Source: a virus
Taxonomy: Duplodnaviria; Caudoviricetes
Strand: one strand, 5' to 3'
Length of the DNA: 57,467 bases
Virus record (IMG/VR): IMGVR_UViG_3300033233_000045
Location: 1 to 57,467 of that record
Below are positions 1-57,467 of the stretch, one piece after another. The position numbers and the translations under genes are program-made. Under the pieces are notes generated by a model, which worked only from the letters and a program-made list of their open reading frames with translations, was not told the origin of the DNA and ran no database searches. Numbering within the stretch: the first letter of the stretch is position 1; each line of letters opens with the position of its first letter.

Positions 1-127
1 CGGTCTAATCGAGACGGGAGGAACAAATCGCATTTTCCGTGGACTGATGGATTCTTGGACTCCGGTCTAATCGAGACGGGAGGAACAAATCGCATTTTCC
101 GTGGACTGATGGATTCTTGGACTCCGG
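1..127 (+). repeat. Two exact 62-bp tandem units plus 3 bp; also the terminal overlap of a circular contig
   Basis: 1-62 = 63-124; 1-127 is identical to 57341-57467; a degenerate third unit lies at about 155-198. Confidence 0.95.
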
Positions 128-337
128 CCTTCTCTCTTCGCGACGATGATATGTGTCTAATCGAGACGAGAGAGATAAATCGGTCTTTCCGTGGACTCGT
201 GCCTGTACGACATTCGTTAGTGTACTTACGAGTCCAAAGAGTCCAAGCGAGGAACCGAGCGAATAGGCACGGAGTCCAAGAATCCACGAGTCCAACGAGT
301 CCACGGGATTCGTCTTTTATCGTTCTCGTCTCGATTA
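1..337. promoter_or_regulatory. Putative replication origin (iteron-like TGGACT/AGTCCA arrays)
   Basis: Non-coding and lower GC; TGGACT motifs on the left, five GAGTCCA (230-303) on the right, inverted TAATCGAGACGAG at 158-170/325-337; adjacent to the primase-helicase 3' end. Confidence 0.6.
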
Positions 338-376
338 TACTGAACCCCATTTGTTCCTAATCGCCTCCTACACGAT

Positions 377-2428
377 CTAGGAAAAAGGCGGTTTGGAGTA
401 AAACCCGCTGCCTAGATCGAGCAAATCACCCTGATTTACAAGGCGGCTCACGAGTTGATAAACGCTGCTTCGAGACCGCCCCAACTCCTGTGCGAGTTGC
501 GGGACCTTGACCGGCCCGTTGACGCGGGCGATGACGGCGTAGACCGCGGTCCGGTCCCGGTTCCGCTCGTAATCCTCCGCCTTCCCCTCCAGCGTCCAGA
601 TGGCGGCCTGGTGGTTCCACTCCAGGTGCATGTCCGCCGTCTCCACGTCGCGCCCCGTGATCCGCAGGGTGGCCGACGCCTCGTCGCGCTTCCCGTCGAG
701 GAGCAGGAGCGTGTCCGCCGCCGCGGCCAATCCCGTGGAGGCGTTCAGGCTGTCTACCCAATCCTCGCGGGCCATTTTGCTCTGGTGATGCAGGACAAGG
801 ATCGTGATCCCGAGGAGATCGGCCAGCGTCTTGACCAACGCGGCGGCCTCATAGTCCTGATCGTAGGCTGAGCCGCCCGGGGTCTGTGGGGCGCGAATCT
901 TGGCGTAGGTATCGAGGATGATGAGGCCGACGTCGGGGTGGAGGAGCTGCCATTCGCGGAGTATCCGGTCGCCTTGACCGCGGGAGCCGAACCGGGGCCA
1001 TTGGGTGCGGTAGTGGAAAGTGGCCGGGGCTTCTGAATCGCCGAGGAGCACGCGCAGTCGGCTCTGTAGCCGGCGTTCCGTGTCCTCCATCGACAAATAA
1101 AGAACACCCCGCTGCTCCACTGGAATCGATCCCAACACGCGACCCCCTTTCGCCACCGCCAGCGCGATGGCGAGCGCCAGCCACGACTTCCGCGTCTTCG
1201 TGCGCCCGAAGAGGCACCCGAACCCTTCCGGGAGAATTTCCGGCACGATCCAACGGACGTCGGGCAGCGTCCGGGCCAGCAACTCCTCCGCCGTCGCCGT
1301 TTCGGGCAGCACGATCTCCGGTCCCAGCCCGTTGCGCGAGATCGCGTCGATCCGCGCGGCGAGTCGCTCCCGCTCTTCCCGTTCCCGGACGGCGATCCAC
1401 ACCTGCCGCGCCGGCGGCTCGCTCTCCACGGAGGAAGAAGTGCTCTCTTCAGTGGCCGGCTCCGGCTCCGGTTCCAGCCGCGCGGGCGGCGGCGCGTCCG
1501 GGTCGCCCGGCATCGGCGGACGTTCGAGGCCCGACCCGGGCCGATACCCCTCGGGCGTGGCCGCGATGGCCTTGCCGATGGTGAGTGACCGATAGTCCTC
1601 CCGACTCTCCCACTTCGCCCGGACCAGGCCGGACTGCCGAAACAGCCGGTCCATCCGCGGGGCGTCGTTGTCCGTCCAAAACGCCAGGTGATTGCACAGC
1701 GCCTGATCGGCCGCGCTGGCGTCCCCGCCGTGGGCGCTCGTGTCGCCCGCCCACAGGTTCTGAATCTGCGCGCCGTGGCGGCTCCCGAACATCCGGTCGA
1801 GCAATTCGCGGTCGTCCAACGCGAGCGGGATATTGCCCGGCGCGGTCGCTGCCGACGCCGGGGTTGGCGCGGGCATGCTCCGGGCCAACTCATCAACCCG
1901 CGTCTGTCTCGCCGCGACGTGGCCCGGCGTCCCCGGCCACCGCCGTCCCGTGATCGTAAAATACCTGAGCCGGTCAAAAACCTCGACCTTCGCCTCGGCA
2001 TCGGCGTCTCCCTGGATGCGGCGTCGATGCCCCGCGTCCGTGGGCCACGTCGCCTCGACGATCAGGTGCAGCCCGCGCCCCGACGGGCTCAGTTCCGTGT
2101 ACGAGGCGAGCACGTCCACGATGTCCGCCGCCCACGGCTTGATCGTCCCGGTCTCGTCAATGCAGGCGTCGAGATCGATGCCGAGGAACGGATCGTCGGC
2201 CGCGAACACGTAGCCGATCCCGTCCATCTGGGGATGCGCGGCGACATAGGCCAGCGCCTCCTCGAACGTCACCCACGTGCTCGGCCGATCATGCCGCGCA
2301 TACCCGCCCGTCCGGCAATTATACGGCGGTTTGGTCGGCTTCGACTCCCCGGGTCGGACCTCCAGTTTCCAGCACACCCAGTGTGGAGAGAGGACCAACT
2401 CCCTCGGAATCATCGCCGCGTCGATCAT
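377..2428 (-). CDS. Primase-polymerase/helicase (NrS-1-like AEP + helical bundle + AAA_25/RepA-like helicase + C-terminal wHTH)
   Basis: WVCWK, GIDLD, SPSGRGLH and RYFTITG prim-pol motifs; SAADQALCNHLAFWT..MDRLFRQSGL bundle; Walker A-like GRTKTRKS, Walker B LIILDT, LHH motif. Confidence 0.9.
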   Translation of the reverse strand: MIDAAMIPRELVLSPHWVCWKLEVRPGESKPTKPPYNCRTGGYARHDRPSTWVTFEEALAYVAAHPQMDGIGYVFAADDPFLGIDLDACIDETGTIKPWAADIVDVLASYTELSPSGRGLHLIVEATWPTDAGHRRRIQGDADAEAKVEVFDRLRYFTITGRRWPGTPGHVAARQTRVDELARSMPAPTPASAATAPGNIPLALDDRELLDRMFGSRHGAQIQNLWAGDTSAHGGDASAADQALCNHLAFWTDNDAPRMDRLFRQSGLVRAKWESREDYRSLTIGKAIAATPEGYRPGSGLERPPMPGDPDAPPPARLEPEPEPATEESTSSSVESEPPARQVWIAVREREERERLAARIDAISRNGLGPEIVLPETATAEELLARTLPDVRWIVPEILPEGFGCLFGRTKTRKSWLALAIALAVAKGGRVLGSIPVEQRGVLYLSMEDTERRLQSRLRVLLGDSEAPATFHYRTQWPRFGSRGQGDRILREWQLLHPDVGLIILDTYAKIRAPQTPGGSAYDQDYEAAALVKTLADLLGITILVLHHQSKMAREDWVDSLNASTGLAAAADTLLLLDGKRDEASATLRITGRDVETADMHLEWNHQAAIWTLEGKAEDYERNRDRTAVYAVIARVNGPVKVPQLAQELGRSRSSVYQLVSRLVNQGDLLDLGSGFYSKPPFS

Positions 2429-2434
2429 GCCGGA

Positions 2435-2758
2435 CTATCGCTCCTTCGCGCCACCACGGGGCCGGGAAGCGTGCCCTCTCCCCGGCCCCTGCCCCCGTGT
2501 CTGAGCACGGTTTACGGACCCGCCGCTCTCAAGAGAGTGAACGCTCGAGTACGGCGGCAGGAAGACGTCGATCTTCGCCTCGTAGAGGCGCGCCAGCTTG
2601 ATCGCCAGGGCGAGGCGGACCGTCTTCTCCCCGCGCTCTAGCGCCGTGAGGTACTTCGGCGTCACGCCGCCGAAGCGCGCCGCCTGTCGGGTGGAAATCC
2701 CCGCCGCGATCCGCGCGGCGCGCGCCCCGCTCCGGATGTCGCCGCGCGTCCTCTTCAT
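2435..2758 (-). CDS. XRE-family helix-turn-helix regulator
   Basis: ARIAAGISTRQAARFGGVTPKYLTALERGE; ATG at 2758 overlaps the upstream stop. Confidence 0.8.
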   Translation of the reverse strand: MKRTRGDIRSGARAARIAAGISTRQAARFGGVTPKYLTALERGEKTVRLALAIKLARLYEAKIDVFLPPYSSVHSLESGGSVNRAQTRGQGPGRGHASRPRGGAKER

Positions 2759-3006
2759 CGTCGCGGATTCCGCTCCCGGTCCCACAGGATCGCCATGATC
2801 TCGTCCCAGAGGAAGAAGGTCATCAGGTCCTCCGACAACCGCAGCAGCACCCCGTCGCCGTCCGCCCCGACGACCTGGCCGGAGCGGTGTGTTCCGTCAT
2901 GGGCGCACACCGTGACGACGTGTCCCGTGGGCGGGCAGGCCCACGGACCGGGACGCGGTTCGGGGAGCGGCGGGGGCGGCTCCTGGGAAATGTGGATGAT
3001 GGACAT
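2755..3006 (-). CDS. Hypothetical protein (small beta-rich fold)
   Basis: ORF overlaps the downstream gene by 4 bp (ATGA-type coupling). Confidence 0.55.
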   Translation of the reverse strand: MSIIHISQEPPPPLPEPRPGPWACPPTGHVVTVCAHDGTHRSGQVVGADGDGVLLRLSEDLMTFFLWDEIMAILWDRERNPRR

Positions 3007-3054
3007 GGTGGCGTTCCGGGTACGGTCAGGGTGTGGGATCGGGTCCTCTCTGCG

Positions 3055-3306
3055 TTATGCGGAAACCCACCATGGAGACCATGAGCCATTCAGGCTGTAG
3101 CCTGATTCTCCGGAGGTCATCGTCGTTTCCAGCAGCAGTCCGGATTTCACCAGGGTGCTCAATAGCGGATAAACCGATTGAGGAGGCACCTTTAGCGCCA
3201 TCGCCAGTCGATGCCGCTGCGTGGCCGGTAGGCTGACGCCGTCCGCATATCCGTGCCGCACGAAGAATAGGGCGATCTTCAACTCGTTCTTTCCCAATCC
3301 GAGCAA
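3055..3306 (-). CDS. Winged-helix DNA-binding protein (start uncertain)
   Basis: LAMALKVPPQSVYPLLSTLVKSGLL...GYSLN wHTH pattern; TTG start. Confidence 0.55.
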   Translation of the reverse strand: MLGLGKNELKIALFFVRHGYADGVSLPATQRHRLAMALKVPPQSVYPLLSTLVKSGLLLETTMTSGESGYSLNGSWSPWWVSA

Positions 3307-3593
3307 GCGTGCGCGGCGACGAGACGCTGCCGACCCGGGGTTTCATTGCTCGGTCTCTTTTTCCCTCTACGGGCATTTTCGACCCGCTCTTCCATCCATT
3401 TTTCAAACGACGGCCGATAAATCCTCCACTGGAAGTTCGCTTCGCCCACCTGTACCACATGCGCCTGGAACGATTTCGACTTGATCCTGGCGTGGATGTT
3501 GGGCCGCGTGCATCCTACGAGGGCCGCCGCCTCGGAGATGGTGAGCCACTCACTGCTCGTTTCCACAGGCGAACCGCTCCTCTCGTTTTTCAT
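3279..3593 (-). CDS. Excisionase-like HTH_17 DNA-binding protein
   Basis: WLTISEAAALVGCTRPNIHARIK...WRIYRPSFEKWM. Confidence 0.75.
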   Translation of the reverse strand: MKNERSGSPVETSSEWLTISEAAALVGCTRPNIHARIKSKSFQAHVVQVGEANFQWRIYRPSFEKWMEERVENARRGKKRPSNETPGRQRLVAAHACSDWERTS

Positions 3594-3620
3594 GTTTCAA
3601 GGGCTTGTCCAACGTTCGGG

Positions 3621-3650
3621 ATTATATCATAAATGGGCTTAATGTAGCAA
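3621..3650 (-). promoter_or_regulatory. Sigma70-type promoter for the HTH/primase operon
   Basis: Minus strand TTGCTA-18 bp-TATAAT with an extended TGn -10, in an AT-rich patch. Confidence 0.7.
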
Positions 3651-3697
3651 TACTTTTTTCACCGGGGCATCAGACGGCAATGCCCCGGTGGAGAATC

Positions 3698-3901
3698 TCA
3701 CAAAACCCTTCGGTAATCGCAGCCCCGTTTCCGGAGCGAACTCCAGCAGAGCCAGAGGCAGATGTAACCCTTCCCGGTGACGTAGAAGCAGCGGCTCACT
3801 ACCGGATCGCCGCACATCGGGCACTTACCGCGCACCTCGTCGGGATCGGGCGTGTCGGCCGGCGGCGGAATGCATTCGAGCGACTGGACTTCGAGGATCA
3901 C
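3698..3901 (-). CDS. Small Cys-rich zinc-ribbon protein
   Basis: CPMC and further Cys; overlaps the upstream stop. Confidence 0.55.
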   Translation of the reverse strand: MILEVQSLECIPPPADTPDPDEVRGKCPMCGDPVVSRCFYVTGKGYICLWLCWSSLRKRGCDYRRVL

Positions 3902-4466
3902 AACGTGTCTCCTTTCCGGAGGCGGTCGATCTCGTCGATCAGAGCCACGGCGCCGTTGAGGGCGAAGGGAACCCCGTCAAGGGCGCTGGGACCTATCCGC
4001 ACCAACACGGGCAGCAGCATAGCCGCGACGTGCTCGATGCGCTGCCAGCGCCGGTCTCGTCCGGCCTCGCGCGCTTGTGCGAGGCGAATGTCGTCCGTTT
4101 CCGCCACGAAGTCGTCGTACGTGTATTCTTCTCCCAGCCTGTGTTCGCGTTCCATCGGGGTGCCCTCCGTCCCGTCGATCTGGGCGAGTAGGGTAACGGC
4201 GGCATGCAGCAGCGCGGGGTCGGGCGCGCGGGGCGAGTCGATGCCCTGTGCCCCGGCCGTCTGGCGTACAAGTGCGCGCAGCACCGCGGCCAGTTCGGGC
4301 GCGGCGGCGATCAGGCGCGCGTTGGCGAGGTCGGTTTCTGGGCCACGCAGTCCGTTGCCGTGCTCGGCGTGCTCCGATAGGTAGCAGACGGCGTTGTCGT
4401 CGCTGGCGAACACGCCGAAACAGTCGCTGTGCCCGTCGTCGGTCGTCCACGGTCCGGGTGTGTGTC

Positions 4467-4470
<4 letters not shown>
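3898..4470 (-). CDS. Conserved phage protein of the HTPGPW...ANARLIAAAPEL type
   Basis: Begins MRHTPGPW and contains ANARLIAAAPEL; ATGA overlap at 4467-4470 (the longer Arg-rich upstream frame is a shadow). Confidence 0.8.
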
Positions 4471-5299
<829 letters not shown>

Positions 5300-5300
<1 letters not shown>

Positions 5301-5416
5301 TAGTCGCTCTCGTCTTCCGTGAGGGGTATGTGGATACGTTGGGCGGCGACGGCGGACACACCAAAGCAGTTAGTGTGCCCGCCGTCGGTCGTCCATGGTC
5401 CGGGCGACTGTCTCAT
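5300..5416 (-). pseudogene. Truncated 5' duplicate of the HTPGPW gene (38 aa)
   Basis: MRQSPGPWTTDGGHTNCFGV vs MRHTPGPWTTDDGHSDCFGV; 54/66 nt identical. Confidence 0.7.
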
Positions 5417-5685
5417 TTCTTCTCTTTCAGCACGAGAGCCGTCATGTGCTTGCACATCAGTCCGCGCGGTCCGCAGCGATATTGCCAGTCGCGGCAGGAG
5501 CAGCCTCGCGCGCTCACCTGGTGGAACTGTCCGCTTTCCGGGTTGAGGCAGTGGAAAAACCGGCCGGACGTGTCCAGGACGAAGGCGAACTTCTCGCCTT
5601 CCTCGACGGCGCGGGCGATCCGCTCCCGCTGCATCGCGCTCAATTCCTCGTCCCGCGTCATCGTCGTCGTCCGTGTGCTTGCCAT
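5413..5685 (-). CDS. SWIM zinc-finger protein
   Basis: CSCRDW...CKH motif; GGAGAG RBS. Confidence 0.8.
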   Translation of the reverse strand: MASTRTTTMTRDEELSAMQRERIARAVEEGEKFAFVLDTSGRFFHCLNPESGQFHQVSARGCSCRDWQYRCGPRGLMCKHMTALVLKEKK

Positions 5686-5742
5686 TTGCGCTCTCCATCT
5701 GGTAAACTGGACCCGGTAAACTGAACCTCGCCAGGGTTCACC

Positions 5743-5782
5743 CGCCCTCGGTCGTTCCTAGCGGCCGGGGGCGTTTTTGTTT
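5743..5782 (+). terminator. Intrinsic terminator-like hairpin (plus-strand polarity)
   Basis: 12-bp stem cgccctcggtcg/cggccgggggcg with G-U pairs, followed by TTTTTGTTT. Confidence 0.55.
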
Positions 5783-5792
5783 GTCCATGGAT

Positions 5793-5821
5793 AGTATAAC
5801 ATAACCGGGGTTATATGTCAA
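5793..5821 (-). promoter_or_regulatory. Strong sigma70 promoter with a palindromic operator
   Basis: Minus strand TTGACA-17 bp-TATACT; ATAACCGGGGTTAT palindrome (5801-5814) in the spacer. Confidence 0.8.
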
Positions 5822-5908
5822 CCTCATTTATAGCAGTTGACCAAGGATGTAGGGAATCTGGCAGGAATCTTTTCCGGCTCTCTCGCGAACCGGGAGGCGG
5901 GGGCGACA

Positions 5909-7045
5909 ATGGCGAAGCGAAAACCGGTCGGGTTGGCATGCTCATGCGAACGGGCGCAACTGAACGCGGCGTTGCGGCGCGTGTCGCGGGCGGTCTCCAC
6001 GTCGAGCCCGCTGCCGATCCTGCACAACGTGTTGATCGAGGCGGACGGGGAGACGATGCGCCTCGCGGCCAATGATCTCGAACTGGCGATGGAGTGCCGC
6101 CTGTCGGCGACGGTGACGACGCCGGGAGCGGCCTGCCTGCCGGGGCGGCTGCTTGGGGAGATCGTCGCGGGGATCGCGGGCGATCACGTGACGTTCGCGC
6201 TCGGGGAGCAGAATGGGGTCGAGGTCGTCGGCGGCAGTTCGCGCTACCGTGTGATGGGACTGCCGTCGGAAGAGTTTCCTGCCGCGCCGGAGGTGGGGGG
6301 CGCGGTCTCGTTCACGCTCCCCGCGGACGCGCTTCATCGCGCGCTTAAGATCGTCCGAACGGCCGTGAGCGACGACGAGACGCGACCGACGATCACCGCC
6401 GTCAAATTCGAGGTGGGGCCGGGAAAACTGCGGCTCGTGGCGACGGACACGCACCGGCTGGCGATGTGCGATCTACTCTGCGAGGGAGTCGACGAGGAGA
6501 GCGCGGCGCTGGTCCCGGACCGCGTGGCGGCGGAACTGTTCCGGCTGTCGGCCGATCAGGGACAGAGGGAGATTCAGGCGCGCTGGGACCAGAATCAGGC
6601 GCTGTTTCGGATTGGCGAGACGACGCTCGTCTCCCGCCTCATCGCGGGGCAGTTCCCGCGCTACGAGCGGATCATCCCCAAAGAGTTGCCGACGACCTGG
6701 ATTCTGTCCCTCGCGGGATTCGGCGGGGCGGTGGACCGGGTGATGGTGGTGGCGCGCGAAAACAGCAACCGCGTCCACCTCGCCGTGGAGGAGGGCCGCC
6801 TGGTCCTCCGGGCCGTGTCGGGGGTGATCGGGGAGGCGCGCGAGGAGATCGAGGTCGAGGTCGCGGGCAACGCGATAGGCGGGGAGATCATCTTAAACGG
6901 CCGTTTCCTGCGTGAGACGTTGGCCGCGCTCGACGGCGAACGGGCGCGGCTGGATCTGAGCGACCCGGGCGCGGCGACGACGCTGCGGGTGGAGGGCCGG
7001 GACGACGCACGGGTGGTGATCATGCCGATGAGCGCGTCGGCGTGA
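5909..7045 (+). CDS. dnaN: DNA polymerase III beta sliding clamp
   Basis: PILHNVLI, ANDLEL, EEFP, DETRP, VATDTHRL, SRLIAGQFPRYERIIP and VIMPM motifs; GGAGG RBS. Confidence 0.95.
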   Translation: MAKRKPVGLACSCERAQLNAALRRVSRAVSTSSPLPILHNVLIEADGETMRLAANDLELAMECRLSATVTTPGAACLPGRLLGEIVAGIAGDHVTFALGEQNGVEVVGGSSRYRVMGLPSEEFPAAPEVGGAVSFTLPADALHRALKIVRTAVSDDETRPTITAVKFEVGPGKLRLVATDTHRLAMCDLLCEGVDEESAALVPDRVAAELFRLSADQGQREIQARWDQNQALFRIGETTLVSRLIAGQFPRYERIIPKELPTTWILSLAGFGGAVDRVMVVARENSNRVHLAVEEGRLVLRAVSGVIGEAREEIEVEVAGNAIGGEIILNGRFLRETLAALDGERARLDLSDPGAATTLRVEGRDDARVVIMPMSASA

Positions 7046-7077
7046 GAATCAGGTGTTTCCGTTCCGTGGGGGAGAGT

Positions 7078-7572
7078 TTAGTCGCGGGTGGCCTTCGGAT
7101 CTTCCCGCCGATCGCGCGCCGGTTCCTCCAGCAATCGTCGCGGATCGGGCTGTTCATCGCGTCGATGGTTAAGCCAGAATCGTTCCACCGCATCCACGAG
7201 CGCGCAGGATTCCGTGTAGGTCAGGTCGCGCAGGCGCGCGATGAGATCGGCCCCGTCCACCCCCCACTTTTCGGCGACTCCCTCGTGACGCACGGCGTCC
7301 TCGATCTCCTGCCACAGTTCCGGCGGGGCGGAGGCGTCGGCAAACAATGTCGCGTTGCAGACGTCGGCGATGAGCGCCTGCTCGTCACCGCTGAACCGGT
7401 CGCGCAAGGTCCGTCGGGCGCGATAGAGCGCCTCGAAATAGCGCTCCAGGCTGCCGCGCAGGACGGCGGCGGGCGAGGAATAGTAGCCGCCCGTATCCAC
7501 GCGGGCGTCCACCTGTTCGGCGAGACCCGGCGGCAGCCGGGTCCCTAGAACGCGGGAGGCGTTGTCTCTCAT
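7078..7572 (-). CDS. Ribbon-helix-helix-like regulator with a C-terminal helical domain
   Basis: GTRLPPGLAEQVDARVDTGGYYSSPAAVLRGSL resembles an RHH/ParD N-terminus. Confidence 0.6.
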   Translation of the reverse strand: MRDNASRVLGTRLPPGLAEQVDARVDTGGYYSSPAAVLRGSLERYFEALYRARRTLRDRFSGDEQALIADVCNATLFADASAPPELWQEIEDAVRHEGVAEKWGVDGADLIARLRDLTYTESCALVDAVERFWLNHRRDEQPDPRRLLEEPARDRREDPKATRD

Positions 7573-7874
7573 CAGTCATACTCCCATCGCGCGGCGACGC
7601 CCGCCCGTGGAATGAACTCGCGTTGTAGCACCGGCTCCCACCATCCGGCGGGTATGGGCAGCGTCTCGTGCTCCTCGTGGGACAGGGCGCCCTCCTCGGG
7701 GAGATACAGGAGGCGGCGTCCTGCGGCGTCCTCATACACGTCGGCGGGCAGAACGTGGGCATGTCCCGTCCGCTCACCCGGCACGCGGAGGCCCGCGGCG
7801 TCCGGCACGCGACGAACATCGCGGGGTGTTGGGCGCTCGATGAGCAGCACGTCGCCCTGGCGGATCTGTTTCAT
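7572..7874 (-). CDS. RQGDV/His-rich small protein (usual DUF6745 partner)
   Basis: RQGDV, GERTGHAH, HEEH and QREF motifs; GAGGAG RBS. Confidence 0.75.
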   Translation of the reverse strand: MKQIRQGDVLLIERPTPRDVRRVPDAAGLRVPGERTGHAHVLPADVYEDAAGRRLLYLPEEGALSHEEHETLPIPAGWWEPVLQREFIPRAGVAARWEYD

Positions 7875-7929
7875 GGGTTTTCTCCTCGCGCCGCCCCAGT
7901 CCGGGGCGGCGCTTGTGGCTTTGCCGGCC

Positions 7930-8736
7930 TTATGCGGCGACGTCGGGGTGATACTCCTCCGGCCTCTGGTCAAACGTCCACGCGATGGCGGCGTGAATCA
8001 GGGCGCGGGGTCCGCCGCTCTCCAGCAGCCGCGTGCGCGTTTTGCTCCGGTAGCTTCCGAATTTGGGGGGCACCCGCAGCAGATGTCGCTCTCCGCTCGT
8101 GGCGTCGCGGACCACGAGCACGCACTCGACCTGGCTGGAGCGCAGGGACCGCTGATAAAATGTGACGACGTGGCGCGTCACCAACGCGGCCGTGTAACCA
8201 GGCGCCACGTCAATGGTGTCGATCCGCGCCACATTGCGCCTCGTCGAACTGGGGGCGTCATCCCACACGGCGAAATAGCGCGCCTCGTCGGCCTGGGCCT
8301 GCTCTCCCGCCGGGCCTACCTGATCGAGCACGTGCTGCAAGTCGCCTCCGGTCAGGGTGGCGCCCTCCGAGAGAAGGCCGCGCCGCAGCAACTCGCGCTG
8401 GGCGTCGTCGCGGAAGATGGGGTAGGGTCCGATTCTGTGCGGATAGTAGGACCCGGCGTCGAGCGCGCGTCGCAGGATGTGCTCAGGTAGCCGGGAGAGG
8501 AGTGTCTCCGGCGTCAAACGATGGCGCCCGGCTCGCGGCAACGGTCGGTGGAGCCGGGACTCAAATGTCAGGACGCCCTGCCGACACAGATCGTTGAGGA
8601 CAGACTGTGCATCCTCCGTCGGTTTCTCCTGGATCCACAGCCGCCGGTGCGCGTCGGGCATGAGCCCGACCGCCTGGAGGCGGCGCACTGTCGCGGCGTA
8701 TTGTCCGCGCGGGGCGTTGATCGTAGCGTCAGCCAT
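7930..8736 (-). CDS. DUF6745-domain protein
   Basis: C-terminal LVVRDATSGERHLLRVPP...AAIAWTF...EEYHP. Confidence 0.7.
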   Translation of the reverse strand: MADATINAPRGQYAATVRRLQAVGLMPDAHRRLWIQEKPTEDAQSVLNDLCRQGVLTFESRLHRPLPRAGRHRLTPETLLSRLPEHILRRALDAGSYYPHRIGPYPIFRDDAQRELLRRGLLSEGATLTGGDLQHVLDQVGPAGEQAQADEARYFAVWDDAPSSTRRNVARIDTIDVAPGYTAALVTRHVVTFYQRSLRSSQVECVLVVRDATSGERHLLRVPPKFGSYRSKTRTRLLESGGPRALIHAAIAWTFDQRPEEYHPDVAA

Positions 8737-8800
8737 GACTGTCTCCTCGTCCTCGGCGCTTTCCCGCCGCCTGTCGGCGGAATGGCGTCGGACTGTTCTC

Positions 8801-8842
8801 TAACAATATGTTAACATATTGTTATCCAAATGTCAACAATAT
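8801..8842 (-). promoter_or_regulatory. Promoter overlapped by a perfect 24-bp palindrome (operator or recombination site)
   Basis: TAACAATATGTTAACATATTGTTA at 8801-8824; third AACAATAT at 8835-8842; minus strand TTGACA-17 bp-TAACAT with TGn. Confidence 0.75.
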
Positions 8843-8858
8843 AGCAACACTTTCCCGG

Positions 8859-9647
8859 TTATTTTTTGAGCCGGTCCACCGGGGAGAACTGGCGGTGCTG
8901 CGCCTCCAGATCGGCGTCGGCCAGGGCCACGTAACGGTTGACCATGGCGAGCGCCGTGTGGCCCAGCAACTCCTTGAGCGTGAAGACGTCCCCGCCGGCG
9001 CGGAGGAACGAGACGGCGAAGGTGTGCCGGAACGTATGCGGCGAGCAGCGCCTAACCTGAATCCCGGCGATGTCGCCGATCCGATGGATCAGTTGGAGGA
9101 GTCCCGACCGCGAGAGTTGTCTCCCCTCGCCCATCCCGCGCTCAGACAGAAAGAGCGGGTCCTCCGGCTCTCGGACCTCTTTTCGCAGATAGGCCCAGAG
9201 CGCTCGGAGCGTCTCCCGCCCGAAGAACAGTTTCCGGTGCTTGTTGCCCTTGCCGTGGACGACGCAGCAGCGTTCGGAGAGGTTCACGTCGCCTCGGCGC
9301 AGTCCGCACAGTTCGGAGGCGCGGCAGCCGGTGTCGAGCAGGAACAGCACGATCACCTCGTCGCGCAGGGGGTAGGAGGTCTTGCGGGCAGCGGCGCGCA
9401 GCGCGCGCTGCTGGTCTTCGGTGAACGGTTGGATCTGGTCGGGGCGAGCGACCGGGGGCCGAAGGTTTGCCATCGGGGATGTCACCAGAATCCCCTCGGC
9501 GATCAGGAACTGGAACAGGGCGGCGAGGTTGACGTGATAGGTCTTCGCGGTGATCGGCTTGACCGGCCGCTTCGCCTGGTAGGGGCGTACCTTGGCGGCG
9601 GTGAATCGGTTGTAGCAGGCTGCCCGCGTTCGCTCAACCCCAATCAC
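8859..9647 (-). CDS. Tyrosine recombinase (XerC/D-like integrase), short N-terminus
   Basis: DTGCRASEL, GKGNK, HTFRH, LLGH and RY: all catalytic residues present. Confidence 0.92.
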   Translation of the reverse strand: MIGVERTRAACYNRFTAAKVRPYQAKRPVKPITAKTYHVNLAALFQFLIAEGILVTSPMANLRPPVARPDQIQPFTEDQQRALRAAARKTSYPLRDEVIVLFLLDTGCRASELCGLRRGDVNLSERCCVVHGKGNKHRKLFFGRETLRALWAYLRKEVREPEDPLFLSERGMGEGRQLSRSGLLQLIHRIGDIAGIQVRRCSPHTFRHTFAVSFLRAGGDVFTLKELLGHTALAMVNRYVALADADLEAQHRQFSPVDRLKK

Positions 9648-9849
9648 GCCCTTTTTCGGAGGCGTTCCGGTCTATCTCCGCGAGCAGCCGCCGGCTCCAT
9701 TCCTGGCGCAAATGCGCCTGCACGGCCGCCCGCACTTCCGCCGACACGGAATGGAGCCGGCGGTCGGCCAACGCGGCGACCTGCTCAAAGAGCGCCGCGG
9801 GTAAACGCACCGTCAGTGATCGTTGGGGAGGCGAGGGGTTTCGACGCAT
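9634..9849 (-). CDS. Arc/CopG-like ribbon-helix-helix regulator
   Basis: LTVRLPAALFEQVAALADRRLHSVSAEVRAAV. Confidence 0.75.
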   Translation of the reverse strand: MRRNPSPPQRSLTVRLPAALFEQVAALADRRLHSVSAEVRAAVQAHLRQEWSRRLLAEIDRNASEKGRDWG

Positions 9850-10013
9850 TTGTCTTACATACCAGGATAGCAGGTTTCCGAGATCTCGTCAAACAGGAAA
9901 TCCATCCATTCCGCGTCGAACCTCCTCTTGTGGCTACGCGCGTCAACGATGGACGAGAAGGAATACCCTCCCCCCGCGGCGAAAAGGGTCGTGAGGCGCA
10001 CGAGGCGGCGGTC

Positions 10014-10151
10014 ATGAAAGTGGCGGCGCGGCTGGAGGCGCTGTGGCGTGAGCGCGCCTATGGCCGCGTCGAAGTCGTCGTCAGGGGCGGGATGATCCAC
10101 GAAATCCGGACGACCGAAACAGAGGTTGTCATAGCCGCGAGAACCGAATAG
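10014..10151 (+). CDS. DUF2292-like small protein
   Basis: YGRVEVVVRGGMIHEIRTTE pattern; GAGG RBS; first gene of the late strand. Confidence 0.5.
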   Translation: MKVAARLEALWRERAYGRVEVVVRGGMIHEIRTTETEVVIAARTE

Positions 10152-10172
10152 CCCCGGCCAGGAGAAAAACTC

Positions 10173-10214
10173 AACGCCGGAAACCGGAAGCGATTCCGCG
10201 TTTCCGGCGTTTTT
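10173..10214 (+). terminator. Terminator/attenuator hairpin
   Basis: aacgccggaaac-cggaa GCGA ttccg-c-gtttccggcgtt followed by a T-tract. Confidence 0.7.
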
Positions 10215-10252
10215 GGTTGATGAGCGGAGCATGGGCGTCCGCGGCGCTGGAA

Positions 10253-10720
10253 ATGGATGATCCCAAGTCGCGAGACGTTAGTCTCAAGGAACACCTGGAA
10301 TCTCGCCTCCGGAGCGTGGAGGAGCGGCTACAGACGCACGAGCGGGCGCAGTATCGTGAGATCGAGCAGGCGACCAAAAAATCTGACGAGGCTCGCGTCG
10401 CCTTAGAAACCCGCCTCGTGGAAATGAACCAGATGCGGGCGCAGATCCTCGCGGAACGGGGCGAGTTTGTCACGCGCGATATGCTCGACGCGCGGATCAT
10501 CGGCATCGAGGCGCGGTTGACGACGATCGTGACTCGGCTGGAGTCGGTCGTCTCGCGGGACGTGCTCGACGCGCGCCTTCAGTCTCTCGCGTTGCGTCTG
10601 GAGGTGCTGGAGAGGACCAAGAGCAACTTGGAGGGCCGGCTATGGATGTTTGTAACGGGGTTGACCATCCTGTCCATCGTCATCCAGACCGTCACGCGCT
10701 ACATATTCGCGGCAAGGTGA
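10253..10720 (+). CDS. Coiled-coil protein with a C-terminal transmembrane helix (holin/lysis-associated?)
   Basis: Heptad-rich body ending LWMFVTGLTILSIVIQTV. Confidence 0.6.
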   Translation: MDDPKSRDVSLKEHLESRLRSVEERLQTHERAQYREIEQATKKSDEARVALETRLVEMNQMRAQILAERGEFVTRDMLDARIIGIEARLTTIVTRLESVVSRDVLDARLQSLALRLEVLERTKSNLEGRLWMFVTGLTILSIVIQTVTRYIFAAR

Positions 10721-10724
10721 CGGC

Positions 10725-10895
10725 ATGCCCACGGGTCTCGGCAAAGCGGTCGACTTCAGTTTGCGGGAACGGTCTCCGGTGCATGTCCGGAAGATTCTCC
10801 AGGAATTTCGGCATCTGGTGATCGGCCTGGGTCGCTATCGGGGTTTCACCCACGTCGCCGGGGAACCGTCGCGTCGATCGACGTGGGTGGGATAG
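10725..10895 (+). pseudogene. C-terminal remnant of a Peptidase M15-type endolysin (56 aa, below the ORF-track cutoff)
   Basis: Translated by hand: MPTGLGKAVDFSL...IGLGRYRGFTHV...STWVG; lacks the N-terminal SxH zinc ligand. Confidence 0.55.
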
Positions 10896-10914
10896 GCGCG
10901 CGTGAAGGAGAAAC

Positions 10915-11466
10915 ATGGCTAACATCGTGGGGTATCGATGGCAGGACGGCGTCGCTCATCCGCAGGAAGGCGTCGAAAGTCTTACGTTCGACTTGATGGA
11001 GACGGTCCGGAAGCTCGTGAATCAGGGAAGACTGTCGGCGCGGCGGAACCTGGCGGCGCTCACGCCGTCGAACAACCTGATGCGGGCGGCGCAGGAGGAC
11101 TGCGATTGCTGGCAGGGACATTTGCCCATGCCGCCGGGAGACGCGCTTGCCCGCGCCCGCGCTCAGTATTACACGGGACAGGCGGCGGCCGTCGTCTGGG
11201 CCGAGGGGACCATCCAGCCGCTGGAGATGGTGGACGCTCTGCTGCACGATCCCGCGACGAGCGCGGTGATCGACGGGGATTGGAACGAGATGGGCGTCGC
11301 GTTCGCGGGCTCGCCCTACAATCTCCGGTGTGTCGTGTTTCTCGGACGGCGGCAAGGGTGGCCCAACCAGGAGTTGCCCGTGCAGGACGCCATTCAGATC
11401 GGTCTGCGCGAGGGGCTGTCCTTCCTGGCGAAATATCCGGCAGTCCTACAGGTCGGGATCGGATGA
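10915..11466 (+). CDS. Degenerate CAP/SCP-domain protein
   Basis: LVNQGR..LAAL..NNLMRAAQ..ARARAQYY..WAEG...VDALL...DWNEMGVAF...VVFLG follows the CAP layout without the conserved His residues. Confidence 0.6.
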   Translation: MANIVGYRWQDGVAHPQEGVESLTFDLMETVRKLVNQGRLSARRNLAALTPSNNLMRAAQEDCDCWQGHLPMPPGDALARARAQYYTGQAAAVVWAEGTIQPLEMVDALLHDPATSAVIDGDWNEMGVAFAGSPYNLRCVVFLGRRQGWPNQELPVQDAIQIGLREGLSFLAKYPAVLQVGIG

Positions 11467-11627
11467 AGTGGCTCTCCAAATTGGCGGTGGCCATGAAGAT
11501 CATCTCGGTTCTGGACGAGTTGCAGGACCTACCGCCGGGAGAGACAACGGAGATCCCGGAGACGCGCGTCAAGGTCGGTCGGCGGAAATGGATCCTGGGG
11601 CCGACGCCGGCGCGCTGGGAGGAGTGA
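11463..11627 (+). CDS. Small hypothetical protein
   Basis: MKWLSKLAVAMKII...; ATGA overlap with the upstream stop. Confidence 0.5.
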   Translation: MKWLSKLAVAMKIISVLDELQDLPPGETTEIPETRVKVGRRKWILGPTPARWEE

Positions 11628-11731
11628 CGATGAAATGGCGGACGCGGCGGCGCTCGGAGCGATTCTCATGGGGTTGACGGTCGGGGTGATCCTGTTGATG
11701 TGGTGCATCCGGTCGTCTCCGGGGGAGTAGC

Positions 11732-14002
11732 ATGGCGGACCTCTCGATCTTTCGGGGCCTGATCAACGGCCGCGGCTACTACTCGCGGAGCATCAACGGC
11801 CAGGCCGGCGGGGTCGTCACGATCTCGAACGACGAGGCGCGGTTCCGGCAGATCGCGCTCACCGGCGTCGTCTCCGGCGCGCCTCTGATCAATTTTCCGG
11901 CCGCGCCGGGAATGGAATGGATCGTGGACCTGACGGGTCTTTCCTCCTCCGACGGTGGGACCACGGTCACGGTCGCGGCGGGCGGCACGGGATTCACGGC
12001 GCAGATGGGCCGGGTGCATCAGGTCTACGCCCGCGACGTCGGGATGCGGGACACGGTCTCGTTCGGATCGTTGACGACGGGCGAAATCTACGCCGACAGC
12101 TACCCCACGGTCCAACAGGCGATCGACGCCTGCCCGGACGGCGGGACGGTGATCCTCGGGGCGCGCGTCTACACCATCGACGCCGCCGCGCAATACGCCT
12201 GGAATCAGGTGCGGGGCGCGGTCTCCACCCCGAAGCACGGATTGGTCGTCGCCGACAAACGCGTCAACATCACGGGCCAGGGGGTGGGAACCGTGCTCCG
12301 CGCGGGCGCGGCGAACGTGGATGTGCTGACCTATTATTCGAGCGACGGCGTCGGCGGGGAGACCCGCGCGAGCTATTGCCTCGTTTCTAACCTGCGGATC
12401 GACAATCCCTCCGCCCACTCCGGATGCAATGGGCTCGTATTCGATCGCGGCTATCGGAACCGCGTCCATAGTCTGAGGATCGGCACTTCCGGCGGAACCC
12501 ATTTCGCGAACGGAATCCGGGCGGTCAATTCGTGGGATCTCAACATACTCGACAGTTATGTCTACGGCTGCGCCACCGGCGTGGACGCCACCGCCTATTA
12601 CCGGGATTCAGATGGTCAGTTGGCGGATGGGACGACCAACGCCTACAGCGGAGCGAACGGCCCCTCTCACGGCCTGACAATCCAGGGTGCGGAAATCTCC
12701 GGCGGCGCGTTCGGCGTCGATCTCGTGGAGGTGCAGATGGCGTCGATCCACGACACGACCATCGAGGGGTTGTCCTCGGCGGGCGTCCGGGCGCGCGGCG
12801 CGCAGGGCCTGAACCTCTCCGGGATCTACTGGGAGAATACGGGGGCGGGCGCCTTTGATCTCGATCTCGCCGCCAGTCCGAACGCGGGAGCCCTCTCATG
12901 CCGCATGGCGCGGGTCCAGAACGCCAACCGCATCCGTGCGCGGAATACCCGCGCCCTGACCGTGGATGGATTTCGGGAACTCCGAGGCGCGGACGGATCG
13001 GTATTTGACGTGGACACGACGGTCACGGGCGTGACGCTTCTTGGGACGTGGTGGACGGAGGACGTGACGCTCGCCGTCCCGGCGCGCGCCCAAATCTATC
13101 AGCAATTCAACCGGGGACTCGCGGGCGTCGTGAACTCCGGGCGTCCGCAGTCCACGACCTATCCCCTGGAAGAGGTGGGGCAGAACCTCATCGCGAACCT
13201 GGGGTTCGCGAACTCCGCGAACGCGACGGGATGGACGTTTTCCAACATGGCCGTGCAGACGACGGGCGCGCCGTTCGGGCTGGCCTACGCGGCGGCGACT
13301 ACCGGGGCGACCTGCACGGCGACCGCGGCGCTCGTCCCGGCGTTCACGAACGATCTGCGGGACCGGTGCGTGACGCTCTCATGTTGGATCAAGGCGCCGA
13401 ACGCGACATGGAGCGGCTCGCTCCAGGCGCTCTCCGACGTTAACGATTCGACGCAACTCGACCGGACGCTGTTTGACGGCGCATGGCATTACGTTTCCGC
13501 CATCCTCCGGATTGGACCGGCAGCGACGGGGATTTCGTTCCGGCTCAACTTGTTCTCCAACGGAGACGGGGGCAACGCCCTGTTCGCGGGACCGGTCCTC
13601 ACGTTGGGTCACGAGCCGCTCGGCCCGGCGATGGAGGAGCACCTCCGGCCGCCGATGCTGACGGCGCGGCGGATGCAGATCGCGCCTGTGAACGCTGCCG
13701 TGGTCGCGAACACGCAGTTCGATCCGACGCTCGCGGGCGTGTTTTATATCTCCGGCTCGGGCGGGGCGATCACCCTGAATGTGGCGCAGACGACGCTCAC
13801 GAACAGCGCGGCGTGGACGGACGGGATGGAGGTGGAGTTCATCGGCGACGACGACACGAACACGGTGACGTTCACGACCGCCGCGGCCACGAAGCTGAAA
13901 CTGGGCGCGGCCACGCGCGTGCTGGGGTTGCTGGACACGGTCCGGTTGCGCTACGTGAAGGCGCGCGACCGGTGGATGGAAGTCTCTTCGCAAGGGGCCT
14001 AG
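11732..14002 (+). CDS. Spike/depolymerase-like protein (shared N-terminal module + beta-helix + carbohydrate-binding-like domain)
   Basis: TVQQAIDAC..GGTVIL..NITGQG pectate-lyase-like start; QNLIANLGF...WHYVS CBM-like region. Confidence 0.75.
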   Translation: MADLSIFRGLINGRGYYSRSINGQAGGVVTISNDEARFRQIALTGVVSGAPLINFPAAPGMEWIVDLTGLSSSDGGTTVTVAAGGTGFTAQMGRVHQVYARDVGMRDTVSFGSLTTGEIYADSYPTVQQAIDACPDGGTVILGARVYTIDAAAQYAWNQVRGAVSTPKHGLVVADKRVNITGQGVGTVLRAGAANVDVLTYYSSDGVGGETRASYCLVSNLRIDNPSAHSGCNGLVFDRGYRNRVHSLRIGTSGGTHFANGIRAVNSWDLNILDSYVYGCATGVDATAYYRDSDGQLADGTTNAYSGANGPSHGLTIQGAEISGGAFGVDLVEVQMASIHDTTIEGLSSAGVRARGAQGLNLSGIYWENTGAGAFDLDLAASPNAGALSCRMARVQNANRIRARNTRALTVDGFRELRGADGSVFDVDTTVTGVTLLGTWWTEDVTLAVPARAQIYQQFNRGLAGVVNSGRPQSTTYPLEEVGQNLIANLGFANSANATGWTFSNMAVQTTGAPFGLAYAAATTGATCTATAALVPAFTNDLRDRCVTLSCWIKAPNATWSGSLQALSDVNDSTQLDRTLFDGAWHYVSAILRIGPAATGISFRLNLFSNGDGGNALFAGPVLTLGHEPLGPAMEEHLRPPMLTARRMQIAPVNAAVVANTQFDPTLAGVFYISGSGGAITLNVAQTTLTNSAAWTDGMEVEFIGDDDTNTVTFTTAAATKLKLGAATRVLGLLDTVRLRYVKARDRWMEVSSQGA

Positions 14003-14003
14003 A

Positions 14004-14393
14004 ATGGCGAAAGCGTTTCGGGACTGTATTGTGGAACTGCGGCGGGTGCGTGCGTCGGAACTTCAGCCGAACCCGGCGAACTGGCGACGCCACCCAGATT
14101 TGCAGGGGCGCGCGCTGTCGCGGCTGCTCGACGAGATCGGTTACGCGGATTGCTTGCTCGCCTACCCGACGCAGAAACCGGTGGCGCTTTTTGAGGCGGC
14201 GATCAAGAACCATCTGGCCGCCGGGCAGGCGCTCTACGACCCGTTTCTCGGTTCAGGCACAGCGATCATCGCCGCCGAGATGGTAGGTGTTCGGGCATTT
14301 GGTTGCGAGATCGAGCCGCATCACGCGGACACCTGCCTCGCGCGTTTCGAGCAGGCGACGGGCAAGAGCGTGCGGCGGCTCGACGCGGTATAG
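14004..14393 (+). pseudogene. Internally deleted ParB-N / N6-N4 DNA methyltransferase
   Basis: ELQPNPANWRRH..DEIG joined in frame to PTQKPV..YDPFLGSGT..GCEIEP; catalytic DPPY region absent. Confidence 0.75.
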
Positions 14394-14407
14394 TATGGGT
14401 GGTATAG

Positions 14408-14893
14408 ATGGTTTCGGGTCCGAAACAACTGGAAATCGCGGAGCGGCGGCGCAAAGTCGGATCACTCTACCTGATGCGGTTCACGCAGGAGGAGATTGCA
14501 CGCCAGGTGGGCGTCACCCAGAAATGCATCTCGACAGACATCAAGGCGATTAAGGAGCAGTATAAGGCCGAGCGAGAGGAACTGATCGAGCGAGATCTGG
14601 CGGAACTGGAACAGATGGAACGCGACTGCGCGATGCAATTCGCGCAGACGAAGGACCGGGAATGGATCAGCGAGCGCCGGGAAATCAAGAAGCGCCGGTC
14701 GCAAATGATCGGGCTGGACGCCCCGGTGAAGACGGACAACCGAAACGAGAACCGGGGAGAGATCGTGCTGCGCTATGAAAACGACTGGCGCGGTCGCGGA
14801 ACCGAACCGGACGAGACGGGAGATCGTGCTGCCGTATCCCCATCCGGGGCAGCAGAAGGTGATCCGAGGGAGGAGACGCCACAACCGGATTAG
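14408..14893 (+). CDS. Terminase small subunit
   Basis: HTH FTQEEIARQVGVTQKCISTDI; RRSQMIGLDAPVK; precedes TerL. Confidence 0.75.
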   Translation: MVSGPKQLEIAERRRKVGSLYLMRFTQEEIARQVGVTQKCISTDIKAIKEQYKAEREELIERDLAELEQMERDCAMQFAQTKDREWISERREIKKRRSQMIGLDAPVKTDNRNENRGEIVLRYENDWRGRGTEPDETGDRAAVSPSGAAEGDPREETPQPD

Positions 14894-16076
14894 CGCGGGG
14901 AGACGGTGGCGGAAGACGACACTGGGGATGAGCGTGGCCATCCAAGGGGCCGCGCGCGCGCAGCAGTGGCTGTGGGGCGCGCCGACCTATGACCAGGTGC
15001 GGATCGCCTGGGACGAGACCCGGCGTGCGGCCTTGGGTGTGGCGACGTTCCTCAAGGCGGAAATGCTCGTGACGTTTCCCGGCGGCGGCGTGATCCGGTT
15101 CCGATCACTCGACGATCCGGACAACGCCCGCGGATGGACGGCCGACGGGGTAGTGATCGACGAGGCGGCCGACGTGCCCGAGGCGGCGTGGCACGAGGTG
15201 CTTCGGCCGATGCTCCTCGACACCGGCGGCGAATCGTGGACGCTTGGTACCCCCAAAGGGCGCAACTGGTACTGGCGCGAGTGCGTGGCGGCGGCGGATG
15301 ATCCGGACGCCGTGTTCTGGAACGCGCCGACGCTCGGGGCGCGGGTGACGGAACAGGGACTTCTGCGCGCCCCTCATCCGCTGGAGAACCCGAACGTTCC
15401 GTGGTCCGAGATCGAGTCCCTATTCCGAACGCTGCCCGAGCGGGTGTTCCGACAGGAGATCCTGGCGGAATTTGTCGGCGACGAAGGTTCGGTGTTTATC
15501 GGCGTTCGCGCCGCCGTGGACCGGGGCCGCACCGCGAACGAGGATCCGGTCGCGGGCCGACGCTATTTCCTGGGCGTGGACCTCGCCCGGGTCGCCGACT
15601 TCACGGTGCTCTCGGTGATGGACCTGAGCCACAGGCAGGTTTATCTGGAGCGGTTCAACCAGATTTCCTGGGAGCGGCAGATCGAGCGGATCGTCGCGGT
15701 CTCGGCGCGTTACAACGGCGCGATGATCATGCTCGATTCCACCGGCGTGGGCGATCCGATCTTCGAGGCGCTGCGGGCACGCGGCCTGAAGGTCGAGGGG
15801 TTTCGGTTCACTAACGAGAGCAAAGAGCGCCTGATCGACGCGTTGGCGATGGGGATCGAGAGCGGCGGCGTCCGGCTGCTCGACCAGGAGACGCAAACGA
15901 ACGAGTTGCTGGCCTACCAATACTCGCTCTCGCCGTCGCGGAACATCCGCACGGGTGCGCCGCCGGGACTACATGACGACACGGTGATGGCGCTCGCGCT
16001 CGCGGACTGGGGCGTGGCCCACCCCGGCGGGTGGTGGCAGGACGCGGGCCTGATGGACTGGCTGAAAAGCCGATGA
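14775..16076 (+). CDS. Terminase large subunit
   Basis: PHPGQ, GRRWRKT Walker A, VIDEAA Walker B, GTPKGRNW, GVDLA, DSTGVGD, HDDTVMALAL. Confidence 0.95.
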   Translation: MKTTGAVAEPNRTRREIVLPYPHPGQQKVIRGRRRHNRISAGRRWRKTTLGMSVAIQGAARAQQWLWGAPTYDQVRIAWDETRRAALGVATFLKAEMLVTFPGGGVIRFRSLDDPDNARGWTADGVVIDEAADVPEAAWHEVLRPMLLDTGGESWTLGTPKGRNWYWRECVAAADDPDAVFWNAPTLGARVTEQGLLRAPHPLENPNVPWSEIESLFRTLPERVFRQEILAEFVGDEGSVFIGVRAAVDRGRTANEDPVAGRRYFLGVDLARVADFTVLSVMDLSHRQVYLERFNQISWERQIERIVAVSARYNGAMIMLDSTGVGDPIFEALRARGLKVEGFRFTNESKERLIDALAMGIESGGVRLLDQETQTNELLAYQYSLSPSRNIRTGAPPGLHDDTVMALALADWGVAHPGGWWQDAGLMDWLKSR

Positions 16077-16084
16077 GGAGACAG

Positions 16085-16261
16085 ATGGGACTGGCTCATG
16101 ACTTTTGGCGGTCGAAGACGACGTGGACGGGCGTTTTGGCGCTCGTCGCCGCCGCGGCGGGCTATCTCACCGGGGAACTTTCCACGGCGCAGGCGGTCGC
16201 GGCGGCCTTCGCGGCGATCCAATCGGTTTGGCTTCGCGACGCCGTGCGGAAGAGCTTCTAG
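16085..16261 (+). CDS. Small two-TM holin-like protein
   Basis: WRSKTTWTGVLALVAAAAGYL...LRDAV; GAGGAG RBS. Confidence 0.6.
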   Translation: MGLAHDFWRSKTTWTGVLALVAAAAGYLTGELSTAQAVAAAFAAIQSVWLRDAVRKSF

Positions 16262-16269
16262 GAGGCGGG

Positions 16270-16521
16270 ATGGCGTCGATAATCGAGGGGAATCCATTGC
16301 CGTACAAAGCGCCATGGGCCGCGCCGGCCATCGGTCGGATCGTGCATGTCATAACGGATGTGGCGCTCCTGCCCGGCATCGTGGTAGGGGTGCGCTCCCC
16401 GCTCGATCCAGCTTCGGCGCTGGACATCGCGCTCTTTGGCCCGGAATATCGGTTCGTGCAGAATGTCCCTTGTCGCGCCGATCCGGCGGTGGAGTTGGGA
16501 TGGGAGTGGCCGCCGCGATGA
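16270..16521 (+). CDS. Small phage protein (PxIGRIVH...WPPR type)
   Basis: PAIGRIVH and WEWPPR motifs; GGAGG RBS. Confidence 0.65.
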   Translation: MASIIEGNPLPYKAPWAAPAIGRIVHVITDVALLPGIVVGVRSPLDPASALDIALFGPEYRFVQNVPCRADPAVELGWEWPPR

Positions 16522-18320
16522 GATTTCCCTGGCAGCGGGAACAGATCGACGTGGAGGCGCTGGTGAGCCGCGTGGCGGGCGAGGCGGCGTCGCGCGCGGT
16601 GGCCGAGGCGCACGCCGAGATCCGGGAGACGCGCGTCCGGGTCGCCGAACTCTCGGACGTGCTGCGCGCGAACGGCGACGGGATGATGCCCATTCCGCCG
16701 ACGGGAAACCTCGCCGCGTCGCCGTATCCGATCTATGCACGCGACCAGCCGTTCCGCTACATGGTCCCCCAGGCGCCCTACCGCAAGCCGGAGAGTCCCG
16801 TCACGGTGGACATGCTCCGGTCGCTCGCGGAGAGTTTCGACATCTTGCGTGCGTGTATCAGCCATCTCCAGCGCGAGCTGGTCAACGTCCCCATCCAGAT
16901 CGTCCCGAAAGACGACGCCGACCAGAGCGACGAGACGCAGGCCCGCGTCCGCGCGGCCACGGAATGGTTCGAGGAAGACGGCGGCGTGGGTGGGCTGGGC
17001 ATGCGTCGCGGCCTTTTCGAGGCACAGGTCGTCGAGGACCTGGAGGTCGTCGGCGCGGCGGCGCTCTACTTCTCGCCCACGCGCGGCGGCGGCGTCTACG
17101 AGGTGCTCGCGATAGACGCGGCAACGATCCGCCCCCACGTGGACGCCTACGGCTGGCCCGGACCCGGCGAGGATGTCTACGAGCAGTGGATCTATGGCGT
17201 CAAGGTCGCCGGATTCACGCGCGAAGAGCTGCTCTACGACGGCATCCACGCCCGGACGTGGACGCCCTATTTCGCCTCCCCCGTGGAATGGCTCGTCGCC
17301 CGCATCCTGACGGCGCTCAAAGTGGACGAGTGGGACCGGACGTGGCTCACGGACGGGGCGATGCCCTCGGACATGATCGCGCTCCCCGACGGATGGACGC
17401 CTGCCCAAGTGCGCGAGTACGCCGAATGGTTCGTCTCGCTCCTGCGCGGCGACAGCCGCGCGCGGCAGCAACCGAAGTTCGTCCCCTCCGGAACGAGCAC
17501 GATTAAAAACGCCACTCGCAAGGACCACGACTTCGCCGAATTCAAGAACTGGTTGGTGAGTTGCACGTGCGCCGTTATGGGCGTCCATCGGGCGAGCATC
17601 GGGTTCGAGGGGGAGCAGTATAAGGTCAGCCAGGAGAACTCGATGGCGGCGACCTCCGAGTTCGGCGTCTCCGCGCTCCTGGAGTTCCGCCGCTCGCTCT
17701 ACAATCGCATTTTACGCCGGTTGGGCTATACTGAGTTGGAGTGCCGCAATGTGACGGCCGAGGAGGAGGAGGCCGGAACACGGGCGACCCGGAACGCGGC
17801 GCTGGTCATGAGCGGGATCAAGACGCCGAACGAGGCGCGGGCCGACGAGGGACTGGACGCGATGCCCGGCGGCGAGATGCTGTTCATCCCCGCCACGCTC
17901 GTGCCCCTCGACCAGGCGCTCGCGCCGCCCGCGCCGCCGCCGGTTGGTGGGACTTCTCCGGAATTTCCGGACAACTCGAACGTGTCGAATTCCTCGAACA
18001 GTTTCGAGAGTTCAGATGAATCGCGCCGCGCTGCCCTCTCCCTGTGGGAGAAAAAGGCGGTCGCGCGGCTGAATCGCGGCGAACCGGCCCAGGTCAACTT
18101 CCGCCACTGGGCGATTGACGAGGAGGAGCGGAATCGCGTGCGCGACGGATTGGACGCCTGCCGTACGCCCGCCGACGTGCGGGCGCTTTTTGCGACGATC
18201 CTCCTGGAGATGCCACCGGTCTACCACACGACGGTCGAGCAGCACGAGCGGCAACGGATTGCCCGCGCGTGGCGGGATCGGCGGATCGCGGCGGAACGGG
18301 AGGAGGCCGCGGTGTCATGA
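16518..18320 (+). CDS. Portal protein
   Basis: IDAATIR, SPVE, DGAMP, TPNEARADEGLDAMPGG; follows the terminase. Confidence 0.9.
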   Translation: MRFPWQREQIDVEALVSRVAGEAASRAVAEAHAEIRETRVRVAELSDVLRANGDGMMPIPPTGNLAASPYPIYARDQPFRYMVPQAPYRKPESPVTVDMLRSLAESFDILRACISHLQRELVNVPIQIVPKDDADQSDETQARVRAATEWFEEDGGVGGLGMRRGLFEAQVVEDLEVVGAAALYFSPTRGGGVYEVLAIDAATIRPHVDAYGWPGPGEDVYEQWIYGVKVAGFTREELLYDGIHARTWTPYFASPVEWLVARILTALKVDEWDRTWLTDGAMPSDMIALPDGWTPAQVREYAEWFVSLLRGDSRARQQPKFVPSGTSTIKNATRKDHDFAEFKNWLVSCTCAVMGVHRASIGFEGEQYKVSQENSMAATSEFGVSALLEFRRSLYNRILRRLGYTELECRNVTAEEEEAGTRATRNAALVMSGIKTPNEARADEGLDAMPGGEMLFIPATLVPLDQALAPPAPPPVGGTSPEFPDNSNVSNSSNSFESSDESRRAALSLWEKKAVARLNRGEPAQVNFRHWAIDEEERNRVRDGLDACRTPADVRALFATILLEMPPVYHTTVEQHERQRIARAWRDRRIAAEREEAAVS

Positions 18321-18568
18321 GCGAGCGCTCCCAGACGGTGGTCGAGGTATGCCCGCTGCCAAACGGCTACATGCTCTATCGGAGCGTGGACGGCGCCGGC
18401 GGTGTCCGCTACTATTCCGACGAGATCGGCGGCGGCGTGATCGTCTGGGACGCGTCTCTCGTTGATGAGAGTTCCGTGCTCGCCGCCATCGTGGAGGAGC
18501 GGCGACGGTTGACGCGCGTACGCCTCGGCTCGTGCTCTGTTGCGGCGGCGCAACATGCCGACCGGTGA
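18317..18568 (+). CDS. Hypothetical protein
   Basis: ATGA coupling and GGAGG RBS. Confidence 0.55.
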   Translation: MSERSQTVVEVCPLPNGYMLYRSVDGAGGVRYYSDEIGGGVIVWDASLVDESSVLAAIVEERRRLTRVRLGSCSVAAAQHADR

Positions 18569-19142
18569 CGCTGCATTTCGCGCGCTCCTTGGCGAGACGC
18601 GACGCGAGATCGCGGACCTGACCGGGGCGCTTGGTTCCGGCAAAGTGTCTATCCCCGAGTGGGGCGGGATCATGCTGGAGAGCCTCGCGGACGCCCACGC
18701 GAGGGCGGGCTATCACGGGCGGCAGCGTGGCGGGGACACCGCGCCCTTTGACGCGGACGACGAGCGGTTCGGACGGCTCGCGGTCCAGGAGGAGATGTCG
18801 TTCCTCGCGGCGTTCGAGCAGGATCTCGTCGCGGGCCGATACCGGCGCGAAGACGGGGCGCTCGCCGTGGAGGACGTGCAGCGCCGCGCGGAAATGTATC
18901 TAGGTCGCCTCTACGGCACGGCGAACGAGGCGATGTGCTGGGTGGCCGACGAGGCGCTGGTCTGGCATCTCGGGCAGGTTGACGATTCTCACTGCGAGGC
19001 GTGTCCGAAACTGGCCGAGGGCAGTCCTTATCCGCCGGGCCGATGGCCGACACTGCCGGGGATGAACCGGACGCCATGTCTCTCCCGGTGCGCCTGTTGG
19101 GTTTCCACCGAGAGCGGGATCGTGGGATTCAGGCCGGGGTGA
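18555..19142 (+). CDS. Minor head morphogenesis protein (MuF-like)
   Basis: RRAEMY, WHLG..HCEACP..CLSRCAC; lies after the portal. Confidence 0.7.
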   Translation: MPTGDAAFRALLGETRREIADLTGALGSGKVSIPEWGGIMLESLADAHARAGYHGRQRGGDTAPFDADDERFGRLAVQEEMSFLAAFEQDLVAGRYRREDGALAVEDVQRRAEMYLGRLYGTANEAMCWVADEALVWHLGQVDDSHCEACPKLAEGSPYPPGRWPTLPGMNRTPCLSRCACWVSTESGIVGFRPG

Positions 19143-19148
19143 TGCAGG

Positions 19149-19337
19149 ATGTCCAAACAAACGCGGCGAACGGGCTTTCAGGACGTGCGTGATCCGGTGA
19201 GCCGAAAACTCATCTTGCGGATTGACGCCGAACGCCGTATACTGGAGGTCAAGACATTCAAACACGCCGAACCCGTCCTTGTGGACCTGAAGCCTTACCT
19301 GGAAGGGGACCGACCCGACACTGAATCATTCTCTTGA
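19149..19337 (+). CDS. Small protein, possibly a Cys-less Mu Com-like regulator
   Basis: DVRDPVSRKLILRID...ILEVK; sits just before the head-gene leader. Confidence 0.4.
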   Translation: MSKQTRRTGFQDVRDPVSRKLILRIDAERRILEVKTFKHAEPVLVDLKPYLEGDRPDTESFS

Positions 19338-19364
19338 CTGATTGACAACCCAATATCTGCCAGA

Positions 19365-19435
19365 GCCTCCGCGAGGGGCCTGAATGCCGCCGAAGCGACC
19401 TGCCAATGAGCGGGCGCGGCATCCAGGCCCCTTTT
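19365..19435 (+). terminator. Structured leader/terminator upstream of the protease-capsid genes
   Basis: ggggcctg-a-atgccgc / gcggcat-c-caggcccc followed by TTTT. Confidence 0.55.
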
Positions 19436-19457
19436 CGCGTTTCTGGGACATCTACTC

Positions 19458-21314
19458 ATGCCCACCCAGCGCGTCAAACCGATCCACCTGTTCGTGCCGT
19501 TCGAGCGTGTCTCTCGCCGTGAGGAGGACGACGTCCTCATCGTCGAAGGCTACTGCTTCGTCAACGAGGTCGTCAAGGGCGAGAACGGCCTGCGCCTGAA
19601 GCGGTCGGCGATGGAGGCGGCCACGGACGATTACATGCGGTTCGGAGCGGTGCGCGAGATGCACCAGATGGTCGCCGCCGGAACCGCCCAACGCGTAGAG
19701 TGGGATGAGAAAGGCTGTCGCTTGACCGCCGAGATCGTGGATGAGGCGGCGAAAAAGAAGGTGGAACGGAATGTCTACAAAGGGTTTTCACTCGGCGTGA
19801 ATCCGACTGTCTTGCGCGGGAATGTAGTGGAAACGTGCGAGTGGGTGGAGAACTCGCTTGTGGATCGCCCGAAGGACCCGGACGCGCTGTTTCTCTATCG
19901 CCTCGCCGGCTATGACCCCGACGCGGAGGTCGAGGTCGAGGTCCTCGACGCTGCTGTTGCTGCTTCCTCCGATGCCATGGGGGAAACGGCGGCGGAATCC
20001 TCTTCGCCGCCGCCGGAATCTGTCTCCTTTGCCGAAGCCGACGCGGGGCTCCCTCCTGACGCGGACGTGACGGCGGAGGAGACTTCTTTTTCCGAGAGCG
20101 CGACCGATGAGGGCGGCGGGGACGCGGTCCGCGCCGCGCTGCTCGCGGCAGGGCTGCCCGAGGATTTGCTCTCCCGCGTGGAGATCGTTCAGACCGGGGA
20201 AGAGCGCGCACTGACGTCCACGAGCACGCCCACGCGCGAGAACCTGGAAGGGGCACGGAAACCAAAGCCGAAACCCGCGTCCGCGCCGCCGAAACCGAAA
20301 CAAGTTTCCGATGGGACGGCGGAACGGGCGATGGACGAGGAATATTATGCCGCGACGCCGCCTGCTCCTTCCACGCCTCGGACATTCAAGGAAGCGATGG
20401 CGCAGGAACGCGCGCGGGCGATCATGGGCGACGTGAACAACGCCTACGTCAGCCTGATGGATTCGCTGTGGTCGATCATGGACTCTGACCGCGCGGACAA
20501 GGAGACGCTGTGCCGCGAGAGCATCGGCCAGTTCGCGGACCACATGGCGGCCATGGCGAAGGCCGCTGAGGAACGCGGCGAGTCCCCGGCGTTCGCGGGC
20601 GCGTTCGCGGCGCTGGTCGCGCGGATGAACGGCGGCGAGGGTTTAGCGCGGGCGGACAAGCCCGAGGGCGACTATGGCTCCCACGCCGACGCGGGATACG
20701 CCGATCCCGGCTACCAGGAGGACGGAAAACCGCGTTATCCGCTGAAGGAGAACGGCAGGCTCTCCGAGAAGCGCATCCGCGCGGCGTGGAGTTACATCAA
20801 CAAGGGAGACAACCGGGTCCCATACTCCGAGGCGGAACTCTCCAAGATCGAAGCGAAGATCCGAGCGGCGGCGAAAGAGGTCGGCGTCGAGATCACCGCC
20901 GAGGACAACCGCGCCGCGACGGCCGTCCTCGAACAAGTTTCCTCTCCCGTGGACGGGGAGGAGTTGACCGCGGCGATGGGCCGGGCGGAACGGGCCGAAA
21001 CCCAACTCGTGAGAGCGCGTGCGGCAAACGAGGAGACGCTGAAATGTCTCGCCGACGCGGAAGCGCGGGTGAAACGGCTGGAGAACGCCCCGGCGGCCAA
21101 GCCGGTGATCCGGTTCCCGCACGCCCTCGACCGGACGTTCCTCGCGAACCTCGGTCGGGAGGAAGACCGCGAGACCGACGATCTGGTCGCCCAATACAAA
21201 CAGGCGACAAAGGACGCGGAGTCCGCGACCGAGCAGGCGAAACAGTACGCCGCCATCGACCGCATGATGGCGCTTCGGGCAGTGTTGAATCAGCGCGGCG
21301 TCCGATTGGACTGA
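19458..21314 (+). CDS. Prohead protease-scaffold fusion with a DUF6582-like domain
   Basis: VREMH, YKGFSLG, ENSLVDRP protease motifs; acidic linker; YADPG..RYPL..RAAWSYI; C-terminal coiled coil. Confidence 0.85.
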   Translation: MPTQRVKPIHLFVPFERVSRREEDDVLIVEGYCFVNEVVKGENGLRLKRSAMEAATDDYMRFGAVREMHQMVAAGTAQRVEWDEKGCRLTAEIVDEAAKKKVERNVYKGFSLGVNPTVLRGNVVETCEWVENSLVDRPKDPDALFLYRLAGYDPDAEVEVEVLDAAVAASSDAMGETAAESSSPPPESVSFAEADAGLPPDADVTAEETSFSESATDEGGGDAVRAALLAAGLPEDLLSRVEIVQTGEERALTSTSTPTRENLEGARKPKPKPASAPPKPKQVSDGTAERAMDEEYYAATPPAPSTPRTFKEAMAQERARAIMGDVNNAYVSLMDSLWSIMDSDRADKETLCRESIGQFADHMAAMAKAAEERGESPAFAGAFAALVARMNGGEGLARADKPEGDYGSHADAGYADPGYQEDGKPRYPLKENGRLSEKRIRAAWSYINKGDNRVPYSEAELSKIEAKIRAAAKEVGVEITAEDNRAATAVLEQVSSPVDGEELTAAMGRAERAETQLVRARAANEETLKCLADAEARVKRLENAPAAKPVIRFPHALDRTFLANLGREEDRETDDLVAQYKQATKDAESATEQAKQYAAIDRMMALRAVLNQRGVRLD

Positions 21315-21335
21315 CGCCGGGCCGGAGGTATAGAG

Positions 21336-22922
21336 ATGTTGATGCCCATGCAGGGCAACTTGATGGTCGGGGGGCGGCGCGTCGCTTCGGCCGGGTTTAT
21401 GCTCGGGGAGCCGCCTCGAGGTTATGAATTAGGCCCCTCGATTCCCGTTTACGCGCGCGGTGATCTCCTCTCGGCGCAGACCTCGGAACTCATTGAACGG
21501 ATGCAGCGGGTCGACGTGGAGCGGGTCGATCTCACCGGCGACCTCTCCTCCATCGTGAAGCAGCTCGGGGGGACGCTCTCCGAGGTGAAGCGCGCGCTCA
21601 CCTCGACGAACGTGCCGGTGCGCGAGAACCTGGAAGCGCCCGCGCGCATCCTCGTCCCGCTGGAAACGCCGATGCGGAACCGCATCCCGCGCGTCTCCGG
21701 CTCGGGGACCGCCGCCGCGTGGCGGCAACTGACGAGTCTCGGCGGCGGCTACGGGTTCGCGACGACAGTGACGACCGGCGTCGCCTCGGCCACGCAGACG
21801 GTTGCCTCGACGGCGGGGATGCAGCCGGGCGACGTGCTTCAGTTCGTGACGGCCACCACTGGCGTTCCGATCGGCGGCACGACGGTGGCCTCGCTGCGGA
21901 CGGTCTCCTCGATCACCTCCGCGACGGTCGTTGTCCTCGCCGCGACGATTACCACGGTGACCGGTGACCTGGTGGTCAACACCGGCAAGGCAGCGGGCGA
22001 CGTGGTGACGGGTAGCACGACGGCGGCGCAGGTCCCGGGTCGTCCGATGGGGGCGGGTCCGGCGTCGGGGCTCACGGCCTCGACCTATTACGGCCGCTCG
22101 TTCTTCGCGGAGACGGGAGCGCCGGCCGAGAAGACGGAGACGTACGCCAACAAGTCGAGCGCCTACAAACTACTCGGCAGCTATGGCAGCATCACCGGGT
22201 TCGCCATGGCGGCGGGGGCGACCTATCAGCCACAGATGGGGACGGCCCGGCGCAACACGTTGATGAACCTCATGTTGAACGAGGAGAACGCCTTCGTCAA
22301 CGGCTCCAGCACGAGTCTTCTGCCGCCGTGGGGCGATTTCGTCACGGCGCTGGGGTTTGATGGGCTGATCAATCTGATCACCACCGCGAACGGCGTTCCG
22401 GCGGACCAGGTGCAGGTGACGGTCGGCTCGCTCACGCTCTCCCACGTGGACGCCCAGTTGCGTCGCATCTGGGACTTTGGGGGACGCGGAAACTGGATGT
22501 TGGCGTCGGGCCAGGAGATCGCCTCGTTCGTCCACCTGGCGGAAGCGGCGGGCAGCATCATCCGGGTTCAGGCGACCATGCAGGGGAGCACCGTGCTCGG
22601 ACTGACCGTCAACGGCTACGTCCACCCGGTCACGGGCGAGGTCGTGCCGTTGATCCCCAGCCGCTACCTCGCGCCGGGCACGCTGATCTTCGGCAGCGAC
22701 TTCCTGCCGGACGGCACACCTGCCCTGGAGGTGGACGTGCTGCCGCAGGTGGAGTTGCCGCAACTGGCCCCGGACGAGATGATCATGGGCTACACGCTCC
22801 AGGAACTCGCACCCACGACCGCGCAGCCGATCAACTATCCCTGGATCGCCACGGTGTTCGAGGTGCTGAAAATGATGGGGAGCACCGTGTTCGCCAAGTC
22901 GACCGGATTGACGGCAGTATAG
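21336..22922 (+). CDS. Major capsid protein
   Basis: LEAPARILVPLETPMRNRIPR, EENAFVNG, FDGL; position; GGAGG RBS. Confidence 0.85.
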   Translation: MLMPMQGNLMVGGRRVASAGFMLGEPPRGYELGPSIPVYARGDLLSAQTSELIERMQRVDVERVDLTGDLSSIVKQLGGTLSEVKRALTSTNVPVRENLEAPARILVPLETPMRNRIPRVSGSGTAAAWRQLTSLGGGYGFATTVTTGVASATQTVASTAGMQPGDVLQFVTATTGVPIGGTTVASLRTVSSITSATVVVLAATITTVTGDLVVNTGKAAGDVVTGSTTAAQVPGRPMGAGPASGLTASTYYGRSFFAETGAPAEKTETYANKSSAYKLLGSYGSITGFAMAAGATYQPQMGTARRNTLMNLMLNEENAFVNGSSTSLLPPWGDFVTALGFDGLINLITTANGVPADQVQVTVGSLTLSHVDAQLRRIWDFGGRGNWMLASGQEIASFVHLAEAAGSIIRVQATMQGSTVLGLTVNGYVHPVTGEVVPLIPSRYLAPGTLIFGSDFLPDGTPALEVDVLPQVELPQLAPDEMIMGYTLQELAPTTAQPINYPWIATVFEVLKMMGSTVFAKSTGLTAV

Positions 22923-22932
22923 TCGCGGCAAT

Positions 22933-22967
22933 GGGACAGGACCGGGGATGAGCCCCGGTCCTGTCCC
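22933..22967 (+). terminator. Perfect 15-bp GC hairpin after the capsid gene (no U-tract)
   Basis: gggacaggaccgggg-atgag-ccccggtcctgtccc. Confidence 0.6.
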
Positions 22968-22980
22968 TGGAGGAGAGGCC

Positions 22981-23490
22981 ATGAACATCACCGTGCAGGT
23001 CCCGCATCTGGGCTATCGGGCGCCGGGAGCGGCGGCGGAACAGCAGATCGACCGGCTCCGCACGCGCATGATCCAGGGGACGGGGACGACGGAACTTCCC
23101 GTGCCGGGTCTGCGCGCCGTGGAAAAGGTCCGGGCGGCGGGACTGGTCTTCGACGAGAAGATCGTCCGCGAGCTGCCGCTCGACGCGAACCAGAAGAACT
23201 TCTTCGCGGCGGTCGTGGACACTTATCGGCTCGTGGAGGGCATCGACGGGGAGCCGTTCCTGGAGCGGCATCCGTGGAGCAACGACGGCGTGTGGCAGCC
23301 GAAGGAGACGTTCTGGATCACGGGCGATTGGGACGAGAGCGTGTCGCCGCCGTCCGGCGCGATTTTTCCGCCGCCGGAGACGGTCCGGCAGCCGATCCTG
23401 ACGGAGGCAAGCGTCGGCGCGGCCGACGCGCAGGCGACGCTCACGCGGCGGGGCGCGGCGGAAAAAGCGGCGGCGTCCGCCAAGGAGTAG
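22981..23490 (+). CDS. Hypothetical head-associated protein
   Basis: GGAGAGG RBS; position. Confidence 0.55.
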   Translation: MNITVQVPHLGYRAPGAAAEQQIDRLRTRMIQGTGTTELPVPGLRAVEKVRAAGLVFDEKIVRELPLDANQKNFFAAVVDTYRLVEGIDGEPFLERHPWSNDGVWQPKETFWITGDWDESVSPPSGAIFPPPETVRQPILTEASVGAADAQATLTRRGAAEKAAASAKE

Positions 23491-23493
23491 GCG

Positions 23494-24243
23494 ATGGCAG
23501 ACCTTTCCGCGTTTCGCGGTGGACTGATCGACGAGTGTTTCACGAAGAACGTCGCCGGCGGCGTGGATGTGACGCTGGCAGTCAGGGGAGAGGCGGACCG
23601 GTCCTGCCTCATCTTCACCGGCGCGCTCACAGCGTCGATCGCCGTCATCTTCCCAGCCACCGCGGAATCGGCCGGCCTTGTCTGGCAGATCGAGAACCAG
23701 ACCACGGGCGCGTTCCTACTGTCGGTCAAGAACTCAGGCGGAACGGCGCTCGTCATCCCGGCGGGTGTGCGCTCCTTTGTCCTGTGGACGGGGACGGCGT
23801 TCGTGTTCGCCAGCAGCCAGATTCAGATGTCGGAGATCATCCTCACGTCGGCGCAGGTCAAGGCGCTTCGCGCGACGCCCATTACGATCTTCGGGGCTCC
23901 GGGCGCCGGGAAGTTGCTGGAGTTTCTTTCCGCACAATTGATTCTCGACTACGGCGGCACGAACGGCTTCACCGAAGCCGGGAACAACCTCGCGGTGCGG
24001 TTCGTGGACGGAACGGGCGTGATCGTTTCCCAGGCTATCGAGATGACCGGATTCATCGATCAAACGGCGGACACGGCCACGACCGCGCAGCCGAAGATCG
24101 ACGTGATCGCGGCGAAAGCGGCCTGCGAGAATGTGCCGCTTGTGCTCCACAACACGTCGGGCGCCGAAATCGCCGGGAACGCGGCGAACGACAACATCGT
24201 CCGGGTGAAGACGTGCTGCCGCGTCCACGCCACGGGATGGTAG
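23494..24243 (+). CDS. Head decoration/fibre protein with the shared N-terminal module
   Basis: MADLSAFRG..FTGALT..WQIENQTTGAF; SAQVKALRATP..APGAGK. Confidence 0.65.
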   Translation: MADLSAFRGGLIDECFTKNVAGGVDVTLAVRGEADRSCLIFTGALTASIAVIFPATAESAGLVWQIENQTTGAFLLSVKNSGGTALVIPAGVRSFVLWTGTAFVFASSQIQMSEIILTSAQVKALRATPITIFGAPGAGKLLEFLSAQLILDYGGTNGFTEAGNNLAVRFVDGTGVIVSQAIEMTGFIDQTADTATTAQPKIDVIAAKAACENVPLVLHNTSGAEIAGNAANDNIVRVKTCCRVHATGW

Positions 24244-24246
24244 GCG

Positions 24247-24897
24247 ATGGCGAAAACGGCGTATCCCACGGAGATCGAGTTTCATGCCTATCTCTCGGAC
24301 GCGGGGTTTTCCGCCGCTTTCCTGGCGCTTCTGGATCTGGAGACGGCGCTCGCGGCGGGTCAGTCGACCTTCGAGGAAATGACGGGGCGGCGGATGCTGG
24401 CGACCACGCAGACGCGCGAGTTCGATCCGCCCTCGAACTCATGGCGTGATCTCGACCTGAAAACGGACCTCCTCTCGGTGACGGGTCTCACCGTGGGCGC
24501 AACGGCGTTGATCTCGGGAACCGATTACCGGCTCCTGCCCTACAACGCGGCGGACGACGGACGGCCTTACAACATGGTGCGGTTCAACCGCTGGTGGACG
24601 CCGCCGCCGACGTGGGCGGAACGCGGCAGCGTCGTGATCACGGGCTCGTGGGGTTTCGGGACGACGATCCCCGAGGCGGCGTGGCAGGGGATTCTGACGC
24701 TCGCGGGGCTGTCGCTCTTCCCGGCCATCGCCCAATCGCGGACGCGGGGCATCCAGATGTGGCGGGAGGCAGACGTGACGGAGCAATATGGAGCCGATCC
24801 GTTGGGGAGCCTGCGTGACAACTGGTCGCGTTACGCGATGGGAGTGGACGGCAGGGGCGGCGTCGTGGGGATGTATCGGAGGGTCACGCAGGGCTGA
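24247..24897 (+). CDS. Head-tail adaptor
   Basis: MTGRRM..DYRLLPYN..VVITGSWGF..IP; position. Confidence 0.75.
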   Translation: MAKTAYPTEIEFHAYLSDAGFSAAFLALLDLETALAAGQSTFEEMTGRRMLATTQTREFDPPSNSWRDLDLKTDLLSVTGLTVGATALISGTDYRLLPYNAADDGRPYNMVRFNRWWTPPPTWAERGSVVITGSWGFGTTIPEAAWQGILTLAGLSLFPAIAQSRTRGIQMWREADVTEQYGADPLGSLRDNWSRYAMGVDGRGGVVGMYRRVTQG

Positions 24898-25319
24898 TGG
24901 CGAGCATCTATGAGGACGTGATCGCGCTCTCTCTGGCCGCGCGGGCGCCGGGGGCGGCCACGGAACAGGCCACCTCCTATTTCCGCGCCCTGGGCGCTAA
25001 TGGTCTCTATATCCTGCTGCACGTTTCGGCGATCGGGACGGGAAATCTTACGTTCAGGATTTACAGCCGCGAGATATTCGAGGGGACCGACTACCAGATC
25101 AACCTCGACCATGCCACGCCGATCACCGCCACGGGCCGCTACGCGCATCCACTCGCCCTCGGCGTCGCCCGACAACCTGCCGGAGAAGCGGCCGTCACGG
25201 TCGCGACCGCCGTCAAACAGACGATCTCTCTTCCCGCGCCGGATATATTCCGGTTTGGGGTGTTGCATTCGGACGCGTCGGCATGGACTTATGGCGTCTC
25301 ATTCAAGCGTGTGAGGTGA
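24897..25319 (+). CDS. Small beta-sandwich virion protein (paralog 1)
   Basis: Similar to the next gene; ends SDASAWTYGVSFKR. Confidence 0.6.
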   Translation: MASIYEDVIALSLAARAPGAATEQATSYFRALGANGLYILLHVSAIGTGNLTFRIYSREIFEGTDYQINLDHATPITATGRYAHPLALGVARQPAGEAAVTVATAVKQTISLPAPDIFRFGVLHSDASAWTYGVSFKRVR

Positions 25320-25323
25320 CGGG

Positions 25324-25728
25324 GTGGCGACGCTCCACGAACAGTCGGTCTCCATCCCGCTCTCGTCCTATACCGCATCCGTCACGGGCCGCAACGAGCG
25401 ATCCGAGGGCGCGAGAGGATTGTTCGTCGTCGTTCGGGTGAAAACCGCGGGGACGGGAACGATCACCCCGTTTTTGACATTGCTGGAACCGTTCCAGAGC
25501 GTTCCCAGCCAGCAGAGTCAAAACGTCAACATCTCCACCGCCGGGACGTTTTTCCTGGTGATCCATCCATTCGCGGCAAAACGTCCCGCGGGCGAAGCGG
25601 CGAACACGGTCCATGCGAACTGTATTCAGACCGTGGACACGCTTCCGCCTGATCGGTTCCGGTTCAACGTGAACAAGTCGGACGGTTCGACATGGGAATT
25701 CGGCGTCAGTTTTCAGAGGCTTTTCTAG
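25324..25728 (+). CDS. Small beta-sandwich virion protein (paralog 2)
   Basis: PAGEAA.TV..QT..P.PD.FRF.V..SD.S.W..GVSF.R shared with the previous gene. Confidence 0.6.
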   Translation: MATLHEQSVSIPLSSYTASVTGRNERSEGARGLFVVVRVKTAGTGTITPFLTLLEPFQSVPSQQSQNVNISTAGTFFLVIHPFAAKRPAGEAANTVHANCIQTVDTLPPDRFRFNVNKSDGSTWEFGVSFQRLF

Positions 25729-26160
25729 ATGCCGCTCACTCCCAGGCAGGAACTCTCCTATAACCATCGCGCCGACCTGTATCAGCCGGTGGTCGGGTTC
25801 GACGCGGACGGACGACCGCAACCGGTGGGCTATTCGTTGCGCTTCACGGACGTCCCCTGCCGGTTCGAGCGGCTCGTCCCCTATTCCGCGCCGGGCGTGC
25901 TCGGGCGGTCGGAGACGGACATCCTCCAGTCTCTGGACAAAATCCATTTCGCGGAGGATCAGGAGGTCGATGAGGCGTGGTGGATACAGGACAAAAGCCT
26001 GCGCCCGGACGGAACGCCGGGCAACTCTTACGGCCGCTGGTGGGTGGCGCGCGGGGAGCCACAGAGAATCATTGACTCACTCGACCGCGACGGCGGAAAG
26101 GTTGTCGTTACCGCGAGCGGTGAACTTCACCCGCCGGAAGGACTGCCGCTCGCGGCGTGA
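25729..26160 (+). CDS. Head-closure (stopper) protein, putative
   Basis: Size, position and DVPCRF motif. Confidence 0.55.
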   Translation: MPLTPRQELSYNHRADLYQPVVGFDADGRPQPVGYSLRFTDVPCRFERLVPYSAPGVLGRSETDILQSLDKIHFAEDQEVDEAWWIQDKSLRPDGTPGNSYGRWWVARGEPQRIIDSLDRDGGKVVVTASGELHPPEGLPLAA

Positions 26161-26166
26161 GGTCTC

Positions 26167-26637
26167 ATGGCGTTTGATTGGGCCGGGTTCGAGACAGGCG
26201 TGCGCGCCGCCGTGGGCGCGGTGTGGCCGGAGACGTTGCCCGGTCCCGGCGGCGGCGGTGTCTGGACAGTCACGCGTATCGAGCGGTTCCCGCTGGAGAA
26301 CGTCACCGCGCCGTTCGCCGTGATCCAGTTCTCCCCGGCGCGCGACTCGAACGAGTGGAGCGGGATCACAAACCAGGCGTACGAGATCGAGACCTCGATC
26401 TTCTACGTTACGGCGATCAACCTCTCCACCCACGTTGAGTTGACCGTCCGCGGCAGGCTAGAGGATTTGGAGGACGCCCTGCTCGCGACGGGAATCACGC
26501 CGGGGCAGGTATGGCGCGTGACGGGGCAGGACACAAGCGAGTTGAACGCGGCGAACGCGATTCTGCTCACGAAGAACAAGGCGCTGTTCGCGGGAGCGCT
26601 TTACGTGACGCTGATCGCGGGGGAGACGGGAAACTAA
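26167..26637 (+). CDS. Tail terminator, putative
   Basis: PFAVI motif; size; precedes the tube genes. Confidence 0.55.
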   Translation: MAFDWAGFETGVRAAVGAVWPETLPGPGGGGVWTVTRIERFPLENVTAPFAVIQFSPARDSNEWSGITNQAYEIETSIFYVTAINLSTHVELTVRGRLEDLEDALLATGITPGQVWRVTGQDTSELNAANAILLTKNKALFAGALYVTLIAGETGN

Positions 26638-26683
26638 AGCTCCGTCGGCCGCGGGCAAGGGCGAGAGGCGGGGGAGGTTTGTC

Positions 26684-27202
26684 ATGGCGATCGACGTTCC
26701 GGAATGGTTGCTCGGGCGACACATTACGACCGTCCAGGTGACGGCCCAGGAATTAGTCGCCGGTTCGCTTGCCATCCCGGCGGGCACACCGGCCCAGGTT
26801 GGCCCGATCGACTTCTTTACGGTCGTCGATGAGATCGAACAGACGCTGGAGACGGAGACCGAGAACATCGTGCCGATGACCTCACAGGCAATCAACGCGG
26901 TCGTGCTCGCGCAGGGCGGCGGTTTCAGTCTGACGGAGGTGCTGCGGCTGGATACCCCGCCCGTGACCAGTCCACTTTCCAGCGCGAATCATCTGTTCAC
27001 CTTGTTTCGTAACTGGCGACATTTCGAGGTCGTGTTCACGCGGGCGGCGCAGACTCACACGGGGCACTATGCGAATGGGGGATGCACCGTGAGCGTGCGG
27101 CGTGGAAAAAGCACAGCCGTCGCCCGATTCCTGCCGATCCAGAAATTTGAAGCGGCTCCCGCCCTCACGTTCGCCGGCAGCGGCAACGTGACGGTCACGT
27201 GA
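26684..27202 (+). CDS. Tail tube protein (paralog 1)
   Basis: Beta-rich; between terminator and chaperone. Confidence 0.6.
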   Translation: MAIDVPEWLLGRHITTVQVTAQELVAGSLAIPAGTPAQVGPIDFFTVVDEIEQTLETETENIVPMTSQAINAVVLAQGGGFSLTEVLRLDTPPVTSPLSSANHLFTLFRNWRHFEVVFTRAAQTHTGHYANGGCTVSVRRGKSTAVARFLPIQKFEAAPALTFAGSGNVTVT

Positions 27203-27208
27203 CAGACC

Positions 27209-27694
27209 ATGGCGATTGCGGTTCCCGAATGGCTGATCGGACGCGGCATCACGACGATTACCGTCACGGCGCAGGAGTTTTCCGGCGGTGTCCTGGCGAC
27301 GCCCGCGGGGCAGTCCGCCGTGGATTTTTTCACGGTAGTGGACCGCATCTACTACGAGCATGAGGTGGAGCTGGTGGACGTGTCGCCGACCACCTCCCGG
27401 CAACGGAACATGGTGATCCTCACCACCGGCGGGACATTTACGCTCACGGAAAACATGCGGCGTGCGTCCGCGGGCGGCGCTCATTCGTTCAATGGGCTCG
27501 CGCTTCTGTTTCACACGTGGGACTATTTCCGCCTGGTGTTTACGAGAGCGGAGAAAACGTATACGTTCTACGCCGTGAACGGCGGATTCACCGAGGAGGT
27601 AGGGCGCGGAAAAAGTCCGGCGCAAGCCCACTTCGCTCCGGCGGGGACGGTGGAGACCGGCGTGGCGCAGAGTCGGAACCCGAGTTACACATGA
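27209..27694 (+). CDS. Tail tube protein (paralog 2)
   Basis: MAIxVPEWLxGR, DFFTVVD and RGKS shared with paralog 1. Confidence 0.6.
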   Translation: MAIAVPEWLIGRGITTITVTAQEFSGGVLATPAGQSAVDFFTVVDRIYYEHEVELVDVSPTTSRQRNMVILTTGGTFTLTENMRRASAGGAHSFNGLALLFHTWDYFRLVFTRAEKTYTFYAVNGGFTEEVGRGKSPAQAHFAPAGTVETGVAQSRNPSYT

Positions 27695-28173
27695 TGATCG
27701 AACAGGAACTGGAACGTCGTGCAGCGACGGGGATCCCGAATCCCTTCGAGCTGAAGCGGCCGGGGCGGGAGGTGCATTACAAGACTTTCACCGACGAGGA
27801 TCAGCCCGGCGTGACGCTGGAGTTGTCGCTTCGGAAGCCGGACGCCATCGACATGGGTCGGTGCGCCGCGCAGGTCGGGCGCATGACCGAACTTTATATT
27901 ACAGGCAACGATGAGATAGGGCCGGGTCCCTTCCCGCTGGTAGGCGGCGAGATGATCCCCGTGAGCGAAGAACTGTTCGGTCAGGCGTGCATGGTCTGGG
28001 CGATGCAGGCGCCGCCGGGCGAGAACCGCCAGTCCCGTCGCTGGGAGCCGGAGCACTTGGTCGCATGGGCGCTCACGATGCCCAATGCCTGGCGGGCCGT
28101 GCTGCGCTTCGTGGATGAGATCGGGCGGACGACGAGGCGGGCCGAGGGAAACGGAAAAGCGCCTACGGAGTGA
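27691..28173 (+). CDS. Tail assembly chaperone (gpG-like)
   Basis: Position; ends at a G GGA AAC slippery site. Confidence 0.7.
   Translation: MMIEQELERRAATGIPNPFELKRPGREVHYKTFTDEDQPGVTLELSLRKPDAIDMGRCAAQVGRMTELYITGNDEIGPGPFPLVGGEMIPVSEELFGQACMVWAMQAPPGENRQSRRWEPEHLVAWALTMPNAWRAVLRFVDEIGRTTRRAEGNGKAPTE
28146..28152 (+). other. -1 programmed frameshift site GGGAAAC
   Basis: In-register X XXY YYZ heptamer; the -1 frame is open into 28170-28457. Confidence 0.75.
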
Positions 28174-28457
28174 TCGTCCGGACGGCGCTGCACTATATCT
28201 ACGAGCATCCTGAAGTCACATTTCATCGACATGCATTGCTCGCGCGGATCGACGAACGGCTGGGGATGCTGATCGAGATGGCGGTCCTGTTCATCCGCGG
28301 CGGCGACACGGCGGGAGATTGGGCGCGGTTTGCGCGGACGGCGGCGGAACGGATGGCGCCGCTCTCTCACGATTGGCTGGGCGACCTGATGGAATTCGCG
28401 ACGGAGGACGCCGACGCGATGGACGAGGCCGAGATGAGGGCGAAGCACGGTGGCTGA
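28170..28457 (+). CDS. Tail assembly chaperone extension (gpT-like)
   Basis: -1 frame relative to the chaperone; abuts the tape measure gene. Confidence 0.7.
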   Translation: MIVRTALHYIYEHPEVTFHRHALLARIDERLGMLIEMAVLFIRGGDTAGDWARFARTAAERMAPLSHDWLGDLMEFATEDADAMDEAEMRAKHGG

Positions 28458-29421
28458 TCCCGTTTCCACATTACTGTCGGAATCGCTGCGGGCGCAATTA
28501 TTGATGCTCGGCGAACTGCGCTCTCTCCGCGCCTCGCAGGCCGGCGTGAATCGCGCCTTGGTCGCGGCCAGGATCGGCACAGCGGGCGGCGGGGTGTCCG
28601 TGGGGACGATGGCGACCGGGTTCGGCCGGCTGGGGACGGCCATCACGGTCGCCGTGGCGGCGTTCACGCTGCTGAAACGGACGTTCGACGCGGGCCGGGA
28701 CACGCTTCAGGCTCTCGCGGATCTGCGCCTGTTCGGTGGAGGATCGACCGGTCAATCGGCGCAGGCGGCGACGTTGTTCGCCGCCGTGGGGAACTCGGCG
28801 ACGCAGGTCGCGGATATTGCCGCCACACTGCGGACGAATATCGCGGCGGGCGGGTTCGCGCGAGGGGCCGCCTCGCAACTGGGCGTCGGAACCGTCCTGC
28901 CGCGTGGGCTGGGATCGACGAACGACGTGCAGATCCTGCTCCAAGTGGCCGCGGCCCTCCGACGCGTGACGAGCGAAGAGGAGGCTCGGCGGCTGGCGAT
29001 CCGGTTGGGGTTGCCCGACCTGCTGCGATTCAGAACGCTCACGGAGGAACAGTTCGCGGCGACGCGCCGGATCGCCGATTTTCAGCAACAGGTTCTCGGC
29101 GCCGGAGCGGAGGGACGTATCCAGCAGTTCACGGCCGACCTGAACAACCTGCTTTCGGTTGTGAAGCTCGGCCCGGCCGTCTTTACGGACTTCGTTCTGC
29201 GCCTTCTAGGTTACAAGGGGCAGGCCGGGGGCGGGCCGGGGAACGCCATCCAGCAGAACACGAGCGCGCTCCAGCAGAACACCGTCGCCATCGGCCAGAT
29301 GCGCGCGATCTTCGGCGGCGGTGAGCGCGCGCGCGGCGCGGTCCCGGCGGGCCTGCGCGGCGAACTGCTCCGCAAGGCGATGGAATCGGACGCGATCAAA
29401 CTGGGAGCGTTCTCCCTGTGA
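28450..29421 (+). CDS. Tape measure protein (short, 323 aa)
   Basis: Ala/Gly-rich and helical with a hydrophobic stretch; follows gpG/T. Confidence 0.7.
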   Translation: MADPVSTLLSESLRAQLLMLGELRSLRASQAGVNRALVAARIGTAGGGVSVGTMATGFGRLGTAITVAVAAFTLLKRTFDAGRDTLQALADLRLFGGGSTGQSAQAATLFAAVGNSATQVADIAATLRTNIAAGGFARGAASQLGVGTVLPRGLGSTNDVQILLQVAAALRRVTSEEEARRLAIRLGLPDLLRFRTLTEEQFAATRRIADFQQQVLGAGAEGRIQQFTADLNNLLSVVKLGPAVFTDFVLRLLGYKGQAGGGPGNAIQQNTSALQQNTVAIGQMRAIFGGGERARGAVPAGLRGELLRKAMESDAIKLGAFSL

Positions 29422-29504
29422 GCGGGACGTGCTGTCGGTTCTGCAACACTTTCGCCGTTTCTTGTTGCGTAGGCGTTTGACCGGGCGAGGCGCCTGGAGG
29501 ATCG

Positions 29505-32180
29505 ATGCCGGGATTAGGAGAGCGGACGGCAGCAGCGACGGGAGCGGTGATCACCCCAAACCGCGCGACCGACTTCGCGTTCGACCTGGACGAGGTGGTC
29601 CAGGTCGAGCCGCCGTGGTCGTTTCGGCGTTACGGTAACGAGATCGTCCCCGATCCGACCAGCGTGGTCGGTCAGTTCGACGTGGAGATGCTCGCCTCGG
29701 GCTACTGGATCGAGCGACCCCTGCAGGATCAACTGAACCGGCTGCACGAGCGCACCGAGACCAACTCCACGGTGATGCTGCTCTCTCAGTTCGAGTTGGC
29801 GCCGGACATCGTGCAAGAACCGCTCTACCGCACGCCCACGGAGTTGACGGGCCTCACTACCGGGGCGGCGGCGGGGCTGGCGCTCTTTAACAACGACCTG
29901 TTCTTTGGCTACCGGCGGGCGGCGGGGGCGATGTGGAACGCGCCGCTCACGACGGTCTCCCGTGTGAAGCCGACGCAGGAGACGGAGAACATTGTTCTCG
30001 ACCGCGCGATGGAGGCGAAAGTGGATCACCTGGAGGACCAGGCGTACCTCCTGCGGTTCCACCTCGCGGGAACGCACCGGCACGCGCCGGACAACCTCCT
30101 GACCTTCTACTTCGGGGGACCGCTCTTCGCGGAGGGGTATGGCGAATACGCACTCACCTTTCACGGACACGGCGGCTGCACGCTCCGGGAATACGCCGGC
30201 GGCCAATGGGTCAACCGCGACGAATGGCAGTGGACGACGCCCCACCAGGTGATGGACGCCGCGCACACGATGCGGATCATTCCCCACGTCCGCCGATACA
30301 TCGAGTTCAAAAGTGAGACGAACCGGCTGTTCACGCCCACGTTATACCTCGCGCCCCGGCCGGGGATCGGACCGTGGGCCGCGCCGCAAGGATCGCCCAC
30401 GGTGCAGCTTTACACGGTGAATCCCTCGGTGACGGGACAGCCGAGCCTGAATCCGAACTGGGTGACGGGCAAGGGGCGCGTGAAAGTGGACGTGCGGCGC
30501 GACCTGCGCGCCTATTGGCAGGTCGCGCGGCTCGAATACCCGCCCGGCGGCATCCTCGTGGATATGCCGTTCGTGATCCCGTGGGGGATGGACAACGCCG
30601 TCCCGCTGATCGCCCGCGCGGATGGATTCAAAGTGCTGCGGATGGCGTCCGGGGACAACGGCGAGGTGCTCGCGGACATTGTGATGACCGTATTCGACGT
30701 ACAGACGGGATTGCCGCTCCCCGCGCACGGATCGGGGACGGGCCTTCAACTCCCCGGCGACGAGAACCAACTGAATGTCGGGTTCAACTTTTCCTCCGTG
30801 GACGGGACGCGAACGGCCTTTCTGCGCGGCTGGAACGTCGAACGGGCGGGGCAGCAGGCGACGAAGGTGATCGGGCTCACGCTGGGAGGGCAACTCACTG
30901 AGGTCTCGATCACGGGACCCTCGGCGGACCCCACGCACGAGACGGCCTCGCTCACGATCGAAGACACGAAGAACGAGTTAAACGAGTTGCGCGAGCGCGG
31001 CGGAATGAACTGCCGGGTGCAGACCCAGTATGACGCGGGCGACCCGACGCTGAAGTCGGTGCTCTTCTACGGCCGCGTGACGAGGGCGGACGCAAACCTG
31101 ATCGGCCCGGACGTCGGGCAGACGTATCCCGCGCCGGGATGGCGGCGGCTCGACGTGCAACTGGTGGGGGAGTGGCAGCGGCTCGCCGATCAATTGATGA
31201 TCGGCCAGTTCGACTTCACAAGCGACCGGGCCGCGCCGCAATCGGAATGGATCGCCGGGACGCCCCCCGCGTGGAAGATCGGCGACGCCGTAAAGGAGAT
31301 GATCCGCGCCGCGGGCTATCCGGACAACCAGATCGACGTGAGCCAGATTCCCGACGGGCTGCGGTTGCCGATCTCCACGGAGGATTCCCAGAACTACTAC
31401 CCGCTTCCGTTTACGAGCATCGGTGATTACGTGCAGCGGGTCTTGCGCGACTACCTGGGCGCGTATCTGATCTGGGACGCGAACGCCGAGAACGGCGGCT
31501 TTCGCGGCATGTGGCGCGTGCGGCTGGGACCCGTGATCGCGGCCGGGGCGACGCCGCTGTGGGAGTTCGTGAACGACGAGCCGCCGCCAGCCGCCGGCCC
31601 GGCCGGGACGCGCACGCTCACATTCCGGTCGGAAGCGTTCGGGGCGAACAAGAGCCCGGTCCGCCGAGGCAGTTTTCACAGCTACGTCTCGCCTCCCGAG
31701 GCGAACGCGGTGATCGTGACGACGACCGGGGCGCTGTTGCCGAGCAAGGCAAACACCGGCGTCGTCCAGTCGCTCATCAACTATCGCAGCTACAATCCGC
31801 CCGGCCACACGCCCGACCTGGCCGTGCCGGGGCCGACCAATCCCGACTACCTGGGCCGGTTCATCCCCCTCGTGTTGACGGACGCGGGTCTCGCCACGGG
31901 CGACACACCGGAGAAACGGCAGGCGGCGGTCGATCTCGTGGCGCGGCGGCTGTATAACATCGCCTGCCGGGCCACGAAGCACGCCTCGTGGGAGGCGGAA
32001 CTGGTGCTGATAACCGATCCGACGGACACGTTTCAGACGCGGAAGCGGCCGTTGCAGTACGGGGATTTTGTCCGCGTGGACGGGATCGACCACCTCGTGC
32101 GGTCATGCAACCCCTCCTACTCCCGCGACCATCTGCAGATGGCGCATTATGAGGCGGAGGTCTACCGGGCGCCGGACTAG
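29505..32180 (+). CDS. Tail tip/baseplate hub-like protein
   Basis: 891 aa after the TMP; C-terminal PLQYGDFVRVDG. Confidence 0.55.
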   Translation: MPGLGERTAAATGAVITPNRATDFAFDLDEVVQVEPPWSFRRYGNEIVPDPTSVVGQFDVEMLASGYWIERPLQDQLNRLHERTETNSTVMLLSQFELAPDIVQEPLYRTPTELTGLTTGAAAGLALFNNDLFFGYRRAAGAMWNAPLTTVSRVKPTQETENIVLDRAMEAKVDHLEDQAYLLRFHLAGTHRHAPDNLLTFYFGGPLFAEGYGEYALTFHGHGGCTLREYAGGQWVNRDEWQWTTPHQVMDAAHTMRIIPHVRRYIEFKSETNRLFTPTLYLAPRPGIGPWAAPQGSPTVQLYTVNPSVTGQPSLNPNWVTGKGRVKVDVRRDLRAYWQVARLEYPPGGILVDMPFVIPWGMDNAVPLIARADGFKVLRMASGDNGEVLADIVMTVFDVQTGLPLPAHGSGTGLQLPGDENQLNVGFNFSSVDGTRTAFLRGWNVERAGQQATKVIGLTLGGQLTEVSITGPSADPTHETASLTIEDTKNELNELRERGGMNCRVQTQYDAGDPTLKSVLFYGRVTRADANLIGPDVGQTYPAPGWRRLDVQLVGEWQRLADQLMIGQFDFTSDRAAPQSEWIAGTPPAWKIGDAVKEMIRAAGYPDNQIDVSQIPDGLRLPISTEDSQNYYPLPFTSIGDYVQRVLRDYLGAYLIWDANAENGGFRGMWRVRLGPVIAAGATPLWEFVNDEPPPAAGPAGTRTLTFRSEAFGANKSPVRRGSFHSYVSPPEANAVIVTTTGALLPSKANTGVVQSLINYRSYNPPGHTPDLAVPGPTNPDYLGRFIPLVLTDAGLATGDTPEKRQAAVDLVARRLYNIACRATKHASWEAELVLITDPTDTFQTRKRPLQYGDFVRVDGIDHLVRSCNPSYSRDHLQMAHYEAEVYRAPD

Positions 32181-32189
32181 GGAGAACGG

Positions 32190-32432
32190 ATGGCCGACGG
32201 AATCGAGATTCTGCGGCGGCAGTATCAACGGGTGGTGACCGCGAACGTTGGGCGCGGCCCGAAGAGCCGCCGCCAGATCGAGGCTGAGCCGGGCTGGGAC
32301 GGCCAGGATCATCTGCTCCTGAAACTACCCGTGGAGACGAGCGCGCTGAACTCGATCCAGGACGCGGCCACGGGGATGTTCGCGTTCATGTTCGACTTCT
32401 CGGCCTTCGACGGGCCGAGCGCGTGGGTGTAA
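32190..32432 (+). CDS. Small tail protein
   Basis: GGAG RBS; abuts the next gene. Confidence 0.5.
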   Translation: MADGIEILRRQYQRVVTANVGRGPKSRRQIEAEPGWDGQDHLLLKLPVETSALNSIQDAATGMFAFMFDFSAFDGPSAWV

Positions 32433-34781
32433 ATGGCAGGACTGTCGCCGGACGTGGAGGTGATCGCCGCCCAGAGCTTTACGCTCTCGGGAACGGTGCA
32501 GATCAACGCGGGGGGAACTCCGGGCAGCGGAAACCAGGTGTTCCTCGGCCTCCACGGGACGATTGCCGGCGGCGAGGCGTGGCGACTGCGGCGGACGTTG
32601 GTGGACGTGGGACCGGTCGGCTTCCCCGACTGGCGGGCGGACCTGTTTCTGCGGAAGCCGCGCGAGATCGCGGAAACGGTGCTGGAAAGCCTGGTCCTCG
32701 GGGCGACCATTCCCACCGCGACCTATTTCACGCCGGTCTCGTTCACGGCGACGCTCGGTCCCTACCGGCTGGGCGCGCGGCTCGGCGTTTCCGCCGTGAC
32801 CATTCCGGCGGGAGCGCCGGTGGACAACGCGGAGAGTGGGGCCATCGTCTACGCCTGGTATGAGGACGCGGCCACGGTCTACAACGAGACCGTGGCCGGC
32901 CAAAACGTATTGCTGCCGCCGTTCCTGATCGCCGGGGAACCGACGCTGATCGTGACGGCGGCGGGCGGCCTGGTGGTGGACGCCTCGGGCGGCGTCGGCG
33001 GCGGCGAGAAGGTGATGAAGTTCACCGTGATTACGATCAACGGGACGCTGCTCGACGTGGCCGGGATGGCGCTCTCCGACGCCGATTGGCAAGAGGTCGC
33101 CGCGGGATCGTTCAATCTGACCGGAAATCCGGCCGCGGCGTCATTCACAGCCGCGCCGGGCGCGACGGTCACCTACGACGCGGAGGTCCGCGACTACGCG
33201 GGGACCGTGATCGCGACCGCCCAGATCCTTGACAACTGGCTGACAACCGTGGAACTGCACAACGCGGTCCAGAAGACGCCGTTCGCGGCCACTGTGCCGC
33301 TTGCGCCCACGGCCTACGTCGTGCCGATAAACACCAGCTACTCGAGGCCGTCGCGGAATCAGCCGGGCGAGGTGATCCTCACCATGAGCGCGGCCTGGAT
33401 GGCGGCGAACGAGTGGGATTCCGCCGATCTGCCGGTGGTGCTGGAGCAGGCGTCGGTGGTGACGGGCGCGCTGAGCTACCTGCCGGTCCGCGTGACGCAT
33501 CAGGCCGCCGTGGAGGTGGACCGACCGATCGGAGGACGGCCCTCCTCCTGGATCATCAACTCCGGGGCGAACGGCAGCGTGGGCGAGACGGCCGGGGCGA
33601 CCGTGTTCACGGTCACGAACACGGCCGCCCGGTTCACGCGGACATTTGCGGAAAACTGGCGGAACCTCATCGATTCCTCGAAGCCCGATTTTGGGGTGGA
33701 CCGTTACGAGATCCTGCGGCGGCATTATCTTTCCGATCTGGGGGAGCCGCAGACCGTTTACCCGGAGGACGTGTGGTGGTGGAACAGCTACCAGTTCCTG
33801 CGCCTGAACGTGACCGCGACGGGCACGGCCACGCTGACGCTTCAGGTGGACGGGATCGACCTTCAAGCGCTGGACACTCATAACCCGGATCCGGTCGCTC
33901 GGACCGCCGCGCTCGGATTCAGTCACCGCGCGGAGCGCAGAATCTACACCGTGACGGTTACGGCGGGGACGGTGGACTATTGGATCGACCTCTCGTTCCC
34001 GACGGCCTATATTTCGGAGAGCGGCGCCTATTTCCCGATGCGACGGCCCCGCGTGGACACGCTCACTCTTTCCGCGTCGGCGACAGGAACGTTCACGGTG
34101 AACGCGATGGAGTTGTCCCGGCGGGACAGTTACCCGAATCAGGCGTCCGTGGCGTTCTCGCCCGTCTCGGGCTACAACGCGGAGTGGTGCGGCATGTATC
34201 TCCGCGTGGATGGGGAGGCGACGCCGACGCTCACGTTCCCCGACGACGTGAACAAGGGAATGGAGTCTGACCTGGGAGTGGGCGGCGCTCCCCGTCACGC
34301 GGCTCCGGAAACTGAAGAGCAGCGAACGGTGGAGACGTTCTGGTCGGATCTGGCGAAGTGGGAGGGGTTCGCGGTCACCTATGACGACACCGCGCGGGCC
34401 GCGTTCCACCGGGACGGTTTCGGGACGGAGTTCGTCTCGAGGTTCGGCGAGCCGGCGCAGTACGCCCGCGAGACGACGCCGGGGACGGATTGGACGGGGA
34501 GCGCAGACGCCCACTCGTTTCAGCCGCTTCACTCGCTCCGGGTCGGGAGCGTCCAGTTCCCGAACGCGGTGAACGTGACGCTCCGGGGTCGGAAGCGTCT
34601 CGGCGGCGGCGTCGAGGCGGTCGTCTGCGTGGGAGGCGCTCGGGGACCGGCCGCGCTTACGTTTCGGCTTCTGGACGCGGCGAACAACGTGCTCGCGACG
34701 GGAATCACGTCCGACGCGCGGGGACGCATCCATTACGAGCCGGTAAAGCCCGGCAAAATTGTGAGGTTCGAGGCAACATGA
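32433..34781 (+). CDS. Minor tail protein
   Basis: 782 aa, beta-rich, in the tail module. Confidence 0.55.
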   Translation: MAGLSPDVEVIAAQSFTLSGTVQINAGGTPGSGNQVFLGLHGTIAGGEAWRLRRTLVDVGPVGFPDWRADLFLRKPREIAETVLESLVLGATIPTATYFTPVSFTATLGPYRLGARLGVSAVTIPAGAPVDNAESGAIVYAWYEDAATVYNETVAGQNVLLPPFLIAGEPTLIVTAAGGLVVDASGGVGGGEKVMKFTVITINGTLLDVAGMALSDADWQEVAAGSFNLTGNPAAASFTAAPGATVTYDAEVRDYAGTVIATAQILDNWLTTVELHNAVQKTPFAATVPLAPTAYVVPINTSYSRPSRNQPGEVILTMSAAWMAANEWDSADLPVVLEQASVVTGALSYLPVRVTHQAAVEVDRPIGGRPSSWIINSGANGSVGETAGATVFTVTNTAARFTRTFAENWRNLIDSSKPDFGVDRYEILRRHYLSDLGEPQTVYPEDVWWWNSYQFLRLNVTATGTATLTLQVDGIDLQALDTHNPDPVARTAALGFSHRAERRIYTVTVTAGTVDYWIDLSFPTAYISESGAYFPMRRPRVDTLTLSASATGTFTVNAMELSRRDSYPNQASVAFSPVSGYNAEWCGMYLRVDGEATPTLTFPDDVNKGMESDLGVGGAPRHAAPETEEQRTVETFWSDLAKWEGFAVTYDDTARAAFHRDGFGTEFVSRFGEPAQYARETTPGTDWTGSADAHSFQPLHSLRVGSVQFPNAVNVTLRGRKRLGGGVEAVVCVGGARGPAALTFRLLDAANNVLATGITSDARGRIHYEPVKPGKIVRFEAT

Positions 34782-34999
34782 GCGACACCATTTACCCGCT
34801 GACGACGGCCGGAAGGACGGTCATTCCGATCGCGGGATCAGAACTCTTCTCGGTCACGCCGAAGGGCTGGCAGTGCCCGGTCTGCAAGGCCGTTTGGGCG
34901 CCCCATTGGCCGGGCTGCTCCAACTGCAACCGGCCCGCGCAGGAAAAGTCGGTCTACGGCGCGACGGCGATGATCACGCGCGGGAAATCGGATGACTGA
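34778..34999 (+). CDS. Small zinc-finger protein
   Basis: GWQCPVC..WAP..GCSNC; ATGA overlap. Confidence 0.6.
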   Translation: MSDTIYPLTTAGRTVIPIAGSELFSVTPKGWQCPVCKAVWAPHWPGCSNCNRPAQEKSVYGATAMITRGKSDD

Positions 35000-35646
35000 T
35001 GGCCGTCGCCGTCCACACGCGCCAGACGTCGCATCTGCCGTGCATCGCCTCGGGCGGCCCGACGGCGCTCAACCCGCGCAACTACGAGCACCGGATGGGA
35101 TCCTACTTCGAGACGTTCATCCGGAACGGGGACGTCTGGCATCGTCGGTCCTACGCGGCCTCGCCGCCGTTTGCGTGGGAGTTGCCGGTCACGACGACCG
35201 GGGACGCGAGTTTCCCGTGGTCCTACGTCCTCTCGTGGCGACGGATCACGCTGCTCTACGTCCGAGGCGCGGCCGACACGTGGATCACCGTTTCGGATGA
35301 CGAGGGGCTGACCTGGGAGACGCCGACGTTGAGCATCGCGGGCGGGGTGAAACCTTACGGGGTGGTCTGTCCGTATACGGGAACGGAGTGGATCGCGGCG
35401 TTCGTGACGGCGACGGAAAAGATCGGGATGCGCCGGCGCTACGGAGGCGCGGCGACGTTCGAGGCGCAGGTGAACCTGAAAGATTCCGCGGGCGCGGATC
35501 TGCTCTTCGAGAACGACACGTTCGCGTTCTGGGTGGGCTATGAGAATGCCGCGCGGTTGATGCTGCACGCCCACATCAAGGGCGAGAGCGCAACGAGCAC
35601 GTGGCACTCGGCCGATGACGGCGCGACGTGGGCGCGCTTCACTTAG
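34999..35646 (+). CDS. BNR/Asp-box beta-propeller tail protein
   Basis: SDDEGLTW and SADDGATW Asp-boxes. Confidence 0.65.
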   Translation: MAVAVHTRQTSHLPCIASGGPTALNPRNYEHRMGSYFETFIRNGDVWHRRSYAASPPFAWELPVTTTGDASFPWSYVLSWRRITLLYVRGAADTWITVSDDEGLTWETPTLSIAGGVKPYGVVCPYTGTEWIAAFVTATEKIGMRRRYGGAATFEAQVNLKDSAGADLLFENDTFAFWVGYENAARLMLHAHIKGESATSTWHSADDGATWARFT

Positions 35647-35659
35647 GGAGAGGAAACAA

Positions 35660-36004
35660 ATGCCGGAGACCGTGGAGCGAGAAATCGTTGTGGACGCGAT
35701 GCCGGAGACGGCGACGGAGCCGTGCCGGCACGAGCATTTCGAGACCGGATTCGGTTTCGTGCGCGTGGAGGCGCCGGGAACGGACACGGCGATGGGGTGG
35801 GCGATGCAATTGCAGGTCCGTTGCGCCGACTGCCACGAGCCGTTCGCGTTCCTGGGACTCGACCCGGCTGGGGCGCCCAACCGCGCGATCACGGCGCCGG
35901 ACCGGCTCACCGCGGTGATTCCCATCGTCCCCACGTCGCGGGCCCCGCGCGTCGGACCGCGCATTGTATTGGCGCGACCGGGCGATCTGCCGCGGATCAA
36001 CTGA
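35660..36004 (+). CDS. Hypothetical protein with CxH/CxxC motifs
   Basis: CRHEHF, CADCHEPFAFLG; GGAGAGG RBS. Confidence 0.55.
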   Translation: MPETVEREIVVDAMPETATEPCRHEHFETGFGFVRVEAPGTDTAMGWAMQLQVRCADCHEPFAFLGLDPAGAPNRAITAPDRLTAVIPIVPTSRAPRVGPRIVLARPGDLPRIN

Positions 36005-36006
36005 CG

Positions 36007-36762
36007 ATGCCGACGTATAACCTGCTCTCCACGCAGTTGCCGGTGATGCCGACGCCGACGACGGGTCTTCAGAACCCGGCGTCAGTGACGCCGCTGCTCT
36101 ACGATGCGATTATCGCCGGCGAGACCGTGAACGCGCGCCCGAAGGTGAACCGGAACACCGTCCGTGACGAGATGATCGGTCGGCACGGCGGCGGCGTCTA
36201 CGCCGTCCAAACGGGGCTGAACCTCGCCATCGGCTCCGGGCTGAACGTGGTCGTGCAGGCGGGACAGGCGATCATCGACGGGCCGCGGACGGTCGCGGCG
36301 AACACCAACGTCGCCGTCTCGAACGCGATCACGAACGGGACGGTCTGGATGACGCAGGCGGGGGCGCTCTCAGCCTCGGTGAACCTGACGCCACCCGCGG
36401 GAAACGTCTGTTTCCTCGGGTTCTACACCACGGCAGGAGGGGTCGTCACCGCCGTGGACGAGTCGGGCGTGCTTCGGCTCGATCAGGGGAACACGCCGCT
36501 GCGGCGGACGGCGGACACGAGCGTGCCCGGCGACACGCCGCCGTCGACGCTGCGGTTCTGGAACAAGTGCCCCGGCGGCCTGTTCCTGTGGGACGGGCTG
36601 GCGTGGAACACGGCCGCGGGCGATCAAGGAGCTACGCTGCCGCTCACGATCGGCTCAACCGAATCGTGGGTGATCCCGGCGGGGCGGCAGGCGGTGATCG
36701 CCACGCTCTCGGTGCTGGGCAGCCTGACCGTGAACGGACTGCTCAAGGTGGTGGGGGATTAG
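36007..36762 (+). CDS. Minor tail/fibre-base protein
   Basis: GLNVVVQAGQAIIDG beta-rich motif. Confidence 0.55.
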   Translation: MPTYNLLSTQLPVMPTPTTGLQNPASVTPLLYDAIIAGETVNARPKVNRNTVRDEMIGRHGGGVYAVQTGLNLAIGSGLNVVVQAGQAIIDGPRTVAANTNVAVSNAITNGTVWMTQAGALSASVNLTPPAGNVCFLGFYTTAGGVVTAVDESGVLRLDQGNTPLRRTADTSVPGDTPPSTLRFWNKCPGGLFLWDGLAWNTAAGDQGATLPLTIGSTESWVIPAGRQAVIATLSVLGSLTVNGLLKVVGD

Positions 36763-37380
36763 ATGGGTGGAGTGATCAGCACGGGTCTGGTGCGGGGGAG
36801 CCGGCTCGCCAAAAGCGTCGCGGGCGCCGCGAACGTCACCCTCACTGCCGATGAGGCGCAGAACCGGGTGCTGGAGTTCACCGGAGCGCTCACCGGCAGC
36901 ATCAGCGTGGGCGTCCCCGACGCCGTGGCGACTGCCGGGGCCGAATGGCTCGTGTTCAACAACACGACCGGGCTGTTCACCCTCACGGCCAAGACCGTAA
37001 GCGGAACAGGAATCGTCGTCGCCCAGGGGCGCAAGGCGATCCTCTACTCGGACGGAACGAACCTGGTCACGGGGGTGGCTCAGGACGAGGGACGGTCCAC
37101 GGTCAACATGGCGAGCGACGCCGACATCACGCTCACGGCGGCGCAGGCGGCGGCAGGGATCATCGAGATCACCTCGACCGTGCTCACCGCCACCCGGAAC
37201 GTGATCCTGCCCACCTCCGACGGGCGGGTGTGGATCGTCCACAACAACACTTCGACGACGCCGCAATCGCTCGTGTTCAAGACGAGCGCGGGGACGGGCG
37301 TCACCGTGGCGGCGGCGGCGCGCCGGGCGCTTATCTACTGTGACGGCACAAACATCGTGGCCGCCGCCACGGCGATCTAG
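36763..37380 (+). CDS. Protein made of two copies of the shared module
   Basis: NVTLT..FTGALT..WLVFNNTT..KT.SGTG pattern occurs twice. Confidence 0.7.
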   Translation: MGGVISTGLVRGSRLAKSVAGAANVTLTADEAQNRVLEFTGALTGSISVGVPDAVATAGAEWLVFNNTTGLFTLTAKTVSGTGIVVAQGRKAILYSDGTNLVTGVAQDEGRSTVNMASDADITLTAAQAAAGIIEITSTVLTATRNVILPTSDGRVWIVHNNTSTTPQSLVFKTSAGTGVTVAAAARRALIYCDGTNIVAAATAI

Positions 37381-37388
37381 GGGGGGGA

Positions 37389-37697
37389 ATGAAACAACTG
37401 GCACACTTCGGAACGCGGGTGGCGACGATCTTCGCTGAAGTGGACGAGGAGGGGAACAACCTGCGCGAGATTCCCGTGGAGATCGGCCTGCGCGCGCTGT
37501 CGGCGTCCGCGTTTCTGGAACTGTTCCAACGCCTGCATGAGGAACGGAACGCGAAACGGGAGCAGATGGGACTGCCGCCACTGGCGATGGACGCCGCGAC
37601 CGTGAATCTGCTCGAGTACGCGAGAAAACTCCAGGGCGAGGCGCAAGAGGCGGCGCTGCTGCAAAAAGTGGAGCAGAGCCGCGCGGGACGGGAGTGA
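37389..37697 (+). CDS. Hypothetical protein (fibre chaperone-like)
   Basis: Short acidic/coiled-coil ORF after a fibre-module gene. Confidence 0.45.
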   Translation: MKQLAHFGTRVATIFAEVDEEGNNLREIPVEIGLRALSASAFLELFQRLHEERNAKREQMGLPPLAMDAATVNLLEYARKLQGEAQEAALLQKVEQSRAGRE

Positions 37698-37698
37698 C

Positions 37699-38064
37699 AT
37701 GGCGCGTCGGGTCACCACGGTGTTGGCGTCCGCGCAGCGGCAGGGTAGCGTCACCAGCGCGCCGCTGGTCCCGAATACTGCCTCGCGCGATTTCGTGGTC
37801 GGTGTCTCCCTGGATGCTCTCAACGTTGTGGACGGCGCGAATACAATGGATGTTGTATTGGAAGGATCGTTTGACGCGGGAATTTCCTGGCGTCTGTTGG
37901 CGGCGACGACGTGGCAGGGCGGGTTTATCGGGCGCGACGGGCTGCCGGTCGCGCCTCGGATCGGAACGAGATCCGACGTCAACCCCGATCAGATCCGAAT
38001 CAGACTAGATGGAGTGCGCCGGCAACGGATCGCCGCCCTCGTTGACGAGGATCAGGGTGGGTAG
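37699..38064 (+). CDS. Small beta-sandwich virion protein
   Basis: VVLEGSFDAGISW. Confidence 0.5.
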   Translation: MARRVTTVLASAQRQGSVTSAPLVPNTASRDFVVGVSLDALNVVDGANTMDVVLEGSFDAGISWRLLAATTWQGGFIGRDGLPVAPRIGTRSDVNPDQIRIRLDGVRRQRIAALVDEDQGG

Positions 38065-38747
38065 TGGCTCTCACATTTGACGCGGCCAGTCAGGGGGAAA
38101 CGAGCGCGGGCACGTCCCTGACGGTCTCCCATACGTGCGGCGCGACCGCCACCATCCTCATACTGGGTGTCGCAACCTATTCCACTCCCGCCACGGTAAC
38201 GGCCACCTATAACGGCGTAGCCATGACGGAGGTCCCGGTCAGCAATCAACTCTATGGGGTGGGGAGCACGAACCGGCTCACCTGTCTCTATCTGGTCAAT
38301 CCGGCGTCGGGGGCGCACAACATCGTCATCACGGCGTCCGTTTCCAATGAGATCGTCATGGGCGCCGTGTCTTATCTCGGCGGGGATACGACAACGCCGC
38401 AGGACGGATCGGCCAAAACGTCCGCCACCGGTCCTCCGATCACGCAAAATATCGTCAGCGAGACGAACGATCTGGTCGTGGACGTCACGAGCACCTATCA
38501 GCCGGGAGTGCTCACGGCGGGCGCCGGACAAACCGAACGCGTCAACAACAACAACGGCGGCACGAACGAGAGTTTGGGCATGAGCGAGGAAGCCGGGGCG
38601 GCGAGCGTCACCATGTCATGGAGCGCGTCCACCGGCATTACGGCCATTGGACAAATCGGGCTCAACCTGAACATTGCCGCGTTGGCCGGAGGTCCGTTCC
38701 CGCCGTGGCGACCCGATCCGCAACGAGCGACGCTGCGGACGATGTAG
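38064..38747 (+). CDS. Minor virion protein (Thr/Ser-rich beta domain)
   Basis: SLTVSHT..ATYNGVAMT..YLVNPASGAHNI. Confidence 0.6.
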   Translation: MALTFDAASQGETSAGTSLTVSHTCGATATILILGVATYSTPATVTATYNGVAMTEVPVSNQLYGVGSTNRLTCLYLVNPASGAHNIVITASVSNEIVMGAVSYLGGDTTTPQDGSAKTSATGPPITQNIVSETNDLVVDVTSTYQPGVLTAGAGQTERVNNNNGGTNESLGMSEEAGAASVTMSWSASTGITAIGQIGLNLNIAALAGGPFPPWRPDPQRATLRTM

Positions 38748-38754
38748 GAGAGCA

Positions 38755-39078
38755 ATGCCCGAGTGGTGGGACCGTTACGTGGATGACGCCGGGACGGTCA
38801 TGTTCGCGGCGCGGCAGACGGGGAGGTTCCGCATCCGGAGCGCGGATGGGGTCGTCGATGGCCTGCCGGGCGACTATCTGGCGCGACCCGTGGGCGGCGG
38901 ACGGCGCATGATCCCCGCCGAGATGTTCGAGGCGCGCTATCATCTCCTCCGCGACCCGGAGGAGGAAGAGGCGCGGGAGCGAAGGTTGATCGCGGAAGCG
39001 GAAGCGGAGATGGAAGCGGCGCGGGCAAAAGTGGCGGCGGCCCGATCTCGCCTCGAGGGACTGTCCGGTGGCGGCTAA
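38755..39078 (+). CDS. PGDYG-like protein 1
   Basis: GLPGDYLAR..IPAEMFEARY; AGGAG RBS. Confidence 0.55.
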   Translation: MPEWWDRYVDDAGTVMFAARQTGRFRIRSADGVVDGLPGDYLARPVGGGRRMIPAEMFEARYHLLRDPEEEEARERRLIAEAEAEMEAARAKVAAARSRLEGLSGGG

Positions 39079-39391
39079 GGTCTATCGGTTCGAGGAGCGG
39101 CCCGTCGAGTCGCGCGCGTCTCAAACGATCTACGCGCCGTTAATCTCACTCTACGTGCCCCGCTCGGCCCCGGACGACCCCGAACCGTGGCGGGTGGCGG
39201 TGCAACGCTCCACGGGACGACGAGTGGCGGCGCGTCGGTTGAAGGACAACTGCGCCGTGCTGCAAGAGCGGGACCGGTTCGTGAAGGGACGGGAGGGAGA
39301 CGTGTTGGTGCGGCCCTCGGATGGGGAACGAACGATCATCCCCTACCGCCGGTTCAAAGCGGAATACGATTGGTCGGATGACCGGGATTAG
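39068..39391 (+). CDS. PGDYG-like protein 2
   Basis: GREGDVLVR..IIPYRRFKAEY. Confidence 0.5.
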   Translation: MAAKVYRFEERPVESRASQTIYAPLISLYVPRSAPDDPEPWRVAVQRSTGRRVAARRLKDNCAVLQERDRFVKGREGDVLVRPSDGERTIIPYRRFKAEYDWSDDRD

Positions 39392-39400
39392 GAGGCTGAG

Positions 39401-39868
39401 ATGGCGAGTTTCGTCTACAATCAGGGGGCCACGCGCATCCTGAACGGCAATATCGACATGCTGACGGACACCATCAAGTGCATGTTGATCGGGACGCTCG
39501 GCGGCGGCTACACGGAGAACCGCGACCACGATTTCGTGGATTCGATCACGGCCGCCACAACGGATGAACTGACCGTCTCCTCGGGTTACGTGGCCGGTTT
39601 TGGAGGGTCGGGCCGCAAGACATTGGCGTTAAAAACGGTGACCGAGAGCGACGCCAACGACCGCGCGGAGTTCGACGCGGAGAACATCACCTGGACGGCG
39701 CTCGCCACCGGCGACACCATCGACGCGGCGGCGCTAATCAAGGAGGTCGCGAACGACGCGGCCAGCCCGTTGATCGCGCACCTGGACCTGACGGATACGC
39801 CCACCAACGGCGGCGACATCACCCTGGTCGTGGACGCGAGCGGGTTTTTCGTGCTCTCCACGGTCTAG
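39401..39868 (+). CDS. Conserved tail-fibre-module protein
   Basis: DTIKCML, GYVAG, FDAENITW, NGGDITL. Confidence 0.65.
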   Translation: MASFVYNQGATRILNGNIDMLTDTIKCMLIGTLGGGYTENRDHDFVDSITAATTDELTVSSGYVAGFGGSGRKTLALKTVTESDANDRAEFDAENITWTALATGDTIDAAALIKEVANDAASPLIAHLDLTDTPTNGGDITLVVDASGFFVLSTV

Positions 39869-39880
39869 CGAGGAGGCGTC

Positions 39881-40345
39881 ATGGCGCGGTCCTATACGTT
39901 CATCATCTCGGCGCTGACGGGTCTCACGGCCGTTCCGTTCGCGCAACTGGCGACGCCCGCCACGACGGCCATCGAATTGATCCGGTTCGAGTTGGGGCAG
40001 GAGACGAGCGAGACGAGTCAGCAGGAGTGTGTTACGCTCACCCGGCGCAGCACCGCCTCGACACTTCCTACCTCGACAACACCGTTGGCGTTGTCGCAGC
40101 GGGACCCGGCGTCGCTCCTGACGGGCAGCACGACCACGAACGCGCAGGGAATCGCCACGGTGACGGGGACTATCGGCAACCTCCTCAAGCGGTGGACGTT
40201 CAATGTTCTGAACGGCCTGCTCTGGGTGCCCGTCCCGGAGGAGCGGATCACGGTGGAGCCGAGTTCGTTCGTAACGTGGCAGTTCGCGACGGCGCCCGCC
40301 GCGAACACCTGGTCGGGCGAGATCGTGTTCCGCGAACTCTCTTAA
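39881..40345 (+). CDS. Minor virion protein
   Basis: WVPVPEERI; GGAGG RBS. Confidence 0.55.
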   Translation: MARSYTFIISALTGLTAVPFAQLATPATTAIELIRFELGQETSETSQQECVTLTRRSTASTLPTSTTPLALSQRDPASLLTGSTTTNAQGIATVTGTIGNLLKRWTFNVLNGLLWVPVPEERITVEPSSFVTWQFATAPAANTWSGEIVFRELS

Positions 40346-40372
40346 ATCGGGCCGGGGAGGAGACAGGGAGCC

Positions 40373-42025
40373 ATGGCCGGCGGCGTTTATCGCATCGGGC
40401 CGCCGCCCCAGCAGCGGCGACACGGAAACACCCCGCTCTTCGGGTCGACGCAATCGCTGCTTGCCCCCGCGGTAACGGCTCTCTTCGTCATCACCGCGCC
40501 GACACTCACGAGCGGCGCGGTCTCCGTGGCCGCACCCGCGGTGACGGCCCGGTTCGTCGTCACCGCGCCGACGCTTACTTCCGGGGCGGCCGTGGTCGCG
40601 GGGACCGCGACCACGGCGCGGTTTGCCGTCACCGCACCCACGCTCTCCACTGCCGCGTCGCTCGGGGTCCCCGCGACCACGGCGCGCTTCACCGTCACGG
40701 CCCCGACGCTTACTTCCGGGGCGGTCTCCGTGGCCGCGCCCGCCACAACGGCGCGGTTCGTCGTCACGGCCCCATCGCTTACGAGCGGCGCGGTTTCCAT
40801 CGCGATCCCGGCCACGACCGCCCGGTTCGCGGTCACGGCTCCCACGCTCACAAGTGGCGCGGTCTCCGTGGCCGCGCCCGCGACCACGGCGCGGTTTGCC
40901 GTCACGGCCCCGACGCCCACGGCAGGCGCACTTTCCGTGACGGCTCCGGCAATCACGGCTCGGTTCATCGCCACCGCCCCGGCGTGCCTGTGCAACGTGC
41001 AACTCCCGGCCGTGACGGCGCGATTCGTCGTGACCGCGCCCACGCGTTCGACGACGCTCCTGCTCGCCGCGCCCGCGACGACGGCGCGGTTTGCCGTCAC
41101 GGCCCCGACGCTCACGGTCGGGACAGCTTCCGTGGCGGTCCCGGCCACGACGGGGCGGTTCGCCACATTTGAACCCATTCTGCGGCAATCGCTTTCCGCG
41201 CCCGCGGTGACGGCCCGGTTCGTCGTCACGGCCCCGACGCTCACGAGCGGCGCGGTTTCCGTGACGGCTCCGGCCACGACCGCCCGGTTCGCGGCCACGG
41301 CGCCCGCGCGGACGGCGACGGTCTCCCTGACGGCCCCGGCGGCGACTACCGCCCGGTTCGCGGCGACCGCGCCGGCCGTAACCCAGACGACGCCAAACAT
41401 CGCGGCCCCGGCGGTGACCGCCCGGTTCCTGGTGACCGCGCCGACGCTCACGACTACCGTTTCGGTCGCGGTTCCCGCGGCGACGGCGCGGTTCGTCGTC
41501 GGGACGCACACAATTCCCCAGGGGCAACTCTTCTTCGCGCCTCAGGCGATGGCGCGGTTTGTGGTCACGGCGCCCGCGACGACGGCAGGGGCGGCGTCGG
41601 CCACGTTGTCCGCCGCGGCCGCGCGGTTTGTCGTGACGCCGCCCTCCGTGGTGCGGCATCTGTCACTGCCGGCGGTCATCGCCCGGTTCACGGTCACGCC
41701 GCCCACGCCCGCGGCGGCGACATCCGTGGCAGGCGGCGTCACGACGGCGCGGTTCACGGTCACGGCGCCCACGATCGCGGCGGGAGCGATCGGCCGGAAC
41801 TTCCCGGCGGTCACGGCCCGCCTGGTCACGGCAGGGGTAGGCCAATCCGTCATCCGTAATTTCTCGCTCCCGCGGTTGACCGCGCGGATACGCGTGATTG
41901 CGCCGCCGATTCTGTTCGCGGACGCGTTCAATTACAAGGGGACGTTGGATTGCACGGCGCTGGACTATGGTGGGGCATTCGTCGTCGTGGAGAATCTCCT
42001 GGGAGTGTTAATCTCGGATGGTTAG
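40373..42025 (+). CDS. Repetitive fibre-shaft protein
   Basis: About 22 copies of a TARFxVTAP-based repeat. Confidence 0.7.
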   Translation: MAGGVYRIGPPPQQRRHGNTPLFGSTQSLLAPAVTALFVITAPTLTSGAVSVAAPAVTARFVVTAPTLTSGAAVVAGTATTARFAVTAPTLSTAASLGVPATTARFTVTAPTLTSGAVSVAAPATTARFVVTAPSLTSGAVSIAIPATTARFAVTAPTLTSGAVSVAAPATTARFAVTAPTPTAGALSVTAPAITARFIATAPACLCNVQLPAVTARFVVTAPTRSTTLLLAAPATTARFAVTAPTLTVGTASVAVPATTGRFATFEPILRQSLSAPAVTARFVVTAPTLTSGAVSVTAPATTARFAATAPARTATVSLTAPAATTARFAATAPAVTQTTPNIAAPAVTARFLVTAPTLTTTVSVAVPAATARFVVGTHTIPQGQLFFAPQAMARFVVTAPATTAGAASATLSAAAARFVVTPPSVVRHLSLPAVIARFTVTPPTPAAATSVAGGVTTARFTVTAPTIAAGAIGRNFPAVTARLVTAGVGQSVIRNFSLPRLTARIRVIAPPILFADAFNYKGTLDCTALDYGGAFVVVENLLGVLISDG

Positions 42026-42404
42026 CTATAACGATTTCTCGGAAACGATGACGCGGGGCGACACGCACGTCTGCCGATTCAGCGTCCGCCTCGACGGGGT
42101 TGTCCAGGACACCACAAGCTGGCAACAATTCTGGTGGACGGCGAAGCGGTCGCTCTTTCACACCGACGCGCAGGCGATCATGCAACTGACGGAAATCCCG
42201 TCGGCCGGTCTGACCGCGATCAATCATCCGCAGGGGCTACACGAGGTGCGGATCACTCCCACGCACACGGCGGCCCTGGTCGGAATCCGACACGCGGTCG
42301 AACTGTTCGTGGATGTGCAGGGCAAGGATCCCTTGGGCCAAATCTGGACTGTCCTTCGAGGCAGACTGATCGTGCAGCCCTCGGTCACGCGGGCAACGAC
42401 GTAG
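42018..42404 (+). CDS. BppU-N-like Ig adaptor protein
   Basis: RGDT..WTAKR..ITPTHT..DVQ..TVLRGRLIV. Confidence 0.6.
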   Translation: MVSYNDFSETMTRGDTHVCRFSVRLDGVVQDTTSWQQFWWTAKRSLFHTDAQAIMQLTEIPSAGLTAINHPQGLHEVRITPTHTAALVGIRHAVELFVDVQGKDPLGQIWTVLRGRLIVQPSVTRATT

Positions 42405-42413
42405 GAGAGAATC

Positions 42414-44801
42414 ATGCCGAGCACCAGTGTCTTCCGTGGCCGCGATCAGGAGAGCTACGTCACCCGAAACGTGGCGGGGTCCGCCAACGTCACGCTCAGC
42501 ATTGACGACGCGCGCGGGAAGATCATTTCACTGACCGGCCTCCTGACCGGGAACATCAACGTCATCCTCCCCGTGGTGGCGGAAGACGCGGGCCTTGCCT
42601 GGATCGTTCGGAATCAGACGACCGGCGCATTCTCACTCACGGTCAAAACGGTGAGTGGGACCGGCATCGTGATTCCGCAGGGGTGTTCCTGCGGAATCTA
42701 CACCGACGGCGTGAACGTCCTCGATCTCACGGCCGGCGCATCGACCACGCTCATCAACAACACGGCTTCCGGCAACACGGCGCAGATATTCTCGCTCACC
42801 CACACCTACACCAACCCGGATTTCCCCGCTTCCTCCTCCAACCATCCCGACTACTCGGTTTTCGAGTTGATCCATCGCCAGTTCGCCGACACCGCGAACA
42901 TCGCCAACCCGTTCGATCTGATTTGGACGGGCATCCGCACGCACCTGCAATACGGTTCCGCAACGGTGCTCGCGCGCGGCAGCGAGCAGACGGTCACCGC
43001 CAGCGTGGACGTGCAGGGTTCCGCTTCTGGGGACAACGAACTGGCGACGTTCATGGGGTGGCAACGCGCGAAGGCCGCCAGCGGGACGCCCGCCGACGGC
43101 GTGGCGAGCATGTGGTTCTTCGACGGCAGCCTCCACGGGAATCTCGGCGCGCAGTCGGCGCTCCTGAACGGGATCACGATGCTCGTCAATAGTTACATGG
43201 CCGCGCAGCCCATCCGGGGACCCTCCTCGGCGGCGTGGTTCGTGACGCGCCCCGGAGGAGGCGCGGGAGGCGAGGACGGACACAATGTCGCCGACACGCA
43301 GACGCTCGACGCCCTAGTATCCATATTCGGGTTCGCGGGCGACGCGGCGCTGACGACGTTCCGCCGGGGCGCGACGGTCGGTCTCCAGATCGGCGAATGG
43401 GGCAGCGGCTGGAGCGTCGTCGCCGACGACGGCCGGAGCTGGTTCGGGCACGGCCTCTCTGTCCGCGGCGGCGAACTCTCTGGGATCCGCGTCCGCGATC
43501 CGCATCGGAACGCCTCGAACGCACTTGTCGGCTCGGCGATCCTGTTGGACACGGCGGACGCGGCCCTTTCCTGGCAATGGTGGCTCGACGCCGGGAGCGC
43601 CAACGCGCCGTTGACCGGGGCCATCCGCCTCCATGACGCCAACTCCACCACGGCGGGCCGGATCCAATGGGGATCGAGCGTCCACGCCCCCGCGATGTAT
43701 CGGAGCGCCGACGGGACGCTCACCGCGCGCCTGCCCGACGCCAGCACGGGAGCCAAGTTTCACGTCCATCGGACGGCGAACTCCGATCCGGCGTTCGAGG
43801 TGGGCGGCACGGACGCCGTGAACATCTTCCTCTCGACGATGATCCGAAACGACAGCGGGGCGCTCTCTCAATTCGTCGCGGGAACCGCGAACAATTTCTT
43901 CACGGGCAGCGCGGCCGGGGACGTGGGCCTACGCTGGGACGGCGACCAGGTGTTCGCCTGGGTGGGCGGCAGCGCGGTCGCGGGCGGGATCTCGGGAGCG
44001 GGGAAGTGGGGCGTGGGCGCGCTTCCCTCGACGGCCCGTTTCTACGTCCGGGACGACACGAACATCGAACTGGCGACGTTTGAGGGGAGGAACTTCTTCT
44101 CGTCGGTGTTCGTAAGGGTTGGCGATGCCGGCAGCTCGCCGTTGGCCGCGCTCCGAATCTACCCGGCGACACCGGCGGACGCGACGAACACGCTGGTGGA
44201 TACCGGCGGCGTGATCATGCGGGGATCGTTCTGGACGGGATCGGCCAGTTCCAACGTGGAAGCCTCGTGGAACCTGCTCATGATCTCGACGACGCCGACC
44301 TACGTGCTGACGGCGAAGGTCGGCGTCTCGAACCGCATGTGGATTGCCCAGGATGGGAAAACGACGATCGGCGACACCCAACAGACGACGGCGCTCGCGA
44401 ACGTGGCCGTGAACGATACCGCCACCACGACGGTCAGTCTCGTGCAGCAGTGGCATCACCTCTCCTCGGGGACGCCCGCGGCCGGGTTCGGCGGCGAGAC
44501 ACGGATGCAACTGGAGTCCTCGACGACGGACAACCGGGACGCCGCCGGTCTCATCTGGGAATGGGCGACGGCGGCCGACGCCACGCGGAAGGCGCGTGTC
44601 CGCTTTACCGTCTACGACACGGCCGTGCGGGAGGCAATGCGGATCGAGGCGGACGGCGCCGCGCCGATGATCGGTTTCCTCGGCGCGACGGCGATCGCCC
44701 GACCGAGCGTCACCGGATCGCGCGGCGGCAACGCCGCGCTGGCGTCGCTGCTGACGCAACTGGCGGCGCTCGGACTGATCACGGACAACACGACGGCTTA
44801 A
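42414..44801 (+). CDS. Tail fibre/receptor-binding protein with the shared N-terminal module
   Basis: Shared N-terminus; C-terminal GFLGAT..VTGSRGGNAALASLLTQLAALGLITDNT. Confidence 0.75.
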   Translation: MPSTSVFRGRDQESYVTRNVAGSANVTLSIDDARGKIISLTGLLTGNINVILPVVAEDAGLAWIVRNQTTGAFSLTVKTVSGTGIVIPQGCSCGIYTDGVNVLDLTAGASTTLINNTASGNTAQIFSLTHTYTNPDFPASSSNHPDYSVFELIHRQFADTANIANPFDLIWTGIRTHLQYGSATVLARGSEQTVTASVDVQGSASGDNELATFMGWQRAKAASGTPADGVASMWFFDGSLHGNLGAQSALLNGITMLVNSYMAAQPIRGPSSAAWFVTRPGGGAGGEDGHNVADTQTLDALVSIFGFAGDAALTTFRRGATVGLQIGEWGSGWSVVADDGRSWFGHGLSVRGGELSGIRVRDPHRNASNALVGSAILLDTADAALSWQWWLDAGSANAPLTGAIRLHDANSTTAGRIQWGSSVHAPAMYRSADGTLTARLPDASTGAKFHVHRTANSDPAFEVGGTDAVNIFLSTMIRNDSGALSQFVAGTANNFFTGSAAGDVGLRWDGDQVFAWVGGSAVAGGISGAGKWGVGALPSTARFYVRDDTNIELATFEGRNFFSSVFVRVGDAGSSPLAALRIYPATPADATNTLVDTGGVIMRGSFWTGSASSNVEASWNLLMISTTPTYVLTAKVGVSNRMWIAQDGKTTIGDTQQTTALANVAVNDTATTTVSLVQQWHHLSSGTPAAGFGGETRMQLESSTTDNRDAAGLIWEWATAADATRKARVRFTVYDTAVREAMRIEADGAAPMIGFLGATAIARPSVTGSRGGNAALASLLTQLAALGLITDNTTA

Positions 44802-44813
44802 AAAGGAACCCCG

Positions 44814-45017
44814 ATGAAGAATGCGGGACCGCGGGCGCTTCTGGCGGCGCAATTGCTCGCGCATCGCCGGGAACTCCTCACGCGATGGGCGATGCGCCGC
44901 TATCCGCGCAGTCCGATCACGGAGGAGTTGGTCGAGGAGACCGCGATGTGGTTTTCCGTTCAGATGATGATGTCGGGGCAGCGGACGCTCGTGGCGGCGC
45001 ACGATTGTGAGGAGTGA
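44814..45017 (+). CDS. Small hypothetical protein
   Basis: AAGGA RBS; fills the intergenic gap. Confidence 0.4.
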   Translation: MKNAGPRALLAAQLLAHRRELLTRWAMRRYPRSPITEELVEETAMWFSVQMMMSGQRTLVAAHDCEE

Positions 45018-45020
45018 TCC

Positions 45021-47756
45021 ATGTCCAGAACCCTTTTCGTATCTCCTTCCGGCAGCGACACCGCCGCGGGTTCCGAAACGGATCCGTGGCGGTCCATCGG
45101 CGCCGCCTGCGCCCGCGTACAACCGGGCGACACGCTTATTTTGCGCGCGGGGACTTATCCCGAAACGATCAACCCCAAGACGGGCGGGACGGGACCGGAT
45201 CAGCGGATCACATTCCGTGCGGCGGCAGGCGAGACCGTGATTCTCGACGGGGGAACGGGTCGGATGGTCGGCTGGGACGCCGAGGGCGGCGGCGTGTTTC
45301 GGCGTGTGTTCGTGGGACCGCTCACGGGCCTGTTCCAGGACGGGCCTGGGCGGGCGTGCGCACTCTGGAACATGGACTACAACCATTACGAGAGCAACCC
45401 GAACCTCACCCTGCACGACTACGATCCCACCCATGACGCCGTGCTGGATCATGGCGTGACGTGGAGGAAGCACGACCGGTTCAGCCAGTTCCAACTGAAG
45501 GGCGGCGTGCTGCGCGTGCAGACCGCCGACGGCCGAAGCCCGGACGAGCATGACGTGCGCGGGTCGGCAAAACGATACGCCATCGACCTCTCGGGCAAAC
45601 CATGGGTGTCCGTCGAGGGGATCACGTTCCGGTATTGGGAGACGTTCGGCTACGTCCAGAACAGCCCGTTCTTTCGTCTCGTGGACTGCCGGATGGAATA
45701 CGCGGGCGCCACGGGCGTGTGGCTGGTGGCGAGCGACAACTCGGAGATCATCGGCAACCGGATCATCGTCGCGGGCAGCCAGATCGGCCACTATGACGAC
45801 GGCTTCCACATGGCGTCCTGCGCCGGGTGCCGGATCGAGGGAAATGAGATCGCCTGGTGCGGACACGGCGGATTCTTTACGAAGCGCAGTCGGACGGCCA
45901 CGATCAAGGGCAACTACATTCATCATGCCGGCGGCACGGGCCTGAACCTGAACCTGGGCGCGACTGGGATGACCGTCACCGAAAACGTGATCGCCGTCTG
46001 CGGGGAGCGGGCGCAGACTTCCGTCCACAAATTCGGGCATGCCGGGATGCAACTGGTCGGGCCGACGAACACCCTGCGCCGCAATCTGATCTACCGCTGC
46101 GGCCAGGGCGTCGGGATGGGCTGCAATGATTCCGTGATCTGCAACGGAAACACGCTCGACCACAACACGGTCTCGGACTGCGAGGACATCGGCCTGGTGC
46201 TCGAAGGGTATCAGGCGTCGTTCTCCGGTCGGCTGAACGACAACCGGTTCACGGGGAATCTGATCGCGCGGTGCGGCACGCACGGGATCCGGCTCGACCT
46301 CCCCGGCGGAAAACAGAGCGGCTGGTGGGGCAACACGTTCCGCGACACGCTCGTCTCGGAAGCGAACGTCCATCTGTTCGACGATGGCGTCTACCCGCCA
46401 TTGGAGGCGCAGTGGCGGTGGCCGGTCGTGTTCGCGGGGACGTCGGACGCGCGACCGAGTTTCCGAAACAGTTCCCTCGGCGACTATCGACTGGCGGCCG
46501 GATCGCCCGGGTCGGGATTGGGAGCCGAGCTGGCCGCGCCCACCGACGATGGCATTCCACCTCCACCGCCGCCACCCCCACCGCCGCCTCCCCCACCGCC
46601 GCCGGTAGAGACCGATCCGCATGTCACGACAGTCATTCCGGCCGCGGGCATGGTGGGCGCTGAGATTGTCATACGCGGGACGAGGTTTGGCGGCGACTCG
46701 GGTGGGCTGGTGATCGGGAGACTGCGGCAGATTCTGCTTGAGTGGAAACCCGAGCAGGTCCGGGCGAGACTGAAACCCGAAACGCCCGTCGGAGCCACGA
46801 CGGTCTACGTCCGACGGGCCGCCGACGGAAAGCGGTCCAACGATGTGCCGTTCACTGTCACCGAGAACGCGCCGCCTCCCCCCCCGGCAGACGCACCCAT
46901 TCTCATTGACATAACACGCGTTACTGCCGACAGTTTCGATCAGGTGACGCACGGCGGTCCCTGGGTTCCCGGCTTCGCCGTGGACGCGCTGCCGCTCACC
47001 GCCTGGGTCTCCGATCCGGCGCTGCCGATGCCGCACTGGATCGAGATCCCGCTGCCGGGAACATTCCGCGTGGACCAACTGCGACTATCCCCGCATCGGT
47101 ATGACGTCCGAATTTATCAGATCGAGATCGAGAGCGCGCGGGGAACGGGACCATGGCGAAACGTCGGACTGGAAAGCGTCGCCACCATGAACGAGCCCTG
47201 GTCGCAGTTTTACTTCCCCGTCGTGGAGGCGGATCGGGTGCGGGTGCGGTTCCTCGGCAACAACGATCCGCGCCGCCCCCGGACGGCGGGTCTGCGGACG
47301 GTCGAGGTCTGGGGTGTGAAACTCTCCGACGAGACACCGCCGCCGCCGCCACCCCCACCGCCGCCTCCCCCACCGGACGAACTGGCGCAGCTACGTCGGG
47401 AGGTGTTTTATCTCACCAACACCGAACGCGCGAAGGCCGCGATCCCGGCGCTCGCGACGAACGATTTGCTCGACCGCGCTGCTCAAGGACACGCGGAGGA
47501 TATGGCGGCGCACGGCTATTTCAGTCACACGGGGGCGGACGGTTCCTCGCCGGCGGACCGGCTCCAGCGCGTCGGATATTTGGCGACAATTTGGGGCGAG
47601 AACATCGCCCGCGGCTATCCGACGCCCGCCTCGGTCGTCACTGCCTGGATGGAGAGTCCCGGCCACCGGGCGAATATCTTGAACGGGTCGTTCACGGATC
47701 TGGGGGTGGGGATCGCGGCCGGGCACTGGGTGCAGGATTTCGGACGCGCGCGGTGA
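45021..47756 (+). CDS. Beta-helix + IPT/TIG + discoidin-like + CAP multidomain protein
   Basis: FVSPSGSD..PGDT..GTYPE; poly-Pro linkers; IRGTRFG; HWIEI..EVWG; HAEDM..GENIA..SPGHRANIL. Confidence 0.85.
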   Translation: MSRTLFVSPSGSDTAAGSETDPWRSIGAACARVQPGDTLILRAGTYPETINPKTGGTGPDQRITFRAAAGETVILDGGTGRMVGWDAEGGGVFRRVFVGPLTGLFQDGPGRACALWNMDYNHYESNPNLTLHDYDPTHDAVLDHGVTWRKHDRFSQFQLKGGVLRVQTADGRSPDEHDVRGSAKRYAIDLSGKPWVSVEGITFRYWETFGYVQNSPFFRLVDCRMEYAGATGVWLVASDNSEIIGNRIIVAGSQIGHYDDGFHMASCAGCRIEGNEIAWCGHGGFFTKRSRTATIKGNYIHHAGGTGLNLNLGATGMTVTENVIAVCGERAQTSVHKFGHAGMQLVGPTNTLRRNLIYRCGQGVGMGCNDSVICNGNTLDHNTVSDCEDIGLVLEGYQASFSGRLNDNRFTGNLIARCGTHGIRLDLPGGKQSGWWGNTFRDTLVSEANVHLFDDGVYPPLEAQWRWPVVFAGTSDARPSFRNSSLGDYRLAAGSPGSGLGAELAAPTDDGIPPPPPPPPPPPPPPPPVETDPHVTTVIPAAGMVGAEIVIRGTRFGGDSGGLVIGRLRQILLEWKPEQVRARLKPETPVGATTVYVRRAADGKRSNDVPFTVTENAPPPPPADAPILIDITRVTADSFDQVTHGGPWVPGFAVDALPLTAWVSDPALPMPHWIEIPLPGTFRVDQLRLSPHRYDVRIYQIEIESARGTGPWRNVGLESVATMNEPWSQFYFPVVEADRVRVRFLGNNDPRRPRTAGLRTVEVWGVKLSDETPPPPPPPPPPPPPDELAQLRREVFYLTNTERAKAAIPALATNDLLDRAAQGHAEDMAAHGYFSHTGADGSSPADRLQRVGYLATIWGENIARGYPTPASVVTAWMESPGHRANILNGSFTDLGVGIAAGHWVQDFGRAR

Positions 47757-47789
47757 ACTTGTTCCCGACCGACGCCAACTCCTTAACCT

Positions 47790-47820
47790 GGGCGCGGCGT
47801 TCCTGTCGCGTCCCCTTTTT
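47790..47820 (+). terminator. Terminator-like hairpin (copy 1)
   Basis: gggcgcggc/gtcgcgtcc followed by T5. Confidence 0.55.
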
Positions 47821-47833
47821 CGCGGGACGACGA

Positions 47834-49021
47834 ATGAGGGCAATCAGACCGAAATTGAAACTGATCTCCGTGACGCCATCTTCCGTGGAGGGCGGAGAGT
47901 CCGCCACCGGGACGGTGCAACTAGACCGCGCGGCGGGAACAGGCGGCGCGGCCGTGACACTGGGGAGCGAAGATCCCGGCGTGGCGACGGTTCCCGCGAC
48001 GGCAAAAGTTCCGGCAGGAAGCGTCTCCGTGAATTTTTCCGTCACGACGATTGCCGTCCCCTCTCCCGTGAATGTGCGACTGGCCGCGTGCCGCGACGGA
48101 TCAACCCGCATCACGGCGCTGTCCGTGCAGTCTCCCACCCCTCCCCCTCCTCCTCCACCGCCGCCGCCGCCGCCGCCCACGGGAGGGACACTCTCCGCCG
48201 TGCCGCTTGTCCTTGCCAATCGCCGCGTTTCCGCCGACAGCGCGGACACGATCACCATCGGTGGACCATGGGGCCCGGGAAACGTCATCGACGGGCTCCC
48301 TCAAACGGAGTGGGTGAGCGGCGTCGGCGCTCCGATGCCCCACTGGTTGGCAATCGGGATCCCCGAACTCGTCCCGATCTGCAAGGTTCGACTGTCTCCC
48401 GGCTGTTATGAATCACGCGGCTATCGGTTGAAACTGGAGGTGCAGACGGCGAATCGCTCGTGGTCGTCTGTCGCGGAGACTTCGACGGTTGCCGGTCAGG
48501 CATGGTGGGAGGCGTCATTTCCGACCATCCCGGCATACGCGATCAGGATAACGTTCCTCTCCTCCACGGACGACGCCCGTCCGAACGTCGCCCGCCTACG
48601 CAGCGTGGAGATGTGGACCGTCTCGGACGCCGCGCCGCCGGATGAACTGCGTGTCGTGCAGGCGAAACTGCTCCAGTTGACCAACGCGGAACGCACCCGA
48701 TTTGGGTTGCCGTTGCTCGTCGCGAACGAGCGATTGAACGGGGCGGCGCAGGCCCACGCGGAGGACATGCACGCGAAACAGGATCTCAACCACACAGGGT
48801 ACGACGGCTCCTCTCCCGCCGACAGAATCCGTCACACGGGATATGCGGCAGTCGCGTGGGGAGAAAACATCGCCGAGGAAATATTCACGGCCGAATCGGT
48901 TATAACCGCGTGGATCGCCAATCCCGGCTATCACGCGAACATTCGGAACAGCACCTTTCTCGAACTGGGCGTCGGAATGAAATCCGGCTACTGGGTGCAG
49001 GATTTCGGACGGGCGAGATAG
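47834..49021 (+). CDS. Ig-like + discoidin-like + CAP protein
   Basis: PSSVEGG..GTVQLD; poly-Pro; HWLAI; HAEDM..GENIA..WVQDFG. Confidence 0.8.
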   Translation: MRAIRPKLKLISVTPSSVEGGESATGTVQLDRAAGTGGAAVTLGSEDPGVATVPATAKVPAGSVSVNFSVTTIAVPSPVNVRLAACRDGSTRITALSVQSPTPPPPPPPPPPPPPTGGTLSAVPLVLANRRVSADSADTITIGGPWGPGNVIDGLPQTEWVSGVGAPMPHWLAIGIPELVPICKVRLSPGCYESRGYRLKLEVQTANRSWSSVAETSTVAGQAWWEASFPTIPAYAIRITFLSSTDDARPNVARLRSVEMWTVSDAAPPDELRVVQAKLLQLTNAERTRFGLPLLVANERLNGAAQAHAEDMHAKQDLNHTGYDGSSPADRIRHTGYAAVAWGENIAEEIFTAESVITAWIANPGYHANIRNSTFLELGVGMKSGYWVQDFGRAR

Positions 49022-49080
49022 GCGTTTCCCGCGTCCATGGTGAACTGTTCAGGGACCATTGCTGCCTCCTTTTGTCAACT

Positions 49081-49111
49081 CGGGCGCGGCGTCCTGCCGC
49101 GCCCGCTTTTT
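49081..49111 (+). terminator. Terminator-like hairpin (copy 2)
   Basis: cgggcgcggc/gccgcgcccg followed by T5. Confidence 0.65.
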
Positions 49112-49123
49112 GGAGCGGAGATC

Positions 49124-50632
49124 ATGCCCATCAAGCCGAAACTTACTGCCCTTTCGGTCATGCCCTCTTCCGTCGAAGGAGAGCGACCCGCCACGGGCAC
49201 GGTGCAACTGGACCGAATGGCAGGCGCGGGCGGCGTCACGGTGAATCTGGGCAGCGAAGAACCCGGCGTCTGCGCCGTGCCCTCTGCCGTGAAGGTTCCG
49301 GCGGGCAGCGCGGCCGTCAACTTCCAGGTCAACACGGCGGACGTTCCCGGTCCCGTGGCCGCGCGTCTCGTCGCGTGCGCCGGCGGCATCGGGCGCGTGA
49401 CCTCGCTCAGTGTGCGTCCGAAGCAGCCGCCTCCTCCTCCTCCTCCTCCTCCCCCCCCGCCGCCGCCGCCCACGGGGGGGATATTCTCAACCGACGAGCG
49501 GGTGGTGACGCTGTCCACACGCGCGGGTATGCGGAGTTTCGTGCGGCCGGTGATCTTCCCGATTCCGTCGCCCGCGGGCGGAATCACACGGCACGTGGCG
49601 AAAACGGGGAACGACGGCAACGACGGTTCCGCCGAACGGCCGCTTGCGAGCGTGAACCAGGCGCTCGCGCGGACGTTGCCGGGAGACGCGATCGTGGTGC
49701 ATGCGGGCGTCTACGAGGAAACGCTCGTCATCAACAAGTCGGGAGCGCCGGAAAGGCCGATTATCATGAGTTGCGCGCCGGGCGCGTTGGGCAAGGCCAA
49801 GATCACTCCCCCCGCCGCATTCGTCCGCGCGAATCCCGGCCGGGGAGTGATCGAGATCGGCAACGGGGCGCAACAAGTCTGGATCAACGGGCTCGTGATC
49901 GAGGGACCGATGGGCCGTCCGGAAGCGCCCGCGAACGACGACTTCGGCGCCAACGGGATCACTTTCCAGAATGGGGCGGGACTGGGCTGCCGCGTCACGA
50001 ACTGCGTGGTCTATCACAACATGCACTGCGGCATCAAGGAGATGGGACATGACGGCTCCGGGTTCCTGGTCCGGGGCAACATCGTGTTCGAGAACGGGAC
50101 CGACACCCTCGATCACGGGATCTACTGTCCGGCGAACGACGTGGAGATCGATGGAAACATCTTCCTCAATAACGCGGGGTGGGGCATCCACGCCTACAGC
50201 GCTCCGCAACGGGCGACGATCACCCGGAATCTCTGCGTGGGAAACTGGGGAGGAATCATCCTCGCGGGGGCTTTCGGTCGGGTGTATCACAACACCGTGG
50301 CCGACAACCCAAACGTGGGCCTGATGTATTTCCGCGATGGGTGTACGGACAATCAGGTCATGAACAACATTTTCGCGGGGGAGAGCGCCGTCGCATGGGA
50401 CAACGGCGGCGGAACGCTCGGGAATCCGGCGCGGAACATCTCCGATTACAACTGTGTATTTCCCGTCCGCGTGCCCTCCCAGGTTCCGCCGGGCGCGCAC
50501 GAACTGTATGCCGATCCGTTGTTTCGTTCCCCGGCGGGCGGCGATTATCGGCTCGAGACAGGGAGTGGTTGTGTGGGCACAGCCGGCCCCATCGGCGCGC
50601 CATATCAGTCGGCGGACCGCGGAGCGTTTTGA
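49124..50632 (+). CDS. Ig-like + right-handed beta-helix protein
   Basis: PSSVEGE..GTVQLD; poly-Pro; GNDGNDGS..PGD..GVYEE; DHGIY; DPLF..DYRL. Confidence 0.8.
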   Translation: MPIKPKLTALSVMPSSVEGERPATGTVQLDRMAGAGGVTVNLGSEEPGVCAVPSAVKVPAGSAAVNFQVNTADVPGPVAARLVACAGGIGRVTSLSVRPKQPPPPPPPPPPPPPPPTGGIFSTDERVVTLSTRAGMRSFVRPVIFPIPSPAGGITRHVAKTGNDGNDGSAERPLASVNQALARTLPGDAIVVHAGVYEETLVINKSGAPERPIIMSCAPGALGKAKITPPAAFVRANPGRGVIEIGNGAQQVWINGLVIEGPMGRPEAPANDDFGANGITFQNGAGLGCRVTNCVVYHNMHCGIKEMGHDGSGFLVRGNIVFENGTDTLDHGIYCPANDVEIDGNIFLNNAGWGIHAYSAPQRATITRNLCVGNWGGIILAGAFGRVYHNTVADNPNVGLMYFRDGCTDNQVMNNIFAGESAVAWDNGGGTLGNPARNISDYNCVFPVRVPSQVPPGAHELYADPLFRSPAGGDYRLETGSGCVGTAGPIGAPYQSADRGAF

Positions 50633-50751
50633 GTGCCTCAGTCGCCTGCCGCGACTCCGAGGGACACCCTCGTGGGCCGGGACCACCGCGAAAGCGGCAC
50701 GTTCACGAGACGGGCGTCTCCATTAGGAGAGACATGCTTTTGCGCGGTCCG
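50613..50751 (+). ncRNA. Candidate multi-branched RNA element at the convergence of late and early transcription
   Basis: 9-bp closing stem, three internal hairpins and a GAAA tetraloop; folded by eye. Confidence 0.4.
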
Positions 50752-50769
50752 ACAGATTGATTGGGGACA

Positions 50770-51798
50770 TCAGACCTCCTGATCCTGCATCCCGTCTCCG
50801 GGAAATTGATCCCAGACACGGCCGTCGAGAAGGCGGCCGGCGCGATATGCGCCACATTTGTAAACGTAGATGCCGTTACCGGCCCATGCCCCCAATTCGG
50901 GAAATAGGTGGGGCAAATAGGATCTCCCTCGGCTGTCGAACGCATCCGGAGGCGCCCAAGCGCCCCACTGCTTAAAGTGGAAAGGCACGTCCGCGGCGAG
51001 ACACTGATCGCGCAGCGCGCGCGCCCAATAGGGATGCATGGGGCGCGCGTAGGGGCCGGATTCGCCGCCGCAGATGAGCCAATCCAGTTCAGGTGGGTCA
51101 TAGCCCGCAACCTCGGCAGGAGAGCCGTGGTCGTGGATGGCTTCGGAGGCGCCCCCCAGCCAACGAGAAAGGTCAACCAGTCCCAGGAGCGGCTCGGCGC
51201 TGACGAATCGCACCGACGCCGGTGTCTCCATCAGCAATGGAACCCGCTCATCGGTGGTGGCCTGATCCTCGACGCTGACGCCGAGCCAGATGTGACGGAA
51301 GACATCCGTTTCGATGTTCCGCGACACGCGCCCCAGCCATGCCCATTTGTATTCACCTAACCGCTCGATCTGGCGTCTCCAGCCGAGATTCCGAAACGGG
51401 CTCGTCAGGTAGGCGCGCATCCGGGCGGGGCGCTTCGTGAGAATCTGAAATGTATGCCGCGGCGAGGCGATCATTCGCGCGAACACCGCGTCAATGGCGT
51501 CGTCCGGAAGCGCCTCATGGAACAAGTCGCTCATCGAATTGACGAACACCCGTTTCGGTTTCCGCCACCGGAGCGGGTCGTCCAGATGATCCTCGACGAG
51601 GCGCACCTCGCCCGCCCAGCGCGGCCCCGAGGGCGTCATCATCGCCAGTCCCTCGTACGGTTGACCGGGACCGCTGAACCGCGCTGCCTGCCGCTCCGCG
51701 TAACAATTGCGGCAGCCCTCGGAGATGCGCGTGCAGCCTCGGACTGGATTCCAGGTGCGGTCACACCAAGAGATTCCACCGTTGTGTTGGTCGGCCAT
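50770..51798 (-). CDS. DUF5131 (phage Gp37/Gp68) protein
   Basis: TWNPVRGC..GCRNCYA, FVNSMSDLFH, LTKRP, SAEPLLG, GGESG, FKQWG. Confidence 0.93.
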   Translation of the reverse strand: MADQHNGGISWCDRTWNPVRGCTRISEGCRNCYAERQAARFSGPGQPYEGLAMMTPSGPRWAGEVRLVEDHLDDPLRWRKPKRVFVNSMSDLFHEALPDDAIDAVFARMIASPRHTFQILTKRPARMRAYLTSPFRNLGWRRQIERLGEYKWAWLGRVSRNIETDVFRHIWLGVSVEDQATTDERVPLLMETPASVRFVSAEPLLGLVDLSRWLGGASEAIHDHGSPAEVAGYDPPELDWLICGGESGPYARPMHPYWARALRDQCLAADVPFHFKQWGAWAPPDAFDSRGRSYLPHLFPELGAWAGNGIYVYKCGAYRAGRLLDGRVWDQFPGDGMQDQEV

Positions 51799-51800
51799 GG

Positions 51801-52094
51801 TTATACCTTGCGATGGCGCGAGACGATAAACGGTCCCGTCCCGTCTTCCGCCTCCTGCAACTCATAATCGCCGAAGACGGAGGGAGCGTGGGCCTGTAGC
51901 AGCCGAAGAATATCCACGGCGAGCCGCCGGAACTCCCGGTCGGGGCCGAGCGCTCCGCGCATCTCCAGGAGATGACGCCAGGCCCGGAAATTGGCGGTGA
52001 CGACGATCCCGGTTTCGGCCGCGTTCACCAGCACGGACCGCGCGGCCTGTCGCGCGCGCTTACGCCGCTCCACGGCGTCGCGCTTTCGGTTCAT
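51801..52094 (-). pseudogene. thyX: C-terminal fragment of the thymidylate synthase ThyX
   Basis: RQAARSVL.NA.ET..VVTANFRAWRH..EMR..EFRRLA; N-terminal RHR...S.R motif absent. Confidence 0.75.
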
Positions 52095-52097
52095 GAT

Positions 52098-52349
52098 CTA
52101 CTCGATCAATCTCCCCTGCCCGCTGGGCGTAGGATGAAACGAGCTCTTCACGGTCGTCGTATGTTTGTGGACGAAATCCACCTTGACGCCTCCGAGATCC
52201 GTGTCCTCCGTGACCGTGAAGGTGATCCCGACCATTGCCGCCCTGGCATCGCCATTCTCCACGGACAGGACGGCGCGGGTGAGGCTTTGATCGAGGCGGT
52301 CAAGCAGTTCCCTGCTCAGGTTCCGATACATCCCCTGCAACAACGTCAT
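52098..52349 (-). CDS. Hypothetical protein
   Basis: AGGGGA RBS; in the operon. Confidence 0.55.
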   Translation of the reverse strand: MTLLQGMYRNLSRELLDRLDQSLTRAVLSVENGDARAAMVGITFTVTEDTDLGGVKVDFVHKHTTTVKSSFHPTPSGQGRLIE

Positions 52350-52626
52350 TATGTCCCCTTTCGTTCAAGCGCGCGATCTCTCTCAACCGCCGCCCCGCCC
52401 GGCGGATCGAATCCAGGTAGTATTCATGCCAGGAGCAGTTTTCGGGACACGGGGGCGGCGCCAGTTCCTCCCGAAGGGCGCGCGTCAACTCGCGCCAGGA
52501 TTCAGCGAGGTGGTAGAAACGCATCGCGTTGATCTCGTGGGCCAGCACGCGCGTCGCGTCCGGGTCGGACTTCCAGAGCGTGTTGACCGCCTCCTGAAGT
52601 TTTTCGTCCGTGGTCGTTTCCGCCAT
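52300..52626 (-). CDS. Hypothetical protein
   Basis: GAGG RBS; in the operon. Confidence 0.5.
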   Translation of the reverse strand: MAETTTDEKLQEAVNTLWKSDPDATRVLAHEINAMRFYHLAESWRELTRALREELAPPPCPENCSWHEYYLDSIRRAGRRLREIARLNERGHNDVVAGDVSEPEQGTA

Positions 52627-52642
52627 TATCCGCACCGCCTCA

Positions 52643-53119
52643 TCACGTCTGTTCCGGATCTCGCGCTCGTCGCGAGGGCCGCTTCTCCGGGATCACGAAG
52701 TCGCCGCCGCCATTATGCAACCATTTTGCGGGTAATCCCACCTTCAAGTTCCCGATCAGGAAATCCCCGTCGGCGTTGGTGGTCAGCGCCACAATGCGGG
52801 CGGCAGTCTCGCGGTCGAGATGGGCGCCGCTGACGTGGGACCAGTCAATTCCGCTCCTCAGCAGCGTTTGAGCGACGTGGTACGCCGTGACGAGTGGCCT
52901 GTCTCTCACGAAAAGCCATTCGCCGCTTTCGTGGGAGACAGACCAGCCGGTCTGCGGATCCCCCGGCGGCGTCGGATGGCGATGGATGACGAGCGGACCG
53001 AAGGCGACGCCGGGCGCCTCGACAAAACCCCACGGCATGTGGACGCGATGGGTGACGCGACGGCCGCGGGGCTCATCCCGGCGTTCGTAGCAGCCCGCGA
53101 GAAAGGTTCCGGCCGGCAT
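52643..53119 (-). CDS. Hypothetical protein
   Basis: GGAGGAG RBS; WSVSHESG motif. Confidence 0.6.
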   Translation of the reverse strand: MPAGTFLAGCYERRDEPRGRRVTHRVHMPWGFVEAPGVAFGPLVIHRHPTPPGDPQTGWSVSHESGEWLFVRDRPLVTAYHVAQTLLRSGIDWSHVSGAHLDRETAARIVALTTNADGDFLIGNLKVGLPAKWLHNGGGDFVIPEKRPSRRARDPEQT

Positions 53120-53128
53120 GACTCCTCC

Positions 53129-53416
53129 CTAGCCGCGCATCGGATCGTCGGCGTCGCGGATGCCGACGATCCGATGCAGCCCGATTTCCAAGCCACCGGG
53201 AATCGAGAGCGAATACAGATTGTCATACCACTCGGGGGAGTCTTTGGCGGAACGAAGGTCACGACGCATCAGGATACCGTGATCACCATCCTCCGTCCTC
53301 ATGGTCAGTTCCGGGTGGTGGGTCGTGAAATGTGGAATGAAGCCCGCGGTGTCCGTCTCGACAGGCGGATCACAGAGCAGGCAGGTGTAGGTATGGCCGG
53401 GTCGAATGTTTCTCAT
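53129..53416 (-). CDS. Small C2H2-like zinc-finger protein
   Basis: YTCLLC...HFTTHH. Confidence 0.5.
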   Translation of the reverse strand: MRNIRPGHTYTCLLCDPPVETDTAGFIPHFTTHHPELTMRTEDGDHGILMRRDLRSAKDSPEWYDNLYSLSIPGGLEIGLHRIVGIRDADDPMRG

Positions 53417-53426
53417 CGAGAATCTA

Positions 53427-53835
53427 TGGCGCGGAAACCGCGCCGCCGAGAGCGGCAGCGGAGGGGCGCCATTCCTTTCAGTCTGTGCGTAAAAGCGCAG
53501 GGATGGGCGCCCCTCCGCGGTGAACGTGTCCTTGTTCCGCCCACGGCTCAATGAAGGCACTCGCCGGTGACGGGAGAAACCGTTTACCCCTCGGGGTGAG
53601 CCGCGAGGGACGGGCCTGCATAAGACCCCGGAACATGCCGGGATTGGCATGGTGAGCCGCGAGGCTCCGTGCGAGCGAAAGGCATATCGCACCCCGTTCC
53701 CGGTGGGCCGCCCCGAGCTTCACGTCTCGGCCCCTTTGCCAGGAGTGTCACCCGGCCTATCGCGACCCCACCCTGCCCTCCCCGGAGAGACCGACTCCCG
53801 CGGAGCCGCAAGCCACGCCACTTCAGTGGCCGTGG
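53427..53835 (+). ncRNA. Candidate large structured non-coding RNA
   Basis: About 400-nt gap with no credible ORF; many nested stems, GNRA loops, G-U pairs on the plus strand and a possible pseudoknot. Confidence 0.6.
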
Positions 53836-55016
53836 TCAGGTGACTTGTCGGCCGTGACCTCGTTGCCCCACGCCGCCCAACCGGCGCGCGGGGAGCGACA
53901 GAACAGTTCGGCGCGGCGGGTGCCCGGATACATCTCCTCGATCAACTCCCGGACGCGGTCCGGCTTCTCGCTGTGGCGGCCCTTGTCCGCGTGGACGACC
54001 GAACTGGGCCGGGCGTCCGGCGGCGGGATCCCCGGCGCGCCCCGGGTCGCGATCAAGAGAAACTCGTGGTCGATTCGGGCGTAGAACCCCATCCCTATCC
54101 CGTTCTTGACCCACACCATGCTCGTCTTATACTCGAAGCCCCAGGCGGCGAGGATCCGGAACGCGGCCGGGAGCAGGGGACTGGTCGCCCACAGGAAGAG
54201 GACGCAATCCACGGCGGCGATGTCGTGGACCGGCAGCGCGCCGATCCCGTCCTCCGAGAGCGTGGGATAATGCTCCTCCACGTCGCGTGACGTGCCGCGC
54301 CGGAAGTTCGTCTGCCAGGGCGGGTCGGCGAGGAGCACGTCGAAGCGGCCGTCGGGCAGCGGCGGCGTCTCCGTGGGCGCGGGCTGCGCGAGTTTGCGCG
54401 CCTGCTTGATGACCGGATCTGCCAACTCCAACTCGGGCGCGTCGAGAGGAGAGCGGTCCCGTGTCTCCTCGGCCGGCGTGAAGGGCGGCGGCGGGTCTGG
54501 GAACGCCTGAAGCGCCGCCTGGACCTGAGCGGCCTCGCGCCCGTTGCGGGCGAGCACGGCGCGGGGCGCGCGTTCGCGGGGGCGTTCTTTGCCGTCGGCG
54601 CCGATGGAACTGTGTATGTTACACAGTTCTCCACTCGCCACGAGATCGGCGCGCAAAGAGCTTACCGTTTTGTTGCTCACGCCCAGCATTCCGGCGATGA
54701 TCCGATCCGACTTCTCGGGCGTCTCCTTCAACTGGGCGGCGATGATCGCCCGCTTCTGCTCGGGCGCCAGATGCCGCCGCAGCAGGTTCACCTTGCGGAC
54801 GTGGCGGCGCTTCTCTTCCTCGGTGAGGCCCGCGCGGACGATGCGCGGGTAGTCGATGCCCAACTCGCGGGCAATCCGGACGCGATGATGCCCGTCGAGG
54901 ATGCAGCCGTGCTCGTCCTCCTCGACGGGGACGAGCACGCCGCGGGCGGCGATGTCGTCGCGCAGCGCCGCGTATTCGATGTCGGAGAGGGGCGAGAACA
55001 GTTGATAGTCGCTCAT
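53823..55016 (-). CDS. ParB-N + HTH + MT-A70 adenine methyltransferase
   Basis: ILDGHHR; SDRIIAGMLGVS; ADPPW, LFLW, HSEKP, ELFCR..GW..WGNE. Confidence 0.9.
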   Translation of the reverse strand: MSDYQLFSPLSDIEYAALRDDIAARGVLVPVEEDEHGCILDGHHRVRIARELGIDYPRIVRAGLTEEEKRRHVRKVNLLRRHLAPEQKRAIIAAQLKETPEKSDRIIAGMLGVSNKTVSSLRADLVASGELCNIHSSIGADGKERPRERAPRAVLARNGREAAQVQAALQAFPDPPPPFTPAEETRDRSPLDAPELELADPVIKQARKLAQPAPTETPPLPDGRFDVLLADPPWQTNFRRGTSRDVEEHYPTLSEDGIGALPVHDIAAVDCVLFLWATSPLLPAAFRILAAWGFEYKTSMVWVKNGIGMGFYARIDHEFLLIATRGAPGIPPPDARPSSVVHADKGRHSEKPDRVRELIEEMYPGTRRAELFCRSPRAGWAAWGNEVTADKSPDHGH

Positions 55017-55531
55017 GGTTTCCTCGGTTCGCGCCAGAGCCCGAGGGTCTGGCGGCGGCAGCGGATCGCGCCAACCGTGTAAGTCCGCTCGTCGTCGCTC
55101 ATCCGGCGGGCGATCTGCTCGTCGGACCAGCCACGATGGAACATGTAGCCGAGCACGTTGTCCGCCGCGTCGGTCCACGCGTTGTTCCGGCCGACCTTTG
55201 GTTGCGGGCCGCGGTGAAGCGAGAGGGAACTGCGCCGTTGGGCCACGGCCTGTTCGGTGCGGCCGAGGGCGACGGCGGCCTCCTCATCCGAGGCCCCTCC
55301 GTGGAAACAGGCCGCGAGCGTCTCATCCTCCTCGACGGACCACGGGCGCACCCCCATCGGCTTCGGACGGTCGGTGCTCCGATAGAGGTGGAGGAGGTGG
55401 CGGTGAGTGCAGACCGCGCCCTCGGACCGTCCCAGCGCGGCCGCCAGCTCGGCGTCCGTCTTCTCTCGCCAGCGCGACCGCAGGAGCGCTTCCTCCGATT
55501 CTGTCCACCGTCGGGGAGGCCGGATCATCAT
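55013..55531 (-). CDS. Protein with three Myb/SANT-like HTH repeats
   Basis: WTESEE..LGRS, WSVEED..LGRT, WTDAAD. Confidence 0.75.
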   Translation of the reverse strand: MMIRPPRRWTESEEALLRSRWREKTDAELAAALGRSEGAVCTHRHLLHLYRSTDRPKPMGVRPWSVEEDETLAACFHGGASDEEAAVALGRTEQAVAQRRSSLSLHRGPQPKVGRNNAWTDAADNVLGYMFHRGWSDEQIARRMSDDERTYTVGAIRCRRQTLGLWREPRKP

Positions 55532-55863
55532 CGGGAGTCCTCGATCTCGTCGCACCCTTTGGCGGGCCAGATTGCGGCTAAAATGCGCGCGTGGAGGCGC
55601 GTCCAGGGTTCGCCGAGCGCGACGGCGGTCTCTTTGGTGAGGTTGTGCGCCACGCAGGCGTCGCTGTAATCGTGGACCGCCTCGAAGAACATCTCCAGGT
55701 ATCGTATGCGCTTCTCGCGCTCAACCATATCCATTCCCACGCTCCTACATACCGGACACGGCGCGCTCCAGGGCAGGTCGTCCACCCCGATGCCGATCAC
55801 GGCGCCCGCGCCGCCGCATTCGTCGCAGACCGACACATGCTGGATTGAGGGCCGTCTCATCAT
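55528..55863 (-). CDS. Zinc-finger hypothetical protein
   Basis: CDECGGAG...CPVC; ATGA overlaps. Confidence 0.6.
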   Translation of the reverse strand: MMRRPSIQHVSVCDECGGAGAVIGIGVDDLPWSAPCPVCRSVGMDMVEREKRIRYLEMFFEAVHDYSDACVAHNLTKETAVALGEPWTRLHARILAAIWPAKGCDEIEDSR

Positions 55864-56396
55864 TTGGCGGCCCCCTTCTCGGACGGCTCGAACCGATGGC
55901 GCATCGCCGCCAGGTGGGCATTGAGCAGATACTCGCACTCCCCGAGCGGCGACTCGTCCCGGCACGGCCGGGGATCCAGGCAGATCCGCACGCCCTCCGT
56001 CTCGTTCAGCAGCCACAACTCGCCGTGATCGCGACGCCCGACGGCCCAGACCATATCCCGCTGCAGGGTCCCGTCGGGATCGAAGCAACTGACGCGATAC
56101 TCCCCCGGCCACGGGACGCCCGTGACCACCAGGAGCATTCGCCCCGATTCGCGCGCCAGCGCCCGATGCCGCTCGTCGATCGACACGAATCCGCGCGGCT
56201 TGATCTCGACGTGGACCGTGTGCTCCGGCAACCAGAAGTCGGGCAGGTATCCCCGTCCCGCCACCCGATACCCTTCTGCCTCGTACTCCCACGCGACATC
56301 GAGAGCCTGAAAGAACACCGCCCACCGGGCTTCCAGGCGGGAGCGGAACCGCCGCCCACGATAAGGCGTCTCAATGGGTTGAATCGGGGATGCCAT
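55860..56396 (-). CDS. PD-(D/E)XK nuclease
   Basis: FRSRLEARWA..WEYE..YLPDFWL..VEIK. Confidence 0.85.
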   Translation of the reverse strand: MASPIQPIETPYRGRRFRSRLEARWAVFFQALDVAWEYEAEGYRVAGRGYLPDFWLPEHTVHVEIKPRGFVSIDERHRALARESGRMLLVVTGVPWPGEYRVSCFDPDGTLQRDMVWAVGRRDHGELWLLNETEGVRICLDPRPCRDESPLGECEYLLNAHLAAMRHRFEPSEKGAAK

Positions 56397-56402
56397 AATG
56401 GG

Positions 56403-57041
56403 TTACGCGGCGGCGGCCTGATTCTCCGTTTCCAGGATGCGCTTGTGCAGCATGTCGCACCACTGTTCGATCATCGCGGTCGTGGCGTCCCCCGGCAACG
56501 GCTTCGTCCTGATCCCCAGCGTGTCCGCCCCAACACACAGCGTCGCCCATCGCTCGATCCACCTGGTTCGGCGCTGTTCCTCGGCCGCGTCGTTCGGCTG
56601 AGCCGCCGCGGGCTGTCGCGCGGGCTGCACGTGCTCCGTCGTCGCCCGGGTCGGCGCCGGCACTTCCACGTCCGGCAACTCCTCCAGCAGCGTTTGGCCC
56701 ACGTTCGTGGCGTCCCGGAGCGCCCGGCCCTTGGCCCGCGTCTCCGCGAGGCGCACATAACACCCGCGCAGTTTGGTGCTCTCCGGCCCCGCCTCCCCAA
56801 GTGATTCAAACGCCGACGCCACTCCGTCCCGCTGAAACGTCGCCACGGCCTTCACGATGGCGTTGGCGGCGTCCGGGCCGTCCGCCTGGATCAACTCCAC
56901 GTGGATCGAGACCAGACCCATCCGAAATGCGAGATCGAGCACCCCGTGGTAGACCGGGTACTCTTTTCCCTTGAGGTTGACAATGAAGCGGGGATCGATC
57001 CGCTCCATGCCGTTTTGGGGTCCGCCTGCCTCATCTGCCAT
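56403..57041 (-). CDS. Rad52/Sak-like single-strand annealing protein, putative
   Basis: NLKGKEY..AIVKA..AETRAKGRALRDA; AAGGAGG RBS. Confidence 0.55.
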   Translation of the reverse strand: MADEAGGPQNGMERIDPRFIVNLKGKEYPVYHGVLDLAFRMGLVSIHVELIQADGPDAANAIVKAVATFQRDGVASAFESLGEAGPESTKLRGCYVRLAETRAKGRALRDATNVGQTLLEELPDVEVPAPTRATTEHVQPARQPAAAQPNDAAEEQRRTRWIERWATLCVGADTLGIRTKPLPGDATTAMIEQWCDMLHKRILETENQAAAA

Positions 57042-57329
57042 CCACACGCCTCCTTGCTCGACAACCTGGGAGCCTAAGACTCCTTCATGTACATGATCAT
57101 GTACCAAATCTTGACCACAGCCTTGATGAAGTACATGTATAGATACACTACGCGCTTCCGTGGAGGCGACGAGCAGGGACGCGGCCGCGCGCCGCCCCAT
57201 CCACTTGAGGAAGCGTCCGCAGGCCGCGCACCAGGCGCCCGCGCCATGCAGGGCATGAGGCCGATATTCTGCTCGGTCCGCGCCGCATCTCGGACACGGC
57301 GGCGTCAACGGTCTACTGTTCGCCCCCAC
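57042..57329 (-). CDS. Zinc-finger coding segment in frame with the SSAP gene (no intervening stop)
   Basis: CPRC...WCAACGRFLKW; GAGG before the GTG start. Confidence 0.45.
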
Positions 57330-57340
57330 CTCTTCGCTTT

Positions 57341-57467
57341 CGGTCTAATCGAGACGGGAGGAACAAATCGCATTTTCCGTGGACTGATGGATTCTTGGAC
57401 TCCGGTCTAATCGAGACGGGAGGAACAAATCGCATTTTCCGTGGACTGATGGATTCTTGGACTCCGG
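57341..57467 (+). repeat. Terminal copy of 1-127 (circular overlap)
   Basis: Exact match to 1-127. Confidence 0.95.

What the first reader, a model, noticed from the sequence alone, without database searches (positions are those of the whole stretch)
53427..53835. Candidate new ~410-nt structured ncRNA, antisense to the early operon
Seen: the largest gene-free gap apart from the origin, almost fully paired. Stems include ggcgcgg/ccgcgcc (53428-44), gccg/cggc, a perfect 13-bp stem 53458-70/53506-18 with inner ctgtgc/gcgcag, ggtga..gtgtcctt/aaggcac..tcgcc, and ggtgacgg/ccgtttacc. A multibranch domain holds catgccg/tggcatg, gagcc-GCGA-ggctc and gtgcga..GAAA..tcgcac. Loop CGGCTCA (53544-50) can pseudoknot with TGAGCCG (53597-603), and GGTGAGCCGCGAGG occurs twice. 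GNRA loops and G-U pairs indicate the plus strand, opposite to the flanking genes. I cannot match it to tRNA, tmRNA, RNase P or intron consensus. Inference: a large phage RNA in the spirit of GOLLD/ROOL, possibly catalytic or a scaffold, next to an MT-A70 methylase.
Basis: partly seen in the sequence, partly recalled or inferred. Interest (0 to 1): 0.82.

Follow-up and report, generated by a model that had tools for sequence, protein, structure and literature searches.

The report
Orphan structured non-coding insert in phage operon
A roughly 300-base stretch with no gene, wedged into a tightly packed phage operon, folds unusually well and may encode a new RNA, but it has no relatives or expression data, so this stays a candidate.

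Summary
The gap 53417-53822 lies between a ParB/MT-A70 methylase gene and a 95-aa ORF, both on the minus strand.

Only 53426-53722 (297 nt) folds better than chance:
- z is -8.3 on the plus strand and -4.4 on the minus strand against shuffles.
- It folds better than all 768 composition-corrected windows of this genome.

The last ~110 nt do not fold better than shuffles.

Nothing else explains the region. There is no codon-phase signal, no Pfam or PHROGs hit, and no homologue for the ORFs in the gap. It matches no Rfam family, tRNA or tmRNA.

I found no homologue anywhere I searched. These were 124 methylase-relative loci, 39 whole viral records, the phage and plasmid collections, and 1,704 sampled bacterial genomes. 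Covariation therefore could not be tested, and no RNA run holds the stretch.

The plus strand is favoured by folding energy, but the strand asymmetry is ordinary for this genome. One 98%-identical metagenome variant breaks three predicted pairs without compensation.

Verdict: a real, single-copy, structured non-coding insert. A new antisense RNA is plausible (about 0.3) but unproven. The likeness to GOLLD or ROOL is not supported.

The parts
53417..53822 (.). The 406-nt gap between the methylase stop (53823-25) and the ATG of the 95-aa ORF (53416-14). It is single-copy in the genome.
   Evidence: ORF list. No codon-phase GC signal, unlike the methylase gene. No second copy in the window.
53426..53722 (+). 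Structured core of 297 nt. This is the only part that folds better than chance. The plus strand is favoured by energy.
   Evidence: MFE is -169.1 (+) and -155.0 (-). z is -8.3 and -4.4 against shuffles. It is below all 768 genome windows.
53428..53456 (+). Two short G+C-rich hairpins: a 7-bp stem with an AAA loop, and a 4-bp stem with an AGAG loop.
   Evidence: -20.6 kcal/mol, z -3.55 (+); -19.8, z -3.24 (-). Short look-alikes of this piece turn up in unrelated bacterial genomes.
53458..53518 (+). Long hairpin: a perfect 13-bp outer stem plus inner stems. It is the largest single contributor to the excess stability.
   Evidence: -46.9 kcal/mol, z -8.28 (+); -40.4, z -6.14 (-). Inverted repeat I2.
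53519..53588 (+). Two weaker hairpins (53519-65 and 53566-88). Three natural substitutions in the variant from run X3 break their pairs.
   Evidence: z -2.17 and -2.19 (+); -0.27 and -0.72 (-); the variant loses 3.2 kcal/mol, about what random changes cost.
53590..53717 (+). Multibranch domain. It has an outer stem (53590-98/53709-17) and a middle stem (53601-04/53703-06). A four-way junction is closed by 53607-14/53693-700, with arms 53615-52, 53654-67 (GCGA loop) and 53669-92.
   Evidence: -74.1 kcal/mol, z -4.06 (+); -66.1, z -2.25 (-). The MFE equals the centroid, and its frequency is 0.18 against a median of 0.016 in shuffles.
53595..53608 (+). First copy of the exact 14-nt repeat GGTGAGCCGCGAGG.
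53651..53664 (+). Second copy of the 14-nt repeat, 56 nt after the first. It forms part of junction arm 2.
53748..53825 (+). C-rich, G-poor tract on the plus strand (39 C, 17 G in 78 nt). It does not fold better than shuffles. It resembles a Rho loading site if the plus strand is transcribed.
   Evidence: top 0.4% of plus-strand windows, but one of 23 such tracts of either polarity in the genome. Fold.
53766..53783 (-). G-quadruplex motif GGGGAGGGCAGGGTGGGG on the operon's sense strand.
   Evidence: the only motif with loops of 2 nt or less among 8 G4-type motifs in the genome.
53813..53835 (.). Hairpin overlapping the methylase stop codon, with no run of T after it on either strand.
   Evidence: Folds. 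Not called a terminator.
53823..55016 (-). Upstream flanking gene: a ParB-like N-terminal domain fused to an MT-A70 DNA methyltransferase. The start at 55016 overlaps the preceding gene's stop.
   Evidence: Pfam MT-A70 E 2e-24. PHROGs methyltransferase and ParB-like families. PADLOC MTase_II.
53129..53416 (-). Downstream flanking gene: a 95-aa ORF with no relatives and a C-x2-C...H-x3-H motif. It has no Shine-Dalgarno sequence. A gene caller extended it to 140 aa from TTG 53551.
   Evidence: the only database hit is the window's own 140-aa call. No family hit. The motif was read by eye.

Best explanation
The gap holds a single-copy, non-coding, highly structured element. It was inserted into an otherwise gapless minus-strand early and replication operon.

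My preferred reading, only narrowly ahead of the rivals, is as follows. The plus strand is transcribed into an RNA of 300-400 nt that runs antisense to the operon. Its core (53426-53722) folds into five hairpins and a four-way-junction domain. The C-rich, poorly folded tail (53748-53825) lets Rho end the transcript, since no intrinsic terminator is present. The RNA is perfectly complementary to the stretch of operon mRNA between the methylase and the downstream ORFs that have no relatives. Making it, or simply transcribing against the operon, would therefore lower expression of those downstream genes. This is how the small antisense RNAs of lambdoid phages work (recalled, not from a call).

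Shown here: the structure, its excess over chance, the lack of coding signal and the lack of a known family. Inferred: transcription, strand, ends and function.
For: - Core fold: z -8.3 on the plus strand. Ensemble diversity is lower than in all 40 shuffles.
- Each of the five sub-domains in 53426-53722 is more stable on the plus strand than on the minus.
- 212 of 297 nt are paired on the plus strand, against 192 +/- 7 in shuffles. The minus strand equals its shuffles.
- The core is below all 768 composition-corrected genome windows.
- The junction domain is well defined: MFE frequency is 0.18 against a median of 0.016.
- No codon phase. None of 8 ORFs over the gap hits Pfam or PHROGs at E<=1.
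- The 81-aa ORF and the N-terminal extension frame have no homologue among 5.8 billion clusters.
- No Rfam, tRNA or tmRNA match.
- The other gene junctions of the operon that I examined are overlapping or no more than 10 nt apart.
- In the two closest cultured phages the methylase gene runs straight into the next gene. The gap is therefore an insert.
- The plus-strand tail has a C/G ratio of 2.29.
- In the 98%-identical X3 contig, all 4 listed changes fall in 53515-53568 and none in 53569-53718.
Against: - No homologue was found, so no covariation could be tested.
- No promoter-like or terminator-like site lies in the gap on either strand.
- The plus-minus energy difference is matched or exceeded by 39 of 384 genome windows.
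- Three X3 substitutions break plus-strand pairs in 53519-53590 without compensation. They cost 3.2 kcal/mol, about what random changes cost (2.1 +/- 3.1). They slightly stabilise the minus-strand fold.
- Minus-strand transcription through the gap is to be expected from the operon layout. Plus-strand transcription needs a promoter that I cannot see.
- About half of the core's excess stability comes from one long G+C-rich hairpin, which fits a DNA palindrome or repeat element just as well.
Confidence: 0.3

Rival explanations
1. The structure acts on the minus strand, as part of the operon's own mRNA. It would be an intercistronic element made of three parts: a hairpin at the methylase stop, a G-quadruplex, and the junction domain with hairpins that end 11 nt before an AUG lacking a Shine-Dalgarno sequence. 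It would pause or end transcription, be cut by an RNase, or gate translation of the downstream ORFs.
For: - Both flanking genes are on the minus strand in a tight operon, so this strand is almost certainly transcribed.
- The minus-strand core is still far better than shuffles (z -4.4) and below all genome windows (z -3.4).
- The genome's only short-loop G4 motif lies here, on the minus strand.
- The X3 substitutions do not weaken the minus-strand fold.
- The next ORF has no ribosome-binding site and sits directly behind a hairpin.
Against: - Every sub-domain is weaker on the minus strand. Two of them are no better than shuffles (z -0.27 and -0.72).
- The number of paired bases equals that of shuffles.
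- Ensemble diversity is ordinary: 12 of 40 shuffles are as low.
- No terminator-like site and no riboswitch or leader family in Rfam.
Confidence: 0.2
2. The gap has no function for the phage. It would be a recently acquired or decaying insert, such as a palindromic repeat element of the REP/BIME or MITE kind picked up from the unknown host. Its hairpins would be a property of the element, not of a phage RNA.
For: - The gap is absent from the two closest cultured phages.
- It is found only in near-identical copies.
- Much of the excess stability lies in plain G+C-rich hairpins.
- A hairpin with the same 11-bp arms occurs in 67 unrelated bacterial contigs.
- In one search, 11 of the 19 listed short matches fall on hairpins 1-2 (query positions 4-57).
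- The natural substitutions behave as neutral.
Against: - Single copy in the phage.
- No extended match in 1,704 sampled genomes of five groups, nor in the 67 hairpin loci.
- Few other contigs of the source metagenome lie on the gap at 80% likeness (depth table).
- No terminal inverted repeats or target duplication were seen.
- The junction domain has a well-defined fold, which is unusual for junk.
Confidence: 0.3
3. The inverted and direct repeats work as DNA: binding sites for a phage regulator or the ParB-like domain, or a single-strand structure used in replication or packaging.
For: - An 18-nt inverted repeat (89% complementary) and an exact 14-nt direct repeat at 56-nt spacing.
- ParB-like and HTH/GcrA-like genes lie directly upstream.
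- A primase-polymerase/helicase and a beta-clamp are encoded nearby on the circular map.
Against: - G+C is 0.68, like the rest of the genome. There is no A+T-rich stretch and there are no iterons.
- The A+T-richer gap at 1-376 is the better origin candidate.
- The 14-mer has no further copy beyond chance elsewhere in the genome.
- Most of the stems are imperfect, in the way RNA helices are (G-U pairs, bulges).
Confidence: 0.12
4. Part of the gap is a protein-coding gene that was missed. Candidates are the 81-aa minus-strand ORF 53478-53723, which has an AAGGGG-N7-GTG start, or a longer form of the downstream gene (140 to 187 aa).
For: - Open frames exist.
- A gene caller extended the downstream gene to 140 aa, from 53551.
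- In the 81-aa frame, 2 of the 4 X3 changes are synonymous and 2 are conservative (worked by hand).
Against: - No codon-phase G+C pattern: second-position G+C is 0.55-0.70 here, against 0.42-0.53 in the real genes.
- No Pfam or PHROGs hit at E<=1.
- No homologue for the 81-aa ORF. Only the window's own call appears for the extension.
- All 4 X3 changes are non-synonymous in the long-ORF frame. By contrast, in a methylase fragment 8 of 10 listed changes sit at third codon positions.
- Long open frames arise by chance at 68% G+C.
Confidence: 0.08

Closest known systems
GOLLD and ROOL, large ornate RNAs of phages and prophages
   Same: Both are phage-encoded, non-coding, multi-helix RNAs. According to the passages of PMC12286853 read, the function of both is unknown.
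   Different: - No match to either Rfam model, even at E<=10.
- The structured part here is about 300 nt, whereas many GOLLD RNAs exceed 800 nt.
- Both classes often lie near tRNA islands, and this window has no tRNA.
- The complex pseudoknots of ROOL and its conservation across many genomes have no counterpart here.

The paper's supplements were not seen.
Cis-antisense RNAs of temperate phages (lambda OOP, P22 sar, P1 c4; recalled, not from a call)
   Same: It would be transcribed against an early operon. It would be fully complementary to the target mRNA and would lower expression of the genes it overlaps.
   Different: - Those RNAs are about 70-80 nt with one or two hairpins, a recognisable promoter and an intrinsic terminator.
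- This element is four to five times longer, with a four-way junction.
- No promoter-like or terminator-like site lies in the gap on either strand.
Intercistronic processing or stabilising structures and REP/BIME-type palindromic clusters in operons (recalled)
   Same: A run of G+C-rich hairpins sits between two genes of one operon and is transcribed with them.
   Different: - REP/BIME elements occur in many copies per genome. This one is single-copy, and the host is unknown.
- The 128-nt multibranch domain is not typical of those elements.
Type II tRNA (long variable arm)
   Same: The core is a four-way junction. Arm 2 with its flank shares 19 identical bases with a stretch of viral contig L128. 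By eye I read that stretch as the variable arm of a tRNA.
   Different: - No tRNA is called by ARAGORN at normal or 90% thresholds.
- There is no Rfam tRNA hit, no T-loop and no 7-nt anticodon loop.
- The 19-mer match is one of 7 chance hits.

Membership tests
GOLLD / ROOL | Match to the family's covariance model | tested here: not met
   cmscan of the whole window at gathering scores gave 0 matches. At E<=10 on 53200-54000 there was no match in the gap.
GOLLD / ROOL | Size and setting: many GOLLD RNAs exceed 800 nt, and both classes often lie near tRNA islands in phages and prophages (PMC12286853, passages) | tested here: not met
   The structured part is 297 nt and the gap 406 nt. ARAGORN finds 0 tRNAs in the 57 kb.
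Any Rfam 15 family (introns, RNase P, 6S, riboswitches, small ribozymes, tmRNA, sRNAs) | Score at or near the gathering threshold | tested here: not met
   The only E<=10 hit lies at 53930-54000, outside the gap (13.4 bits against a threshold of 70).
tRNA / tmRNA | Cloverleaf with canonical loops, or a tag peptide | tested here: not met
   ARAGORN finds none and none at a 90% threshold. Only implausible intron-containing calls appear at 80%.
Conserved structured RNA in general | Compensatory base changes across diverged homologues | not testable with these tools
   No homologue was found. The one variant, X3 at 98% identity, shows 3 pair-breaking changes and no compensation.
Phage cis-antisense RNA | Own promoter and terminator on the strand opposite to the operon | tested here: inconclusive
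   The consensus scan finds neither in the gap. The host's promoter type is unknown. A C-rich tract like a Rho loading site is present.
Phage cis-antisense RNA | A transcript exists | not testable with these tools
   No RNA run holds the stretch.
REP/BIME or MITE-type repeat element | Many copies in the host or phage genome | tested here: inconclusive
   Single copy in the phage. Only 21-50-nt hairpin matches appear in 1,704 sampled genomes. The host is unknown: a beta-clamp panel gave 23-36% identity to all 29 genomes.
Intrinsic terminator | G+C-rich hairpin followed by a run of U | tested here: not met
   No terminator-like site in 53417-53835 on either strand.
Protein-coding gene | Codon-phase composition and homologues | tested here: not met

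The most novel reading that the evidence does not exclude
The 297-nt core is the first known member of a new class of phage-encoded structured RNAs built around a four-way junction. It would be transcribed antisense to the early operon and would act in trans, as a scaffold, decoy or ribozyme, rather than merely as an antisense regulator. Its twice-repeated 14-nt motif and the complementary hairpin loop would form alternative or tertiary contacts.
Probability: 0.1. Interest if true: 0.7.

Novelty: new member of a known kind. Interest (0 to 1): 0.3.

Why it matters
If the element is a real RNA, it adds a family that no database holds to the short list of larger structured RNAs carried by phages. 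It would sit in an unusual place: inside an early operon, next to a DNA methylase.

As it stands it is a single-sequence prediction in an uncultured sediment phage. Its practical value is as a defined target (53426-53722) for a covariance-model search of larger metagenome sets and for strand-specific RNA data.

Tried and rejected
**Searches for homologues (all negative)**
- blastn against phages and plasmids.
- blastn and nhmmer against 44 viral loci, then all 124 viral and metagenome loci that encode methylase relatives.
- A covariance model R1 of the 135-nt junction domain, built from the single sequence entered twice.
  - I ran it over the window plus 99 of the 133 loci then held. L102-L133 were not searched.
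  - The best foreign hit was 19.1 bits, E 0.13.
  - It was also run over 39 whole viral records.
- Exact patterns in viral contigs.
  - Only the 17-mer hit. Its 7 hits showed no further likeness.
- Relatives of the 158-aa, 95-aa and portal proteins in viral contigs: none.
- DNA search of sampled genomes:
  - 5 named genomes.
  - 401 genomes of the class of a Brevundimonas genome.
  - 251 of the phylum of a Gemmatimonadales genome.
  - 251 of the phylum of a Chthoniobacteraceae genome.
  - 401 of the phylum of a Kitasatospora genome.
  - 400 scored of the class of a Burkholderiales genome.
  - Only matches of 21-50 nt appeared.

**A wasted scan**
The one genome-contig scan went on the 11-bp-arm hairpin pattern. 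It returned 67 unrelated G+C-rich hairpins.

**Expression**
No RNA holder was listed by the look-up of sequencing runs. All three runs that were laid are DNA contigs.

**Host**
A beta-clamp panel of 29 genomes gave no clear host.

**Ideas rejected**
- tRNA pseudogene cluster.
- CRISPR-like or type III antitoxin repeats: only one 14-nt pair is present.
- attP with a tRNA fragment: I saw no T-arm.
- A defence or toxin partner among the neighbouring genes.

Full report
**What the window is**

The window is a whole IMG/VR virus record of 57,467 bases with direct terminal repeats. The repeat is 127 nt and exact. G+C is about 66%. It encodes:
- a terminase and a portal protein;
- a primase-polymerase/helicase and a beta-clamp;
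- a block of minus-strand genes from 57329 down to 50770.

The finding lies in that block. Upstream is a ParB-like/MT-A70 methyltransferase at 53823-55016 (Pfam MT-A70 E 2e-24; PHROGs). Downstream is a 95-aa ORF at 53129-53416. Its only database match is the window's own gene call, which was extended to 140 aa.

The other junctions of the block that I examined overlap or are no more than 10 nt apart, going by the ORF coordinates. The closest cultured relatives of the methylase are in Mesorhizobium phage vB_MseS-P1 (44.7%) and Agrobacterium phage Rivra (37.1%). In both, the next gene follows the methylase gene at once. The 406-nt gap is therefore an insert into a compact operon.

**Check of the observation**

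| Stretch | Plus strand | Minus strand |
|---|---|---|
| 53417-53835, MFE (kcal/mol) | -214.3 | -215.2 |
| 53417-53835, z against 100 shuffles | -5.39 | -2.80 |
| 53426-57, z | -3.55 | -3.24 |
| 53456-520, z | -8.28 | -6.14 |
| 53519-66, z | -2.17 | -0.27 |
| 53565-90, z | -2.19 | -0.72 |
| 53588-722, z | -4.06 | -2.25 |
| 53720-53835, z | -0.73 | -1.09 |
| Core 53426-53722, z | -8.3 | -4.4 |

The signal sits in 53426-53722. The last stretch, 53720-53835, is no better than shuffles.

I then compared the region with the genome itself, after regressing energy on composition:
- The 406-nt gap ranks 5th (+) and 7th (-) of 564 windows. The windows at 1-406 fold more strongly.
- The 297-nt core is below all 768 windows, with z -4.2 (+) and -3.4 (-). 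My window was placed to fit the structure, while the scan used fixed steps.

'Almost fully paired' means 71% paired, against 65% for shuffles.

**Is it coding?**

- The methylase gene has third-position G+C of 0.9. The gap has no such codon phase.
- Eight ORFs over the gap give no Pfam or PHROGs hit at E<=1.
- The 81-aa minus-strand ORF has no homologue. The frame that extends the downstream gene finds only the window's own call.
- A contig of run X3 covers 53469-53718 with 5 differences, 4 of them listed. All 4 listed changes are non-synonymous in the long-ORF frame. In the 81-aa frame they are 2 synonymous and 2 conservative (worked by hand).
- By contrast, in an X3 fragment over the methylase gene, 8 of 10 listed differences sit at third codon positions. 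That fragment may come from another organism.

Coding is unlikely, at about 0.08.

**Is it a known RNA?**

No. Rfam 15 gives nothing at gathering scores for the whole window. At E<=10 it gives nothing in the gap. ARAGORN finds no tRNA or tmRNA.

**Relatives**

None was found. The searches are listed under Tried and rejected. Near-identical DNA is present in three metagenome runs from three studies. One may be the source of the record, one is identical where it is covered, and one is 98% identical over 250 nt. No covariation test is possible.

The X3 variant is the only natural variation seen:
- Three substitutions (53553, 53556, 53568) break plus-strand pairs in the two weak hairpins, with no compensation.
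- They cost 3.2 kcal/mol, about what three random changes cost (2.1 +/- 3.1). They slightly favour the minus-strand fold.
- A fourth (53515) lies in the 13-bp stem, but its partner is not covered by the contig.
- None of the listed changes lies in 53569-53718, which holds the junction domain. With four events this is only a hint.

**Which strand?**

For the plus strand:
- Every sub-domain is more stable on it.
- More bases are paired than in shuffles.
- Ensemble diversity is lower than in all 40 shuffles, whereas 12 of 40 shuffles are as low for the minus strand.
- There are 10 G-U pairs against 7.
- There is one GNRA loop.
- A C-rich tract with C/G 2.29 lies 3' of the core.

Against the plus strand:
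- The energy asymmetry is matched or exceeded by 39 of 384 genome windows.
- No promoter-like site is seen.
- The operon layout makes minus-strand transcription the expected one.
- The genome's only short-loop G-quadruplex motif lies on the minus strand at 53766-83.

The strand is not settled.

**Explanations and odds**

| Explanation | Odds |
|---|---|
| Plus-strand antisense structured RNA | 0.30 |
| Selfish or decaying palindromic insert | 0.30 |
| Minus-strand intercistronic RNA element | 0.20 |
| DNA-level site | 0.12 |
| Missed coding gene | 0.08 |

I commit to the first because the thermodynamic signals lean to the plus strand and the junction domain has a well-defined fold. The margin is thin.

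**Comparison with known systems**

It is not a member of GOLLD or ROOL. There is no model match, it is far shorter, and there are no tRNAs nearby (passages of PMC12286853). It would work most like the cis-antisense RNAs of temperate phages (recalled), but it is several times larger and lacks their visible promoter and terminator.

**Novelty and score**

The sequence belongs to no described family. However, the kind of thing it is, a structured non-coding element between phage genes, is known. A single-sequence fold without covariation or a transcript is weak evidence. Interest is 0.3. The boldest reading still open, a new class of trans-acting structured phage RNA, gets 0.1.

Noticed in passing
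window 51801-52349 (-): The only ThyX (PF02511) match covers profile positions 112-191 of 191. It runs through one in-frame TAG at 52098-52100, which joins two ORFs of 83 and 97 aa. The N-terminal half of ThyX was not found in the record. This is either a truncated remnant or a read-through gene.
   Followed up: partly
window 53766-53783 (-): GGGGAGGGCAGGGTGGGG is the only G-quadruplex motif with loops of 2 nt or less in the genome, out of 8 motifs of the G3+N1-7 type. It lies about 40 nt after the methylase stop, on the operon's sense strand.
   Followed up: partly
window 1-406 and 57341-57467: The gap at the record's start has G+C of 0.50, against 0.66 overall. It has the strongest composition-corrected folding of all 406-nt windows (z -4.5 and -4.0). 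The record ends in an exact 127-nt direct terminal repeat. This is the more likely origin or regulatory region.
   Followed up: no
window 53129-53416 (-): The 95-aa ORF has no relatives among 5.8 billion protein clusters. It carries a C-x2-C-x13-H-x3-H pattern (read by eye) and has no Shine-Dalgarno sequence. The neighbouring 158-aa ORF (52643-53119) has a strong GGGAGGAG site and hit no protein family or viral-contig relative. Both have lower third-position G+C than the methylase gene.
   Followed up: partly
window 377-2428 (-) and 5837-7045 (+): The phage encodes a primase-polymerase of the NrS-1 type fused to an AAA_25 helicase-like domain. It also encodes its own DNA polymerase III beta-clamp, which is 23-36% identical to the clamps of 29 diverse bacteria, so it gives no host signal.
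   Followed up: partly
window 40398-41800: A stretch with G+C of 0.73-0.76 shows several windows among the best-folding in the genome, on both strands (residual z -2.0 to -2.9). It lies under overlapping long ORFs on both strands.
   Followed up: no
window 45021-47756 and 47153-49021 (+): Two large ORFs in different frames overlap by about 600 nt. Both carry CAP (cysteine-rich secretory protein family) and F5/8 type C domains, and the first also has a beta-helix. They are probably tail fibre or host-recognition proteins, and their starts need checking.
   Followed up: no
L128 3381-3399 (-): A viral contig shares 19 identical bases with junction arm 2 of the gap. By eye, the match sits in the long variable arm of what looks like a type II tRNA (T-arm and CCA follow). 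I take it to be a chance match.
   Followed up: partly
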